Positions 1 to 64,000 of a DNA stretch of 64,000 bases are shown here, in pieces. The DNA lies in assembly GCF_006345805.1 (NCBI RefSeq), contig NC_043018.1, forward strand, positions 20,460,001-20,524,000, read 5' to 3'. Positions within the stretch are counted from its first letter, which is position 1. The number at the start of each line of letters is the position of its first letter. Made by a program: the position numbers and the translations under genes. The notes under the pieces are model-generated. The model saw only the letters and a program-made list of their open reading frames with translations. It was not told where the DNA came from and did not search any database. This stretch comes from Octopus sinensis (lineage: Eukaryota).

Positions 1-759
1 TATCTTTCAGATGCCCATCGCTGTGGATTTAACAAATAGCTTGGGGGCGGTGAGAGAGAAAGCGAGAAAGATGGAAGAAAAGATATAGTATAGATACTAA
101 CTCGTCCTCTAATGTTTTCTCACTTGAATCTGATACCCGTGCCATGGTTATTTGCAAAACAGTTTTCAATCCTTTGAACCCTTCCCCACCCCATGTCTAT
201 TTGCAAAACTATCGTATTTTTCCAGCATGTTTCAGTATTTTCTCTGGGCATTGCTGTAAAATGCCAATAGTTCATGTGCGATATCAATAAACAATATTGG
301 CACCAATCAATTACGGAGCTTCTTTCCTTGATGTGGTGCTCAAAAGACAATCTCCAAGAACGCTTCAATATACAACAATTTCATTATAGTAAATAAATAA
401 TTGAATAAAGGGACCCAGGATAAAGAGCACTGAAAGCTCCATAGCAGCCCCTAAATAGTCATTGACAAAATAGATAACGATGGCATACATGATAGACACT
501 GGTGTGACTGTGTGATAAAATGTTTGCTTCCCAACTACAAGGTTCCAGGTTCAGTCCTACTGCATGGCACCTAGGCAAGTGTCTTTTATTAGGAGCCTTG
601 AGAGGATTTGGTAGACAGAAACTGAAAGAAGCTCATCCATCATGTGTTTGTGTGTGTGTGTGTGTGTGACCACTACTTGACAACTGGTGTTGGTTTGTTT
701 GTGTCCCTCATAATTTCGTGATTTGGCAAAAAGAGACTGATAGAATAAGTACCAGACAC

Positions 760-940
760 TATCTATCTATCTATCCGCTCAGTCGAAGTCGACTCTCGGT
801 CACTCGTTGGATCAGTGTCTTCCAGTCAGTTCTATCCTGAGCCACTTCTTTCAGATTGGCTATGTCCATTCGGGTATCCCTCTTGATGGTGTCAAGCCAG
901 CGGGTTCTTGGTCGGCCTCTTCCTCTCTTGCCACTGACCA
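760..940 (-). mobile_element. RTE/BovB-clade LINE 3' end (5'-truncated) with (GATA)n tail
   Basis: Minus-strand translation VSGKRGRGRPRTRWLDTIKRDTRMDIANLKEVAQDRTDWKTLIQRVTESRLRLSG* matches the typical RTE-BovB ORF C-terminus (GKRxRGRPRxRW...AxDRxxW); a short tandem tail follows the stop. Confidence 0.9.
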
Positions 941-1112
941 GGGAGATTCAGCGTGACACAGAGTGCGACAAGGCTGGCCCTTTGAGTTACAGGTACAATA
1001 CATTTTTGCCAGCTGAGTGGACCAGAGCAATGTGAACTAAAGTGTCTTGCTCAAGGACACAATATGTCGCCAAGGATTGAACTCACGACTTTATGATCAT
1101 GAGCCAAATATC
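941..1112 (-). mobile_element. Decayed tRNA-derived SINE related to family D
   Basis: Shares TTCAGCGTGACACAGAG..GACAAGGC.GGCCCTTTGA..TACAGGTACAA with family D; degenerate tRNA head near 1060-1110. Confidence 0.65.
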
Positions 1113-1328
1113 CTTCACAGGAGCCGACAAAAAGTCTGAAAACAAGCATGGATGTTTAGGACAAACTTATGAAAATGCTTTGCATGGTCAAAGGGTTAAA
1201 AGTGAACTCCTATACTTTTGATTCACAGAGACCTTGAAAGTGGTGGGTGGAGGTCAGAACACTAAAATCTGTTGTAATAAGCCAGTAACGAAACCCTTCC
1301 TCATATCGTTAGACAATACACAACAATT

Positions 1329-1737
1329 ACTCTCTCTTTTACTTGTTTCAGTCATTTGACTGTGGCCATGCTGGAGCACCGCGTTTAGTCGAGCAAATCG
1401 ACCCCGGGACTTATTCTTTGTAAGCCCAGTACTTATTCTATCAGTCTCTTTTGCCGAACCGCTAGGTGACGGGGACGTAAACACCAGCATGTGTTGTCAA
1501 GCAATGCTAGGGGGACAAACACAGACACACAAACATATACACACACACTTATATATATATATATACGTATATACGACAGGCTTCTTTCAGTTTCCGTTTA
1601 CCAAATCCACTCACAAGGCATTGGTCGGCCCGGGGCTATAGCAGAAGACACTTGCCCAAGATGCCACGCAGTGGGACTGAACCCGGAACCATGTGGTTGG
1701 TTAGCAAGCTACTTACCACACAGCCACTCCTGCGCCT
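1329..1737 (-). mobile_element. SINE family A (tRNA head, CORE-like CCTTGGGCAAGT, internal TA/TG microsatellite, AGTAAAAG tail), full length
   Basis: A box TGGCTGTGTGGT and B box GGGTTCAGTCC on the minus strand; near-identical to about 20 other copies in the window. Confidence 0.92.
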
Positions 1738-2150
1738 ATTAGTTCAAATAATATTTTTGTTTCTTTACTCTTTGAGGGAAATTCCCACTACAAATATGTT
1801 CCACAAACAAATGCAAAGGTTGACCTTGAAAAGCCAAATTACAATGTAAATTAGCCACCTATTTCCATACATTAACTATTATTCAAGTGTTCTTTATTCA
1901 GGCCATACAGAATAAGCTTGTCGTCCGTCCGACTCATTTCTTTCAGCCTAAACATTATCTGCCTAAATCTTTCAAAGCTATAAACTTCTGGCAAATATTT
2001 GTGGTCTGAAAAGAAGGTTAAATACTGTGATATAATATTGTTTCACTTTTATTCTTTCACTTTTAATTCTAATGTATATATAATGTATATATTTGGAAAG
2101 CAGAAACCGAAAGAAGCCTGTCGTATATATGTATATATATATATATATGG

Positions 2151-2520
2151 ATGGAAGCACTCCGTCGGTTACGACGACGAGGGTTCCGGTTGATCCGAAT
2201 CAACGGAACAGCCTGCTCGTGAAATTAACGTGTAAGTGGCTGAGCACTCCACAGACACGTGTACCCTTAACGTAGTTCTCGGGGATATTCAGCGTGACAC
2301 AGAGAGTGACAAGGCCGGCCCTTTGAAATACAGGTACAACAGAAACAGGAAGTAAGAGTGAGAGAAAGTTGTGATGAAAGAGTACAGCAGGGATCACCAC
2401 CATCCCCTGCCGGAGCCTCGTGGAGCTTTAGGTGTTTTCGCTCAATAAACACTCACAACGCCCGGTCTGGGAATCGAAACCGCGAGTCCGCTGCCCTAAC
2501 CACTGGGCCATTGCGCCTCC
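2151..2520 (-). mobile_element. SINE family D (tRNA-Arg-like head, probably octopus OR-type SINE) inserted in the microsatellite of a family A copy (2090-2752)
   Basis: Head GGAGGCGCAATGGCCCAGTGGTTAGGGCAGCGGACTCGCGG..TTCGATTCC with TCG at the anticodon position; five near-identical copies in the window. Confidence 0.9.
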
Positions 2521-4074
2521 ACTATATATATATATGTGTGTGTGTATGTTTGTGTGTCTGTGTTTGTCCCCCTAGCATTGCTTGACAACCAATGCTGGTG
2601 TGTTTACGTCCCCGTCACTTAGCGGTTCGGCAAAAGAGACCGATAGAATAAGTACTGGGCTTACAAAGAATAAGTCCCGGGGTCGATTTGCTCGACTAAA
2701 GGCGGTGCTCCGGCATGGCCGCAGTCAAATAACTGAAACAAGTAAAAGAGAGTATATATATGATGTGTTTCTTTCAGTTTCTGTCTACCAAATCCACTCA
2801 CAAGGCTTTGGTCAGCCAGAGGCTATAGTAAAATATACTTGTCCAAGGTGCCATGCAGTGGGACTGAACCTGGAACCATGTAGTTTGGAAGCAAGCTTCT
2901 TACCACACAGCCACGCCTATGATGATGATGATGATTTTTCAATATTTTTCAAGTAAACAAAGAAGAAGTGCCTGTTTACACCAAAATAAACAAGTAGCAA
3001 GCAGGAATATTTGTGTCCTTCAAGAGTGCTACGGTGCCATAAACTCTAACATAGAATGAATGAGTGTGTATGTGTGTGTGTGTGTGTGTATTTCTGGTTG
3101 TAAGTGAAACCGCATAGAAGAAGGTATTCCAAAACACAAAATCTCTAAACAGTGTCAAGTGCCAAGAAAAATAACTGAACAGTCTGTTACAGAATGGAAT
3201 AACAGGAATGGCTAACGTGCACCATAACCATTAATTGTCATCGTTTTATCTTCCAGGTTTTTGTAAACCAGAGACTGAGCCATCAACCTGTAGCATGACA
3301 AACCAGGCTTAAAAAAAGTACTGGGGTTGATTCATTTGACTAAAAGACTCTACAAAGTGGTGCCCCAGCATGGCCACAGTCTAATGTCTGAAACCTGTAA
3401 AAGCCAGAACATGAATCGTTGGTAAAATTAAGAATTTAACAAACTAAGAAAGGCATGTTTTTACTAACCCTACACTAATGGAATCAAGTATCTTACAAAG
3501 GTTCCACACTCGGATATATATTTGGATTACAGCCACAACTAATCATGTCTAAAGAATGTTGGTTTGTCATGCTAAAGGTTGATGGCTCAGAGACTGATTC
3601 ATAATTATTCTAAAGGATAGCAACATCAATTGTTTCTGATTTAAGGACAAAGGCCAGAAACTTTGAGGGAAAGGGAAGGGACTGGTCAATATAACTGACC
3701 CCTGTACTAAACTGGTATTTTAATTGATTGACCCAGAAAGGATAAAAAGCAAGGCTGACATCAGCAGAGTTTGAACTCATGCCAAATTTGACCTTGCCTG
3801 TGCTGGTGCCATGTAAAAAGCACTCAGTCCACTCTGCAGGGTAGTTGGTGTTAGGAAGGGTACCCAGCCATAAAAATAAGAGACACAGAAGCCTGGCATA
3901 GTCTTCGACCTGCCCAGCTTCTGTCAAACCATCCAACCTGAAGGCGGACATTAAACAATGATGATGATGATGATGATGAATGTAAAGTGCTGGAATGAAT
4001 ACGGCAGAAATATTTTGTCTGACGCTGTCAGTATCCAACCAATTTGCTGCTGAAATAATAAAAATTCTCATTTT

Positions 4075-5185
4075 GGCACAAGGCCAGCAATTTGGAGAGG
4101 AGTGGGGTGAGGTGGGGAACCAGTTTCAGAATGTAAAGACAGAACAAATGCCACCAAGAATTCTGTCTGACATGCTAACAAATTTGCTACTTCACTGCCT
4201 TGAATATTGGTTTCAAATTTTGGCACAAGGCCAGCACTTTCATGGAGGAGTGGGAAGTCGATTACATGGACGTCCCCCTCCCCCATTGTTCAACAGGAAC
4301 TTATTTTATCAACCTCAAAAAGATGAAAGACAAAACAGATCTAGGTGGAATTTGAACTCAGAACATATAGACAGACGAAATGTCGCTAAGCATTTTGCCC
4401 AGAATGCTAACGACTCTGCCAGCTTGCTGCCTTCGCTGCCTTGAATATTAATAATTGTTTCTAATTTTAGCACAAGGCCACCAATTCTGAGGGAAGGCAT
4501 AAGTCAAGTAGGTCAACACTTGTGCTCAACAGGTACTTATTTTATTGGCTCCAGAAAGATGACTGGGAAATCTGACCTTGGTGGCATTTCAATTCAGAAT
4601 GCAAAGAGTCTGAGAAAATGCTGCTAAGCATTTTGTTTGGTATGGTAACAATTCTGCCAACTCACCGAAAGGAAGAAAGACAAAGTCAACCAACCTCAGC
4701 AGAATTTGAACCCAGAACATAAGGACAAGCGAAATACCCAGTGAGCTAATTCTACCAACTCACTTAAATAATATCGGTTTCAAATTTTGGCACGAGGCCA
4801 GCAATTTCAGAAGAGGGGACAAGTCAATTACATCGAACCCCAGTGTTCAACTGGTACTTACTTCTAATCGACCGTGAAAAGAGAAAAGGCAAAGTCGACT
4901 CTGGCAGCATTTGAACTCAGAACATAAAGTCCGATGAAATGCCGCTAAGCACTTTTCCTGGAGTGGTAAACGATTCGGCCAGCTCGTCACCTTGACACCT
5001 AAAATAATAATAATAATCCTTTCTACTATAGGCACAAGGCCTGAAACTTGATTGGGGGAAGGGGACAGCCGATTACATCAACCCCAGTGTTTCACTAGTC
5101 CTTATTTTATCAACCCCAAAAGGATGAAAGACAAAGTCAACCTCAAAAGAATTTGAGCCCAGAACATAAAAACAAGAGAAATACT
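4075..5185 (-). mobile_element. Head-to-tail cluster of about 5-6 decayed SINE family B copies
   Basis: Repeated GGCACAAGGCC..CCCCAGT..AACTGGTACTTA..GATGAAAG.CAAAGTC.ACC..GAATTTGAACTCAGAAC motifs. Confidence 0.85.
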
Positions 5186-5706
5186 GCTTGGCTGCAGCTG
5201 TAGCTGAGATGCCAAGTAGACAGCCTTTAAGCAGTCACTTGAATGGCTAGAAATAACAACCAAATTTCCTTTCTGTTACCATGTTGCTTTTGAAATACAC
5301 TGGCTTCATTTCAGTGAATTTTGAAAATGACGTAAAGTTCAAAAGAATTGTTTTGTCATTATTTAACATGGTGTTTGAAACATGAATTAACATGAAAATT
5401 TAATGGAAAGTTTTAATTTGGCTAATTTTAGAACAGGAAGTTTGTCTCATAGAACTGTTGACAGTCTCAGGTAGGATGTTAATAAAAAGAGTTAAATTAC
5501 AAACTGCTGACTTACAGAAAGGAAAAAAATAGAAAAGAAACAAAGAAAAGTACATAGATGATTACATTGGATGGCATGCTATTAGATACATGATGGCTGA
5601 ACAAAAAAAAACTGGATGGTCATGGCTGGAATTAAAACAGCAACAAACAAGAGTTTTATGACACACTTAAACAGTCATCCTCCAACTGCTCATTATATTC
5701 TTTGCT

Positions 5707-6083
5707 CTCCGTCGGTTACGACGATGAAGGTTCCGGTTGATCCGAATCAACGGAACAGCCTGCTCATGAAATTAACGTGTAAGTGGCTGAGCACTCCACA
5801 GACACGTGCACCCTTAACGTAGTTCTCGGGGATATTCAGCGTGACACAGAGAGTGACAAGGCCGGCCCTTTGAAATACAGGTACAACAGAAACAGGAAGT
5901 AAGAGTGAGAGAAAGTCGTGGTGAAAGAGTACAGCAGGGATCACCACCATCCCCTGCCAGAGCCTCGTGGAGCTTTTTAGGTGTTTTCGCTCAATAAACA
6001 CTCACAACGCCCGGTCTGGGTATCGAAACCGCGATCCTATGACCGCGAGTCCGCTGCCCTAACCACTGGGCCATTGCGCCTCC
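5707..6083 (-). mobile_element. SINE family D, full length
   Basis: Matches family D; flanking direct repeat GCTCATTATAT at 5688 and 6086 (likely TSD). Confidence 0.92.
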
Positions 6084-6811
6084 ACGCTCATTATATACAA
6101 ACCAACACACACAAACACATATAGATGAAATATACTTTTAATATAAAATCATAAATTTATTTGGCAAATTTCCCAATCTGATTAAGATGAGAGCCAATAT
6201 ATTTATGAAATCAAACAAAAGGACATATAAAGGGAGAGAGAACAAGAGAGAGAGAGAGAGAAAGAGGGCAGAGAGAGAGAGAGAGTATTAAGTTAACTTC
6301 AAAATATTAATAACGTGTTAACATAGATAAGGAGCCATTAATTAGAAAAGCCACAACTAATGATTAACATTAAATGGGTCAACAAAATGCTTACACTTAA
6401 AGTCCCAAATGCAGAATTTTTTTTTTTTTTTTTTTTTTTTGCTAATGCCATGAGGTGGGAAAAGGAGAAATCTCATATTTTAGATAAAAACCCCTTTACA
6501 TAGAGAAATGAATTGTATTTTTATACAATGGGATGGAGAGAGTAGGACAGGAGTTGAAATTTTCATATTCCGGTGCTAAAATGTGACTATTTTGTATAGT
6601 ATGGTGTACAGTAGAGTTGTACTGAAATGTTGCTGTGTTTATAGAGTACGGTATAGTAGGGTGTATGGTAGAGCTGTAGTACTGTAGTGGCACTGTGTTA
6701 TTGATAACTGGATTGTATGATAGAATATGGTGTATGGTAGTACTATAGTGATAATATAGATGTGATTGTACTGTATGGTAATGTAACAATTAAAATACTT
6801 ATATATATATA

Positions 6812-7210
6812 TACTCTTTTACTTGTTTCAGTCATTTGACTGCGGCCATGCTGGAGCACCGCCTTTAGTCGAGCAAATCGACTCCAGGACTTATTCTTTT
6901 GTAAGCGCAGTACTTATTCTATCGGTCTCTTTTGCCGAACCACTAAGTGACGGGGACGTAAACACACCAGCATCGGTTGTCAGGCAATGCTAGGGGGACA
7001 AACACAGACACACAAATACACACACGCATATATATATATATATATATGACAGGCTTCTTTTAGTTTCCGTCTACCAAATCCACTCACAAGGCATTGGTCG
7101 GCCCGGGGCTATAGCAGAAGACACTTGCCCAAGATGCCACGCAGTGGGACTGAACCCGGAACCATGTGGTTGGTAAACAAGCTACTTACCACACAGCCAC
7201 TCCTGCGCCT
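6812..7210 (-). mobile_element. SINE family A, full length
   Basis: Near-identical to 1329-1737. Confidence 0.92.
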
Positions 7211-8914
7211 ATATAAATAATATGTAATATTTTGGATTAATGGTTATATGTCAGTCAGTGTGTTGATGTGTTGAGTAAAGCATTGGTATGGCTTGGGCTA
7301 CTCACGATCATTAGTGAGGCACCACTTTAAATATGACTGTACCTGATGTGACCCACACTGCAAAATTGATGCAACACAATATGATGCACAGCATCCCACC
7401 CATAAGGGACAGTCACAAGATGGGTCGAAACGATTGACGTACACAATATTATTATTATTATCATTATTATTAGATATGGGAACCAAGTTGTGCTCGTATA
7501 AAATGTAACATATTTATATTCATATGCACACACACACACACACACACTCAAATATGTGATACGTAAATATAAACATTATAAGTCTGTTTGATGAGTGTTG
7601 TTATTTATATCCTTCCTGGTGAGATCGATGCATTGCTAACCATAATTTATCCTGTAGGACATTTTGGAGTGCACCCATCGAAACATATGTAGAAGACTTC
7701 AAGATATAAATGGTTTAACAACATCTTGAGAGTCCGTCTCCTTATTCAATTTTCCCAAATATATACACCCACACACACATATATATATATATATTTATAT
7801 ATATATATGTGTGTGTGTATATATAAAATGGGCTTCTTTCAGTATTCCTCTACCAACTTATAAGGCTTTAGTCAGCCTAGAGCTGAAATAGGAGACACTT
7901 GTCCAAGGTGTTACAGCACAGAATTGAACTCAAAACTATACGGTTGGGAAGTTGGGAAGCAAATTTCTTAACCATGCAGCCACACCAACACCTACATATA
8001 TACATGCATGTGTGTTGTGTGTGTGTGCGTGTGTGTGTGTTTCTATTTCTCACTTGTAGAGACAGTCTTCACAAGACAGAGACAGCTTTAAGTGGAAGAG
8101 ATTGACATTGTGTTTCTGGTGGTGACTTATTAGTAAGCACTAGTTACATACATAAATAAACAGGCCACCAGAGAACTATTTTACTACTACCACCACTACT
8201 GCTGCTGCTGCTGCTGGTGCTGCTGCTACTACTACTGCTGCTGCCGTCGCTGCTGCTACTTTCTTTACCTCCAGAAGAAAATCTAGCGACCTTTATATGT
8301 GGTGGCCATGACAAAGCTTGTTATAAGAGGAAAGTCAACTGAGACAGAAAACAGAATTTAAACAACAACTGCATTTGTTTGTGTGTTTGTTTGTTTGGGG
8401 TTTTTTTGGCTTTTTTTTTTATTTAACTTATGAAAATAACCAAACGTATTGATCTTTATGAAATGTTCTTGTAACACAGATGCACAGAGGAATTTGGTTG
8501 TTACACATATATAGGAATCGCCAACAAGCATACCTATACATACCTACAGTGCACCACTTACAAACAGGCTCTCTAAGTCATCTATATTTACTACAGGCCT
8601 CCTCATTAGAAACAACCTGTCAGCTAGGTGTCTATCTCCGCTACGAATACCTGTTGCAGACGGTGATGGGGGGGGGGAACAAACAAGCAAACAAAACCCT
8701 TTAGTTTATTATTAATGTTTCTCCCCGACTATTTTTAAACTCAAATTCTGTCCTGCTACTTCGGAGTATTTTCTGCAAGTGCTACTACACACGGTACGCA
8801 ACTTGCTTACTACTAATAACAAACTTTGAAGCAACAATAAACCTCGTTTTTTTTCTTTTCCCCCCCCCACCTCCATATGTTTATGCATGTGGGTGTGTCT
8901 ATGGGTTTGTGTAT

Positions 8915-8930
8915 TTGTTGTGTGTATATG

Positions 8931-8996
<66 letters not shown>

Positions 8997-9240
8997 ATAT
9001 ATATATATGTATATATATGTATATATATATATGTATATATATGTGTGTATATATGTGTGTATATATATGTGTATATAAATATATATGTATATATATATAT
9101 GTGTATATAAATATATATGTATATATATATATGTGTATATAAATATATATGTATATATATATGTGTGTATATAAATATATATGTATATAATATATATGTA
9201 TATATATATATATATATATGTATATAAATATATATGTATA
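8915..9240. repeat. Compound (TA)n/(TG)n microsatellite
   Basis: Direct reading; explains the Y/I-rich ORFs. Confidence 0.95.
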
Positions 9241-9570
9241 TGCCAGTACCGCATCGACTGGCCTCCGTGCTGTGGGCACGTAACAAACACCATCCGATCG
9301 TGGCCGTTCGCCAGCCTCATCTGGCACCTGTGTCGGTGGCACATAAAAACACCATCCGAGCGTGGCCGTCTGCCAGCCTCGTCTGGCACTGTGTTGGTGG
9401 CACATAAAAGCACCCACTACACTCTCGGAGTGGTTGGCGTTAGGAAGGGCATCCAGCTGTAGAAACACTGCCAGATCTGACTGACCTGGTGCAGCCTTCG
9501 GGCTCCTCAGACCCCAGTTGAACCGTCCAACCCATGCTAGCATGGAAAGCGGACGTTAAATGATGATGAT
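9241..9570 (+). mobile_element. Retroposon family C (modular 5' array, GGCGTTAGGAAGGGCATCCAGCTG domain, CCATGCTAGCATGG hairpin, (GAT)n tail)
   Basis: More than 12 copies in the window; conserved 3' end ..GGACGTTAAATGATGATG; central motif resembles the V-SINE/DANA GGAAGGGCATCC domain. Confidence 0.88.
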
Positions 9571-10227
9571 ATATACATACATATATATACATACATACAT
9601 ATATATACATATACATATATATATATAAATATAGAGAGAGAGAGAGATACATATCTTTGAGATAGGTAAAAGAAAGGGAGAGGAAGATGCCATGGCTACA
9701 CAAACTAAGCTAGCAGTTTCAATGTAGAAGTTAATCCTGTTTGTTGTAGCAGAGACAAACAACAGCAACATGCATACGGCTCACAAACAGACGTTGCCCC
9801 TTTTTCCTTTCTTTGTCAACCAAATTGCTAGTTTGCTAGCCATCATCCAAATTGTCATCACGTTACATCTATTTTCCGCTCTGAGTCAAAGAAGCTGACA
9901 GATTGAAGAACCAAGTCTTGCTCCAATACCTAACATCTTCCATGCTTGATGCCCTTCCTAACACCAGCCAACTTACAGAGTTATACTGGAAGCATTTTTT
10001 CCAAAGCACCAGCACTATAGAGGTTGCCTTGTCCTCACAGACCTGTTGCTACTGCTCAGTTCAATTTGCAAACTATTTACAGAATGTAGTGAATGCTTTT
10101 TCCATGGAACTAGCACTTGTGGGGTCACCTTGTAACTTGCAAAGCAAAAGACAGCCCCACCCATTCTGTCACAACTCAAAGAGAAGAAGTTAATTACAAA
10201 AGTACATAATTATTATAAATAAAGCAA

Positions 10228-10495
10228 GGCAGTGAGCTGGCAGAACTGTTAGCACGCTGGACGAAATGCTTAGCAGTATTTCGTCTGCTGCTACGTTTTG
10301 AGTTCAAATTCTGCCAAGTTCAACTTTGCCTTTCATCATTTCGGGGTCAATTAAATAAGTACCAGTTACACACTGGAGTCGATGTAATCGACTTAATCCC
10401 TTTGTCTGTTCTTGTTTGTCCCCTCTATGCTAGCATGGAGAACGGACGTTAAACGATGATGATGATGTTTAGCCCCTTGTGGGCAATAAAGAAAT
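10228..10495 (+). mobile_element. SINE family B containing a short family C tail insertion
   Basis: GAGCTGGCAGAA head, B box GAGTTCAAATT, GCCTTTCATC..GGGGTC..TAAATAAGTACCAG (MetaSINE-like domain); family C tail at 10427-10466. Confidence 0.85.
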
Positions 10496-10496
10496 A

Positions 10497-10521
<25 letters not shown>

Positions 10522-10527
<6 letters not shown>

Positions 10528-10745
10528 TATGTTTGACTTTTGCTTTATATTTGTACAAGTTGGCTCCAAGTCTCACCCAGAGACCTCAAGAGACAACAAG
10601 GGTTGGAAGTTCATGTTGTTGTTATGCCTAGTGTGCCATATATTTTTTTTTGGGGGGGGAGTTTTTGGTGTTGTACTAATGAATGTCTAAAAAAAATTTT
10701 TTTTTTAAACCGAAAATTATGTTTGTTTTAAACCTTGAGATTACA
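10522..10745 (-). mobile_element. Probable R4/Dong-clade non-LTR element 3' UTR inside a (TAA)n tract
   Basis: Flanked on both sides by (TAA)n; GAGGTCTCTGGGTGAGACTTGG resembles the Dong/R4 3' UTR motif; Dong elements target TAA repeats. Confidence 0.5.
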
Positions 10746-11650
10746 TTATTATTATTATTATATTATTATTATTATTATTATTCCATCCTAAGTCAAGTGA
10801 AGACCAAGACTGCGTATATAGCATTAGGAATGTCAGGTGCTGACAGTCCTTAACCAGTTGGGAAATTCAGCAGGTGGAATTTCGACATTAGGTTTCTATA
10901 CAGCACTTACAGCAGTGGGTGTAAGACAATGATACGCTTGGGAAAAACTTGACTTTCAGGATAATCAACTGGTTGGTCTGCTCCAAGAGACTTTCATCTT
11001 AGTGATTTTATTTATTTATTTATTTATTTACTTGCTTCAGTCAGACTGTGGCCAAGCTGGGGCACAACCTTGAAGAATTTTAGTCAAACGAATTAAACCC
11101 CAGGATTTATTTTTATTTTAAAGTCTGGTACTTATTTGGTCTCTTTTGCCAAACCGCTAAGTTACAGGGATGTAAACATACACAACTGGCTTCTTTCAGT
11201 TTCTGTTGGCTGAATCCACTCACAAGGTTTTGGTTGAACTGAGTCTATAGAAGAAGACAAGGTGCCATGCAGTGGCACTGAACCCGGAACCATGTCGCTG
11301 GCAGTGCTATGAGGACACATTGCCAATTTGAGATGACTTTGACATGCAAAGAAATGCCATTAGCCAAGCATGTCTGAGATACCCTCCAAAGTGACAGAAC
11401 ATGCACTGGTTCCATATTTGAACTAGGGAATCAAAGAACCAGAGCTCACAGTAATCCAAAACAGCTCTCAACTAAAGGAATAAAAATCTGTTCTTTAACT
11501 TAGCTGATCAAATTTTGTATATATATATATATATATATACATATACATCAGCATGGCTACAGCCATAGGGCTGAAACATATAAAAGAATAAATATATGTA
11601 ATATATATATAAATATATATACTTTTCTAAGAGCTGCAAAATCTTCACAA

Positions 11651-11692
11651 AACAGTTACTCAGAGTCTCACATTCTCATTCATCAGACAGTT
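11651..11692 (-). ncRNA. Degenerate hammerhead ribozyme motif in a Penelope-like repeat (11625-11765)
   Basis: Minus strand AACTGT CTGATGA ATG AGAA TGT GAGA CTC T GAG TA ACTG; homolog of 62107-62154; GAAA mutated to GAGA. Confidence 0.6.
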
Positions 11693-11994
11693 GTGATGAA
11701 TAGTACATTACTCTGCCTTAGGTATTTGAGTACCATTTTTTCCCATCTTGTTTTGCATTTATGTGCTTATTTGTGTGTGTGCGTGTGTGTACATACATAT
11801 ATATATATATATATATATGAAAAAACAAGTCATCATCATCATCGTCATAATCATCACCACCACCACCATCATCGTCATCTTCTCCTTCTCCTTCTTCTTC
11901 TTCTTCTTCTTCTACTTCTCCACCCCCTACCCCTTAACTTTGTCACTAATGTTTTTTAGTATAACACCTACGCTAATTCTATAAACAAGCCTGT

Positions 11995-12399
11995 CAATAT
12001 AAATATTCCCCTGAATTGAACTGAGACTGCCAGCCGCCACTGACCATTCAAAATACGACCATCAGGGCACTCCCAGATTCTCCCACCCCCCTTTCCTCAC
12101 CAGCCTTCTTCCTCTACTACCCTTCCAAGAACTCACAACTACCTCGAACACACAAGTGCAAACAAGGGAGTCAGAGAAAGGCAGAATGCCACTTAAATCT
12201 GAACACTACTATAGAAATATTCTTTTAAAAAAACTTTTCTTCTAATTTTTCTAAATTTAATTATTTAATCGTTACAGTTGAAAAGGTCTCAAAATGACCG
12301 AAACCGGTACTGAAATGTTCACTATAAAATTATTTTAGCATTTTCTATTTTTGACTTGTTTTTTCATATATATCAACTCATGTGTTCCTTTTCACCCTT

Positions 12400-12400
<1 letters not shown>
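11995..12400 (+). mobile_element. Penelope-like element 3' end / pLTR fragment
   Basis: AAATATTCCCCTGAATTGAACTGA = KYSPELN*, like the PxLN end of PLE GIY-YIG ORFs; followed by a hammerhead motif and ending in (TA)n. Confidence 0.6.
12273..12315 (+). ncRNA. Minimal type-I hammerhead ribozyme, U3-A8 core variant
   Basis: CAG TTGAAAA GGTC TCAAAAT GACC GAAA CCGG TA CTG: stem I CAG/CTG, stem II GGTC/GACC, palindromic stem III ACCGGT, GUA cleavage triplet. Confidence 0.7.
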
Positions 12401-12446
<46 letters not shown>

Positions 12447-13158
12447 TATGCTCACACACATGCACTCATACATACACATACATGCATACATACAAGCATA
12501 TACATGCATGTACATATACATAGAGACATATATATATACAGACATATATATACACAATACACTTACACAAAACACATTCATACATGCACACACACACACA
12601 TACACAAAACACATTCATACATGCACACACACACACACACACATATATGCATATATATATACAATACATACACACACACATATATATATATATATATACA
12701 TACATAAACACAATACAGATACTACACACACACACATATATATATACACAATAGACACTCACATACACATATATGCATGAGTACCCACATAAACATCACA
12801 TCAATCATTGCTATCCTTATTGCTATAATCCTGCAGGCTAACATGGAGGCAACTGTTGCTGTTCATTACTGTAACACCTGTCCACCATTTATCCACCGAG
12901 TGCTGTTGCCATGCTCAGACACCGCACACTGTAGCAACGAATGAGTAAGAGACCAAAGCGAATCTCACGCGTCTAATGAACGGTGAAGTAGTATCTAGCA
13001 AGCTCTGGCACTCTGCCCTTGCTTATTCTCATAAATATAACGAGCTTAGTGGCCAATCATTTATTTTGTGGAGTGGGATGTTTTTTTTTCCTGCTAATTT
13101 TCTACTTAGACACTGGATATAAACAAAGGAAAACAACACGACACTATTTCAACAGGGA

Positions 13159-13656
13159 CTAGCAGTATCGCCCGGCGTTGCTCGGGCTTGTAAGGGAAAT
13201 AACTATATAAGCATTTTTAGAGAGTTACTTCCCTTATAGATGCCAATTCGGGCTTTCTTAGCCATTTCTGTTTTGGTGTCTTCAAGCCATGAAGTCGTTC
13301 TAAAAGAACGCTGGTCTCCTTGACAACGCATTACGACATTGATTTCCTTACACTCCCTTCCCCACAGCTTCACGAGGGAGAAGCAAACAGGTGCAGGTGT
13401 TTGAGCGCGGACGCCAACTCCGCCGCCATCGACACACGAAAAATTATGCATTAAAATGGAATAAAAAATGATGTTAAATTATTTTTAAAATCGTAGACTC
13501 ATCGTAGACGCGCGCTAATAGCCAGACGGGCTCGATATGAATCACGACTATAAGATACCCGAATTTGGTTAAACTGCACCGCAAAATGTGGGAGGAGTTA
13601 GGAATCTAAATCGAAGGGGACAGACACTCACACAACTACAGTTTTATATATAGAGA
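13159..13656 (-). mobile_element. Non-autonomous Helitron
   Basis: Minus strand starts 5'-TC, ends with hairpin CCCGAGCAACGCCGGG and CTAG-3', inserted between A and T with no TSD; four copies in the window. Confidence 0.88.
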
Positions 13657-14539
13657 TATTGCGAAAAACAACATAAAACACTAACAACAAAACAGTAAAG
13701 ACCTAACAACTGTTGCCTTTACAATACAACCCTCGATTTACAAACGCTACTTGTTTTCAGTAAATCCCGGGAGACAAAGTGTTAGGCTTACAAAAAAGCA
13801 GTTTAAATCTTGGAACCACTGTCGATCAATAAAGGGGGATGAAAAAATAAGAAAAGATAAAAAAAACAAAAAACTTATTGATTTCTAACTCGGGCATAAA
13901 GGCCACGTGTTTGTGGAAGGAACAGCTGATCCTATTGACTATATGAGTACTCAGACTGGTACTTTTTATTCTATCAACACTCATTCCCTACAAGAATAAA
14001 AGGCAAAGTCGACTTCAAGTCTCTACCAATTCTGAGTCAACACCAGATTTTTAAATGCCACACATACACATTAACACACCCATCACTACACTCTGAGTTC
14101 AAATTCCACCGAGGTCGACTTTGCCTGTCATCCTTTTGGGGTCAATAAAATAAGTACCAGTTGAACATTGGGGTTGACGTAATCAACTCATCCCCAGCTC
14201 CCCAAGCTGCCCTGTGGCAAAAATTAGAAATAATAATGATTATTATTATTATTATTATTTACTGTTTTAATATCAGTTATGCTTGCATGAATCTGACAAA
14301 ATTCAGTGAAGCAGATTTTCTACAGGTGGATGCTCTTCCTGTCACCAAACTTCACCTGTTTCCAACCAAGTTAATATTTTCCCATGGCCAGACATGGGTT
14401 TTCTTTAATGAAAGATTGCAAACAAATATCACTGGTTTTGAGCATGCAGTGAATCAATACATGCTGTCTTGACAAGAAGATAAGAACATATAGCATACAC
14501 ACACACACAACAGACTCTTTTAGTTTCCATCTAAGACTC

Positions 14540-14945
14540 ATCATCATCATCATTTAACGTCCGTTTTCCGCGCTAGCACAGGTTGGACGGTTCGACTGGG
14601 GTCTGGGAAGCCAGGGGCTGCACCAGGCTCCAGTCTGATCTGGCAGTGTTTCTACAGTTGGATGCCCTTCCTAACGCCAACCACTCCACGAGTGTAGTGG
14701 GTGCTTTTTACGTGCCACCTGCACAGGTGCCAGGGGAGTCCGGCATCGGCCACGATCGGTTGGTGCTTTTAACGTGCCACCGGCACAGAAGCCAGCCAAG
14801 GCGGTGCTGGCATCGGCCACGTTCAGATGGTGCTTTTTATGTGCCACCGGCACTAGAAAATATCTTCCCAAGGCACCACACAGTGGCATTGAACCTGAAA
14901 CCATACAATTGCAAAGTAAGCTTCTTAACCACCCAGCTATGCCCT
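14540..14945 (-). mobile_element. Family C retroposon joined to a family A-like tRNA head
   Basis: Family C body 14540-14853, then A-type head 14853-14945; same junction at 21405-21600. Confidence 0.8.
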
Positions 14946-15127
14946 ATACTTATATCTCTTCTGACTATGACACAATGCCATCATGTCAACATTTCTCTTA
15001 AACTACAAAGGAATCCAAGGCCCTCTGACCTGAGAACACACAGTTAAGTGCCGAGTTAGGAGACCGGGACAAAACATGTTGTAGCCACAGAAAACCTGCT
15101 TTGCAAGCAAGCATGTAAAGAGTTTTT

Positions 15128-15452
15128 ATTCTTTTACTGGTTTCGGTCATTTGACTATGGCCATGCTGGAGCACCACCTTGAAGGGTTTAAGTTGAACAA
15201 ATCGAGCCCAGGGCTTAATTTTTCTTTTTAAGTATGGTTCTTATTCTATCAGTCTCTTTTGCCAAACCGCTAAGTTACAGAGACATAAATACATCAACAC
15301 TGGTTGTCAAGTGGTGATGGAAGGACAGACACAGACAAATACACACGTATATACACGACGGGCTTCTTCCAGTTTCCATCTACCAAATCCACAAGGCTTT
15401 GGTCAGCCCAAGGCTAAAGTAGAAGACACTTACCCAAGGTGCCACGCAGTGG
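15128..15452 (-). mobile_element. SINE family A, diverged
   Basis: Homology to family A tail and body. Confidence 0.85.
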
Positions 15453-16347
15453 ATGTTTAAATTTCACAGCTGAAATAAAAATTCTCCCAATGAGCTTTAT
15501 CCATTTCCTTTTTCTCTGTTCTTTTTTCTGTCATGCAAATTACATGGCATCCTCACTAGTGCTGGTGCCATGTAAAAAGCACCACCTGGTTGACATTAGG
15601 AGCATCCAGCTATAGAAACTATACCAAAACAGACACTGGAGCTAGACACAGCCCTGCAGCCCGTTGGTTCTCTGTTGAACCATCCTACCAATATCTAAAA
15701 TAGTACCATCTGCTGCATGCAGACATTCATAACCATTCTAATTTTGTACCAAAGACATAGCTTCATTCTAATTAGCATGGAAAGCGGACATATGATGATG
15801 ATGATGATAATGAAGTAAAACTTCTCATACTGCTGTTCTTGATGTTGATGCTGTTGTTGTTCTTGTTGTTGTCGATGAAGTTTAAACCTCACTGTCAGAA
15901 CTAGGCCAATCAACAATTTTCAAGTTTTCCTGACAAAACGTTATCATTACCCCACAGAGTTGAAAAACCATGTCAGTAACAAAATAAAATAGTTTTTAAA
16001 TATTTGTCAGTTTGTGGTTTAATATTTATCTTTGGGTCACAACAAACATTAAGAATGAGAGATGAGTTGACATGATAGACGAGGACAGTGCTAGCATTCC
16101 TGTACAAATAGAGTCCGTATACCATCAACAAACTTTGCTCTCAATGAATTCCAGATGTGAAAAAAAAATATGTGAAATTAAGGAATTTCAAAATTCGTTA
16201 TATGTAGGAAATAGAATTTATTTTAAGCAAAAGAAATTAAATCTTGCTTCTTTCTTTTTTTTTTTTGTTTTAGCCTACTTTAACATTACATCATCATTTT
16301 CATTTTAATGTCCAATTTTATGAGCCTGCAGGAATGAAATAAAATTC

Positions 16348-16425
16348 AGAAATAGAACACGGTTCTATAGAAATAGAACAAGGTTCAATAGAAATAGAAC
16401 AAGGTTCTGTAGAAATAGAACAAGG
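16348..16425. repeat. 21-bp minisatellite AGAAATAGAACAAGGTTCTAT, about 3.5 copies
   Basis: Direct reading. Confidence 0.85.
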
Positions 16426-16848
16426 CCATATCCAGCCCAAATATTTTCCCTGTTCTTGTATGTTCAAATTGGTCGGATCCAGCCTCTCACATCTACCCTA
16501 CAATGTCATTTCTAAAAGTAAGCAATCACATCATTGAAACGTCGAAGCTTTGAGATTTGAGCCCAGCAAAAGAAAGGAAGGCAAGGTCTGTCACAAACCG
16601 TGCACACAAAAAGGTCACCGAGATTCCCCCTTCTCGATCACAACATGGAGAGGACATTGCAAGTGAACAATGTCAAGGATCTTAATAAATACAATAACAA
16701 CAAAGAAAGAAGTGCCATTAGTAAAGAGGTGGGAAATGTCTTCGTTCCCAGCAGTGAATAGCAAATATGGAAAACCTGTAAGAATAAACAACTATAGTGA
16801 GAAAAAGAATAAATTGTATATGCAAGGATATCTACCTTTTATATTTGA

Positions 16849-17231
16849 CTAGCAGTATTGCCCGGCGTTGCTCGGGTTTGTAAGGGAAATAACTATATAA
16901 GCATTTTTAGAGATGTAAAGTATAATAGCCATCTCAATATGGCTAACCACAAAGGGCGGGGTGTTACCGTAGCTTTTTACGTTCTGAGATTTAATAATAC
17001 ATTTTTAGAGAGTTACTTCCCTTATATATGCCAAAAATGCATTAAAAATGGGAAAAATTGATGGTAAATTTTTTTTTAAATCGTAGATGCGCGCTAATAC
17101 CCAGAAGGGCTCGATATGAATCACGACTATAAGATACCCGGTTTTGGTTAAACTGCACCGCAAAATGTGGGAGTAGTTAGGAATCTAAATCGTAGGAGAC
17201 AGACACACAACTTCACTTTTATATATAAAGA
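16849..17231 (-). mobile_element. Non-autonomous Helitron (tandem unit 1)
   Basis: Same termini as 13159-13656. Confidence 0.88.
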
Positions 17232-17586
17232 CTAGCAGTATCGCCCAGCGTTGCTCGGGTTTGTAAGGGAAATAACTATATAAGCATTTTTAGAGAGTTA
17301 TAGCCAAAATATAGTAAAAAAAATGCATTAAAAATGGAAAAAAAATTATGGTAAATTCGTAGACATCGTAGACATTTTTAGAGAGTTACTTCCCTTATAT
17401 AATAGCGAAAAAAATGCATTAAAATGGGAAAAAATGATGGTAAATTTTTTTTTTAATCATAGACTCATCGTAGACGTGCGCTAATACCCAGAAGGGCTCG
17501 ATATGAATCATGACTATAAATGTGGGAGTAGTTAGGAATCTAAATCGTAGGAGACAGACACACAACTTCACTTTTATATATAAAGA
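17232..17586 (-). mobile_element. Non-autonomous Helitron (tandem unit 2)
   Basis: Joined head-to-tail to the previous unit at ..AAAGA|CTAG with no spacer. Confidence 0.88.
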
Positions 17587-19042
17587 TATGCTCCCATGCA
17601 CAAGAAAGAGGAAGATATTTTAATGTGGAACTCTTGTCTTGGAGAGAAAAGTTTCTCCTTATAGACTTCAACATGAAAACTGTATTAGGAGGAGTTTGGA
17701 TCAAAAGACAAAGAACCCTGCAGTAAATGTCTTCCACATTCCAGTGTTACATATAATTATACACAACATTATTCTGACCATCACTGCTTTGTGTGAAGAT
17801 TATAAATTATGATATTATTGTTATCATCATTTCATGTTATAATCTTAATTTCATCATCATCATCATTGTTTAAAGGTTACCTTCCATGCTGGCATGGGTG
17901 GAATGGTTTGACAGGAAATGGCCGGGCAGAAGCCTGCACCAGACTTCTGTGACTGTTTTAGCAGGATTTTTATAGCGGGATACCCTTCCTAACACCAACC
18001 ACTCAGCAGAGTGGACTTTGTGTTTTTTACATAGCACAAACGCAGGCAAGGTCAGTTTTGGCGGCAAGGTTTTTATAGCTGGATGCCCTTCCAAATGCCA
18101 ACCACTCAGCAGAATGGACTTTGGTTGGCATTTTCCAAATGCCAACCAACTTTGTTTTTCATCCTTCGAAGGTCAATAAGATACATGCCTGATAAGCATT
18201 GAGTTTGATGTAACTGACTGACCCCCCAAGCCCTGAAAATGCTGGACCTTGAGTCAAAACATGAAACCAATCATCAAATTTCATGATAAGGTGGCAAACT
18301 TGCAGAATCGTTAGCACACCCAGCAAAATGCTTAGCAACATTTCATCTGCCTTTACATTCTGAGTTCAAATTCTGCCAAAGTTGACTTTGTTTTTTTGTC
18401 CCTCCGGGGTTGATAAAATAAGTACCAGTTGAGCACTGGGGAAAATGTAATAGACTTACCTCCACTTCCTCAAAAATACTGACCTTGTGCCAAAATGTGA
18501 ATCAATATTTAATTTATTTTATGATATTATAAACCATAAACCATATTATATTATAAATTGCCTAATTTATATCAAATTATTGTTTGCATTTTATGACTTT
18601 AAAACATTATTTTTAATGAGAAATTTTACAGAAGCTGTTGGGACAATTTCACATTCAAATGCTGAAAAAAGCAGCAAAATCTCCCTAAAATCATCATCAT
18701 CTTTTAACATCTGCTTTCCATGCTAGCATGGGTTGGACGGTTCAACCGGCGTCTGGGAAGCCAGAAGGCTGCACCAGGCCCAGTTTGATCTGGCAATGTT
18801 TCTACGGCTGGATGCCCTTCCTAATGCCAACCACTCCATGAGTGTAGTGGGTGCTTTTTACATGCCAGACGAGGCTAGCAAATAAAGGGCCACGATCAGA
18901 TGGTGCTTTTTACGTGCCACCGGCATGGATAAAATAGAAAGCAACAGTAAAAAAGGTAGTTGTAGGTGCACTATTAACGAAACAAGGATGGGATGGCCAT
19001 GGTTGGAATACCTTTGATCACAGGTCTACTTCCAATCATTGG

Positions 19043-19272
19043 TTAACCCTTTTGTCACCATATTTCTATTAAAAGACAGTGTCTTCATTTCAATTAATTT
19101 TGAAAATAACGAAGGATTTAGTAAAATAACTGTCATTATGAAGCTAATGTTTTGGAACCATAAATTAACATGGAATTCTGATGGAAAATTTTAAAATTTA
19201 GATTGCTTTGAAACGGAGTTTTGCCTCATAAAACTAGGGTCAGTCTCAAGTGGACCAGTATCAAAAGGGTTG
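19043..19272. mobile_element. piggyBac-like MITE
   Basis: TTAA-CCCTTTTG ... CAAAAGGG-TTGA termini; related copies near 5270-5495, 19272-20795 (interrupted) and 43377-43930. Confidence 0.7.
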
Positions 19273-19347
19273 ATCCTTTCATTACCCTATTTCTGTTCAA
19301 ATACGCTAGCTTCATTTCAATTAATTTTGAAAATAAAGAATTTATTA

Positions 19348-19608
19348 ATGTGGGGTATATTTGCCATTTCAATATGGCTAACCACTAAGGGTGGGTGTTA
19401 CTGTAGCTTGTAGCCCCAGGAGAACATCTCCTCCAGCTGGCTTTAGGCACACTTTCTGTGCCCTAAGGTATTTGCAAAAGGAGGACATCCTTCCCTCGTC
19501 AACCTAAGTGATACACACGGACGGCAGTTTCTAGGTATTGACCTGTCATCAGCGTACGACAGTCACCGGTTTTCGATGAAAGGGGTCCCAATGCAGGAAG
19601 AATTAATT
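19348..19608 (-). mobile_element. About 260-bp hammerhead-bearing retroelement (solo PLE pLTR or retrozyme-like)
   Basis: Splits a MITE; flanked by a 12-bp direct repeat AAGAATTTATTA (19336) / AAGAGTTTATTA (19609). Confidence 0.7.
19514..19558 (-). ncRNA. Type-I hammerhead ribozyme, canonical core
   Basis: Minus strand CGTACG CTGATGA C AGGT CAAT ACCT A GAAA C TGCC GTC CGTGTG: 6-bp stem I with GU pairs, stem II AGGT/ACCT, minimal stem III, GUC triplet. Confidence 0.8.
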
Positions 19609-20017
19609 AAGAGTTTATTAAAATAACTGTCATTAGTGAGCTGCCAGAATCGTTAGCACACGGGACAAAATGCTTAGCAGCATTTTATCTGTCTTTACAT
19701 TATGAGTTCAAAATCCACCAAGGTCGACTTTGCGTTTCATCTTTTCATGGCTGATGAAATAGGGACTAGTCAAGTACTGGGGTCAATGTAATCTACTTAG
19801 CCCCTCCCCTTAAATTTCAGGCCTTGTGCCTATGGTAGAAAAGATTATTAACCCCTTGGCATTAAGATTTCTTTGTTTTGAATTAATCACACAACATTGT
19901 GTAGCTTCAACATTTCAATGGTGTGTTTGTATGTTTTTAGAATGACATTGTAGGTTAAGTGTGAGAGGTTGGATATGGTCAGTTTTAACATAAAACAGAT
20001 AAAGTATTTAGGCCAGA

Positions 20018-20374
20018 TATCGAAATCGAATTGAACCAGCCAGGATCCCTGGTCTGGTGGTACGTAAAAAGCACTATTCGACTCGTGGCCGATGCCAGCG
20101 CCGCCTCGACTAGCTTCCGTGCCGGTGTCACGTAAAATGCACCAATCTGACCGTGGCCGTTGCCAGCCTCGCCTGGCACCTGTGCAGGTGGCACGTAAAA
20201 AGCACCCACTACACTCACGAAGTGGTTGGCGTTAGGAAGGGCATCCAGCTGTAGAAACATTGCCAGATAAGACTGGAGCCCTGGTGCAGCCTTCTGGCTT
20301 CCCAGATCCCCGGTCGAACCGTCCAACCCATGCTAGCATGGAGAACGGACATTAAACGATGATGATGATGATGA
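20018..20374 (+). mobile_element. Family C retroposon inserted in a piggyBac-like MITE (19848-20400)
   Basis: Three 5' modules plus conserved body; host termini TTAACCCCTTGGCAT / ATGCCAAAGGGTTGA. Confidence 0.85.
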
Positions 20375-20537
20375 TGGCTGGATTAAATGCCAAAGGGTTG
20401 AGCTGGTGTTTGGAAAAATAAATCAACATGAAATTTTAATTAACAAGAAATTTCGATGGAAAGTTTTAATTTAGACGACTTTAAAACAGGCACTTTAGAT
20501 CACAGAACCAAAAGCAGTAACAGGGCAAGTTGATATC

Positions 20538-20770
20538 TCTTTCTTTACTACCCACAAGGGGCTCAACACAGAGAGGACAAACAATGACAGACAAACAAAT
20601 TAAGTCGATTATATCGACCCCAGTACGTAACTGGTACTTATTTAATCGACCCCGAAAGGATGAAAGGCAAAGTCGACCTCGGCGGAATTTGAACTCAGAA
20701 CGTAGCGGCAGACGAAATACCAATAAGCATTTCGCCCGGCGTGCTAACGATTCTGCCAGCTCGCCGCCTT
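20538..20770 (-). mobile_element. SINE family B, young full-length copy
   Basis: 14-bp TSD GGCAAGTTGATATC on both sides. Confidence 0.92.
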
Positions 20771-20924
20771 CGGCAAGTTGATATCGAAAGGGTTTGACAA
20801 CAACATCAACAACAACCAAACGAGATATTTCCAGACCAGCCAACCAATCTTCTGATAAGGAATGCAGTTCACTGACAATGTGGGTTTTGCCTTATTTTAG
20901 TTTTGTTTATTCGTTCTCTTGCAG

Positions 20925-21001
20925 AACCTGCTACGATGCCAAAGTATGATATTAAGCCTGCTACACTAACATCGAAGAATTTAACGCCAGTTTGGTTATA
21001 A
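20925..21001 (+). other. Candidate terminal coding exon (xPATMPKYDIKPATLTSKNLTPVWL*)
   Basis: Strong polypyrimidine acceptor TTCGTTCTCTTGCAG, branch-like ACTGAC upstream, non-repetitive sequence; no homology recognised. Confidence 0.25.
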
Positions 21002-21842
21002 GTGGTTATTCCTAATGGAATTAGGAGCTGCTCTAATTACTTGGGCAGTAACTACACAAAAATATCTCTTAAATGTAAAACCTGCTTTTTTTGTTTATGT
21101 TTTATTTTATTTATTTTTCTCTGTAAGATGAGAAAGAACAGACTTGGATTGGTTAAAAGATTCAACCATTTCAAAGGAGCCAGCAGTTTTGCAGTTGAAG
21201 AGTTAAAATGTTTATTTAATTATCTTCCACTTTGGCATTAAAGTTGCTATTCTGGGTGGAAATGATGCTTTACTCTCCGAAAGACAAACTTAGTCGAAAT
21301 TCTATCTCGATTTGAAGCTTGTTTTGCCAGCACTCGAAAGCGATTATAACCCAGTAGCTTGTACCATGCTTTCACTAAATGTTTTATTGCCTGTGTTGTC
21401 TTGACCTTTCAGGTTCAATGCCACTGTGTGACACCTTGGGAAGATATTTTCTAGTGCCGGTGGCACATAAAAAGCACCATCCGAACATGGCTGATGCCAG
21501 CGCCGCCTTGGCTGGCTTCCGTGCCAGTGGCACGTTAAAAGCACCAACCGATCGTGGCCGATGCCGGACTCCCCTGGCACGTAAAAAGCACCCACTACAT
21601 TGCCTTGACCTAAAGGAGAGAGAGAGAGAATACTAGCAATATGATGGTATTCATTTTAGGCCCAAAATGAAGTGCCTTGCTCAAAAGCACAATGCACTGT
21701 CATATTCAGGGACCAAACCCTCAATACTATCACCATGAGTTTCACATCTCACCATAAGGTTACATACTGTCTACATTTATTGATTGGTCTTCGTTAATTT
21801 AGGGCTTACTTTTCATTTAAATATCTGTTCCATTAATTGTAG

Positions 21843-22270
21843 ATGCAGGCATGGTTGTGTGGTAAGAAGCTTGCTTCCCAACCACATGGCTCCAGGTTCA
21901 GCCCCACTCTGTGATATCTTAGGAAAGTGTCTTCTATTACAGCCTTGGGTAAACCAAAGCCTTGTGATTGGATTTGGTAGACAGAAACTGAAAGGAGACC
22001 ATGGTGTATATATGTGTGTGTGCATGTGTGTGTTTTTATGTGCATGTGTCTTCATATGTGTTTGTCCCTCTCCCTACCATCACCTGACAACCAATGTTGG
22101 CATGTTTATGTCCCCGTAGCTTAGCGGATTGGCAAAAGAGACCTGATAGAATTAGTTCTAGGCTTACAAAGAGTAAGTCCTGCAGTCGATTTCTTCAACT
22201 AAAACCCCTTAAGGTGATGCTCCAGCATGGCCACAGTCAAATGACTGAAACTAGTAAAAGAACAAAAGAA
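21843..22270 (+). mobile_element. SINE family A, diverged full length
   Basis: Homology to family A. Confidence 0.88.
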
Positions 22271-22371
22271 TATGTTCCATTAATTGAATTGATCACCTTT
22301 GAAAATGGAAGATATAAAAGGCCAATATTAAAACTAATCTATTTTAATCCACAATATTTTCCTTAAATCAA

Positions 22372-22775
22372 GGCGCAGGAGTGGCTGTGTGGTAAGTAGC
22401 TTGCTAACCAACCACATGGTTCCGGGTTCAGTCCCACTGAGTGGCATCTTGGGCAAGTGTCTTCTGCTATAGCCCCGGGCCGACCAATGCCTTGTGAGTG
22501 GATTTGGTAAACGGAAACTGAAAGAAGCCTGTCGTATATATGTATATATATAAGTGTGTGTGTATATGTTTGTGTGTCTGTGTTTGTTCCCCTAGCATTG
22601 CTTGAGAACCGATGCTGGTGTGTTGAAGTCCCAGTCACTTAGCTGTTCGGCAAAAAGAGACCGATAGAATAAGTACTGGGCTTACAAAAAGAATATAGGT
22701 CCCGGGGTCGAGTTGCTCGACTAAAGGCGGTGCTCCAGCATGGCCGCAGTCAAATGACTGAAACAAGTAAAAGAG
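22372..22775 (+). mobile_element. SINE family A, young full length
   Basis: GGCGCAGGAGTGGCTGTGTGG...AACAAGTAAAAGAG. Confidence 0.93.
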
Positions 22776-23323
22776 TACAATGCAAAGTTCCATACAGAAA
22801 GAAAAAAAAAATGAGAATGGTCTTTACTTTGGTAACAAGACTTTCAGAACCACAAAAATGCTCATCTGTACAATAGTGTATGGATACTTAATAACCCTAA
22901 ACGGAAACCAAATCAGCAGTGACAATAATGTTACCTGTAAATTAATTTACTGATTAACTTGGCAATGTTATGAACGATACAATTTCCTGGATATGATTCA
23001 TTCAGTTAAACCACTTCGTCACTCATTCCACAAAAGAAAAGTTTCTAGAACACTAGATTGGTATTCCACTAAGCGTCATGAATGAATGAGCCATTCTCTT
23101 TTACTCTTTTACTTGTTTCAGTCATTTGACTGTGGCCATGCAGGAGCACTGCCTTTAGTCAAGCAAATCGACCCCAGGACTTTTTCTTTTTGTAAGCCTA
23201 GTACTTATTCTATTGGTGTCTTTTGCTGAACCACTAAGTTATGGGTATGTAAACACACTAGCATCGTTTGTCAAACAATGTTGGGGGGGACAAACACAGA
23301 CACACAAATATATACACACACAC

Positions 23324-24020
23324 ATCATCATCATTTAACGTCCGTTCTCCATGCTAGCATGGGTTGGACGGTTCGACCAGGTATCTGGGAAGCCAGATGG
23401 CTGCACCAGGCTCCAGTCTTATCTGGCAGTGTTTCTACAGCTGGATGCCCTTCCTAACGCCAACCACTCTGTGAGTGTAGTGGGTACTTTTTACGTGCCA
23501 CCTGCACAGGTGCCAGGCGAGGCTGGTAATGGCCACGATCGGATTGGTGCTTTTTACGTGCCACCGGCACGGAAGCCAGTCAAGGCGGCACTGGCATCGG
23601 CCACGATTCGGATGGTGCTTTTTACATGCCACCGGCATGGAAGCCAGTCAAGGCAGCGCTGGCATTGGCCACAATTCGGATAGTGCTTTTTACATGCCAC
23701 CGGCATGGAAGCCAGTCAAGGCGGCGCTGGCATTGGCCACGATTCGGATAGTGCTTTTTACGTGCCACCGGCACGGAAGCCAGTCTAGGCAGCGCTGCAT
23801 CAGCCACGTTCAGATGGTACTTTTTACGTGCCACCTGCTCCGGGTTCACAACTGCAGTTTCCATTGATTTTGATGTCGGTGTACTTGACTCAATGGATCT
23901 CCTCAAGCACAGGGTCGAAATGGTGTTTCTTCACTTGCCACCAGCACAGGAGTCAGTCCAGCGGTCCTGGCAACTGCCGGGTGCCAGTCATAGGATTGGT
24001 TCAATTTCGATTCCGATTTC
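23324..24020 (-). mobile_element. Family C retroposon with the longest 5' module array (about 7 modules), inserted in a family A microsatellite
   Basis: GTGCTTTTTAC(A/G)TGCCACC recurs every about 55-67 bp from 23480 to 23950. Confidence 0.9.
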
Positions 24021-24260
24021 ATACATACATACATACATAAATACATACATACATACATACATAAATACATACATACATATATACATACATACATACATAC
24101 ATACATACATACATAAATACATACATACATACATACATACATACATAAATACATACATACATAAATACATACATACATACATACATACATAAATACATAC
24201 ATACATACATACATAAATACATACATACATAAATACATACATAAATACATAAATACATAA

Positions 24261-24291
<31 letters not shown>

Positions 24292-24310
24292 CATACATAC
24301 ATAAATACAT

Positions 24311-24341
<31 letters not shown>

Positions 24342-24390
24342 TATACATATACAAACACACACACACACACATACATATATATATATAAAT
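24020..24390. repeat. (TACA)n tetranucleotide microsatellite
   Basis: Direct reading. Confidence 0.95.
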
Positions 24391-24929
24391 TCTGTCTGAC
24401 CCATGCAAGCATGTCAAAAGAATGATGATGATTTATATTATAAAATTTAATATCTTTCTAGAAAATGTCCATAAAAAAGAAACGAAGGAGCTCAACCGAA
24501 AAGAATTAACAAGAAAATATTGATACTATTCGCATAAAATCATTAGTGACAAAATTTGCATCACATTTGAATTAATTATGTTTGCATAATTTTTATGATT
24601 ACATTAGTATTATTATTATTATTATTATTGTTGTTGTTGCTGTTGTTGTTATTGTTATTATTATTATTACAGTCATCAATAGAAACATCTGTTTCCTATA
24701 GTTTCTAGGTTAAACAGACAGGCTCCGCAAAATGCCAGCCAACTTTATAGCAACTGTGTTCTAAGTCTCAGAAATTGTGCAGGTGTAACTGATAGCAGTT
24801 TCTAAGAAGGAAACAGTTACCATCTAATCTACATTAAGGAACAAAAAGAAGAGTGAAGGAGAGAGAGAGAGTGTGTGTGTGTGTGTGTGCATGAGTCTGT
24901 GTGCGCGTGTCTGTACATAAATACATATA

Positions 24930-25161
24930 TATTTCTTTACTACCCACAAGGGGCTAAACACAGGGGGGATAAACAAGGACAGACAAACAGATTAAGTCGA
25001 TTACATCAACCCCAGTGCGTAACTGGTACTTAATTTATCGACCCCGAAAGGATGAAAGGCAAAGTCGACCTCGGCGGAATTTGAACTCAGAACGTAACGG
25101 CAGACGAAATACGGCTACGCATTTCGCCCGGCGTGCTAACGTTTCTGCCAGCTCGCCGCCT
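24930..25161 (-). mobile_element. SINE family B, full length
   Basis: Near-identical to 20538-20770 and the 36096 units. Confidence 0.92.
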
Positions 25162-25384
25162 TAAATACATATAGGTGCAGGCGTGGCTGTGTGGTAAGAA
25201 GCTTGCTTCCCAACCACATGGTTCTGGGTTCAGTCCTGCTGTTTGCCACCTTGGGCAAGTGTCTTCTACTATAGCCTCGGGCCAACCAAAGCCTTGTGAG
25301 TGGATTTGGTTGACGGAAACTGAAAGAAGCCCATCGTATTTGTGTGTGTGTGTGTGTGCACATGTGTATTTGTGCATGTATGTT

Positions 25385-25428
<44 letters not shown>

Positions 25429-25860
25429 CGTAGACATTGCTGTGTGGTAAAAAGCTTGCTTCCCGAACCACATAGTCCCTGGTTCAGTCCCACTGCATTG
25501 CCCCTTGAGCAAATGTCTTCTACTACAGCACTGAACCAACCAAAGCCTTGTGAGTGCATTTGGTAGGTGGAAACTGAAAGAAGCCCTGTTGTGTGTGTGT
25601 GAGTGTGTGTGTGTGTACACAAATATGAAAGCTGAGTCAATGAAATCACTAAGTAGTTTAAATACACACTGATATCTAAGTCTCTAAAAAGTATTAGAAG
25701 AAGGGTACCCAGGGCTCATGACCTGGATGTGGTCCTAGCCTCCTTAGAGCGTAGGAAGTTAAGGACCAAAGCACTTGCCAGAAGTGGGTTTCTTTGAAAA
25801 TCTTCTACTTTTCAGCTCTCTTAAGAACTTCTTACCACTATATATATATATATATATATA

Positions 25861-26052
25861 CATCATCATCATCATTTAGCGTCCGTTCTCCATGCTAGCA
25901 TGGGTTGGACGGTTCAACTGGGGTCTGTGAAGCTGGAAGGCTTCATCAGGCCCAGTCAGATCTGGCAGTGTTTCTACGGCTGGATGCCCTTCCTAACGCC
26001 AACCACTCCGTGAGTGTAGTGGGTGCTTTTTACGTGCCACCCGCACAGGTGC
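25861..26052 (-). mobile_element. Family C retroposon, 5'-truncated
   Basis: Conserved body and tail. Confidence 0.88.
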
Positions 26053-26270
26053 CACACAGAGCTGGCAAAACGTGGTGGTGGAACAATACTGTTGACAGGG
26101 CTATTAGACAAAAGAAACAGACTTGGAAGGACTGGAAGGACTGGAAGAACGGTGGTAGCAGGGAAGTGTATCAGACTGCAAGAAGGGAAGCTAGGAGGCA
26201 GGTTTATTTAGCCAGGGGGAAGCAGATAGGAAAAAATTTGCCAATGTCCTGCACCGTGAGGATGAAAGAC
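26053..26270 (+). pseudogene. RTE LINE ORF fragment (EN-RT linker)
   Basis: KTWWWNNTVDRAIRQKKQTWKDWK..YQTARREARRQV matches the RTE 'TWWWN..V..A...KK..FK.W' linker motif. Confidence 0.8.
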
Positions 26271-26365
26271 ATATATATATATATGAGAAAAAATGAGTTC
26301 AAAAAATAAACAATTCAAACTTTTTGTTTATAGTATATTTTTATACCTAGAACGAAACTCCTCAA

Positions 26366-26409
<44 letters not shown>

Positions 26410-26652
26410 ATTAGCATATCCAGCCTAACCAGGATGTCATGTTTATAGTGCCATAGGCTGTGGTGAATGTCCAAAAAAAACTATTTCTTGTAAACAACAA
26501 ACACTAAAAAAAGCATCAAAGTTTAGTCAACTGGTATATAATTTCGACACGTTTTACATTTGCCGTGTACATGAAATGATTTTTTGAGACGTTCACCACA
26601 GCCTACTCCTGCATCATAAACAACACATCCAAGTTGGGTTGAATGAGCTAAT
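26410..26652. mobile_element. Foldback MITE with long imperfect inverted repeats
   Basis: GGATGT..GTTTAT..TAGGCTGTGGTGAATGTC.AAAAAA is mirrored by TTTTTGAGACGTTCACCACAGCCTA..ATAAAC..ACATCC. Confidence 0.7.
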
Positions 26653-26725
26653 TAGCATTTGTTACTAAGGCTGCTTATGTTACTAATAGCTAATTTGTGT
26701 GTATGTGTCGTACATGTTTGCGTAA

Positions 26726-26772
<47 letters not shown>

Positions 26773-26812
26773 ATATATATGTTTATATTGTATACATCTA
26801 TGTGTGTATATA

Positions 26813-26865
<53 letters not shown>

Positions 26866-27238
26866 TTATATAATAGGGTTCAGCAAAAAAAAAAGGATGT
26901 TGGGTGGGGGGGGACAAACACAGACACACAAACATACACACACACACATATATATATATACATATACATGACAGGCTTCTTTCAGTTTCCATCTACCAAA
27001 TCCACTCACAAGGCTTTGGTCAGCCCGAGGATATAGTAGAAGACACTTGCCTAAGGTGTCACGCAGTGGGACTGAACCCGGAATCATGTGGTTGGTAAGC
27101 AAGCTACTTACCACACAGCCACCCATGTACCTATATAAAACATCCTCATTAACGTTTTATACATCAGACCTTAAACCTCAATATCTGAGCATTTCCTCAC
27201 ATCCGCATGGTAGAAAGTTTAAAGTTTTTTGTCTTTGT

Positions 27239-27304
27239 ATAGAGTCTGACGAGCTGTTCACAAGACTTTGGCTTTCATGGATACGAAACGTTTGGTAACT
27301 CTAT
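27239..27304 (+). ncRNA. Type-I hammerhead ribozyme, canonical core, perfect 7-bp stem I
   Basis: ATAGAGT CTGACGA G..(long stem II TGTTCA/TGGATA)..C GAAA C GTTTG GTA ACTCTAT; stem I extends via AAAGTTTAAA (27214) / TTTAAACTTT (27313). Confidence 0.85.
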
Positions 27305-27923
27305 GACTGGAATTTAAACTTTTGTTTTATATATATATATATATATATGCACATGGCCTTGTGGTTAGAGCAGCAGATTCGTGGTCGAGGCAAGGTTGTT
27401 TATGGATGACCACTAATCACCCATGCATACCACCAAAGTTACCCAAGGGAAAGGCAAAGGCCGATATGCAGCTGAGTGAACTGGAGTAACATGAAATAAA
27501 GTGTCTTGCTCAAGAACACAACACACAGCCCGGCCCAGGAATTGAACTCACTACCTCATGATTGTGAGCCCAACACTCTAACCACTGAGCCATGTGCCTT
27601 CATATATCATCATCATTATTTAGCGTCCGCTTTCCATGCTAGCATGGGTTGGACAGTTCAACTGGGGTCTGGGAAGCCAGAAGGCTGCATCAGGCCCATT
27701 CTGATCTGGCAGTGTTTCTACGGCTGGATGCCCTTCCTAACGCCAACCACTCCCTGAGTGTAGTGGGTGCTTTTTACGTGCCACCAGCACGGGTGTAAAT
27801 ATATATATATACATACACGCATACACAATTATACGCACAAATATAAACCCATACTTAAATACATATATATATATATATATATACACACACATGCAGATAT
27901 ATGTACACACATACACACATATA

Positions 27924-27961
<38 letters not shown>

Positions 27962-28579
27962 TATACACATGCATGCACACACCCCACACGCATTTATTTG
28001 GTCTATCGCAATGTTGTTTACATTTGGAGATCCGTCCCTTGGGGTCTAAACACCCAAGGAGAGAGGAAGGACTCTACAGTTGCCCACACAGTCCTCATTG
28101 TTAAACAGCCACATGGAGGCGGTGGCAGAGGGATGGGGGCAGGGTGGAGGGAGATCAGAAGGGGTCACACAAAAAACTGCTGCATAAGAAAGCAAAGCGG
28201 CCAACACAAGAGCTGCTTCGACTGATTTTCAGGTGTTTATATTTTAGTGGAAGTGCTTTTACATTCTGATATGTTTTCAATGATTACAGAAGCAGAGTGA
28301 ATGAGTGAGAAGTGGGGGGAAACAAATAATGCTATTATTAGGTTCCTATAGCATATTTATAGAAACAATCTATTAAATGTGGGGCATATTTGAGCATGTC
28401 TTATCAGTTTGTTTTTACTGTGAACTTTGGAACCTGTAAATAAGATGTGACCAACAAGATTCTTTATTACTTTGCCACTTGAAAGCTGTAAACAAAAACA
28501 AAAAGAGAGAGAGAGAGAGAAGAAAAGAAAAAAAGCATCTCAAAGGAGAGGTAAATAGTACAAGTTTGATTTGAAGAAA

Positions 28580-28616
<37 letters not shown>

Positions 28617-29152
28617 GATTGGCTGTATATGCAAGCGTAAGCAATGATTTATGAGCCGAGATGGGACAGAGTGATTTATATAGCACGGGACATGAGAAAA
28701 GAGAACAACAGTTGATGAGAAAGAAGAAGAAGAAGAGAGGAAATATATAGGACAGAGAGTGAGAGAGAGAGAGGGGGAGGGAGAGAGGGGGAGGGAGAGG
28801 GGGAGGGGAGGGAGGAGGGACAAACAGACAGACAGAGAAGAAATCAATATTACTGATGTTTGTCTGGCTAATGTTGCACATGACTTGGTTAAAGGATTTC
28901 TCAAGGAGATGGACAGTTTTTATCTCTTGTCTATTACAGAAAACCAAAAAAGAACTTTGGTTGTGAAGAAGCGGCACCAGAATCAAGCACGAAATAGTAT
29001 TCTATTAAACAACAAATCTATTATGGTAAATGGAATCATGCAAAAGAGAGAGAGAGAGAGAGAGAGAAAAAAGGATGAGGTAACTTGTATCAGCTTTGTT
29101 TCAGAATTGTATTTGGGAAGTGAAAGAAGTTTATTCATTCATTCATCAAAAC

Positions 29153-30044
29153 CAGGGGTTCTCAACCAGAGTTCACACGGTCCTGGAGGGTCCATATGTT
29201 TTTTTTTGGGGGGGGGGGCACGCAATAATATTGCAAATTGAAGAAAAAAATCAAAATCAAAATCGATCAACATCAATGGAAATTGCAGCTGTGATACCAG
29301 TGCCGGTGGCACGTAAGAGAACCATCCGAATGTGGCCGTTGCCAGCGCCGCCCCGACTGGCCTCCGTGCCGGTGGCACGTAAAAAGCACCATCCGATTGT
29401 GGCCGTTGCCAGCCTCATCTGGCACCTGTGCAGGTGGCACGTAAAAAGCACCCACTACACTCACGGAGTGGTTGGCATTAGGAAAGGCATCCAGCTGTAG
29501 AAACACTGCCAGATCAGACTGGGCCTGGCGCAGCCTTCTGGCTTCCCAGACCCTGGTTGAACCGTCCAACCCATGCTAGTATGGAAAACGGACGTTAAAC
29601 GATGATGATGATGATGAAGATTCACCGTAGCATTTTAAGGGACCCTGAAACAATTTTGCTCTAGATGTATGTATTAGTATGTATTGCAAGACACAGGTTT
29701 CTTTCTCTAACATTTTACATAGATCGACCTACACAAGGGAGTGTGCGAAAAACAAAATAGGGATTTCGAAAGACATTTCTATAAAACTAGTTTACAAACA
29801 TCAAGTGGCTTTAGGGATCCACCAGAATAAAATAGTAATCAAAGGGGTCTACAGATAAAAAAAACGGTCAAGAACCATGTTTTACTTAGTTCAGCCTACA
29901 CAAGGGAGCATGTGAGAAACAAAATAGGGATTTTGAAAGAAGTTTCTTTAAGACTAATTTTTAAAAATTGAATGGCTAAGAGGGTTCACAAGAATAAAAC
30001 ATTAATCAAGGGGTTCATAGGTAAAGAATGGTTGGGAACCCCTG
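29153..30044. mobile_element. hAT-like MITE containing a family C insertion (29250-29616) and an internal duplication
   Basis: TIRs CAGGGGTTCTCAACC / GGTTGGGAACCCCTG; 8-bp flanks ATCAAAAC / ATTTAAAC. Confidence 0.72.
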
Positions 30045-31317
30045 ATTTAAACAGTCTGCTCTCATCATGCCAGCAGAAGATGGACAAAGGCAGTTCTGAT
30101 AGCACTGCATTTTTTCTTTTTTTTAGTAGAAATGTTCTTCCTGTTACAACCTTTGGCTGTTTTGCAAGGAAGGCATTTTTATTCCACTTAACTTTTGAAA
30201 GAACCAAAAACTACCAAGTGCTAAGCTAAAGGTTGATTTCTTAACAGGGAATTTATCAATGCATTTGCTTGAGGAATTTCATGAAGATGTCACACAATGT
30301 AAATATACACTCGTATACATGCACTCACACACATATAATTCAATCAAGATGATCACTGAATTTGGAAACGTTGGTGTAACTTCCCCAGTAGCTATGAGAA
30401 AAATAGGGTTAAAATACATGCAAGGGTTAGAAGCCTTTGACAGTAGCAAATACAAAAATGGTACAAAATATATGAAAAAAAAAATTAATATTACAGGAGT
30501 CGAAAAAGAAAAGGCAAAATATTAGTCTCTCTAGGACTGTGTCTCGGTTAATGGCACACTAACAAAGGAGGAGTAGGAAGTAGAGGAGGAAGGGGAAGAG
30601 GAGGAAGAAGAACAAGAGGAAGAAGAAAAGAAGCTTTAAGATCCGATAGAGTAATACAAGAGTTCCCCAAGAGGGGTCAAAATAACACATGGTCTCAACA
30701 CCAAACCATAATGGAGATTTATGGACACATCCCACCCATTTCTACTATTGGTGTCCAATGAAGAGCTGCTCTGGGAGTTAAACAACAACAAATCAAAACA
30801 TTACTGCCCACCCACCCTCCCTACTTCTTGAATTAATTTTAAATAATTATTGTTATTATCTTCTTCTACTAGTTTCAGTCACTAGACTGCGGCCATGCTG
30901 GAGCACCACCTTGAATTTTAAGTCGAATGAATCGACCCCTGTTCTGTTTTCTTTTTCAAGTCAGGTACTTGTTCCATTGATCTCTATTGCCAAACCACTA
31001 AGTTATAGGGACAGAAACACACCAGCACCGGTTGTCAAGCGATGGTGGCGGACGAACACAGACACAAAGACACACACATACAAAAATACATATATATATA
31101 TATATATAAAATACAAAATGGGACAAGAACACAAAACATCCGTGCAACAGCTATATTCCTCTCTGTGCCTGTGAAATCTTGTATCCCTACCGTAATTTAA
31201 TTTAATTTGTCCTTAGTCGAAAGACACCTGTTGTTATGTCCTGTTATTTCTATTTGTGTAACATTCTCCGTTATATCCATGAGTGTGTGTGTGTGGAGAG
31301 AGGCATATATATATATA

Positions 31318-31814
31318 CTAGCAGTATCGCCCGGCGTTGCTCGGGTTTGTAAGGGAAATAACTATATAAGCATTTTTAGAGAGTTACTTCCCTTATAAAT
31401 TCGGGCTTTCTTAGCCATTTTTGTTTTGGTGTCTTCAAGCCATGAAGTCGTTGTTCTAAAAGAACGCTGGTTTCCTTCACAACGCATTACGACGTTGATT
31501 TCTTTACACTCCCTTCCCCACAGCTTCACGAGGGAGAGAAGAAGGGGGAGAAGCAAACAGGTGCAGCTGTGAGCGTGGACGCCAACTCTGCCGCCATCGA
31601 CACACGATGCATTTTATGCATTAAAATGGAATAAAAAATGATGTTAAATTATTTTTAAAATCGTAGACTCATCGTTGACGTGCGCTAATAGCCAGACGGG
31701 CTCGATATGAATCACGACTATAAGATACCCGAATTTGGTTAAACTGCACCGCAAAATGTGGGAGGAGTTAGGAATCTAAATCGAAGGGGACAGACACTCA
31801 CACAACTAGAGTTT

Positions 31815-31862
<48 letters not shown>
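31318..31862 (-). mobile_element. Non-autonomous Helitron
   Basis: Near-identical to 13159-13656; the 5' end merges into an expanded (TA)n(GA)n. Confidence 0.88.
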
Positions 31863-31894
<32 letters not shown>

Positions 31895-32898
31895 CACATA
31901 TGCACACATAAATAGCTTATTTATAAACTTACACACACACACACACATACATACATATATACACACACACCTACCCATATGTAAATATATACATAAATAT
32001 ATAAATATACATATATATATATACACACATATATATATATACACACACAAACATAAATATATATATATATACACATAAATATATATATATACATAAATAA
32101 ATATATAGATATATATATATATATATACATAAATAAATATATATATATATATATATGCTAACTGGTAGAAAGTTGTAAAACTGACTCAGAGGCTAAGAGT
32201 TTTATGACACTTAGCAAAATACTCATATACACCAACACAGAAAGCGAGTGAGCAATAAAGAAAAAGACGGACAAAAACAGAGAGAGAGACAAACACATAG
32301 CAGGAAAAAGAGTGAGAGAATGAAATATTTAAATACACCATGTAAAATATTAATGTGTGTGCGTGTGTGCGCATGTGTGTGGGTGTGTGTGTTTGTTTAC
32401 ATTAGCATCTACTTTCATTGAGGTGTTTTATATTCTGAGGAAACTAAGTTTTTCTTTTTTTTTTCAAATAAATACTGACAGCTGCTAACCTTCAGCAGTC
32501 AAATATGAACGAGAATTTTAATAACCATTGTCTTGTTGGAGGCAGTTCTTTGACTGAAACACACTCACACATACGCATATATATATTTCCATACTCTTTA
32601 ACTGTTTCAGTCATTTGACTGTGGCCATGCTGGAGCACCGCCTTTTAGTCGAGCAAATCGACCCCGGGACTTATTCTTTGTAAGCCCAGTACTTATTCTA
32701 TCGGTCTCTTTTCCGTCTACCAAATCCACTCACAAGGCATTGGTCGGCCCGGGGCTATAGCAGAAGAAACTTGCCCAAGATGCCACGCAGTAGGACTGAA
32801 CCCGGAACGATGGGGCTGGTTAGCAAGCTACTTACCACACAGCCACTCCTGCGGCATATGTATGTATCTATATCCATATGTGTGTGTGTATGTGTGCA

Positions 32899-32961
<63 letters not shown>

Positions 32962-32997
32962 ATATGTATGTATCTATGTCCAAATGTATGTATGTAA

Positions 32998-33485
32998 TCA
33001 TCATCATCGTTTAACGTCCGTTTTCCATGCTAGCATTGGTTGGACGGTTTTGACTGAGGACTGGCAAACCAGATGGCCGCACCAGGCTCCAGTCTTGATC
33101 TGGCAGAGTTTCTACCGCTGGATGCCCTTCCTAACGCCAACCACTCCAAGAGTGTAGTGGGTGCTTTTTACGTACCACCTGCACGGGGGCCAGTCAAGCG
33201 GTACTGGCAATATCTTCGCTTGAATCTTTTTACACGTGCCAGTGAAGTGACGTTGGTAACGATCACGCTCGAATGGTGCCCTTTTACGTGCCACAGGTAC
33301 AGAAGCCAGTTGGCTGCTCTGGTAACGATCACAACGATCACGCTCGGATGGTGTTCTTGGCACCCTACTAGCACAGGCATAAGTGCCAGTAAGGTGACGC
33401 TGGTAATGATCATACTTGAATAGCCTCTCTGTCAATGATCACACTCATATGGTGCTCTTTGCACACCGCTAGCACAGATGCCAGC
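32998..33485 (-). mobile_element. Family C retroposon, divergent module set
   Basis: Conserved body; modules carry GGTAACGATCACGCTCG variants. Confidence 0.85.
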
Positions 33486-33922
33486 GGATATATATATATT
33501 TATATATATATATATATGTGTGTGTGGTATGTTTACATCCCCCATAACTTAGCAGTTTGGCAAAAGTGACCGATAGGATAAATACTAGGCTTATAAAGAA
33601 TATGTCCTAGGGTCGATTTGTTCAACTAAAGGCAGTGCTCCAGCATGACCACAGTCAAATGACTGAAACAAGTAAAAGAAAAGAATAAAGATCAGAATAT
33701 ATATATATATATTAGTAGGCAATATAATTCCAAAACTTAAAGGGAAAAAATTAAATTTAACAATTTAAAATCAAATTTCACAATATATAATATTGTACTT
33801 TATTGATTTTTAAAATAAGGTTTTTTTTATAGTATATGTTTTCTATATGGTGTGAATAACATCTTTTTTATTGAATTGTTTAATAGAGGTTTTTCTCTAA
33901 ATTATATACATATAATACATAT

Positions 33923-34302
33923 AGGCGCAGGAGTGGCTGTGTGCTAAGTAGCTTGCTTACCAACCACATGGTTCCGGGTTCAGTCTCACTGCGCAGCACC
34001 TTGGGCAAGTGTCTTCTACTATAGCCTCGGGCTGACCAAAGCCTTGTGAGTGGATTTGGTAGACGGAAACTGAAAGAAGCCCGTTGTATATATGTATACA
34101 TATGTGTCTGTGTTTGTCCCCCACCAACATCACTTGCCACCGATGCTGGTGTGTTTATGTCCACGTAACTTAGCAGTTCGGCAAAAGAGACCGATAGAAT
34201 AAGTACTAGGCTTACAAAGAATAAGTCCTGGGGGTTGATTTCCTCAACTAAAGGCAGTGCCCCAGCATGGCTGCAGTGAAATGACTGAAATGAGTAAAAG
34301 AG
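33923..34302 (+). mobile_element. SINE family A, full length
   Basis: Homology to family A. Confidence 0.92.
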
Positions 34303-35390
34303 TATACACACACACACTTTCTCTCCTCTACTGGTTTCAGCCAAACATTGGGACCATGCTGGAGCGCTACCTCTCAGTGTATTTCAGTTTCGTTTCTATA
34401 CTGTTTTTGGTAAAGTAGCTAATCAAACAGAGCCGCACTTCCTTGTACCTCCTGCCACTGTGTGGATTCATCTGGTATTTCAGATAAAAATGTGTCCAAG
34501 CACTCCTTGAAGACCTTCACATCTACACCTTACAAATCTCTGAGGTTGTTTGACGGAATGCTGAATAGTTATGGATCTCCGGAACCCAGGTTGTTATAGC
34601 ACTGGGTCCTAATTCAAGTGTCCGCAAATATCAATAAGATCCCCGTTTTCACAGCAAAGTAACCACTGTAGCACCCCAAAACGACTCCCAATCAATTTCT
34701 CACCTGAAGTTACTCACTCCTGTAAACTTTAATCCCCTTCCAGCCACATTTAGACCCCTTTTTATATAAAAATCCAATTTGTATCAATGTTCACCTTCAT
34801 TTTATAGATTAGATTAAAGATAACTGCCTCTAGCCGCTGCAGCAACACGAAAAGCCACCATTATTCAAACAGCGTAACCTGTCTATCCCATGAAACTCTA
34901 TTTTTCCCATATTCCTCACCATGGCAACCAAACAGTAGCCCCCAGCAACTTGCAACCCTCCTCACACCATTGCCCACCCCATTTTACCCCCCAGTGTAAA
35001 TTTTGGCACCAATCCGACCCCATCTACCGCCCCTTAAAATGTTCCCATCCCAAAATGAGACAAATAACCAAGAAACCAAACAACTTTCAGTTTTATAGAT
35101 ATTGATGATGAAAAGCGGAGGGAAGGAAGGAAGGAAAGAGAGAGATTGAGGAAGACACGGTGATATCCGAAAGAGAGAAACGACAAACACTTGTTAAAGT
35201 CTGGGTTTTGTTACCCTAGTAACCACAGCTTTTGAGATAGAGGTTTATAACCTAGTCCAGTCGTTTCCTCACCACTTTTTAAATGTCCCTGTAAATTTTG
35301 GAGCCAACCCAACCCCATCTAGTGCCCCTTAAACCGTTCCCATCCCAAAATGAGACAAACAAATTTTTCGCATTTCAGCTTTATAGATAT

Positions 35391-35458
<68 letters not shown>

Positions 35459-36086
35459 TCATTTATTGCCAAACTAGCAAACTAGCATGGCAGCCCAGAG
35501 AAATAAGACGAATGCTGCTGTTGATTAGCTCCAAAAGGCTATTGCCTCTAGCTAGCTATGTGACGCACGAACCTGCGTCCATAAACCTTTGCTGCTGTAT
35601 CTCTCCTTCAGAGAGAAATTAGAAATTATAACATTTCTATTTATATATATACATACACACGAGTGCATGTGCACATGTGCACACACATACACACACACAC
35701 ACATGCACACATATGTATATATATCAACACCCACACATATACAGCCCACTTTCTGTTCTGGTTTGAACCCATTATCATTCAATGGTGCTACTGCTATCTT
35801 TCAAGAAAGCATGAATGAATTACAACAGCAGCAGTAGTAGTAGTAGTAGCACCACCACTCAGCTGAACCAGTCTTGTGACTAGTTTTTGCTGGTTACATT
35901 CTGACTTCAATAGTACTGGTGCCCTGTCAAAAAGAGAAACAACAAAAAAAAAACAAAAACCCCACTTAATACACTCTGTATAGTAGTTAGCATTAGGCAG
36001 GGCATCCAGCCATAGAAACCATGGCAAAGCAGACACTGGAGCCTAGCACCTTTCTCCAACCTAATTGGGGGCTGTCAAACCATCTG

Positions 36087-36788
36087 ACCCATACCTATTT
36101 CTTTATTACCCACAAGGGGCTAAACACAGAGAGGACAAACAAGGACAGACATAAGTTATTAAGTCGATTACATCGACCCCCAGTGCGTAACTGGTACTTA
36201 ATTTATTGACCCCGAAAGGATGAAAGGCAAAGTCGACCTCGGCGGAATTTGAACTCAGAACGTAACGGCAGACGAAATACGGCTATGCATTTCGCCCGGC
36301 GTGCTAACGTTTCTGCCGACCCATACCTATTTCTTTATTACCCACAAGGGGCTAAACACAGAGAGGACAAACAAGGACAGACATAAGTTATTAAGTCGAT
36401 TACATCGACCCCAGTGCGTAACTGGTACTTAATTTATCGGCCCCGAAAGGACGAAAGGCAAAGTCGACCTCGGCGGAATTTGAACTCAGAACGTAATGGC
36501 AGACGAAATACGGCTACGCATTTCGCCCGGTGTGCTAACGTTTCTGCCGACCCATACCTATTTCTTTATTACCCACAAGGGGCTAAACACAGAGGGGACA
36601 AACAAGGACAGACATAAGTTATTAAGTCGATTACATCGACCCCAGTGCGTAACTGGTACTTAATTTATCGACCCCGAAAGGATGAAAAGCAAAGTTGACC
36701 TCGGCGGAATTTGAACTCATAACGTAACGGCAGACGAAATACGGCTACGCATTTCGCCCGGCGTGCTAACGTTTCTGCCGACCCATAC
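36087..36788 (-). mobile_element. Tandem triplet of SINE family B (about 231-bp unit)
   Basis: GACCCATAC at 36087, 36318, 36549 and 36780 separates three near-identical units. Confidence 0.93.
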
Positions 36789-39234
36789 CAGCATGGAAGA
36801 CAGATGTATGATGATGATGATGTATTTCCTGAGTAATGATTAGAAAAAAAATTTATTATTTTTTTTTTTTTAAATAGATAGTTTTACTGCAACCATAAAG
36901 AACAGGAAGAAAAGAAAAAAGAAACATGTAACGTTATATAGCAATTCAAACCTTGCAACTGGCGCCAACAGTCCTGAAATACTTCTGTCACCTGGCACTA
37001 CAGTCTAATTAATGGGGATATATTATTAATGAAATAAAGTAACAAACAAAATAAACGTAACAACAACTGTCCCAGAATTGATTCCGTGTCAGGAGTAGTT
37101 TTGAGATTTACTGCTGTAACGCTGGAGATTGATACTTTGTTTGAATCATCAGTCGTGTTTAAACAAGAATTTGGATTCTCAATTGTACTTTTGGAAACCA
37201 GTTACCCTCTCGTGGCTATATTCCTATGCCTGCGTGGAGTCAAGAGATGGGAACTTCTCAGCTGGAGAGACATGTACCCAAGGGAATGAATGAATGAACA
37301 CAAGCACCATAATAATAAGGCTTTCAAACTATGGCACAGGGCCAACAGTTTTTGAGGGGAGGGGGAAGTCCATTACATCAACCCCCAGTACTAGACTGGT
37401 ATTTGTTTTATCAATTCCAAAAGGATGAAAGGCAGAGTCAACCTTGACGGAGTTTCGGATGCTTTACATCCAATCATTATTCTTCATTTAGGGATAGCAG
37501 TAAACGCAATAGCACAGGGCTTAGTAAATTGTTGTGGCATCTTAAAGACAAGAATAAGGATTTTAAGTTAGATTGGTTCATCCTGTCCATCTCTTTCCCT
37601 TATGACAAGGGCAAAGGATTCTGTAACATTTGCAACTCTGAACTCTTCCATATTCTCTTCTCTAAGAATCACCTTGTTAACACACTTATTGAGTGATCTT
37701 ACAAATGGAAAACTGGCAGAAACATACCTTTAGCTCATATAAGTGATTTATACCAGTCTGTATAGTTTGAACATTTAGTTCACCTTGCACTTTACTTCAA
37801 TAGAGAAATCTACTTCCAAGCCTTTGAACATTTTTTCAGCCAACATATCCCTCTATATTTCTCCATTTCTCCTTATTATTTCTTTACCCCTTCTCTTTCT
37901 ATGATCTACTGTTGACGTCAGATCTACTAATGGTTATTTTTTTAAATACTTAATAGCGTTCTGTTTATCATCTATGCAGTAATCAAAATTGTTATAATGT
38001 CTTGTTGTTGAGATGAGTTCCCTTTCTTTCCTGATGAGAAGATTACATTATTTTACATTGTTTATTCTTTTGGAATAAAACCAATGTTGTCTTCAAAACA
38101 TATGTCGAAAGTAAAAGAATTTGAATAACATCTGCGTTCAACTCCATTTATTTACTTATATATAATATATATATATTTTTTCTCAACATATGGCCCTTAA
38201 ACACCCTTCCAGCAGCCCCTGACAGTCTTCCCTCTATATATAATATAATAATTTTTTCCTTGATTAACAGGAGTCTTACTTTTTTGGTGCAGCCCCATAA
38301 AAAAATTCAGGTTCCGAATCAACCCCGAATATTAAAAACTGAGAATCATTGGAATGGACTTTTCTAAAGGCACCACTGACACCAAAATATTGGTTTCTAA
38401 AATAGGCAACAGGCCAGGAATTTGACAGGCAAAAGAAAGTCGATTATGTGACAGTCCAGTACTTGACTGGTACTTTATTTTATCGATCATAAAAGGACGA
38501 AGGGGCAAAGTTCACCTTGGCAAGATTTGAAATCTGAATGTTAAAATGTCAGGCTGAATACCAAGAGGCACATTATCCAACATTCTTAACTTATAAGCAA
38601 TGAAATATCTATTTATTTGGTACAAGACCAAAACTATGGGGGTCAAGAGGACAGGTGACAGATTAGTTGATCATAACCCAAGTACGTAACTGGTACTTAT
38701 TTAATCCCAATAAAAAATTACCATCACAACAAAAATATTCTCATGTCAGAAGTCATCATTATAATTTGTTCTTAACAACAAAAACAAAATCTGACTGGCT
38801 TCACTATCATCTCAATAACTATTAATATCATTATTATTATTAGTATTATCATCATCACTGACAACAGACACCAACTGTTTACTATCATCATTTATTATCA
38901 TTTCAGTCAGTACTCTATATCATACATTGTAATCATCTCTGACACTTCGCAATAAGCTTTATCTCCTTCATCATCATTATCATCACAATTATAGCCATGA
39001 CTACCATCATCATCATCATCATCATTTATCATCATGACTAGAATTCTCATTACTATCATCGCTGTCATCATCACCACGATAATTGTCATCATTGACCACA
39101 AACCAATGTGTTTAGTGCATTGAAGCAGCCAGATACGACAAGGATACAAGAGTATTTTATGGGGATGGCACAGGATGGCTACAGCAAGGAAGAGGGGAGA
39201 GCGTCAGAATGGCAATGGGAAGAGCGACAATAAA

Positions 39235-39592
39235 TTAATGGGGACAGCAAGTGAAAGTTAATGGGGACAGCAAGTGAAAGTTAATGGGGACAGCTACTGA
39301 AAGTTAATGGGGACAGCAAGTGAAAGTTAATGGGGACAGCTACTGAAAGTTAATGGGGACAGCAAGTGAAAGTTAATGGGGACAGCAAGTGAAAGTTAAT
39401 GGGGACAGCAAGTGAAAGTTAATGGGGACAGCCACTGAAAGTTAATGGGAACAGCCACTGAAAGTTAATGGGAACAACCACTGAAAGTTAATGGGGACAG
39501 CCACTGAAAGTTAATGGGGACAGCAACTGAAAGTTAATGAGGACAGCCACTGAAAGTTAATGGGGACAGCCACTGAAAGTTAATGGGGACAG
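39235..39592. repeat. 23-bp minisatellite TTAATGGGGACAGC(A/C/T)A(G/C)TGAAAG, about 15 copies
   Basis: Direct reading; two degenerate units resume at about 39739-39786 after a family B fragment. Confidence 0.95.
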
Positions 39593-40113
39593 TAAAAGAA
39601 TGTTCTGAGTTCACATTCTAGTGAGGTCAACTTTGTCTTTCATCCTTTTGGGGTTGATAAAATAAGTACCAGTTGAGTATTGGTGTCAATGTAATCGACG
39701 AGTTCCCTCCCCCAAAATTCCAGGCCTTGCGCTTATAATTAATGGGGACAGCAACTGTAAGTCAATGAGGATAGCAACTGAAAGTTATATCATCATCATC
39801 GTTTAACGTCCGTTTTCCATGCTAGCATGGGTTGGACAGTTCAACCGGGGTCTGGGAAGTCAGGAGGCTGCACCAGGATCCAGTCTCCAGTCTGATCTGG
39901 TGGTGTTTCTACAGATGGATGCCCTTCCTAATGCCAAACACTCTGTGAGTGTATTGGGTGATTTTTACATGCCAACTGGCACAGGGGCCAGAGGAGGCTG
40001 GCAATGGCCATGATCAGTTGGTGCTTTTTATGTGCCACCAGCACGGACGCCAGTCAAGACAGTCCTGGCATTAGCTACATTCAGATGGTGATTTTTACAT
40101 GCCACTGGCATGG

Positions 40114-40163
<50 letters not shown>

Positions 40164-40185
40164 CACAAAAACACACACACACACA

Positions 40186-40491
40186 CAGAGTAGAGCCTTG
40201 ATTTACAAACGGCTCTTATTGCAAACAAATTAGTTTATGAACAATTTTCGAACATGAAATGTCTCAGGTGATGAATAGTGTCTCAAGTAAGGAACACACA
40301 AGCCAGCAACAAAACTGGAATATCAGTGGGACAACATCAGCTGCTATCTAGCTTTCACTGAGAGCACATCCTGGCTCAAATCCATTGTACTTTTTCTTGA
40401 ATTTTTTTGTGGGAAAAATAGTTTTGATTTACAAAAATTTCAATGAATGGCTTTCAGGAATAAATTAAATTTGAAAACTGAGGTTCCACTG
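40186..40491. mobile_element. pogo/Tigger-like MITE, decayed
   Basis: Homologous to 63634-63946; right end GAGGTTCCACTG-TA. Confidence 0.7.
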
Positions 40492-41767
40492 TATACATAG
40501 ACATACATAAGTACCTTATCTGAAGGCATAAAAAGCCATATTAAACACAGCCTAATTTTACAAGTGCTTATTCGAGAAAAAGGGGGCTTAGTGCATGTAA
40601 TATAGGCCAAACTTTGCCTATAGAACTTGGGTCGGTTTTGGAAACATTTTTGGTGAGGAAAGATGTGCATCTTTATGTCTTCAGATACCATAGTTTAGTT
40701 GATTGAAAAAACTGGAATAATCATCATGCAAACTGGTGGAGATCCTTTTACAATAATAATAATAGGAAGAAAAAAAAACAGTTACTTCACTTAGTCAATT
40801 AAAGTAGAAAAGACAAAAAAAATACTTCATACCTCTTAAGATGATAAGAGAAGAAATCTGATAACGAGACGCACTAATTAGTTTTAAAAAAAAAACCCAA
40901 AAAAAACTCTTACCTGACCTTTGACTTCTGTTATACGTAATCTATAAAAGTACATATAGAGAAGTGTGAAACAAACCGTCAGTGTTGCCTTAAAGGGTTA
41001 CCAGGTCGGGAATCGTCCCAAACAGAAGTGAAATATTAAATTGGGAAACTATTAGATCAGCTCCCTGACGTGCTTTGGTTGTTTGCTATTGCTTTGCTAT
41101 CGATGACATTATTAAATAAACAGACAGACATTATGCGCAAAATGACAAGAGAATGGTATTCTGAGAGACTAAATAATGTTTATCGAAGATTTGGGAAGCA
41201 AAGTTGATAAAAGCCGTAATCTTACATAATTACATCTTGTGAAACACTGCTTCGTGTCATCGACTTCTTGTTACGTTTGTGTTTTATTGGTTTTTGTGTT
41301 TTTGCCATGATCAATAGACCATACACACACACACACACAGCATCACCATTGTCATCATCATCATCGTCGTTTAACATCTGTTTTCCATAGTGTCAAGGGT
41401 TGGACAGCTTGGGCCAAAGAACTGCACCTAGCTTTGATGTCAGCTTTGGCATGGTTTCCTAATGCTAGCCACTAGTGCTGGTGCCTGTGTGGTCAGTGGC
41501 ACCAGCACTAGTGACCAAGTATCTTGCAAAACAAAACCCCTAAACTGGTAGGGAAGAGGGAGGAAGGTGGCTATATGCAAAGTGATGAGAAAGGAACAAC
41601 CAGCTTACAGAGTGTTCTGGGTGCTTTTTACCTGGCATCAACATCAGTGAGGTAACCAAGTAACATGCAAGAAAAAGACCCTTCAACTGGGGTGGGAGCA
41701 GTATCAAGGGAGAAAGGCTTTATGCAAGGTGAGGAGAGGTAGAAACAGAAACACATTTAGGCATAAA

Positions 41768-42190
41768 GGCGACGAGCTGGCAGAAACGTTAGCATGCCGG
41801 GCAAAATGCTTAGTGGTATTTTGTCTGCCGCTACGTTCTGAGTTCAAATTCCACCGAGGTCGACTTTGCCTTTCATCCCTTCGAAGTCGATTAAATAAGT
41901 ACCAGTTACACACTGGGGTTGATATAATCGACTTAATCCGGTTGTCCCCTCTGTGGGCAGTAAAGAAATAAGAAACGTTAGCATGCTGGGTGAAATGCTT
42001 AGCGGTATTTTGCCTGCCGCTACGTTCTGAGTTCAAATTCCGCCAAGGTCAACTTTGCCTTTCATCCTTTCAGGGTCAATTAAATAAGTACCATTTATGC
42101 ACTGGGGTCGATATAGACTTAATCGGTTTTTCTGTCCTTGTTTGTCCCCTTTGTATGTAGCCCTTTGTGGGCAGTAAAGAAATAAGAAAC
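41768..42190 (+). mobile_element. Two tandem SINE family B copies
   Basis: Homology to family B. Confidence 0.88.
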
Positions 42191-42719
42191 ACATTTAGCC
42201 ATTTTACATTGGTTTCTCCATGCTAGCATGGGTTTCCACTTACCAAACCTACTCACAACATTTTGGTTGGTTGAGGGCATTAGAAGGACACTTGACCAAT
42301 GTGCTACACAGTGCAAATGAACCTGAAACTAAGTGACATCCTAGGAAAGCATCTTCTACACACACATTTATATGTGGCCAAGTTATTGGCTGGTATTGGT
42401 ATGGAAAGACAAATCAAGAACTACGAAGTGATTTTGGCCACCACTCAATTATTCAATGGAATGGTCTAATTAGAGGTTTTGTCTTCTAAGCAGGTACATT
42501 TATGAATTTAATTGTTATTTGGGGGATTAATTATAACTTTAATTTGATAAGACCCAAGGGAAAACATTGGGAAACAACGATATCAATGAATTTATATGTG
42601 GTCAAGTTATTGGCTGGTATTGATGGGGAAAGATAAACCAAGAATTAGCACGGCTTTCCTCAGTATCAATCATTAAATAGCCAACAACATAGACCAAAGG
42701 AGTACTGAGAAGGGTCAGA

Positions 42720-42960
42720 GGTCACAGAAAGTTTCTGCAGGAGAGAGAGGGCAATAGAATGGGAAGTTATTTAATATCAACTTGCAGCTGTTAGATTGTG
42801 GATTTCATGGATGTCACCTTGTCGTGTAAGGACAATATTGAAAGACCTTGGATGGAAATTAAGAAGAGTTTCCCAAAAGAAGTCGATGATTTCAAAAGCT
42901 AATAACACTAAAAGGTTTGACCGAGATAAAAAGTTCAGAAAACCACAATTAAATGGTCCA
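42720..42960 (+). pseudogene. Tc1-like transposase remnant (HTH region)
   Basis: SPCRVRTILKDLGWKLRRVSQKKSMISKANNTKRF resembles the Tc1 'S..TIRR.L...G......KKP.L...N...RL' segment. Confidence 0.5.
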
Positions 42961-43580
42961 ATAAAAGTAAATTCCACCATTTTACCATTTCAGGTGCCAC
43001 ATAAAAAAAAAACAAAAAAACACTGCTGCTGGTGTGACATAAAAAGCATGCAGAACACTCTGTAAAGTGATTGGCATGTTAGGATAGGCATCTAGCAGTA
43101 GACACCACGCAAAAACAAACAACAGTGCCTAGTGTGGCCCCGCCAGTCTTACCAGCCCCTATTAAACTGTCCAACCCATGCCAGCATGGAAAACGGATAT
43201 ACTAAATGATGACAACAATGGTGATAGATGCATGTGTGGCGCAATGAAACTGAGACACAAAATCCACATCGTTTACAAGGAGTAATTAAACACCGAAGAA
43301 TTAGAGTTATGGTAAGATGGGGGGGGGGAGAATTTGGGTAACAGGAAGACCAGAGTTCATTTTTATTGAAAGTCATTTAACTCTCTTCGTAGCAACATGC
43401 CAGACACCGATCCTGGTTCTGTGATACACATTTCCTGCTTTGAAATAATCTAAATTAAATTTGCCATCAAAGTTTCACGTTAATTTATGTTCCAAACAAC
43501 GTTTTAATGGTAACGAAGTTATTTGGCTAAATTTTCAAAATTAATTGAAACAAAGGCAACGTATTTTAAAAGTGATGTGA

Positions 43581-43908
43581 AGGGGCGTGGCTCAGTCGTT
43601 AGAGCATCAGGCTCACAATCATGAGGTAGTGAGTTCAATTCCCAGACCAAGCTATGTGTTGTGTTCTTGAGCAAGACATTCTATATCATGTTGCTCCAGT
43701 TCACTCATCAGTGGAGATGAGTTGTGATGTCACTGGTGCCAAGCCGTATCGGCCTCTGCTTTTCCCTTGGATAACATCAATGGTGCGGTCGACTGCTGGT
43801 CTTCCATAAACAACCTCGCATAGACTTGTGCCTCAGAGGGTAACTTTCTAGGTGCAATACCATGGTCATTCATGACCGAAGGGGGTCTTTAATTTACTTA
43901 CTTACTTA
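43581..43908 (+). mobile_element. SINE family F (tRNA head, GGTCATTCATGACC hairpin tail, (TTAC)n)
   Basis: A box TGGCTCAGTCGTTAG, B box GAGTTCAATTCC; related copies at 53119-53282, 62777-62970 (-) and 27349-27602. Confidence 0.8.
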
Positions 43909-44985
43909 CCATGGTAACAATAAAGTTACCTGACCCGATCATCATCATCATCGTTTAACGTCCGCCCTCCATGCTAGCATGGGTTGGACGGTTCAACTGG
44001 GGTCTGGGAAGCCAGAAGGCTGCGCCAAGCCCAGTCTGATCTGGCAGTGTTTCTACAGCTGGATGCCCTTCCTAACGCCAATGTACTGTCAAATATTTGT
44101 AAAGGGTCTACTACTCATTTTTTCCAACTTAGGAAATGATAAGATCGGTCTTTTTCAAGATAGAGCCCTATACCTAAGCAAACAAGGTATCTCAAGCTCA
44201 GAAGAGAACTCACAGAACTGAATCTCAGATACACGTTACTCTCTAACATTCATTTCCAACACTCTTTAATCTACCTCCCCCACCCTCTCTCTCTCTCTCT
44301 CTCCAGGTCACTATATTATGCTGCCCCTGTCTCTAAAGAGGCAATACATGGAACTCATTACTATCACCCTTTCTGTACTGCCTGTCATCACTCACTCTTC
44401 CCTGAACTGTGTGCTATTCATCCTTTCGGATATTAAACTTCAGCCACTTCTGCGATTAGTGTTTTGTCTTTTGCAATACAAGGCAGCCTCTGTACTGCTG
44501 GTGCCATGATAAAATGCACTCGGTACACACTGTAAATCAGTCGGTAACAATAAGGGCCACTTGCAATAGAAACCAAGCCCCAGAAGTCACATCACAAAGT
44601 GTATTGGGTGCTTTTTTATGTGGCACCAGCAGATACCTCAGCTGAGTGGTGGGGAAATAGTATCAAGGGAGGCGGCTTTGTGCCAGCTGATGAGGGGTCA
44701 GAGTATGACAGAGGGAGAGAAACAGGTGTGTTGCTGTAAAAGAAATGCATGGCTACAGCAGAGACAGTGTGTGAGCAAGATGTGATCCCCTGGCACATTG
44801 AGGAGGGTGGTAACTTCAAATAAAAACTGAGTCAAGCTATGACAACTCATCCAATCCATGCCAGCATGAGAAGGTGATATATGGTGATGAGGATGAGAAT
44901 GTGTGTAAGTGTGTACACACAAACACACACACAAACTCTCTCATAGATGCATACACACACACACATGCATACACACATCTATCTA

Positions 44986-45212
44986 CATCATCATCATCAT
45001 CATTTAACGTCCGCTTTCCATGCTAGCATGGGTTGGACGGTCCAACTGGGGTCTGGGGAGCCCGAAGGCTGCACCAGGCCAGTCAGATCTGGCAGTGTTT
45101 CTACAGCTGGATGCCCTTCCTAACGCCAACCACTCCGAGAGTGTAGTGGGTGATTTTATGTGCCACCGACACAGGTGCCAGACGAGGCTGGCAGACGGCC
45201 ACGCTCGGATGA
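44986..45212 (-). mobile_element. Family C retroposon
   Basis: Conserved body and tail. Confidence 0.88.
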
Positions 45213-45260
45213 TATATATATATATATATATATACACATGATATATATATATATATATAC

Positions 45261-45584
45261 ACGATTCCCAGACCGGGCGTTGTGAGTGTTTATTGAGTGA
45301 AAACACCTAAAGCTCCACAAGGCTCCGGCAGGGGATGGTGGTGATCCCTGCTGTACTCTTTCACCACAACTTTCTCTCACTCTTACTTCCTGTTTCTGTT
45401 GTACCTGTATTTCAAGGGGCCGGCCTTGTCACTCTCTGTGTCACGCTGAATATCCCCGAGAACTACGTTAAGGGTACACGTGTCTGTGGTGTGCTCAGCC
45501 ACTTACATGTTAATTTCACGAGCAGGCTGTTCCGTTGATCGGATCAACCGGAACCCTCGCCGTCGTAACCGACGGAGTGCTTCC
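45261..45584 (+). mobile_element. SINE family D, 5'-truncated, in (TA)n
   Basis: Homology to family D. Confidence 0.9.
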
Positions 45585-46015
45585 ATATATATATACACAC
45601 ACACATATGTATTAGGCGAAGGCACATGGCCTAGTGGTAAGGTGTATTGCACTCGTAATCATGGTGGTGGTGGTGGTGGTGATGTTGATGATGGTGGTGG
45701 TAGTCTCTTAAAATCCAAGAAAGATGATTCTGCAATTTCCAACAAAACAGCCAGCACAAATGATTTGTTTAAAGTGATCAAATACGTGTGCCATACATTA
45801 AACTCACTCTCCATTCGAATCAACATTACCTGCACAGGTGCACAGGTGTGCCATGCGTCAGATGTCAAAGTGCTTGCAAAGCAGCATGAGATTAAGAACA
45901 GAATGCATCACCCAGTTTGGGAACTGAAACCATGACCTTGCAATCGGGAGTACAACATCCTAACCACTAGGCCATATATCCTACACACACACACACACAG
46001 CTGTTTGGTTTCAAC

Positions 46016-46350
46016 CAGTGCCCCCGCAACCATTTTCCACATGCGGTACACTTATGTTCTTTGAAAAACATAAACCAAAACATAAAAATAAAAATAATTA
46101 ATATAATATATAAAATATGAAATTTGAAAATTTAAATTATTTAAATTTAAATTTAAAATTATTAATTTATATTTATAAATTTTTATTTTTATTTATTATT
46201 ATTTTTATATACATATATATATATATTTTTTATTAAATATATATAACTATCAAAAAAAGCATAAGCAAAAATAAAGGGAAAAAAATTATATTCAGGTTAC
46301 ACTGGGGCACACCTGGCATCGTCTCATGGCACACTGGTTGCAGAACACTG
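46016..46350. mobile_element. hAT-like MITE
   Basis: TIRs CAGTGCCCCCGCAACC / GGTTGCAGAACACTG around an AT-rich interior. Confidence 0.6.
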
Positions 46351-46355
46351 GTTTA

Positions 46356-46589
46356 GGGCGGCGAACTGGCACAATCGTTAGCAGGCCGGGCGAACTGCCT
46401 AGCGGAATTTCGTCTGCCGTTACGTTGTGAGTTCAAATTCCACCGAGGTCGACTTTGCCTTTCATCCTTTCGGGGTCGATAAATTAAGTATCAGTTACGC
46501 ACTGGGGTCGATGTAATCGACTTAATACCTATGTCTGTCCTTGTTTGTCCCCTCTGTGTTTAGCCCCTTGTGGGTAATAAAGAAATAGG
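46356..46589 (+). mobile_element. SINE family B, full length
   Basis: Homology to family B. Confidence 0.92.
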
Positions 46590-47236
46590 TTTACACATCC
46601 ACTTTTCAACCATGTGGTTTTAGGTTCAGTTCCACTGCACAGTGCCTCTAATATGAACCTTAATCAAACAAACCATTGAGTGTAGGTGGTCGAATAGACA
46701 GCAGCTGAAAGCTTGCCACGTGCAGGTGTGAGAGTGAGGCATTTGTTTGTGTGCATATATGTGTGTGTGTGTCTGTGTGTGTGCATGGATCTGTGTGTTC
46801 ATTTGTGATTCTGCAAAGCTCACTCCGTTATAAGCCACAATGTTTGTTGTCGTTCGCTCTGCCAAAGAATCATCTGATGGCTTTGAACTTTCAGAGGTGT
46901 GCAAAATAACTGATTTGTTTATTTGCGAAACAGTCGAAGGATAGTAAACAGGAAGGGTGTTTGGATGCAAAACACTGCTTCAGTAATATATTCAGTCCAT
47001 GCTAGCATGGAAAAACAAATATTAAAGCAAAGAAGAAAAAAAGACGTGGGAGCATACAGACGTATGCTTGTGTGTTGTTATATACATACATACGCACACA
47101 CAATGCATCATTAAATATATGCATATATATATATATACACACACACATATACACATACACAAACAAACATGCATATATAAACATATACATATATATAAAC
47201 ACACACACATACACAAACAATGCATATATAGATATA

Positions 47237-47278
<42 letters not shown>

Positions 47279-47370
47279 TATACATATATATGTACACATA
47301 CAAATAATGCATATATATATATATATATATATATACAAAAACAAACCTAACGCATAAATATATGCATACG

Positions 47371-47409
<39 letters not shown>

Positions 47410-47909
47410 TATGTGTGCATATATATACACATACAAGCATAATGCATATATGTAAATATGTGCATATATATATACATGCACACACACATATACACGCACA
47501 ATCATGTATATAAACATATGCACACACACACACGCATACATAAATATATACAAATGCATATATATATATATATATATATATACATACAAAGCTATATATC
47601 ATCATTGAACATCCGTTTTCCACAGTACTGTGTAGGACAGTTCAACAGGATTCGTCAAACCAGAGGACTGCATCAAACTCCAATGCCCGCTCTGGTGTGG
47701 TCTCCACGGTTGGGTGGTCTTCCTGATGCGAACCTCTCTACAGAGTGAGCCGGATGCTTTTATCATGGCACCCGCACTATTGAGGTCACCAAATATATTA
47801 CAAGGCAAGACCCCCATTCAGTCGAGTGTCAGTGTAGAATACATAAACACACACATACAACACGTGTACATATACACAGGTACAAACACACAGACAAAAA
47901 AACAGACGG

Positions 47910-47947
<38 letters not shown>

Positions 47948-47984
47948 GCACATACATATATATATATATATATTATATAAACAC

Positions 47985-48222
47985 ATAAGTAGGTAGATGG
48001 ATATACAGATATACAAACAGATAATTAGATATATATGATGGATGGATGGATAGAAAAATACATCAATAGTCAGATGAATAGATACAGTGAAATGGATAGA
48101 TATGACAGATAGATAGGTAGACATACAGACATATAGCTACAAAAATAAATAGATAGGTAGGTAGACATAACATATAGACATCTTGATAGACAGACAGACA
48201 GACAAACATAGATAGATGGATG

Positions 48223-48312
<90 letters not shown>

Positions 48313-48462
48313 GATAGATAGATAGATGATAGATAGATAGATAGATAGATAGATAGACAGATAGACGGATGGATGGATAGATAGATAGATGAGGAGATAA
48401 AAATAGAGAGACAGAGAGAGAGAGACACTTAGAAAGATAGACAGACAGATAACTAGAGGCAA

Positions 48463-48515
<53 letters not shown>

Positions 48516-48620
48516 GATGAGGAGATAAAAATAGAGAGAGAGAGAGACATATAGAGATAGACAGATAGATAATAATAGAGAAAGATAGATAGAGAGAGAG
48601 AACGGATAGAAAGATAGATA
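47985..48620. repeat. (GATA)n-rich microsatellite block
   Basis: Direct reading; explains the SIYL ORFs. Confidence 0.95.
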
Positions 48621-49724
48621 TGTGCTGATAAAGTGAAAGAAACAGATGTGTCTGCTAAATCGAACCCTATAAAGAAAGACAGAACCTTACCTTTTTGGTA
48701 TGAAAATATCCCTCCCAGAACTAGCGATTTTGGTCAAAGGTTAGTGCCAAAACAAACCTAAATCCTAGACAAGGTTCGATCGGAAAGACACAACGATTAC
48801 ATAAGTGTACATAAATAAATCTTGTAATTAAGAGAGAGTGGCAGGTGAGGCAATGGTGCTCCTCTTCTCTATCATAATTGCTCGCATCTCCTCCTCTTTC
48901 TCTTCAATCATTCTATTTTACTCTCTCTCTCTCTCTTTTCCTCCATTCATTTTGCTCTCATTTTACTCCCTGCCACTTACTTGCAAGTGGTTGCTCCGCC
49001 TGCTAAGAATAGCAACCAAATATTTAAGCCATACTCTCTGCAAGCTTACAAAAAGACGAGCGCACACATCTGATAATGTAGTCCTAGATATCCTCTAACT
49101 ATCATCCTCACCACACACACAAACACACACAAAGAAAGAAAGAAAAGAAGAAAATAATAAAGCTAGGATGGTTACGTTAGGAATATGCTTTACCATAGGC
49201 CTGCTCGATCAGCACTGACCTTGGGCTAAACAATAACAGCTCGGAGAATATCTATTTCTTTATTGCCCACAGGGAGGTTAAACACTGAGGGGGGACAAAC
49301 AAGGACAGACAAAGGGATTATTAAGTCGATTACATCAACCCCCAGTGTGTAACTGGTACTTAATTGAATCGACCCCCGAAAGGATAATAAAAAGACGGAG
49401 TCGACCTCGGCGGAATTTGAACACTCGGAGAATACTAATGCAGAGATGGGGAGAGGAAGGAATTAAATGGGAAAAGACGAAGAAATAAATTATTTATTTA
49501 CTAGTAAACTCTGGACATATGGGTCGGAGTTTGGTACAAGCAAGAGTAAATAAGACAGGGTGTTTATATAACCTTCCTGGGTTCCAGTCGACAATGTAGC
49601 ACAAACCAAAACCGATGGGGGATAATCATTTTAATTACTGTAATTAAAATTGGAATGAATCTTTCGTTCCGTAAGTAGTTTTACTAGGTGCAACAATCGT
49701 ATTATCTGTCTATCTATTTATATT

Positions 49725-49901
49725 ATGTGTGTGTGAGAGAGAGAGAGAGTGTGTGAGAGAAGAGTGTGTGAGAGAGAGAGTGTGTGTGTGTGAGAGAGAG
49801 TGTGTGTGTGTGTGTGAGAGAGAGAGTGTGTGTGTGTGTGTGTGTTGTGAGAGAGAGAGAGAGAGAGTGTGTGTGTGGTGAGAGGAGAGAGAGAGAGAGA
49901 G

Positions 49902-49942
<41 letters not shown>

Positions 49943-49984
49943 AAGTGTGTGTGTGAGAGAAAGAGTGTGTGTGTGAGAGAAAGA

Positions 49985-50019
<35 letters not shown>

Positions 50020-50090
50020 TGTGTGTATGTGAGACAGAGAGAGAGTGTGTGTGTGTGTGTGAGAGAGAGAGTGTGTGTGTGTGTGTGAAT
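49725..50090. repeat. Compound (GT)n/(GA)n microsatellite
   Basis: Direct reading. Confidence 0.95.
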
Positions 50091-50362
50091 CTATATACAT
50101 GTATACGTGTGTATGTATCGGTCTGCTTGTGTGCGTGTCCGTACGTACATGTATGTGTGCGAGGAGTGAACGATGTTGTGACATTCATGCCTTGCTTGAG
50201 TGGAACGGAACTGCTTTAGCCGAGAATCGAAAAAACAAACAAAACAATAACTAATAAATATCGTAACAGCATTAGTAATTAAGAATTGAAGTCTTAACTT
50301 GGTGGGACCTTGAAACGGGAAGCGTATATATGTACATGTGTATATAATAGATATATACAAAT

Positions 50363-50418
<56 letters not shown>

Positions 50419-50553
50419 GGGGACACCTTATATATATATATATAACATATATATATATATTATATATACATATATATATATACATATACACATATATATA
50501 TACATACATATATATATATATATTTATAAATATATATTAAAAGGGACACCTTA

Positions 50554-50585
<32 letters not shown>

Positions 50586-50719
50586 CATATACACATATAT
50601 ATATACATATACACACATATATATACATTACACATATATATATACATATACACATATATATATACATATATACATATATATACATATATACATATATACA
50701 TATATATACATATATAACA

Positions 50720-50758
<39 letters not shown>

Positions 50759-50835
50759 TTATTTATAAATATATGTATATATATATACATATATATATAT
50801 ATTTATTTATAAATATATATTAAGGGGACACCCTT

Positions 50836-50868
<33 letters not shown>

Positions 50869-51653
50869 GTACATATATATAATGACTTGGAGGAGTGAGT
50901 AGGTAGTGGATAGAAGCGCAGAATGGAAGAAGGCTAAACCCGCAGGAACCATACGGAAGGAGACCAGGATGGATGGTAAGAATTAATGTTACCATCTGAT
51001 ATATCTAACCATTCCTTGTACTTGGTTTGCGATTTTCAACACCAATACTTCAACCACCAAGCTTAACTGTTACAACAATTAAGCAATAATGACAATAATA
51101 ATGGTAATAATTGGCAATAATTGGCCGTGGGGGGTGAGGTTTTGTTTACTCAGGGAGGAGGAAAAAAAAAAACTTTTAAAAGGAAACGACTAACTGTTGG
51201 AATAAAGGATAGGATTATATAGCAAAGAAGGAAATTATAAAGGGGAAAATAATGGTAAAGAAAGGGGTATTAGATTTGGTAAGAGTGTATATAGTGAGGT
51301 GTGTAGAGTTGTGTATAGAACAGGGTGTTTATTGTTAAGTTTGGAGATATAAACATACATTACAGGTAAATAGGTTTAGTGAGAGAGAGAGAGGGGGGTA
51401 AGGAAAGAGTTCAGTGCATCGCGGTCATAAAGTCGGGGATTGGTTTTAGCAAGAGTTTGTATTGCAAACTGATCCCTTATTTCGTAACCAGTTGTTACAT
51501 ATATATATATATATATACTAAACTACATACAAAAAAAAAACCAGGCAAAAATATAAGTCTGGCGATTACGTCGGATATCAGCGACCGAAGATGAGGAAAT
51601 GAGGGAAACGGGAATGAAGAAAACGACGACGAACGCCTCGTAAAGTCTCTTAC

Positions 51654-51770
51654 CTTCAACCACAGACACTGGAACGTAAAATTTTCTCCAGTGGAAAAGG
51701 CCTTAGATCAATTTGCTAAGGACAAAACCAAACATAGTAACAGCCATTACTGTTATTCCATGACGTCACA
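51654..51770 (-). promoter_or_regulatory. Candidate first exon and promoter of a minus-strand transcript
   Basis: Consensus donor AAG|GTAAGAG at 51654/51653, palindromic CRE TGACGTCA at 51761-51768, locally CpG-rich unique sequence 51560-51680. Confidence 0.3.
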
Positions 51771-51950
51771 AACACTTTGGGAAGAAGACGAAAATAATGA
51801 GTTCATAGGAGTTACCTCCCTTATTTTCTCCTCGCTTTTTTTAATTTATTTATTTTTTTTTTTTCTCCTCTCTCCAACATTTCAACACCTTTCCTTGCTT
51901 TCTCCCCCCCCACTCAACGACTTCTCTTTGATTTCGTTCCCGAATTCATT

Positions 51951-52378
51951 TACTCTTTTACTCTTTTTACTTGTTTCAGTCATTTTGACTGCGGCCATGC
52001 TGGAGCACCGCCTTTTTAGTCGAGCAACTCGACCCCGGGACTTATTCTTTTTTTTGTAAGCCCAGTACTTATTCTATCGGTCTCTTTTGCCGAACCACTA
52101 AAGTGACGGGGACGTAAACACACCAGCATCGGTTGTCAAGCAATGCTAGGGGAACAAACATAGACACACAAACATATTCACACACACTTATATATATATA
52201 TATATACATATATACGACAGGCTTCTTTCAGTTTCCGTCTACCAAATCCACTCACAAAGCATTGGTCGGCCCGGGGCTATAGCAGAAGACACTTGCCCAA
52301 GATGCCACGCAGTGGGACTGAACCCGGAACCATGTGATTGGTTAGCAAGCTACTTACCAAACAGCCATTCCTGCGCCT
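51951..52378 (-). mobile_element. SINE family A, full length
   Basis: Homology to family A. Confidence 0.92.
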
Positions 52379-52570
52379 TCTTCATTTAGTCCAGCAATCG
52401 CTTTCTTGTTCTTGTCCTTGAACCATTTAAGAAAGAACAACAAAGATTTTGTAGAGTCGTTTGGGATGTCGGATACAAAAAAAAAGTAAATGTTTAATGG
52501 CATTTAGTTTTTTTGTCTATATTACGTCCCGAGTTCAAATCCTGCCAAGCAAGGCCAACTTTGGCTTTCA

Positions 52571-52729
52571 AGTGGCTGTGTGGTAAGTAGCTTGTTTACC
52601 AACCACATGGTTCCGGGTTCAGTCCCACTGCGTGGCACCTTGGGCAAGTAGTCTTCTATTATAGCCTCGGGCCGACCAAAGCCTTATGAGTGGATTTGGT
52701 AGACGGAAACTGAAAGAAGCCCATCGTAC

Positions 52730-52781
<52 letters not shown>

Positions 52782-52811
52782 TGTGTGTGTGTGTGTTTGT
52801 TTGTGTGTGTG

Positions 52812-52849
<38 letters not shown>

Positions 52850-53062
52850 ATGTTTGTGTGTCTGTGTTTGTCCCATCTAACATCGCTTGACAACCGATGC
52901 TGGTGTGTTTATGTCCCCGTCAATTAGCGGTTTGGCAAAAGAGACCGATAGAATAAGTACTAGGCTTACAAAGAATAAGTCCTGGAGGTCGAGTTGCTCG
53001 ATTAAAGGCGGTGCTCCAGCATGGCCGCAGTCAAAATGACTGAAACAAGTAAAAGGGAAAGA
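52571..53062 (+). mobile_element. SINE family A, near full length
   Basis: Homology to family A. Confidence 0.92.
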
Positions 53063-53396
53063 GAAAGAGAGTGAAGTAATAAGATAGATGTAATACCTTC
53101 CTATGAAGTATCCCAAATGGTCACATGGCTCAGTGGTTAGAGCGTCAGGATCACAATCGTAAGGTAGTGAGTTCGATCCCCGGACTAGACTTGTGCTCTT
53201 GAGTCAGACACTTTATTTTACGGAATGAGTCGAGACTTCATTGGTGTCCAGCCGTATCGGCCATTTGCCTTTCCCTTGGATAATTTTTATCAACTGTTCA
53301 ATCCGATCGCCAGTATTGGATTGTCCATGACCGTAACCCATTCTTCATCCCACACTGGTTCAGTTATTTTCTAAGCAGGTGTAAATAGATGCACAA

Positions 53397-53782
53397 GGAG
53401 GCACAATGGCCCAGTGGTTAGGGCAGCGGACTCGCGGTTATAGGATCGCGGTTTCGATTCCCAGACCGGGCGTTGTGAGTGTTTATTGAGCGAAAACACC
53501 TAAAGCTCCATGAGGCTCCGGCAGGGGATGGTGGTGATCCCTGCTGTACTCTTTCACCACAACTTTCTCTCACTCTTACTTCCTGTTTCTGTTGTACCTG
53601 TATTTCAAGGGGCCGGCCTTGTCACTCTCTGTGTCACGCTGAATATCCCCGAGAACTACGTTAAGGGTACACGTGTCTGTGGAGTGCTCAGCCACTTACA
53701 CGTTAATTTCACGAGCAGGCTGTTCCGTTGATTCGGATCAACCGGAACCCTCGTCGTCCTAACCGACGGTGTGCTTCCATCC
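53397..53782 (+). mobile_element. SINE family D, full length
   Basis: 12-bp TSD ATAGATGCACAA at 53385 and 53783. Confidence 0.93.
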
Positions 53783-54094
53783 ATAGATGCACAATATACA
53801 TGGCTCCAAACAATGTCGTCACTGTTTTTGAGTGGGGGTTTACGCAATGCTGAAGGCTGTAACGAAAAGCTTCCTAGATTCTAAGTCAAGATTCGAAACC
53901 GAATCTACATTTTTCTACAAGTTCTTTTTCAGTTGTCCTCGGCTTTGCACCAGGAAATTTAGAAGTGTCAGTTGTTAATCTGTAATTTCTTCAAGTCAAA
54001 CTTGGGTCAAGGTTGATTACAGAGGGAAAATCCTTTGTTCAGCCAGACCTAATTTAGTTAGAGAAAAAGTATAAACACAGAATCCCTGTCAAAC

Positions 54095-54353
54095 GGGGGG
54101 ATATTCAGCGTGACACAGAGAGTGACAAGGCCGGCCCTTTGAAATACAGGTACAACAGAAACAGGAAGTAAGAGTGAGAGAAAGTTGTGGTGAAAGAGTA
54201 CAGCAGGGATCACCACCATCCCCTGCCGGAGCCTCGTGGAGCTTTTTAGGTGTTTTCGCTCAATAAACACTCACAACGCCCGGTCTGGGAATCGAAACCG
54301 CGATCCTATGACCGCGAGTCCGCTGCCTTAACCACTGGGCCATTGCGCCTCCA
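54095..54353 (-). mobile_element. SINE family D, 3'-truncated
   Basis: Homology to family D. Confidence 0.9.
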
Positions 54354-54719
54354 CTCTCATATACATTACTATGGTTCCTGAACCAGTCCTTTCATTGCTA
54401 TGGCCCTTGGGAGTCTCATCTATGTCATTACAATCCTGAAGTGTCTCACCTCCATTGCGATTGTCCTTGACCTTCTTATCTACAATGCTATGACCCTTGC
54501 GTCTCTTATCGTCTCTATATTGTTATCGTCCTGGAAGCACTCATCCATAGCGCTGTAACCCTCGAGTCACTCATGCATACACACACTCATGCACACACAG
54601 ACGCATGCACGCATGCACTCGTGATATCTGTTGTAGCCAGTCGCATTCGAAAGTTAATGGGTTGCATTAGTGCAAATGTTAGTGATGGTGGGCGGGTATT
54701 GTTGGTGTTGCTGTAGTCT

Positions 54720-56885
54720 GCTGTTTCTCGAAAATCAAGGTAAGTGGCTTTGTGCTGTGAGTAGGGCGTGTGAACATACGTGGGCTGTGGTTAGCTTGGA
54801 AGCAAGGTGACTTGCTCAACGATCTTAGGTCGCTTCATTAAGATGTGGCCGCCATTTGTGAAACAAGAATTTCCGGAAGGTATGCTCTAGCATGAATTTT
54901 CAAAGACTATGAGATATTCTCATCTTGTGGTCTTTTGGAACTGAGTGGCGGTGTAGCAGCGCTATCTCGAGAATCCTAAGATCTTCAAGTATGGGAAATC
55001 TTCTAGGACCCGGATGGTGAGGTGAATGGCGGCGAAGGTGGTGCCTTTGGACTGGTGGCCATTTATGCCCCGACAGGGGCTGGGAGGCCAGATTTTCCAG
55101 GCGTCTAGAAACATTTTGTAATCGTCTCACACTTTAATACTAGTGGGAGACTGGAATAGTATTTTGGATGCACGGAAGGACTGTATGGGTCTAGTACATA
55201 GTAAAAATGGATGTAAAAGCCTCAAAAACTTGCTCAAAAACGTTCAGTTGCCTGACAATTACCGACTAAATTTACTTGATGTGCCAGTGTGGACATTGAG
55301 CTAACACAACGAGTTATCCAGATAATACCTAGATAGAGAATTTGTTAGGTCAGAGGCTAGGGGTAGTGTAGGTTGTCCACAATTTAAATTGGTCAGTTGC
55401 TCAGACCACAAACTTGTGATATACGCTATCGATTTAGATAGGACCTATAGACAGTGATCCTGTTATTGGAAATTGAACGCGTCCTTACCGGCACGTAAAT
55501 GCTACAGGGACCCGATTAGCGAACTAGTCAAGCGGCATTTGATAGGGGAAATTGTCAACAACCAGTGGTGGATCGCCCTGAAGAGGACGATTAGTGTAGA
55601 ATCGATAGCGTTTAACAAAAGGCTAGGCATAGAATTAGATTAGAGGGAGAACTAGTTAGCTAACTAGAAGAGGAAATTACCAAAGGCATCGCGACCTGAC
55701 ATGCTAGCAATGAGAAAGGCTCTTGGACATTTCTTTAAGGCAAAACACTAGGGCTGCGTTGTCAGAGCTAAGGCCAGTGTTCTCAAACAGGAAGAAACTA
55801 AATGGTTAACGTGTGGAGGCTCCGTTTGTGAGGCATGTCTTTCTGCAGCTCGTCTCTTCGACGGAACTGCAGTCCTGGGTGAAGGATAAACCGAGACAAG
55901 GCATCTATCACCTAGAATGTCGTCCGGTGCTCAGTCCTCTACCAGTCGGGAAATGGAATCGGCAGGTGTTCCATTTTAGCAATATATAGGAGATTACTGA
56001 CGCAGAAGTGCCTGAGCGTCGACGAATACGAACTGGCTAGTCTGTTGAAGAAGACTTTCCGATCAGGAACTATCATGATACTTTCCAGATGTCTTTGGCT
56101 TGGCACTGCTACTGGAGGTGGGGGGACCACCGGTTCGAGATAAGCTCCACAGACACGGATGTGCTGTCAGACTGGCTTGTCCGAGGTGCGCGCAGAGTAA
56201 CGAAACCGTTTTGTACGCACTCGTTCGGTGTCCGGGCACGGCTGCTTTGTGGAGCTATGTCGAACATCTGCTGTTGGTGTGGGACAGATCAGTCCATCAG
56301 CTGAGTCTATAGTAATGATTGCCCACCGCCTTCCTTTAATCGGACAATCAAGGTAGCTTTCCTTTGTCTGGTGGCGGTGGCAAAAGAAGTTGTCTGGTGG
56401 AGAGGTTGAAAGGGCACGAGGACAGAGACATTTGGTAGATCCCTCATCAAGTTTTTCCAGTTTTACTTGAGAAAGGAAGTGAGGGTGAAGAGTGGGGTAC
56501 TGTCCTCGAATGAATTTGTTGAAAGCTGAGAGAAAGTTGCGAAAATGGCAAAAGTGTAGACCTATGAGTCGGAGAAAAGGAATTGGAGAGGAGACTTGCC
56601 CTTAGTGTTCAGGGAGATCTTGGATGGCAGGGTCCCTTGATTACCCCTAGAAGTCCTCCTGTATCAGGAGGTCCACATCACTATCATCCTTTTTTCCTTC
56701 TTCTTTTACTGTTGAATACCATGTATATTCCCTTCTTTGTTTTATTGTAAACCGCGTACACTTTCGTCTTCTTAAAAAAAAAAATCATTTCATTATATGT
56801 ACCTTCACCACTAAAACCACACACACACTTTACGTCTGTCATTGTATTTAACTCCATCACCCTGGTTGCTAATAAAAGAATTCAT
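54720..56885 (+). pseudogene. Decayed Tx1/L1-clade LINE ORF2 (APE endonuclease and C-terminal zinc finger; RT core missing) plus 3' UTR
   Basis: Frameshifted motifs VNIRGL, DVAAICETR, LVAIYAP, LILVGDWNSILD, YLDR, SDHKLV, YWKLNASL; later CPRC..SNETVLYALVRCP; AATAAAA at about 56870. Confidence 0.88.
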
Positions 56886-56938
56886 CACCATCCGCCACCT
56901 CTCCTCTCCTCATCATCATTATCATTGTTTATTATTAT

Positions 56939-57335
56939 GGCGGCGAATTGGCAGAAACGTTAGCACGCCGGGCGAAATGCTTAGCAGTATTCCGTCTGCC
57001 GCTACGTTCTGAGTTCAAATTTCGCCGAGGTCGACTTTGCCTTTCATCCTTATCGGTGTCGATAAATGAAGTACCAGTTACGCACTGGGGTCGATATCGA
57101 CTTAATCCGTTTGTCTGTTTTTGTTTGTCCTCCCTGTGTTTAGCCCCTTGTGGGTAGTAAAGAAATAGGTATTTCGTCTGCCGCTACGTTCTGAATTTCA
57201 AATTACGCCGAGGTCGACTTTGTTTTTCTCCCTTCCAGGGTCGATAAATTAAATACCAGTTGTAACACTGAGGTCGATGTAATCGACTCATCCCCTTTCA
57301 CGAAATTGCTGCCCTTGTGACAAAATTTGAAACCA
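56939..57335 (+). mobile_element. Two tandem SINE family B copies with different tails
   Basis: First ends GCCCCTTGTGGGTAGTAAAGAAAT; second ends GCCCTTGTGACAAAATTTGAAACC. Confidence 0.88.
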
Positions 57336-57354
57336 TTATTATGATTATTATTGT

Positions 57355-57673
57355 TGTGCAAGAATGGCCAGTATAAATGGACCAATTCTCAGGTTTCGCC
57401 TGTAAGTGAAAAGGGTGTTATAAAAGGAGAAAGGAGCTCTCTACCCCCCTCCTTTTGACCAGGCTCCCGTTTGCTTTTATGGGTTTTTCCACCAGGAACC
57501 TTTCGTAACGCCTCCCCCTATTGGGAGTTTTTCGTTGTTATATTATTTGATTGTTACACTGTTTTTACTCGATTTTTTCACAAACGGACAAAACCCTTTG
57601 TAACCTTTCGTCCTGTTTTGTCCCTTTATGTTTTCTAATCATGTGTGTCAGCCCTTGTCGCCAATAAAAAGAC

Positions 57674-57675
<2 letters not shown>
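57355..57675 (+). mobile_element. 3' end of a second Tx1-like LINE within (TTA)n
   Basis: ARMASINGPILRFRL* parallels VAKMAKV* at about 56540; T-rich 3' UTR ends CCCTTGTCGCCAATAAAAAGA. Confidence 0.55.
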
Positions 57676-57739
<64 letters not shown>

Positions 57740-58439
57740 TTGCTCCTGCCGTTTTAACGCCCTGCTATTACTGAAAAAAATAAGAAAAGGTGGCGTTAAA
57801 TGATTTAATAAGATATAACAATGGGAGTGCAGGAATTTTGCTTCATTCGCAATCATCTCTACCGACTCCTCATCTTCTAAATAGCTTTTATAAATATCAC
57901 TTTGTTAATCAAACTATCGAAAATTGGTTTTTGTCCCAAGCAAAAAAAAAAAAGCGATCAGTATCCATAAATAATAGAATAAATGTAAGGGAAACAACTC
58001 TTCGGTGTCAAGAGTTATTGTTCTTATCTATCTATTTATTTTTTTATTTATTTTTGTATTGATTTATCTCAAAATATTGGCTTCGATTTCTTTTCGTTTC
58101 ACCTTTTCATTCTTTATATCTTTCGTTCTACACCCCTGTATTTATACACTCACAAGCACGCACAGACATAAACATACATAGATACAAATATAGAAGTATA
58201 TAGAAAGCAGAAGATTCGAAAAAAAAAATTCTGTTATTATTTATTCACAGTTCCCAAAACGTTTTTCCACTCTCCCGTTTTGATATGTAATTTCTCTACA
58301 AATACTATTTTCCAGTATTTTTCAACTCTTGTACATGCCTCACACAAATATAACATCTTCATACGATTTTAGAGTGCTGAGATAAGCAAATGCGATTCAT
58401 GAGGAAACAGCTTGGATCATAAACCTTACATACATACAT

Positions 58440-58982
58440 TATGGCTGCCCCCTCGTTATCGAGTATGGCCATTGCACGAAGCTTTATCAATGTTGTTATC
58501 GTGCAATGCCTGTGCAAGAAGATTTTTTTTTAAAGTGAGGAAAGCCTGTGCACTGAGTCAATCCTGCACACTAAGCAACAGCAGCCATAATCCGAAAAGA
58601 AGAACAAGTCAACATCATCGGTAACCACTGAGCTGCAGGTTTTATGTCGGAATTATCCCAGTTACTTGAGTTACCTTCTCCTAGAAGGATGCCCTAACAA
58701 AGGCTGGGAGTCCTTCACTCTCAATGGTTTAACCGCGCAATCGGGTATTCAGTTCGATTATTTCTATATCCCCGCGCATGATACAGACTTAAGACATTTA
58801 TTGGATGGCCGTTGACTCTCAAGAGTTCCTCCGCCCTTTGACGGGTTTTGTTTTTCATCCCGCAAGGTGTCCAATAAACACCCTCTTCACCAAGCAAGCT
58901 TGGTGGGGTTGCCGGTTTAGTCGCCGACGACCCGACCATGCAACAGGTTGTACTGGGTTACATGTTACCAGTAGCACTCGAA
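58440..58982 (-). mobile_element. Non-autonomous RTE-derived element within (TACA)n
   Basis: GGGCATCCTTCTAGGAGAAGGTAACTC..AAAACC resembles the RTE 5' UTR motif GGCAACCAGTCTAGGAGAAGGAAAACTC; (TACA)n on both flanks. Confidence 0.55.
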
Positions 58983-59399
58983 AGTGTACATACATACATA
59001 CATACATACATACATACATACATACATACATACGTTTTCCCGTTCTGACTTCAAATTCTACCGAGGTAAACTTCAATCCTTTTGAGGTCAACAAAATAAG
59101 TACCACATTTCTATATTTAAGAGATGAGGAATTATGTACATTATTATGTAAATAATGTAAATAGTGTAAATAATGTAAATAAGTACGGTTTGAGCATTTG
59201 GGTCGATGTAATCGGCTTACGCCCTTACTCCGAAATTGCTGGCCTTGTACCAAAATTTTGAAATCAATATTACTGTGATATGGTTTTGCCAGGTGCCCTC
59301 AGCCAATGATCTGCGTGAATAGTTTTAGTGGTGGTGGTTATCCAGTCTCTAGTTGAATTTCTTTTCCTAGAGAAATTTGTTTACAAATCTGCACATGTG

Positions 59400-59765
59400 C
59401 TTACCAGCCACATGATTCCGGGTTCAGTCCCACTGCGTGGAACCTTGGGCAAGTATCTTCTGCTATTGCCTCGGGCCGACCAAAGCCTTGTGAGTGGATT
59501 TGATAGACAGAAACTGAAAGAAGCCCGTCGTATATATATATGTGTGTTTGTGTGTGTGTGTGAGTGCTTGTTCCCCTACCATCGCTTGACAGCCGATGCC
59601 GGTGTGTTTATGTCCCCGTTACTTAGCAGTTCGGCAAAAGAGACCGATAGAATAAGTACTAGGCTTACAAAGAATAAGTCCTGGTGTCGATTTGTTCGAC
59701 TAAATGCAGTGCTCCAGCATGGCCGCAGTCAAATGTCTGAAACAAATAAAAGAATAAAAGAAAGG
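59400..59765 (+). mobile_element. SINE family A
   Basis: Homology to family A. Confidence 0.9.
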
Positions 59766-61064
59766 AAGAATATTGACGCATTGAATCAATAAGTTATATT
59801 TCTCTGCCAAACTAAACGACATCTCATTGACCTTCTGGTATATGAGATTACAGTTTCAGCAAAGCTTTCACTTATAGGGGTGTATTTAATTTGACTCTCA
59901 TTCAGTTTGTAGCTGTATTCAAATAAGGTGTTAATTCTGTCTTTGGATGAAGACGAATGAGTATGCTATATGCATCTAGTTTTTAATGTATTTTCAGTGG
60001 GTTCTATGTAATTCTTTTACTCATCATCTTCAGATATCTTTCTTCATTGTGAGACATGTGCCGCTAAGTCGTCAGATGTGGAGTTGCTGTAATTGTATTC
60101 TACCAGATCGGTTGCAGTGTTTCTATTTCCAGAACCTAGTTAAGGGTTGGATTTATGAGATGCGATGTTATCCAAGCAATCCTAAAATTGAAATAATGTA
60201 AAAGTTAGCTACAGTTTCATTTCTAAAATCAAAATTCTGTGTGTGCATACGTGTGTGGTAGCGGCGGCGGTGATGATGGTGGTGGTGGTGGGTGTGTATA
60301 GTTTGTATTAGGTAAATGAAATTACATATCGCCGCTAGATCACTCGTTCAATTAATCCTTGATTCGCCTGCACACATCAGGAAAAAATATAAAGTACTGT
60401 TTTCATTGATATTTTTGTAATTAATGTATTTAGAATACAACGGTGTTGGTTTGTATATGTACTTGAGTGTGTGTGAGAGAGAGAGAGAAAGAGAGAGAGG
60501 GAGAGAAAGAGAAAGAAAGAAAGATAGAAGGAGAGATTCAGTTAGTATTTTATATTTTATCACCCTAAAATTGCTATGTATCGACGTAAGCATGGCTACG
60601 AATATAGCTAGCTCGTTTATATTCGTGACTATGCATATGTGCATGTATGTATGTGTGTGTGCGTGTAAACACATACATAAATATACGTGTGTATATGTAT
60701 ATGCATATATTTGTATATATACATACGTACATATATACATATATATATATGCATATACATATACCATACACACACACACACACCACACACACACACACAT
60801 ATTATATATATATATATATATAATATATATATATATATACATATGTATGTATGTATACATATATATGTATATACATACATATGTATAAATACTATATTGG
60901 TTCTACATCCTCGCGTTGTTGTGTTTTTTGTGCTTTCTTGTTTGGATTAACTATATATATATATATATATCTATATATATATATATAATATATATATATA
61001 TATATTCAAACACAGACACATACACATATACAAACGCACATGCATGCATACATGCATACATGCA

Positions 61065-61098
<34 letters not shown>

Positions 61099-61317
61099 CA
61101 TACATACATACATACATACATACATACACTTACATTACATTACATACGCGATCTCAGACAAGGTCAAGCAGAGGTAGATATGTTAATCCATTGAATATTA
61201 AACAGTGAAGGGCTGGAGATTGTGAATGAAATTTGAAATCGGAGACGAAAGGACAGAGAGGGCCAAAGAAAAAAGACAATGAGACAGAGGGAGAAGGACA
61301 CGGAGAAAGAGCGTGAG

Positions 61318-61367
<50 letters not shown>

Positions 61368-62106
61368 CTTGAGATGCCTGTTTAAAACTGATAAACGTTG
61401 AAACTGAAGGGTTTTTTCTATATTTACGCTGCGTTCAAATGGCAAGCCCTAACATCCAAGGTAAATTAATGTTTTTTTTTTAATTCTTTCTAGTGATCCC
61501 TCTTAAAAATGTTTTGCTTTCCCCAAACTTGTATATCGGTTGTCTTATGATTTCTTGGAGTTTAAATTCGATGTTTTACGAAGAAGAATTAATAGTTTAC
61601 AAATAATACTTAGCGGTTCGGCAAAGGAGACCGATAGAATAAGTACTGGGCTTACAAAGAATAAGTCCCGGGGTCGATTTGCTCGACTAAAGGCGGTGCT
61701 CCAGCATGGCCGCAGTCAAATGACTGAAACAAGTAAAAGAGTAAAAGAGTAAAGAGTAATACTATATTTATTTCAGTAGAATTTGGCTAATTTACTACCT
61801 TAAATACAGAAAAAAGTGACTAATTAGACGAAGTTACAAATTAGCTGAACAGTTTTGTACAATAAATTTGAAAGATGAGTGATACATTGCAGGAACTGGC
61901 ATTCTTTGTTTTAGTATTGTAAGTAAAAAATTTCTTATTCTTTACTACAAGTAATAACTTGTCCTATACTTTTCCAGGTGTAATAACTTGTCCTGTACTT
62001 TTCCAGGTTTATAATCTTAAGAATATTACTTTTCATGCTCGCATTTTTCCATGCAATACATATATATATATATATATACTTTATTTAAAAGCAGCAGAAA
62101 TTCAAC

Positions 62107-62154
62107 AAAACCTGTTACTCTGAGTTTCACGTTCCCGTTCGTCGGACAGTTTTT
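62107..62154 (-). ncRNA. Minimal type-I hammerhead motif, U4C core variant, in a Penelope-like repeat (62078-62230)
   Basis: Minus strand AAAAACTGT CCGACGA ACG GGAA CGT GAAA CTC A GAG TA ACAGGTTTT; all three stems pair. Confidence 0.72.
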
Positions 62155-62227
62155 GTTTGCATATTACTCTACCCCTGGTATTTGAGTACTCTTTTTCCAC
62201 CTTGTTTCACATTTATGTTTTTACTCC

Positions 62228-62292
<65 letters not shown>

Positions 62293-62306
62293 ATGTATAT
62301 ATATTA

Positions 62307-62343
<37 letters not shown>

Positions 62344-62586
62344 TAATTATATATATATAATATATATATATATATTATGTGTGGGTGTGTGTGTGTGATC
62401 CTGTTCCCTATCACCCACGAACTTCTACGGATTCTCTACTGACTTTCTACACTTCAGCTGCACCTCTTCTACCTATGGATTACACTGGACTCCTCTCTTA
62501 ATGACACCCCTCCTTGTGACCTCGTGGGTACCGCTGGCGATTTTTTCCCCTCTGTCTTCATTTCTCGGGATCTTTCCTTCTCCTAT

Positions 62587-62622
62587 GTTTCCGACGAAGA
62601 GCTCCGCTCGAAACGTTAAGCC
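62587..62622 (+). ncRNA. Hammerhead-like motif in a Penelope-like repeat (62400-62730)
   Basis: GTTT CCGACGA A GAGC TCC GCTC GAAA CG TT AAGC; palindromic AACGTT stem III; the repeat's 3' part recurs at 60904-60952. Confidence 0.55.
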
Positions 62623-62734
62623 CTCCTTCTTCCCTTCTTTCCTGAGCGTCCAATAATACTTTATTTGTTCACGTCCTCGCGTTGTTGTGTGTTTGTTTTT
62701 TTGGTGTTTTGTTGTTTGGATTAACTATATATAT

Positions 62735-62778
<44 letters not shown>

Positions 62779-62979
62779 TAAAGGGTAAAGACCTCCTTCG
62801 GTCATGAATGACCATGGGATTGCACCTAGAAAGTTACCCTCCTAGACACAAGTCCGGGCAAGGTTGTTTATGGAAGGCCAGCAGTCGCCCATGCATATCA
62901 GCCTCCCCTCTCCACGCCACCAGTGTATCCAAGGGAAAAAAGACAAAGGTCGATACAGCTTGGCACCATTTATAGATAT

Positions 62980-63033
<54 letters not shown>

Positions 63034-63092
63034 TATATAGGTATATATATATATATTATATATATACACACACATATATAATGTATATATAT

Positions 63093-63174
<82 letters not shown>

Positions 63175-63633
63175 GTATATATATACACACACACATACAT
63201 ACACATATAAATCTATATATACGACGGGCCTCCCAACAGTTACCATCTCTCGAACTCACTCACAAATCATCAGTCGGTCAAGGGCTACAACAGGAGACAA
63301 TGGCCCGAGGTGCCGCGCAGTTTTATTCACACCGAAACCATGTGGCCGGGAAGCGAACCTCTGAACTACACAGCCATGCTTACGCTTTTATCAATATTAT
63401 TATGGTTTTCTTTTTTTATTATTGTGATAAAAATCATGAGGTTAAAGGGATTCCGCTTATTTATGTAAAAAAAGGTGAGACATCATCACGTACGACTAAT
63501 TAGGCCAATCAAAGAATAAACAACTAATAAGGCCAATCAAAGCAGTAAAGTTTCTGATACCAAAAGTGAAACTGATATAATTCGGCGCACGTACAAGAAA
63601 CACGTGACTTAGACAGGGAGATTAAACAATATA

Positions 63634-63946
63634 CAGTGGAATTCTCGGTTTACGAATGCTTCACGAAAAAATTCGATTTACAAACAATGTTTTTCGACTA
63701 TAAAACGTCTCGGGTGACAAACGGTGTCTCGAGTAACGAACACGCAGGCCGGCATTAACGGCTGCGACAGGCTGAGGGTATCAGAGGAAGAGTGTCAGTT
63801 ACTGTATGGCTTTCACTCAGACCACATCCGAATTCGTTGTACTTTCTCTTGAATATCCTATGAAAAAAATAGTATCGGCTTACGAGCGCTTCGTGTGATG
63901 AACAGCCTTCAGGAACGAAGTAAATTCGTAAATCGAGATTTCGCTG
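63634..63946. mobile_element. pogo/Tigger-like MITE
   Basis: TA-CAGTGGAATTCTCGGTTTACGAA ... TTCGTAAATCGAGATTTCGCTG-TA; TIRs with TA TSD. Confidence 0.8.
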
Positions 63947-64000
63947 TACGAAAGTAACTAGTTTTAATGGTATTGCGAAAGTAACTAGTTTTAATGGTAT

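Follow-up and report, generated by a model that had tools for sequence, protein, structure and literature searches.

A minimal hammerhead motif with U3 and A8 at the two core positions that canonically hold C3 and G8 is fixed in the pseudo-LTR (pLTR) of a young, abundant Penelope-type retrotransposon of Octopus sinensis. We put the probability at roughly two in three that this motif is a slow, conditional self-cleaving ribozyme, predicted to act only as a dimer. The window analysed (64,000 nucleotides of contig NC_043018.1, positions 20,460,001 to 20,524,000, forward strand) holds one truncated copy of the element, with the following features in window coordinates:

11812-11832, minus strand: tiny inverted arm of 21 nt, corresponding to the short (tail-less) 3' end of the element and preceded by (TA)n
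11830-12405, plus strand: 3'-terminal part (3' UTR/pLTR) of a 5'-truncated, Neptune-like Penelope element, sharing 97% identity with the terminus of near-complete copy L032
12001-12024, plus strand: codons KYSPELN*, which close a stop-to-stop segment of 15 codons within the 3' UTR
12270-12317, plus strand: minimal hammerhead of type I carrying the U3-A8 core; cleavage is predicted between A17 (12309) and C1.1 (12310)
12270-12277 with 12310-12317: stem I, 3 bp, an A·A mismatch and 4 bp (CAG/CUG, CGUU/AAUG)
12278-12284, plus strand: core U3 U4 G5 A6 A7 A8 A9 (UUGAAAA), fixed in the family
12285-12299: stem II, GGUC/GACC, 4 bp
12300-12302: GAA
12303-12308, plus strand: stem III, the palindrome ACCGGU, for which pairing is predicted only across two copies
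12374-12405, plus strand: optional PLE 'tail' of ~32 nt, then (TA)n

The UUGAAAA core and the ACCGGU palindrome reported by the sequence-only reading are both present, with U3 at 12278, A8 at 12283 and A17 at 12309. Positions 4-6, 9 and 12-14, the A15.1-U16.1 pair and H17 are those of a type I hammerhead; canonical C3 + G8 are replaced by U3 and A8, which keeps the 3-8 pair Watson-Crick. No Rfam hammerhead family reached its gathering score, and the sub-threshold match was to HH9 (19.7 vs 52 bits, E 0.42). Folding predictions support the dimer-type fold that had been proposed, as the double hammerhead is placed at -27.1 kcal/mol vs 2 x -9.8 for the monomers, and the probability of the A15.1-U16.1 pair is 1e-5 in the monomer and 0.92 in the dimer. 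The stem III palindrome is thereby predicted to form in the dimer alone. U3 is also predicted to pair with A17 (P 0.71 in the monomer, 0.84 in the dimer). This putative trap may slow cleavage and would be the analogue of the inhibitory C3-G17 trap described in the hammerhead (PMC3884650).

The PLE context that had been suggested for the motif is borne out by an element with RT, GIY-YIG and pLTRs. A first look found 1,616 repeat candidates genome-wide, and the 30 best copies have a mean identity of 99.3% (as top hits, they are biased to likeness). The near-complete copies L032 and L039 are ordered pLTR, ORF1, ORF2, pLTR, with an ORF1 of 411 aa counted from the first ATG and an ORF2 of 784 codons containing RT and GIY-YIG. 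In L032, ORF2 matches RVT_1 above the cut-off (E 3.5e-8) and GIY-YIG slightly below it (21.1 bits, cut-off 22.6), with the motif LIYSLTC..YIGQT present. ORF2 also carries DKG, YLDD and a CX4CX2C linker (CGRPNCGIC at residue 650). An RT with a C-terminal GIY-YIG, pLTRs in partial tandem, an optional tail and an inverted 5' arm are the anatomy of EN+ Penelope-like elements, while the CX2-5CxxC linker and microsatellite targets ((TA)n flanks) are those of the Neptune clade, the linker being shared with Nematis. Non-LTR retrozymes are non-coding tandem units of 170-400 nt, and this family encodes ORF1 and ORF2. The KYSPELN* codons had been taken for the end of a PLE ORF: they do lie before the hammerhead, 254 nt upstream of U3, but close only the short 3' UTR segment. 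The true RT-EN ORF ends in KYKPLLNGSTTNN*, 685 nt before U3 in L032, and the window copy lacks this ORF.

Two 3' ends are found in the family. (TA)n is reached at the short end in 18/30 best copies and after the tail in 12/30, and in the inverted pairs seen the tail is on one arm only, which fits two RT start sites as described for the Poseidon element PAc (PMC11167929). In the window copy, the inverted and forward arms meet at a TCA microhomology. A hand count over the first 100 of 1,841 motifs gave ~21 inverted pairs and 3-5 same-strand pairs within 6 kb; most copies, including that of the window, are therefore without a partner in cis.

ORF1 and ORF2 overlap at T TTT TTA (L032:4979-4985), with ORF2 in the -1 frame. 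Families B, C and F have this heptamer in the same frame (L133, L134, L139, L140, L142, L175), and it is thus conserved in four PLE families counting that of the window element. In HIV-1 gag-pol, for example, U UUU UUA serves as a -1 slippery site. In the family of the window element, no stable hairpin follows (-0.9 kcal/mol over 75 nt), and the heptamer is a candidate programmed -1 frameshift site without strong downstream structure. One contig in each of four sequencing runs, whose RNA status is guessed, spans the overlap, where no indel is listed; one low-depth contig of run X10 skips 4919-5060, without splice-type ends. A weak search found no fused ORF1-ORF2 protein, and the best 120 homologues are 612-803 aa long. 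Several PLE RT-EN homologues are named as proteins of bacterial gill symbionts (P0029, P0073, P0075, P0078, P0079, P0093) and are probably host DNA in metagenome assemblies.

The exact motif occurs 1,841 times genome-wide vs 0 in the reversed control, and is therefore not a chance match. The family-consensus check suggested by the sequence-only reading came out in favour of fixation: U3 and A8 are found in 30/30 best copies, and across 3,096 family scaffolds C3-G8 occurs in 2 and G8 in 34. A narrower scaffold search gave 12 matches with C3; its sole C3-G8-looking match (L077) was judged by eye to be an old, mutated copy read in a shifted register rather than an ancestor with the canonical core. 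Private decay of a canonical hammerhead in the window copy is virtually out of the question given the number of exact copies and the near-absence of C3-G8. Of the earlier proposal of a selected variant rather than decay, this settles the second part; selection we only infer.

An older subfamily, ~80% identical, has U3 in 26/33 and A8 in 33/33 aligned segments. Since U3-A8 is common to both, the change is old and inherited. The stem II of the older subfamily closes mostly with A-U, not G-C (U11.1 in 22/33, opposite mostly A10.1). The U3 majority also led to the rejection of C3·A8 as the state of this subfamily, at which copy L033 had hinted; 5/6 C3 rows of the subfamily are this query copy and its near-duplicates.

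Four core variants (U3-A8, C3-G8, C3·A8 and U3·G8) were counted across the genome with one pattern (core, 8-34 nt, GAAACCGGTH) and reversed-sequence controls, so that the counts cover ACCGGU-type stems alone. U3-A8 gave 7,425 matches (52 in the control) plus 3,099 (108), one family being in both sets. The other cores were C3-G8 (486 matches, 111 in the control), C3·A8 (346, 104) and U3·G8 (390, 101). U3-A8 thus exceeds C3-G8 by ~20:1 among ACCGGU-type motifs, a copy-number ratio that reflects the amplification of a few families. The expectation that such motifs escape canonical searches proved right, as a CUGANGA pattern misses most ACCGGU-type hammerheads of this genome. U3-A8 is also found in sister PLE families whose ORF2 proteins share 45-58% identity. 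Stem I covaries and keeps its pairing, as 11 representatives have 45/55 Watson-Crick pairs vs 24.4 ± 3.9 in 20,000 shuffles, a test that overstates independence because the representatives are related. Stem II covaries between subfamilies (G-C vs A-U), and decay may contribute to this change, which lies at a CpG site.

These relatives bear on the most serious rival, namely that the hammerhead is a near-dead fold that persists as a signal, structural or protein-binding, close to the RT starts, its core shaped by AT-biased drift. C3U and G8A are both GC-to-AT transitions, the predicted U3-A17 pair would trap the core, lineages with U3·G8 and C3·A8 have amplified, and stem II of sister families has 1-2 bp or is closed by U·U. 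Furthermore, hammerhead mutants are described as without effect on PAc insertion in vitro (PMC11167929), and Naiad PLEs thrive without canonical hammerheads (PMC8557442). Against this, paired cores (10,524 + 486) far exceed unpaired ones (346 + 390), and UGA-A and GAAA are kept across families. We regard a near-dead fold as unlikely, also in view of the junctions described below.

The U3·G8 subfamily is 92-94% identical to U3-A8 relatives, accounts for 38 of the first 100 of the 390 U3·G8 matches and includes near-complete and inverted copies. Its spread speaks against strict selection for the 3-8 pair. Members L139-L142 have a 2-bp stem II and lack a nucleotide near N17 or stem I, yet have amplified. 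C3·A8 copies are found in tandem or inverted pairs (L145, L183). A retrozyme-like 360-bp tandem repeat (L143, L144, L145) has copies with U3-A8, C3-G8 or C3·A8 at ~90% identity. Four canonical hammerhead cores lie in tandem at 58-59 bp spacing at G000:C3:35767344-35767562, and ORF2 pieces were obtained from 2/20 canonical-core loci. Natural U3-A8, U3·G8, C3·A8 and C3-G8 relatives in one genome make up a ready test set.

Genomic 5' junctions offer indirect evidence of slow cleavage. In a search of a 17-base window around the cut site, 14 true junction loci remained once the flanks had been checked, among 1,068 anchored copies; this covers 100 of 106 rows, first sorted by eye from 35-base matches. 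Six of the 14 loci begin at +1, that is at C1.1 (P 8e-5 under a uniform model); the other eight lie at -1, -2, +2 and -11 (single loci) and at +4 and -10 (pairs of loci). A seventh +1 locus came from a search for copies with a non-A base before C1.1 (n=9), in which 8 matches (6 loci) begin exactly at C1.1 and 1 is an insertion. A control window ~120 nt upstream had 1 clear junction among 62 rows. From -3 to -21, ~10 junctions were counted by eye in 100 of 123 rows, at -10 to -19 and none at -3 to -9; as ~7 of the 123 matches are expected by chance, nine '-2' rows were left uncounted. All substitution and indel rows, chance anchor matches (L225, L268) and small internal deletions or indels (L205, L219, L226, L229, L231) were dropped before counting. 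L229 and L231 are small internal hammerhead deletions that end at +2, adjoining the cut site.

The enrichment recurred in another U3-A8 family, whose stem I sequence differs (383 anchored copies, all 51 rows) and where 3/8 junction loci lie at +1 (P 0.009), or 4/8 if a fold-back centred on the cut site is included. An inverted pair (L192/L193, G000:C15:10706270-10706395) has both arms starting at C1.1, with the same 7 bases before each C1.1 and ~65 nt of foreign filler between them.

Overall, ~1% of copies begin at the cut site and ~99% read through it. The +1 junctions suggest cDNAs run off cleaved RNA and slow cleavage in vivo. RT stalling at structure is also a possible source, as hinted by the ~10 junctions at -10 to -19, and the counts are small; under the near-dead fold the +1 junctions would be stalls at the three-way junction. 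However, the peak is at the last base of stem I and not at the 3' edge of the fold, and it is seen in two families with different stem I. The read-through bears on the opposite view, that of an efficient ribozyme processing most transcripts, with the template restored by religation or circles. The genome does contain the retrozyme-like 360-bp repeats with the same core (L143), and retrozyme RNAs of other animals are published to circularise, but ~99% read-through and the low published rates of PLE minimal hammerheads make efficient processing very unlikely.

The reading we prefer, a slow and conditional ribozyme, would work as follows. Two copies would pair through ACCGGU and exchange the arms of stem I, with cleavage 3' of A17. 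These partners could sit on separate transcripts or on one full partial-tandem transcript, whose two pLTRs are 4.4 kb apart. RT would start ~60 or ~95 nt downstream of the cut site (short end and tail end, respectively). With RT starting downstream and ~99% of copies reading through, the usual template was probably uncut or religated; the ~1% of copies beginning at C1.1 would be cDNAs from cleaved template. The window copy is a truncated remnant that stands alone and lacks a partner in cis. For PLE minimal hammerheads, published cleavage is weak and confined to dimers or trimers. In PAc, the hammerhead is described as requiring the element's protein and the uncut RNA as the RT template (PMC11167929), with which an uncut usual template here would agree.

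Published work on the activity of a U3-A8 core points both ways. The covariation is natural, with in vitro activity cited from another paper (PMC3088659), whereas in a type III hammerhead screened pairwise only a G-C swap is described as rescuing the 3-8 pair (PMC9901934). The idea that U3-A8 restores the 3-8 pair thus finds partial support, with the natural covariation for it and the screen against it. Taken together, the predicted U3-A17 trap, the spread of the U3·G8 subfamily and the G-C-only rescue argue against strong activity. A more far-reaching version would combine clade-wide replacement by U3-A8 as the dominant type of the genome, a ribozyme that is active in vivo but held back by the trap, leaving most templates uncut for RT, cut-site fossils and a -1 frameshifted RT-endonuclease without a strong stimulator. 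As a whole, it is conceivable but doubtful.

The U3-A8 variant itself is already known; the family is new. U3-A8 in PLE minimal hammerheads was published for Schistosoma mansoni, with ~1,300 hits (PMC4209133), and that set resembles the octopus family in core covariation, pLTR and mostly single dispersed motifs. As described there, the S. mansoni set is heterogeneous, smaller than the ~2,000 canonical minimal hammerheads and has a helix II of 7-8 bp. In contrast, the octopus family is homogeneous (99.3%, 30 best copies), its helix II has 4 bp and its helix III is a palindrome, and most ACCGGU motifs have the U3-A8 core. The same natural change from C3-G8 to U3-A8 is reported by Perreault et al. 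2011 (PMC3088659), in a few examples and not as a PLE clade.

Neptune and Nematis EN+ PLEs (Craig et al. 2021, PMC8557442) share the RT, CX2-5CxxC linker, C-terminal GIY-YIG and DKG with the octopus element, as well as pLTRs, an optional tail, an inverted 5' arm and (TA)n targets. Two overlapping ORFs with the U UUU UUA heptamer set the octopus element apart from those described there; for some PLE types, a frameshifted ORF1 and a pseudoknot are noted in the legend to Fig. 1 of the same paper. Poseidon PAc of Anolis (Frangieh et al. 2024, PMC11167929) shares two tail-separated 3' ends, AT-rich targets and a hammerhead upstream of the RT start sites. Unlike the octopus core, that of PAc is canonical C3-G8, and RNA-seq ends were looked for and not found at its cut site, whereas octopus genomic junctions are enriched there.

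In vivo evidence for PLE hammerhead cleavage is absent according to PMC4209133. Insertions that start at the cut site, seen here in two families, offer an indirect but countable readout of cutting in cells. Among titles and abstracts, with most subscription literature outside this scope, we found no octopus hammerhead and no PLE cut-site junction enrichment. The rates of U3-A8, the present clade or its frameshift may already be described in Lünse 2017, Arkhipova 2017 or Przybilski and Hammann 2007, or in supplements and figures of PMC4209133 and PMC8557442.

Elsewhere, the window contains a 23-bp tandem minisatellite (39104-39655) and several dispersed SINE-like repeat families of 200-340 bp.

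What the first reader, a model, noticed from the sequence alone, without database searches (positions are those of the whole stretch)
19336..19620. Discrete 260-bp ORF-less hammerhead retroelement with a 12-bp target duplication
Seen: a MITE is split by an insert flanked by AAGA(A/G)TTTATTA, and the insert holds one canonical hammerhead (GUC) on the minus strand; the stem II closing pair is a C-A mismatch. Inference: a mobile unit in the size range of non-LTR retrozyme monomers or solo PLE pLTRs, possibly producing circular RNA from tandem copies elsewhere.
Basis: partly seen in the sequence, partly recalled or inferred. Interest (0 to 1): 0.75.

Follow-up and report, generated by a model that had tools for sequence, protein, structure and literature searches.

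The report
Truncated hammerhead retrozyme with LINE parasite
This insert is a shortened, likely inactive copy of a small protein-free jumping repeat that carries a predicted self-cutting RNA and is likely pasted into the genome by a Penelope-type enzyme, while a second jumping gene inserts at one exact spot in this repeat family.

Summary
Observation confirmed: 260 bp (19349-19608) split a piggyBac-type MITE between 13-bp duplications and carry one type I hammerhead (minus strand, predicted cut 19520/19519). But 260 bp is not the unit: 247 bp are a 5'-truncated copy of a ~354-bp non-coding repeat (618 exact 3'-motif and 253 exact core matches in the genome), plus 13 bp of target-like filler. 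The family shows Penelope-type insertion anatomy (fixed 3' end, optional ~45-nt tail, inverted arms, partial tandems, 10-15-bp duplications), no adjoining ORF in 160 loci, and a few tandem arrays with intact ribozymes: a non-LTR retrozyme. The C-A mismatch is family-wide. This copy lacks the predicted snRNA-type promoter box, has one ribozyme and a broken dimerisation palindrome, so it is probably dead. A Tx1-like LINE ended at one site of this family, or its equivalent in related targets, in 30 of 30 fetched copies, 58 nt below a box shared with U2 genes. Cleavage, circles and the mobilising enzyme are untested. This scan already reported such retrozymes in this genome and the LINE targeting on other DNA.

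The parts
19349..19595 (-). 5'-truncated copy (unit positions ~105-352 of ~354) of a non-coding hammerhead retrozyme family; element 3' end at 19349
   Evidence: 39 other loci match it at 93-96% over query 2-250; mapping to the L007 monomer; 7 private substitutions against 29 close copies
19507..19567 (-). type I hammerhead: distal helix I (19567-19562 with 19512-19507), helix I (19557-19553 with 19519-19515), core CTGATGA 19552-19546, C.A mismatch 19545/19532, helix II 4 bp, GAAA 19531-19528, 2-bp helix III with loop 19526-19523, predicted cut 19520/19519
   Evidence: pair counts on 16 hand-picked copies: 90.2% of cells paired, 15 cells with double changes, 0/500 shuffles as high
19523..19523 (-). 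private A-to-C change that breaks the helix III palindrome predicted to be needed for dimer cleavage
   Evidence: 29 of 29 close copies have A; self-duplex -1.7 versus -11.1 kcal/mol
19564..19577 (-). empty target site of the Tx1-like LINE (13-bp duplication when occupied); ATCG at 19577 is the predicted transcription start
   Evidence: transcription start is inferred, not shown
19336..19348 (+). left copy of the 13-bp target-site duplication
   Evidence: empty-site sequence from host copies
19609..19621 (+). right copy of the target-site duplication (one mismatch), followed by the continuation of the host MITE
19596..19608 (+). 13-nt filler at the element's 5' junction; GG plus a further imperfect copy of the target sequence (19598-19610 matches the left duplication 12/13)
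19274..19335 (+). left part of the interrupted piggyBac-type MITE (second of two head-to-tail copies)
19622..19643 (+). right remnant of the interrupted MITE, cut off by another repeat at ~19640
19043..19273 (+). uninterrupted neighbouring copy of the same MITE with TTAA/TTGA flanks; shows the empty site

Best explanation
The insert is a 5'-truncated, likely dead copy of a ~354-bp non-coding hammerhead repeat (non-LTR retrozyme) that was likely written into an AT-rich MITE by the reverse transcriptase and GIY-YIG nuclease of a Penelope-like element acting in trans. Shown: the family is multi-copy and ORF-less, has conserved and covarying hammerheads, fixed 3' ends with an optional ~45-nt tail, variable 5' ends, inverted arms, partial and full tandems, and 10-15-bp target duplications. 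Inferred cycle: RNA polymerase II starts at an snRNA-type promoter inside the unit (ATCAGT box 58 nt above an ATCG start, as in U2 genes) and reads into the next unit; two hammerheads dimerise through the helix III palindrome and cut out a unit-length RNA that contains the promoter; this RNA circularises (or stays an uncut multimer) and the borrowed enzyme copies it from one of two start points ~45 nt apart, reading through the cut site, so only copies longer than one unit can be transcribed and processed again. The window copy stopped after 247 nt, so it lacks the promoter box and a second ribozyme, and has since lost its palindrome. Separately, a Tx1-like LINE inserts at the predicted start site of this family.
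For: Copy number: 253 core and 618 3'-motif exact matches, controls 0. Unit ~354 bp, circularly permuted. In 73 loci chosen only by the 3' motif: 105 of 116 arms end at the unit end (57) or 38-52 nt beyond (48); 39 loci are inverted and 31 of these 39 have the tail on exactly one arm; 44 of 116 arms read through the cut site and 1 of 116 5' ends lies within 5 nt of it. These are the Penelope features described in PMC8557442 (passages). Duplications of 10 bp or more in 31 of 37 non-simple flank pairs (114 loci tested, 77 with simple-sequence flanks dropped; shuffled mean 2.2). An array of 5.4 units with five identical intact cores. Covariation in helix II, C3-G8/U3-A8 and the loop III palindrome. 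Two full units fold as circles at z -3.4 and -2.7. No Penelope ORF adjoining in 160 loci, while RT/GIY-YIG elements are abundant in the genome. ATCAGT at -57 to -61 in 19 of 20 U2 loci and 60 of 71 family copies; an snRNA-type promoter is reported for newt satellite 2 (cited in PMC2220036, passage).
Against: No autonomous partner was identified: the unit has no similarity to the 3' ends of the 30 GIY-YIG loci fetched of 150 scored (the one match, in L087, is a separate insertion upstream). Most copies are below two units and only 9 of 29 unselected segments keep an intact core. A single circular template is not proven: two passes within one insertion are 94.6% alike at the median versus 91.5% to other loci, but they beat the best other locus in only 11 of 39 direct and 8 of 45 inverted cases; the five array units are 98-99.7% alike yet only 94% like their own inverted arm, which points to later local amplification or assembly collapse; L245 joins two units only 84% alike. 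An ungapped U2-promoter matrix did not score the unit above background; the promoter call rests on one hexamer at a fixed distance. No cleavage, transcript end or circle was observed.
Confidence: 0.8

Rival explanations
1. The copies are solo pseudo-LTRs or 5'-truncated ends of an autonomous Penelope-like element, so the unit moves in cis as part of a coding element.
For: Insertion anatomy is that of Penelope elements; minimal dimer-type hammerheads are typical of pLTRs (PMC4209133, parts 1-2 of 4 read).
Against: Long copies run into another unit, not an ORF (18 of 116 arms cross the junction by more than 60 nt); 2 of 160 loci have a Penelope protein hit, both more than 1 kb away; of 73 distinct 5' flanks only one pair shares sequence. 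The only long inserts between direct repeats were the Tx1-like LINE.
Confidence: 0.08
2. The Tx1-like LINE is the autonomous partner and the hammerhead unit is its terminal repeat or 3' transduction.
For: 26 of 30 LINE 3' ends are followed directly by this family, and full copies look like a LINE between direct repeats.
Against: LINE bodies are 91-99% alike while the flanking units are 75-94% like the reference and include a different hammerhead-like repeat; the 13-bp duplication carries the same subfamily variant on both sides (L192, L196, L205, L207, L208), so the LINE entered pre-existing copies; free copies have AT-rich targets, tails and inverted arms unlike the LINE junctions.
Confidence: 0.04
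3. The element spreads from linear, uncut multimeric transcripts of tandem source arrays; the hammerhead is weak or rarely used and no circle is part of the cycle.
For: Read-through of the cut site fits an uncut template as well as a circle; heterodimer L245 and array homogenisation; 8 of 9 Xenopus retrozyme dimers did not cleave in vitro (bioRxiv 10.64898/2026.07.22.740005, parts 1-3 of 5 read).
Against: The core, helices and palindrome are conserved with compensatory changes across subfamilies down to ~70% identity, which implies selection for function; related mussel retrozymes of 350-390 nt accumulate as circles (PMC7229834 section 14).
Confidence: 0.2
4. Chance motif inside an ordinary repeat, or an assembly artefact.
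For: Rfam gives no hammerhead hit; the isolated motif does not fold better than shuffles (z -0.2 to -1.5).
Against: 253 exact cores versus 0 control, covariation, the family present in runs labelled as four organisms.
Confidence: 0.01

Closest known systems
Metazoan non-LTR retrozymes (coral, Mytilus, axolotl; PMC7229834, sections 13-14 and passages read; vertebrate survey bioRxiv 10.64898/2026.07.22.740005, parts 1-3 of 5 read)
   Same: Non-coding 354-bp unit with GC ~43%, type I hammerhead with 2-bp helix III and tetraloop, monomers to multimers, duplications longer than 4 bp, self-paired circular fold; a mismatch at the base of helix II as in axolotl HHR_Amex2 (U.U there).
   Different: Mostly dispersed sub-dimer copies with explicit Penelope insertion footprints (tail on one arm, inverted arms); C.A closing mismatch; snRNA-type box; has its own site-specific LINE. 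Circles and cleavage not shown here.
Penelope-like element pLTRs with minimal hammerheads (PMC4209133 parts 1-2 of 4; PMC8557442 passages)
   Same: 5' truncation, partial tandems, inverted 5' copies, tail at one end, AT-rich or microsatellite targets, palindromic helix III, U3-A8 variant in some subfamilies.
   Different: No ORF; tail 38-52 nt rather than the 30-40 described; no autonomous element with this repeat found.
Newt satellite 2 (snRNA-type promoter; seen only as cited in PMC2220036, passage; the original paper was not held)
   Same: Hammerhead repeat of similar size with an internal snRNA-type promoter (predicted here).
   Different: Promoter here rests on one shared hexamer at a fixed distance; not assayed.
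Target-specific Tx1-clade LINEs: Tx1L (in Tx1D), Keno (U2 snRNA), Tx1-Mar, Kibi, Koshi (PMC4494074, passages and section 15)
   Same: Two-ORF LINE with CCHC ORF1, AP endonuclease, RT and zf-RVT that inserts at one site in a multicopy sequence, sometimes in tandem.
   Different: Target is a hammerhead retrozyme at its predicted transcription start; not found in my searches, though the paper lists unnamed 'satellite' targets that I could not inspect.

Membership tests
Type I hammerhead ribozyme | Core CUGANGA, GAAA, NUH and three helices with helix I open | tested here: met
Type I hammerhead ribozyme | Watson-Crick pair closing helix II | tested here: not met
   C.A in 66 of 77 pattern-matching copies, G-C in 4; followed by a 4-bp covarying helix; mismatched bases here are reported for axolotl HHR_Amex2
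Type I hammerhead ribozyme | Self-cleavage after GUC | not testable with these tools
   needs in vitro transcription
Non-LTR retrozyme | Non-coding unit of 150-450 bp, GC below 50% | tested here: met
   354 bp, GC 0.43; no ORF of 100 aa or more overlaps the insert
Non-LTR retrozyme | Tandem copies with at least two complete hammerheads somewhere in the genome | tested here: met
   5.4-unit array with five intact cores and two pattern-matching cores in L244, L245, L251, L252, L270, among 30 loci fetched of 40 scored; the window copy itself has one
Non-LTR retrozyme | Target duplications longer than 4 bp, no LTR structure | tested here: met
   10-15 bp in 31 of 37 non-simple flank pairs
Non-LTR retrozyme | Expression as unit-length linear and circular RNA | not testable with these tools
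   only contigs of runs not on record as RNA were available
Penelope-like element (autonomous) | RT plus GIY-YIG ORF flanked by the repeat | tested here: not met
   0 of 160 loci with an adjoining ORF; loci reach 0.7-1.5 kb on each side
Penelope-like element (insertion mode) | 5' truncation, partial tandems, inverted 5' copy, tail at one end only | tested here: met
   39 of 73 inverted, 31 of 39 with one tailed arm
piggyBac-type MITE (host) | Short terminal inverted repeats starting CCC and TTAA flanks, non-coding | tested here: met
   the piggyBac label for these ends is recalled
Tx1-clade LINE (parasite) | CCHC ORF1 and AP endonuclease-RT-zinc finger ORF2, L1-related | tested here: met
   Pfam PF00098, PF03372, PF13966, weak PF00078; all 9 PDB hits are L1 ORF2p or L1 endonuclease variants
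Tx1-clade LINE (parasite) | RT phylogeny within Tx1 rather than another L1-group clade | not tested
   no named Tx1 reference protein came up
Tx1-clade LINE (parasite) | Target specificity (more than 20% of flanks one sequence type, criterion of PMC4494074) | tested here: met
   26 of 30 3' flanks this family, 2 another hammerhead-like repeat, 2 the duplication plus a sister LINE

The most novel reading that the evidence does not exclude
A three-tier parasite system: a Penelope enzyme spreads a promoter-carrying ribozyme circle, and Tx1-like LINEs insert exactly at that circle's snRNA-type transcription start (and sister LINEs at U2 starts), borrowing the upstream promoter and possibly using the hammerhead ~57 nt downstream to cut the 3' end of their read-through RNA.
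Probability: 0.5. Interest if true: 0.68.

Novelty: new member of a known kind. Interest (0 to 1): 0.45.

Why it matters
The window copy itself is an ordinary dead fragment. The family matters because its insertion footprints give direct sequence support to the proposed but unproven mobilisation of animal retrozymes by Penelope-like enzymes, and name concrete constructs (the intact array, the two priming points ~45 nt apart) for testing it. The site-specific LINE shows that a ribozyme repeat can serve as a safe-harbour target like U2 genes, and suggests that what such LINEs track is an snRNA-type transcription start. Both points were already noted by this scan on other DNA.

Tried and rejected
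Rfam gave no hammerhead match at either threshold. Single-sequence folding does not recover the hammerhead. Search for the autonomous partner: the Pfam family asked for first was not in the library; GIY-YIG gave 150 scored matches, 30 fetched, none with this unit at its 3' end. Two 5-kb inserts between direct repeats looked like an autonomous element but are a LINE inside one retrozyme copy. Expression: no RNA holder listed; contigs of three runs guessed to be RNA cover the unit but show no start, end or circle. Empty allele at the window locus: no joint across the insert among the joints shown for four runs, uninformative. A host-MITE pattern matched nothing because the motif was wrong; a DNA search replaced it. 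mis-oriented part of the host copies; one search is the corrected run. An ungapped promoter matrix failed, and the first count of the box in family copies returned 0 through a pattern error, corrected. A pile-up of 5' ends at the cut site was looked for and not found. One copy (L145) ends one base short of the cut site; n=1, not used. Single-circle templating could not be shown. The model was not used. Papers PMC85248 and PMC308520 were not held. Supplements of the bioRxiv paper and of the other papers were not read and could list octopus retrozymes or Tx1 targets.

Full report
Observation. Between AAGAATTTATTAA (19336-19348) and AAGAGTTTATTAA (19609-19621) lie 260 bp. The flanks belong to a ~225-bp repeat with CCCTTT/AAAGGG ends and TTAA flanks; an uninterrupted copy sits immediately to the left, and the majority sequence of 29 other copies is continuous across the site. 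The piggyBac label for such ends is recalled. The minus strand carries CTGATGA (19552), a C.A mismatch, a 4-bp helix II, GAAA, a 2-bp helix III and GUC with the predicted cut at 19520/19519. It is the only hit of a type I motif scan of the window. Rfam misses it. No frame of 100 aa or more overlaps it.

The unit is larger than the insert. A genome search gave 2936 candidates; the 40 scored match query 2-250 at 93-96% apart from the window itself. Family sequence therefore spans 19349-19595; 19596-19608 is a target-like filler not shared by other copies. Other copies continue 5' for ~105 nt and then repeat, which defines a circularly permuted ~354-bp unit. Exact motifs give 253 cores and 618 3' ends, with 0 for both reversed controls.

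The hammerhead is under selection in the family but damaged here. Helix II alternates between AGGT/ACCT (28) and GGGT/ACCC (18), the C.A mismatch occurs in 66 and the palindromic CTGCAG in 56 of the 77 segments that fit the pattern, out of 102 distinct ones. On 16 copies I picked across subfamilies, 90.2% of cells pair and 15 cells show double changes (0 of 500 shuffles), including C3-G8 to U3-A8 and palindrome swaps (related sequences can beat this control, and the count of pairs with double changes, 5, was matched by 54 of 500). Only 9 of 29 unselected segments keep an intact core. The window copy has 7 private substitutions, one of which breaks the palindrome (29 of 29 close copies differ; self-duplex -1.7 versus -11.1 kcal/mol). 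Such short helix III motifs are described as needing a second copy (PMC4209133).

Insertion anatomy is Penelope-like. In 73 loci chosen only by the 3' motif (all 89 listed matches on C1 and C2), 57 of 116 arms end at the unit end and 48 carry a 38-52-nt tail; 39 loci have an inverted arm and in 31 of them exactly one arm is tailed; 5' ends are scattered; 44 arms read through the cut site and 1 begins within 5 nt of it. Duplications of 10 bp or more flank 31 of 37 non-simple flank pairs against 2.2 in shuffled pairs; 77 of 114 pairs were set aside as simple sequence, many of them (TA)n. These are the features listed for Penelope-like elements in PMC8557442. The genome holds many RT/GIY-YIG elements, some with long open frames and (TA)n flanks, but none of 30 fetched carries this unit at its end and no such ORF adjoins 160 element loci. 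A search with a 2.3-unit copy found one array of 5.4 units with five identical intact cores and an inverted arm, and five further loci with two pattern-matching cores. This meets the architecture of non-LTR retrozymes (PMC7229834; bioRxiv 10.64898/2026.07.22.740005, which argues they derive from Penelope elements). Against a simple rolling-copy story: array units are 98-99.7% alike but 94% like their inverted arm, and passes within an insertion beat the best other locus in only 19 of 84 cases.

Predicted promoter. After seeing earlier scan notes that proposed this, I tested it: ATCAGT lies 57-61 nt above the ATCG start in 19 of 20 U2 loci fetched and above the ATCG of the unit in 60 of 71 copies; the hexamer occurs at 0.0002 per position in the window. 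An snRNA-type promoter is reported for newt satellite 2 (cited in PMC2220036). A broader ungapped matrix did not detect the unit. The window copy begins 18 nt above the ATCG and so lacks the box. With one ribozyme, no box and a broken palindrome it is most likely dead.

A LINE parasitises the family. Two copies contain the same ~5-kb element with a CCHC ORF1 and AP endonuclease, RT and zf-RVT domains. Its 3' end has 294 candidates; all 30 fetched of 40 scored stop at an equivalent site: 26 run into this family or its subfamilies, 2 into a different hammerhead-like repeat, 2 into the duplication and a sister LINE. Of 22 longer loci, 20 show the 5' junction: 17 retrozyme, 3 a sister LINE end. 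The 13-bp duplication carries the same subfamily variant on both sides in L192, L196, L205, L207 and L208, so these are insertions into existing copies. The twentieth U2 locus has the sister LINE's 3' end at its first base (92% over 358 nt). I found this before the look-up, but the scan had already reported it on other DNA. Searches for Tx1 with hammerhead, and for Tx1 targets, returned no paper describing it in their listings; an Octopus vulgaris repeat paper has no mention of ribozymes in its main text. Tx1 membership was not tested by phylogeny.

Verdict. A real, correctly spotted hammerhead insertion; a truncated, probably dead copy of a non-LTR retrozyme family that most likely borrows a Penelope enzyme (0.8). 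New member of a known kind; similar families were reported several times by this scan in this genome. The animal group (octopus-like) is my inference from repeat content and earlier notes, not a call result. Interest 0.45, carried by the family-level footprints and the site-specific LINE rather than by this copy.

Noticed in passing
L121 (G000:C2:75364500-75374400), L122, L161-L210: Tx1-like LINE family (294 candidates) inserting at one site of the retrozyme with a 13-bp duplication; a sister family (~80% alike in ORF2) stacks in tandem at the same site.
   Followed up: yes
L290 (G000:C3:19729889-19733082): Sister LINE 3' end placed exactly at the first base of a U2 snRNA gene; L275 and L285 have LINE-like sequence downstream of U2.
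   Followed up: partly
L176:1778-2000, L184:1779-2000: A different hammerhead-like repeat (core beginning CCGATG, GAAACATG) with the same ATCAGT box at -58 is also a LINE target.
   Followed up: partly
window 16850-17100: A ~56-bp inverted piece of the retrozyme 3' end plus a tail-like piece sits inside another element whose start looks Helitron-like (recalled); the same junction appears as loose ends in several runs, so it is probably a separate high-copy family.
   Followed up: partly
L067, L068, L077, L081, L083 (3' ends): Penelope-like elements with a CxxC linker and C-terminal GIY-YIG end in a degenerate hammerhead-like motif (TTGATAA...GAAACATG) followed by (TA)n; candidate but unproven partners.
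   Followed up: partly
L242/L243 (G000:C30:13628679-13630985): 5.4-unit array with five identical intact hammerheads and an inverted arm; best candidate source locus for bench tests.
   Followed up: partly
L270 (G000:C1318:31598-35229): Ten head-to-tail 50-bp copies of the LINE-target-plus-hammerhead-core segment form a minisatellite next to a dimer.
   Followed up: no
L145:1825: A 2.3-unit arm ends one base before the predicted cleavage site.
   Followed up: no
L014, L107, L139, L247, L249, L002: Several long arms start at unit positions 164-167, inside helix II, possibly a reverse-transcriptase stall.
   Followed up: no
window 55289-56111: Weak nucleotide similarity (67-70%) to the LINE body; an old related LINE remnant.
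   Followed up: no
L087:45-418: Sister retrozyme subfamily at ~69% identity with a CCCGGG palindrome and the same tail and inversion, inserted in (TA)n.
   Followed up: partly

Follow-up and report, generated by a model that had tools for sequence, protein, structure and literature searches.

A tandem array of predicted H-type pseudoknot modules in an RTE-derived bipartite element of Octopus sinensis

Introduction

The question raised by this locus is whether a run of short modules placed in front of an octopus retroelement segment encodes a repeated RNA structure, and what such a structure might do for the element that carries it. The locus lies in a 64,000-nucleotide stretch of the Octopus sinensis genome (contig NC_043018.1, positions 20,460,001 to 20,524,000; ‘the window’, numbered here from its first letter), in which copies of one repeat, termed ‘family C’, are preceded by different numbers of modules. 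The initial annotation read each module as a hairpin followed by a compact H-type pseudoknot (the ‘core’), and suggested that the array may grow at its 5' end.

Non-autonomous RTE elements with a ‘bipartite’ construction are already known, among them Bov-A, RTESINE1/2, WALLSI3 and RTE-N2_Lch (PMC5786205, in the portion available). The reason for the conservation of RTE 5'-UTR pieces and SINE central domains across phyla is treated as an open question in the accessible parts of two sources (PMC5786205 and PMC5804259). A fold of 26 nucleotides with natural compensatory variants would make one answer to that question directly testable; if the fold is not real, what is left is a common, unremarkable repeat of RTE origin that contains a minisatellite.

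Identity of the element

Family C is a segment of an RTE-clade non-LTR retroelement, in which an RTE 5'-UTR domain is joined to an RTE 3' tail. A motif located 3' of the last core has exact matches at no fewer than 121 metagenome loci and at 13 genome-contig loci, three of which (L128-L130) look like chance bacterial matches. At two loci (L010 and L108) the motif lies approximately 240 nt upstream of an endonuclease-type frame, which matches the Pfam model Exo_endo_phos with an E value of 1e-4, under the curated cut-off. The family C tail, in turn, aligns with the 3' end that follows a frame resembling an RT C-terminus in L065 (two short pieces of that locus gave no Pfam match). The motif-plus-tail unit is also found in L127 and L132, where the tails align with that of family C, and at L134 the motif is preceded by a tRNA-like head. 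Because the motif is found upstream of an endonuclease-type frame and the tail matches RTE 3' ends, the body of family C corresponds to the bipartite layout described in the available portion of PMC5786205. It shares with those elements an RTE 5'-UTR piece, an RTE 3' end, a short-repeat tail and the lack of an RNA-gene head; it differs in the addition, in front, of a tandem array of putatively structured modules of 63-68 nt. The word ‘pseudoknot’ is absent from PMC5786205.

Several neighbouring observations concern the same retroelement clade. Nine prokaryote genome records (L123-L127 and L131-L134) contain animal-type SINE/RTE sequence (a tRNA-like head in L131 and L134, the motif, and the tail), which is probably due to chimeric contig ends or contaminating DNA. 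At L016, L054, L010, L108 and 15 further loci, approximately 110 nt upstream of the motif, there is an RTE family whose 5' start (GGGTACTG) is sharp. It carries a hairpin, CGTC(G/T)G-AGAG-C(C/A)GACG, followed by TAAA and containing a G-C/T-A compensatory pair; this hairpin family accounts for 19 of 123 motif matches listed, and the members scanned gave no Rfam match. Within the window itself, a fragment of an RTE-like RT C-terminus (786-935, minus strand) ends at a (GATA)n repeat and has no link to family C.

Organization of the focal array

Read along the minus strand, the focal copy begins in AAATCG-like short repeats (at approximately 24,020) and finishes at 23,323 with a (TGA)n tail; its parts are listed in Table 1. 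Its seven cores, positioned by the first base of GGTG, lie at 23502, 23565, 23633, 23701, 23769, 23835 and 23942, separated by 63, 68, 68, 68, 66 and 107 nt; Tandem Repeats Finder (TRF) describes the array as 4.5 copies of a 68-nt period, with 90% matches. A tandem array is thus present as originally described, and lies on the minus strand, with two qualifications: the modules measure 63-68 nt rather than 55-67 nt, and the cores at 23835 and 23942 are incomplete. Stem 2 includes a G-U pair in four of the seven cores. The core of module 1 can be aligned without gaps with those of two related families, termed O and W and considered below.

Table 1. Features of family C and of its sister family O in the window
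Feature	Position	Strand
Focal family C copy: leader, 7 cores, RTE 5'-UTR motif, RTE 3' tail	23323..24020	-
5' start within AAATCG-like short repeats; the same repeat starts copies 20,224 and 29,470	23990..24020	-
Module 7, decayed: 4/5 stem-1 pairs, loop 3 of 8 nt	23922..23985	-
Second leader; 26/29 identity with copy 29,470	23842..23885	-
Core 6: without upstream hairpin, 3/5 stem-1 pairs	23816..23841	-
Module 5: 66 nt, hairpin short by one base; predicted pseudoknot 23775-23750	23750..23815	-
Module 4: 68 nt, CATGC/GCATG; predicted pseudoknot 23707-23682	23682..23749	-
Module 3: 68 nt, CATGC/GCATG; 65/68 identity to module 4	23614..23681	-
Module 2: 68 nt; GCCAG/CTGGC hairpin 23595-23575; predicted pseudoknot 23571-23546	23546..23613	-
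Module 1, of the last-module type: 63 nt, A in loop 1	23483..23545	-
CACTC/GAGTG hairpin, separating last core from RTE motif	23465..23482	-
Conserved RTE 5'-UTR motif (TTGGC..AGGAAGGGCATCC)	23432..23465	-
RTE-type 3' end (GTCCAAC, hairpin, GGACGTTAAA) and (TGA)n tail	23323..23371	-
Sister copy: 3 cores, candidate 6-nt target duplication TGAAGA	29245..29612	+
Sister copy with different, decayed module types; two with GGTG..CACC kept and stem 1 lost	33010..33490	-
Older sister family O, example: GGTGCCA core with an extra stem-2 pair and a shortened stem 1	3795..3975	+
Further family O copies	9929-10020, 15554-15625, 17960-18157, 35908-36025, 41569-41649	
Further family O copies	43021-43215, 44490-44630, 47694-47782	

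Two further features of the focal copy may be recorded here. The halves of one module (23,546-23,613) agree at 14 of 23 columns, which hints at an older unit of approximately 33 nt, and the RTE motif (23,432-23,465) can form a 6-bp helix, GGTTGG/CCAGC, that is kept in families C, O and W without any two-sided change.

Copies in the window and history of the array

The window holds 13 copies of family C, which carry from zero to seven modules each, in agreement with the variable module number first reported. A fuzzy search for the core returned 39 matches; removal of three that belong to another SINE and four that belong to the older sister family leaves 32, to which two decayed modules near 33,350-33,490 were added from a profile search. 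One copy (at 14,682) is inserted in a tRNA/CORE SINE (14,550-14,870), and a 208-column local duplicate of it, with a 15-nt deletion, lies 7 kb away on the opposite strand (21,406-21,600, with the family C copy at 21,459-21,600). A tRNA-headed subfamily of family C was considered and rejected: the tRNA-like head at 14,682 belongs to the host SINE, ARAGORN finds no tRNA, and a Pol III B-box is absent in each of the three copies scanned. The earlier statement that most copies are without a tRNA head is thereby upheld. A single 6-nt candidate target-site duplication was found among 12 copies, several of which lie within microsatellites.

The 5' boundaries of the 12 independent copies fall inside the array in eight cases, in AAATCG-like repeats in three, and in the body in one. 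Of the eight array-internal starts, four precede a stem 1 by 0-5 nt (post hoc P ~0.02), a placement that fits either a barrier to 5' decay or stalling of the RT at a hairpin. Within the focal array, modules 2-5 are identical to one another at 58-65 of 68 letters, and modules 3 and 4 have two CpG changes in common, while cores 6 and 7 reach only 34-46 of 68. In the focal copy, then, the array expanded from within, and its outer units are old. The proposed growth at the 5' end is contradicted by this pattern, since the modules closest to one another in sequence lie inside the array and those at its outer edge are decayed; together with the start positions, this internal similarity indicates that module number reflects truncation, subfamily and internal duplication. 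What has been called the ‘5' end’ of family C may be a truncation point instead of the true element start.

Sequencing contigs carry family C in bulk (152,649, 46,556 and 13,431 contigs in three runs), with a depth that declines toward the 5' side when placed on the sister copy at 29245..29612 as reference. Depths in run X16 are 1e2-6e3 for the leader and first module versus ~1e7, and the last core and body are abundant; such contig depths are not equal to copy number. Contig joints that step back by 49-58 nt suggest that other copies have additional modules. A raw-read run contributed 41 reads, all of DNA and without piles of ends, and run X10 was labelled as RNA by guess and cannot show transcription.

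Evidence for the pseudoknot within family C

The structure alignment comprises 22 of 34 modules, picked for a mostly complete upstream hairpin, and within that selection pairing is kept at 95% in the hairpin, 96% in stem 1 and 94% in stem 2, with hairpin loops that vary in length and sequence. RNAalifold, applied to these 22 modules, selects the hairpin and a 5-bp stem 1 instead of a 6-bp hairpin; because it does so, and because the loop-1 base may be A, C, T or G among cores, the 6-bp hairpin is not the conserved form.

The variants that were offered as evidence of covariation in stem 1 are present where they were described (CATGC/GCATG in the cores at 23633 and 23701, and TGTGT/GCACA in those at 9335, 9396 and 45167), and every one of them is a CpG transition. 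Covariation among family C modules is accordingly not proof of the fold, since all five two-sided changes in the 22 modules fall in two CpG pairs of stem 1 and none of the four pairs of stem 2 has changed on both sides. The covariation score of family C is matched by 23 of 500 shuffles. In the body of the element, CpG transitions occur at a rate of 13 of 110, versus 89 of 1543 for other changes; two independent CATGC/GCATG events were found against 0.36 expected, a borderline excess (P ~0.05), and the cores at 18921 and 40039 carry uncompensated single hits.

Geometry and energy give a mixed account. The strict pseudoknot geometry arises in seven of 2000 shuffles of a module, and any similar H-type geometry in 100 of 2000. 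For the standard core, energy estimates range from -7.1 to -10.4 kcal/mol, on either side of the plain hairpin (-8.6), and estimates for the last-module type favor the knot (-6.1 to -9.4 versus -4.9). Nested folding of 23543-23611 prefers another helix, of 8 bp, and modules fold no better than shuffles under nested models (z -1.05 to +0.5).

Evidence from related families

A comparison beyond family C is provided by two families, the older sister family O and family W, an element family from another source. Family O has a single GGTGCCA core, with motif and tail as in family C (one copy, at 17,960-18,157, has the motif twice); its junction base is C in nine of ten copies, one stem-1 pair is lost, and a fifth stem-2 pair is possible. 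Family W consists of L046, L065 and L081, the top three of 137 motif matches listed when ranked by ungapped identity to the core (16, 15 and 14 of 26, a small margin over the next best match at 13); the core is absent from the other 134 listed. In L065 it reads GAGA-T-GGTG-TCTC-GATAAAAA-TACC, with an 8-nt segment before TACC, and in family W as a whole its register is within 1-2 nt of that seen for the last core of family C. Two pairs of stem 1 are changed on both sides by transversion in family W (T-A to A-T and C-G to A-T), and pairing in stem 2 is kept through G-U; L081 has one stem-1 mismatch. Decay of CpG sites does not explain these two pairs.

The alignment of all three families gives a covariation score above all 500 shuffles, a result that nevertheless represents one lineage and one event. 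Over its 16 rows, stem 1 is paired at 81% and stem 2 at 97%, and RNAalifold selects stem 2. Stem 2 is supported by that selection and by the one-pair extension in family O, and against it stands the lack of any compensatory change in its four pairs, where only G-U changes and the extension are seen.

A loose pseudoknot scan was positive for 14 of 121 motif matches listed against a background of 27 of 373, so that only the register match of family W is informative (an earlier, stricter scan, positive for none of the 121 loci listed, misses family W and was too strict). The module pattern itself has no match in the metagenome and genome contigs, the module HMM finds nothing under E 2.8 at the 134 listed motif loci, and three patterns gave no match in viral contigs.

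Given a matching knot at nearly the same place in family W, the predicted fold looks conserved. The two crossing helices differ in the kind of support that they have, and we judge a compact H-type pseudoknot to be probably real. Of the original description, an array of modules with an H-type pseudoknot retains its standing through families W and O and the variable loop-1 base, and loses the argument from the variants that were first cited. The element is of a known kind; the pseudoknot is plausible and newly supported, short of proof.

Possible functions and alternative explanations

The overall explanation that we favor, at about an even chance, combines an RTE bipartite segment with an old pseudoknot that has been duplicated internally and has a role in cis. 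Family C would be copied by an RTE reverse transcriptase from its tail and usually shortened at its 5' side, as in established LINE biology; no autonomous partner of family C was found. The predicted knot (a stem 1 of 4-5 bp, a 1-nt loop, a stem 2 of 4 bp and an A-rich loop of 7-8 nt), situated approximately 20 nt upstream of the RTE motif, is probably an old part of the RTE 5'-UTR domain. In this lineage, as the focal copy shows, the core and the GCCAG/CTGGC hairpin were duplicated in tandem, mostly within the array, and outer modules decayed; extra modules would let shortened transcripts retain a structured 5' end.

The function of the predicted knot, whether protection of RNA or binding of the RT, we infer from other systems. 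R2 elements have a 3'-UTR pseudoknot that binds the R2 protein (PMC12222951) and an HDV-like stable fold at the 5' end that has been proposed to resist 5' decay (PMC11331408), both as described in the accessible parts of those sources. Both systems concern the RNA of non-LTR elements; R2, as far as those parts describe it, belongs to a different clade and has a different fold, in single copy. On the strength of that analogy, the most likely role for the pseudoknot is that of a non-catalytic cis element that would stabilize RNA or bind the RTE protein, with extra modules preserving structured 5' ends; we advance it tentatively. 

Rather doubtful at present is a broader form of the proposal, in which the 26-nt pseudoknot would be an undescribed functional RNA element that distant animals share in their RTE 5'-UTR domains, and perhaps also the stem-plus-A-run core that recurs in Nin-type SINE domains, and its serial array would protect or license shortened RNAs so that truncated elements stay mobile. 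Compared by eye, and in the portions available, the central domains of the Nin/Snail and HaSE SINEs resemble the core in a CGTG..GCACG stem, T(T)AAA and a downstream run ending in CC; theirs have longer loops, are present in single copy and follow a tRNA or 5S head. In openly accessible full-text literature the core motif has no match, and no paper on such an array or on an H-type pseudoknot of an RTE or SINE was found there. Compact frameshift pseudoknots of the luteovirus type have a 5-bp stem 1, a short stem 2 and an A-rich loop 3. Family C shares these stem sizes and the A-rich loop, unlike them without a slippery heptamer (none in the three copies scanned) or a reading frame across the array. 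Protein searches with the translated module frame gave nothing real, the two matches being unrelated repeat proteins.

A rival to which we assign slightly less than an even chance is that an autonomous RTE LINE carries the array in its long 3' UTR, and that family C is a collection of 5'-truncated LINE ends. The knots would then act near the 3' end (in RT binding or RNA stability) and there would be no ‘variable 5' end’; a real pseudoknot is compatible with either placement. In octopus this array would follow an RTE ORF, and the family C copies would then be truncated LINE 3' ends. The preponderance of starts inside the array or body (nine of 12), the lower contig depth toward the 5' side and the absence of a Pol III box all agree with such an origin, as do an octopus RTE LINE with a 3' UTR of ~600 nt that is mostly repeat (PMC9115989, in the part available) and the binding by R2Tg of a 3'-UTR pseudoknot to start TPRT (as reported in the same portion of PMC12222951). 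Against it, a six-frame motif scan found no RT-like frame upstream of any window copy, and three copies begin in the same AAATCG-like repeat, as would be expected of a true 5' end. Neither the sequence of the published RTE LINE nor its 3' repeat was found in the supplements searched (three PMC9115989 files excepted), and identity with that LINE is not established; as the supplement and protein searches gave no link, the LINE-end origin is retained as a rival.

Unlikely, by our estimate, is the view that only the last core matters at most, and that the extra modules arose neutrally, as in a minisatellite, from a GC-rich unit prone to hairpins, with the pseudoknot a chance pairing. The CpG decay shared by recent internal duplicates, the decay of outer modules, the near absence of leader and first module from run X16 and the 5% of shuffles with general H-type geometry would all be in keeping with it. 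They are opposed by stems that stay fixed across module types as loops change in length and sequence, and by the stem-1 compensation in family W.

The same compensation, and conservation that tracks RNA stems, make it improbable that the modules act as DNA, in the role of Pol II promoter monomers, a comparison invited by tandem GC-/CpG-rich units upstream of an RTE 5'-UTR motif and by the missing Pol III box. The monomer arrays at the 5' end of mouse L1 are likewise variable tandem units in a LINE-derived element; the units of family C are shorter, belong to the RTE clade and show constraint on RNA stems, and any promoter role for them is putative.

Finally, that every module is a small ribozyme that cleaves itself, of the sort present in other RTE 5' ends, is very improbable: twister variants in the 5' UTR of the RTE Perere-3 (PMC8501958), predicted RTE ribozymes (PMC5786205), both within the available portions, and the four internal starts just before a stem 1 speak for it, against which no Rfam ribozyme matches, the hammerhead core, twister loop and HDV-like descriptor are absent in all three copies, and starts spread over 0 to 5 nt with no single site. 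More generally, no match in the window reaches the Rfam gathering score, and those in the element, as well as those close to the motif at 27 loci, are at chance level. Two specific candidates were also set aside: an HDV-like fold in which the hairpin loop pairs with the core, which is the MFE in one module and has no full descriptor match, and the CACTC/GAGTG hairpin as a twister remnant, which neither Rfam nor the core-motif scan supports.

Two other tandem repeats in the window deserve mention in their own right. A 231-nt unit of SINE-like sequence is repeated three times at 36,086-36,789 (96% matches), and a 23-nt minisatellite of 15.6 copies (39,235-39,592) adjoins a family C tail.

Follow-up and report, generated by a model that had tools for sequence, protein, structure and literature searches.

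Type I hammerhead ribozymes of animals are among the closest described counterparts of the motif analysed here. In the account given in PMC4209133, helix I of the canonical metazoan type I motif has 6 bp and helix II has 4 bp, and conserved loop bases join the two. In two full-length structures the key contact is formed by an unpaired U1.7 with an adenine of loop II (PMC11875169), and a canonical coral motif cuts at about 0.8/min (PMC7229834). A motif with a short helix III can cut as a monomer; an axolotl motif with a 2-bp helix III reaches 22% in an hour (PMC7229834). The triplet GUA occurs in natural hammerheads (PMC1636495).

The hammerheads of Penelope-like elements (PLEs) possess a long helix II and cleave weakly in vitro; minimal versions show no cleavage as monomers and low cleavage as dimers (PMC4209133). 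According to a review, PLE motifs usually lack tertiary contacts (PMC6155905). The Hydra clade of PLEs, which includes Hydra-1_Obim, is defined in section 11 of PMC8557442, and this definition was used for the motif comparison below.

Here, we focus on a hammerhead motif in a 64-kb window (the whole stretch of DNA that was analysed). The preferred reading, to which we assign a probability of about 80%, is that it is a type I hammerhead in a solitary 195-base terminal-repeat remnant of an old PLE, likely of the Hydra clade, and that this copy is predicted to misfold and to cut slowly or not at all.

The hammerhead motif in the window

A sequence-only reading had described 27214-27322 as a canonical hammerhead with a perfect stem I, an intact core and a distal pairing that leaves an internal loop. 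Direct reading bears out most of these elements (Table 1). ATAGAGT and ACTCTAT form seven Watson-Crick pairs, to which an eighth, U-G pair can be added; CTGACGA, GAAA and GTA are all present, none of the 11 fixed core positions is altered, the triplet is intact, and the predicted cut was numbered correctly. The distal strands, AAAGTTTAAA and TTTAAACTTT, make ten perfect pairs. The motif has the type I core (CUGANGA, GAAA and NUH) and three helices round it with helix I open, in which 7 + 7 + 2 pairs are possible; its assignment to type I is supported.

Table 1. Features of the hammerhead motif and its surroundings, in window coordinates.
Feature	Position	Strand	Basis
5'-truncated pLTR (terminal-repeat) remnant; the parent Penelope-like element has Hydra-clade motifs	27135..27330	+	BLAST
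Distal helix, 5' strand	27214..27223	+	sequence; pair probability 0.41-0.84 with core held open
Middle stem I extension, 5' strand (UUUU.GUC), pairs with 27305-27312	27226..27233	+	predicted: GUC/GAC 0.74-0.77, UUUU/GGAA about 0.2
5-nt bulge, rest of the claimed internal loop	27234..27238	+	predicted; unconserved in families C and D
Stem I, 5' strand	27239..27245	+	sequence
Core C3-A9 (CUGACGA), G5 = 27248, G8 = 27251	27246..27252	+	sequence
Long stem II: G10.1-C11.1, bulged C27254, six pairs, damaged outer hairpin	27253..27284	+	copy comparison
Core G12-A15.1 (GAAA)	27285..27288	+	sequence
Stem III: 2 pairs and 5-nt loop	27288..27296	+	third family pair broken by C27290G
GUA triplet, predicted cut after 27297	27295..27297	+	sequence
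Stem I, 3' strand, U1.7 = 27304	27298..27304	+	sequence; U1.7 copy counts
Distal helix, 3' strand	27313..27322	+	sequence
3'-junction (TA)n tract, 32 nt beyond the cut; short 3' end of the family	27329..27348	.	end mapping

The motif had been called the best candidate for an active ribozyme here; it is the best-preserved hammerhead motif in the window and the sole exact-core one with real stems. A scan of the 64-kb window for an exact core with at least 5 pairs in stem I and at least 5 in stem II returned it as the only match; when one core mismatch was allowed, four further matches appeared, none with a sign of being real. An equally strict motif turned up a single time among 150 simulated windows of 64 kb (order-3 Markov, both strands). 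The search of Rfam gave no family at the gathering score and no hammerhead match up to E = 10, a miss that is no argument against the motif.

The label canonical does not fit the fold, since canonical metazoan helix II has 4 bp and a short loop, whereas stem II here is bulged and about 13 bp long in the family. Three features had been overlooked. In stem II of the window copy a C is bulged after the first pair, two pairs are G-U and C faces A in a mismatch, and stem III has only an A-U and a C-G pair closed by a 5-nt loop. The claimed 15 x 8 internal loop appears to be mostly paired, as seven extra pairs (GUC/GAC and UUUU/GGAA) are possible between stem I and the distal helix (-13.4 kcal/mol vs -8.7 kcal/mol for the fold first proposed). 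What stands of it is the 5-nt bulge, which differs between families.

A 176-nt contig of depth 3.3 from run X1, which we guess to be an RNA run, covers 27143-27318 with four differences; these include T27247C and A27265G and may be errors at that depth, and the contigs show neither ends nor strand.

The remnant and its parent element

BLAST of the remnant places the motif in a dispersed repeat family; L059 matches 27135-27331 (75%) and L032 matches 27145-27329 (84%). In the 64-kb window, BLAST found neither a second piece of the family nor a partner arm. Forty places were scored among 401 candidates in G000, and these are 78-87% identical. The family is old, because the nearest of 59 other copies is 87.5% identical to the window copy and a 26-base stretch of the remnant has 16 exact matches.

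Several repeats lie around the remnant. A very high-copy SINE-like repeat (about 26970-27125) stands directly upstream of it, joined via a short TA stretch. Further away are two tandem arrays, one of 3 copies x 231 bp (36086-36789, 96%) and one of 15.6 copies x 23 bp (39235-39592, 94%), and a 57-residue fragment on the + strand (37472-37642) that is 44% identical to the endonuclease end of a sister ORF. Degenerate CTGATGA and GAAA boxes without clear stems lie downstream of this fragment, near 38031-38110.

Longer copies of the family continue into endonuclease (EN) and reverse transcriptase (RT) sequence, and several loci carry a second copy in opposite orientation. L059 is a full-length element. 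Its 420-bp direct repeats (1672-2080 and 4449-4866, 80% alike) flank a broken RT-EN frame and each hold a hammerhead motif, the upstream one without its 5' core box; L032, L033 and L031 are colinear with it. At the level of the family, the colinear broken frames of L059, L033 and L032 give a single RT ORF with a C-terminal GIY-YIG EN. Direct-repeat pLTRs with a hammerhead, inverted truncated arms and a one-sided tail are those of an EN+ PLE.

One alternative is that the repeat does not terminate a coding element but is a non-coding retrozyme, with short tandem hammerhead units and circular RNA, given that the window copy has no ORF and that retrozymes carry type I hammerheads (PMC7229834). This is extremely improbable: the homology runs into EN and RT in the longer copies, with L059, L032 and L033 refuting it for the family, the 5' ends of copies are staggered, and the window holds no tandem array of the repeat. 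The motif belongs to a coding element, unlike those of the retrozymes described in PMC7229834, which are short tandem units.

Within the coding PLEs, the motifs make a place in the Hydra clade likely. As in the description of that clade (PMC8557442), an RT is followed by a GIY-YIG-type EN; RWK and DKT occur in L059 and L033, and the CxCX5C linker, CxxC and CxH, with no CCHH, in L031, L033 and L032. The unit is shorter than 3 kb (2777 bp in L059), the targets are (TA)n, the inverted truncated arms have a one-sided tail, and the hammerhead lies near the 3' end with a long stem II and a short stem III. No CxxC was found between GIY and YIG in the element frames. Two features differ from that description, namely a tail of about 57 nt, not 30-40, and an in-frame insert of about 180 residues between GIY and YIG. 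The Nematis clade, our initial guess, was dropped, as the motifs fit the Hydra-clade definition instead.

The RT and GIY-YIG identity of the element proteins is proposed from motifs and Atlas features. An intact sister ORF gave no Pfam or PDB match, and the element proteins likewise gave no significant match; in the Atlas, the intact ORF groups with clusters that carry the HTH_animal, GIY-YIG and RVT_1 families. The literature search found no paper on the family of the window copy, which Repbase and Dfam, lying outside that search, may hold. Two short family motifs had no match in the supplement of PMC8557442, where motifs split across columns or lines would escape such a search. As far as these searches reach, the family is an unlisted one of an already known kind of element.

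The EN insert can be followed across copies. The spacing from the GIY-like to the YIG-like half is 24 nt in a young sister family and about 380-615 nt in most measured copies of the sister families A, B and D (defined below). A Thr/Asp-rich, partly repeated in-frame stretch of about 180 residues lies between the two halves in L032 (7826-8386, +) and also in L031, L033, L057 and L059; L054 has a different, Ala/Thr/Gln-rich stretch at this site. In 35 aligned pieces, some from overlapping loci, the ORF frame of the insert holds 16 stops in 3761 codons and none is shared, whereas the other two frames have 6 and 16 shared stops. It is therefore likely that the parent element encoded the Thr/Asp-rich insert. 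A literature search aimed at an insert splitting GIY from YIG found no paper.

Other hammerhead families were met during the survey. The young sister family is of Hydra type and has a 717-aa open frame and a hammerhead (L050, 2296-4446 (+) and 4642-4712; also L051-L053, L061 and L131), with the core CCGAAGA, that is with C at position 4, in 6/6 loci where it was seen. A hammerhead almost identical to the Hydra-1_Obim entry in the PMC8557442 supplement lies downstream of a Hydra-type ORF in L055 (2879, -) and L060 (2955, -); that entry matches these loci and not the window motif, so that it is a different family. The match also suggests a host similar to an octopus. Another hammerhead family with a palindromic loop III occurs as an inverted pair in L056 (968 (+) and 380 (-)) and in L051 (2365, -).

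The 3' ends of copies were mapped after excluding loci L110-L138, because there the downstream DNA query had matched an unrelated inserted repeat. Among 68 copies that span the cut site, 33 stop at 20-37 nt beyond it, most of them beside TA or CA repeats, and 34 end at +77 or beyond, where the tail stops near +90 and the alignment then enters microsatellite; the remaining one is the reference itself. The window copy has the short 3' end and runs into (TA)n. Ten places combine a short arm with a long one on the opposite strand, and L008 has two long arms. The cut site itself was considered as the element's end and rejected: 0 of the 7 alignments ending between -25 and +20 nt enter a TA tract there. 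The end of a copy lies about 32 or about 90 nt past the cut, and therefore the inserted DNA spans the cut site. From this we infer that the RNA template was likely uncut at that site or re-ligated.

Sister families and the proposed tertiary contact

The copies fall into four sister families, with 27, 29, 20 and 20 copies in A, B, C and D, and three unassigned copies were excluded; 6/20 loci of C and 16/20 of D have a PLE protein match. Structure conservation in paralogs, the absence of which would have spoken against the sequence-only reading, is found in stems I and II. In family D, three of the inner six stem I pairs are changed on both sides. In stem II, a U-A pair is replaced by C-G in 12/20 copies of C and 14/20 of D, and a C-G pair by U-A in 20/20 of C. 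These compensatory changes between sister families, our one line of structural evidence, indicate that the parent elements kept the hammerhead fold and that it was selected in them.

Stem III has three pairs in all four family majorities, with a varying loop; the third pair is C-G in 25/27, 26/29, 17/20 and 14/20 copies of A, B, C and D. The majority stem II of A and B consists of one pair, a bulge and then 12 pairs, and it is similarly long in C and D. The triplet of family C is GUC, with C in 20/20 copies.

Within A and B, covariation was not above shuffles by any measure (20 copies hand-picked from 60; 4 pairs vs 3.3 +/- 1.5; 210/500), and RNAalifold run per family gave almost no structure, the copies being decayed. 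Conservation across copies is 494/526 for the non-CpG core, 767/820 for stem I and 652/695 for unpaired positions, and only 79/116 for the CpG-linked G8 and G12. For the family as a whole the inserted copies thus decayed evenly, with no sign of selection.

The families resemble the metazoan PLE hammerheads of PMC4209133 in many respects. In both, pLTRs hold the motifs, which mostly stand singly in truncated elements and sometimes form opposite-strand pairs; helix II has 7-8 bp or more and starts with G10.1-C11.1; an unpaired base lies near its 5' end; and variation between copies is great. Families A-D differ from that description in having a 3-pair helix III with a non-palindromic 3-nt loop and a helix I of 6-7 bp with long extensions. 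The bulge follows G10.1 in A-C, and D has an extra base between 9 and 10.1.

With the fast type I hammerheads, as they are portrayed in PMC6155905, PMC7229834 and PMC11875169 (Schistosoma Sm-alpha, coral and mussel retrozymes), the families share the core and topology, a conserved 6-bp stem I, U1.7 and an interrupted extension. They have no 4-bp stem II with a short loop and their stem I interruption is unconserved: A has a 5-nt bulge, B a 9 x 3 loop, and both C and D an inserted hairpin. A helix similar to the distal one closes the majority fold of A and B.

The sequence-only reading had proposed that the stem I loop touches loop II and makes the ribozyme fast. Such a contact is unlikely, because loop II lies about 12-13 bp from the core and the stem I interruption varies between families. 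Conserved contact bases of loops 1 and 2, as in the canonical motif, were not found; loop 1 differs among A-D in size and sequence and loop 2 in sequence. It is quite unlikely that the window copy itself cuts fast as a monomer with the help of a contact from its extended stem I to stem II or loop II. Its core and triplet are intact, and each of the four families is predicted to have a long closing helix. The 6-bp helix I is followed by U1.7, which is kept in 26/27, 27/29, 19/20 and 19/20 copies of A-D while the facing base varies (A in A and B; U in C and D, where the seventh stem I pair is U-U), and it is this base that makes the contact in the two structures of PMC11875169. The loop II distance of 12-13 bp, not 4, and the unconserved interruption nevertheless stand against it, as do the pairing of U1.7 to A in the window copy, its 2-pair stem III, and unconstrained pair probabilities of 0.036 in stem I and 0.001 in stem III.

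One may ask the same of the lineage. Its hammerhead may be a variant that cuts as a monomer, in which the 3-pair helix III is stable, helix II has at least 12 pairs and speed comes from a U1.7 contact inside helix II and not from loop II, and the window copy would be a damaged version; we regard this reading as unlikely. The candidate partner would be the adenine at 27281, which is kept in 25/27, 28/29, 20/20 and 20/20 copies of A-D; it adjoins a G-U pair in A-C and is bulged in D.

Predicted folding of the window copy and implications

Scoring covered the 60 sufficiently complete copies among 86 distinct ones; these 60 were picked by similarity and make up a part of the family. The core is intact in 13 of them, so the intact core of the window copy is not rare. 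Four changes affect its helices. In stem III, C27290G breaks the third pair, and G at this position occurs in 0/59 other copies. In stem II, C-G becomes U-G (27258), G-C becomes A-C (27265) and C-G becomes C-A (27277); the letters involved are in the minority among the other copies (6/59, 5/59 and 6/59).

The energy cost of the active fold was compared among core-intact copies. Nearest-neighbour energies ignore the non-canonical core pairs and Mg2+, and therefore only the ranking is meaningful. Five of the 13 core-intact copies break a pair required by the folding test; the window copy ranks sixth of the eight scorable ones. In this ranking its active fold lies 8.4 kcal/mol above the ensemble (L071, 2.4; L022, 2.8). 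In the comparison with family majorities it lies 8.7 kcal/mol above, and the majorities of A, B, C and D cost 2.4, 2.4, 5.3 and 2.0 kcal/mol. Reverting any one of the four changes lowers the cost to 6.4-7.7 kcal/mol and reverting all four to 2.4, vs 8.7. Unconstrained folding of the window sequence gave z = -0.45 and no hammerhead fold. In the lowest-energy fold 27240-27247 pair with 27263-27270, which buries stem I and C3-U4. The modelling thus predicts a poor yield of the active form. The same decoy helix, one pair weaker, is possible in the family sequence (lowest-energy fold of L002), and it could have been an off-state of the parent ribozyme.

Two other fates of the window copy were weighed. 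Exaptation, in which the host kept the copy as a working ribozyme and hence its core is intact, would fit the retention of both CpG-prone catalytic guanines, as against 79/116 cells in other copies. It is highly improbable, as an intact core occurs in 13/60 copies, all four helix changes are destabilising and no host gene was identified around the copy: 0 of 7 candidate window frames reached the Pfam cut-off. Three open frames on the + strand (28696-29241, 51595-52059 and 45450-45935) have protein-like stretches and may be host exons. Cutting as a double hammerhead with a second copy is the model published for metazoan PLE hammerheads (PMC4209133), and for the family a helix III self-duplex is predicted at -5.1 kcal/mol vs +0.4 as a hairpin. 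That the window copy cuts only in this way is very unlikely, given that the 64-kb window holds no second family copy, that its own duplex reaches only -1.9, and that a new palindrome at 27286-27293 (-5.3) would bury A13-A15.1.

Based on these comparisons, the preferred reading, a misfolding type I hammerhead in a PLE remnant, can be put as the following sequence of steps. The parent element carried the motif in both direct repeats flanking its RT-EN frame. Following the published model, cleavage after GUA would free a unit-length RNA from a read-through transcript. The enzymes of the element would then likely paste 5'-truncated cDNA into (TA)n tracts, a truncation and a target that the copies show, with a template that probably spanned the cut site. 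After insertion, copies of the family decayed without visible selection. The window copy kept its core, lost one stem III pair and had three stem II pairs weakened, and these changes are predicted to favour the decoy helix that sequesters stem I and C3-U4.

As a single locus the window copy carries little weight, since such remnants are common and already published. The family is of wider interest, as it is still not clear what hammerheads do in Penelope elements that bear an endonuclease (PMC8557442). It is unusual for a once-active endonuclease to have GIY and YIG split by a long in-frame insert. Whether the template is uncut or circular is a question on which the two fixed 3' ends past the cut site bear. 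The four sister families form a natural variant set for asking whether cleavage by these hammerheads is monomeric and what takes the place of the loop-loop contact.
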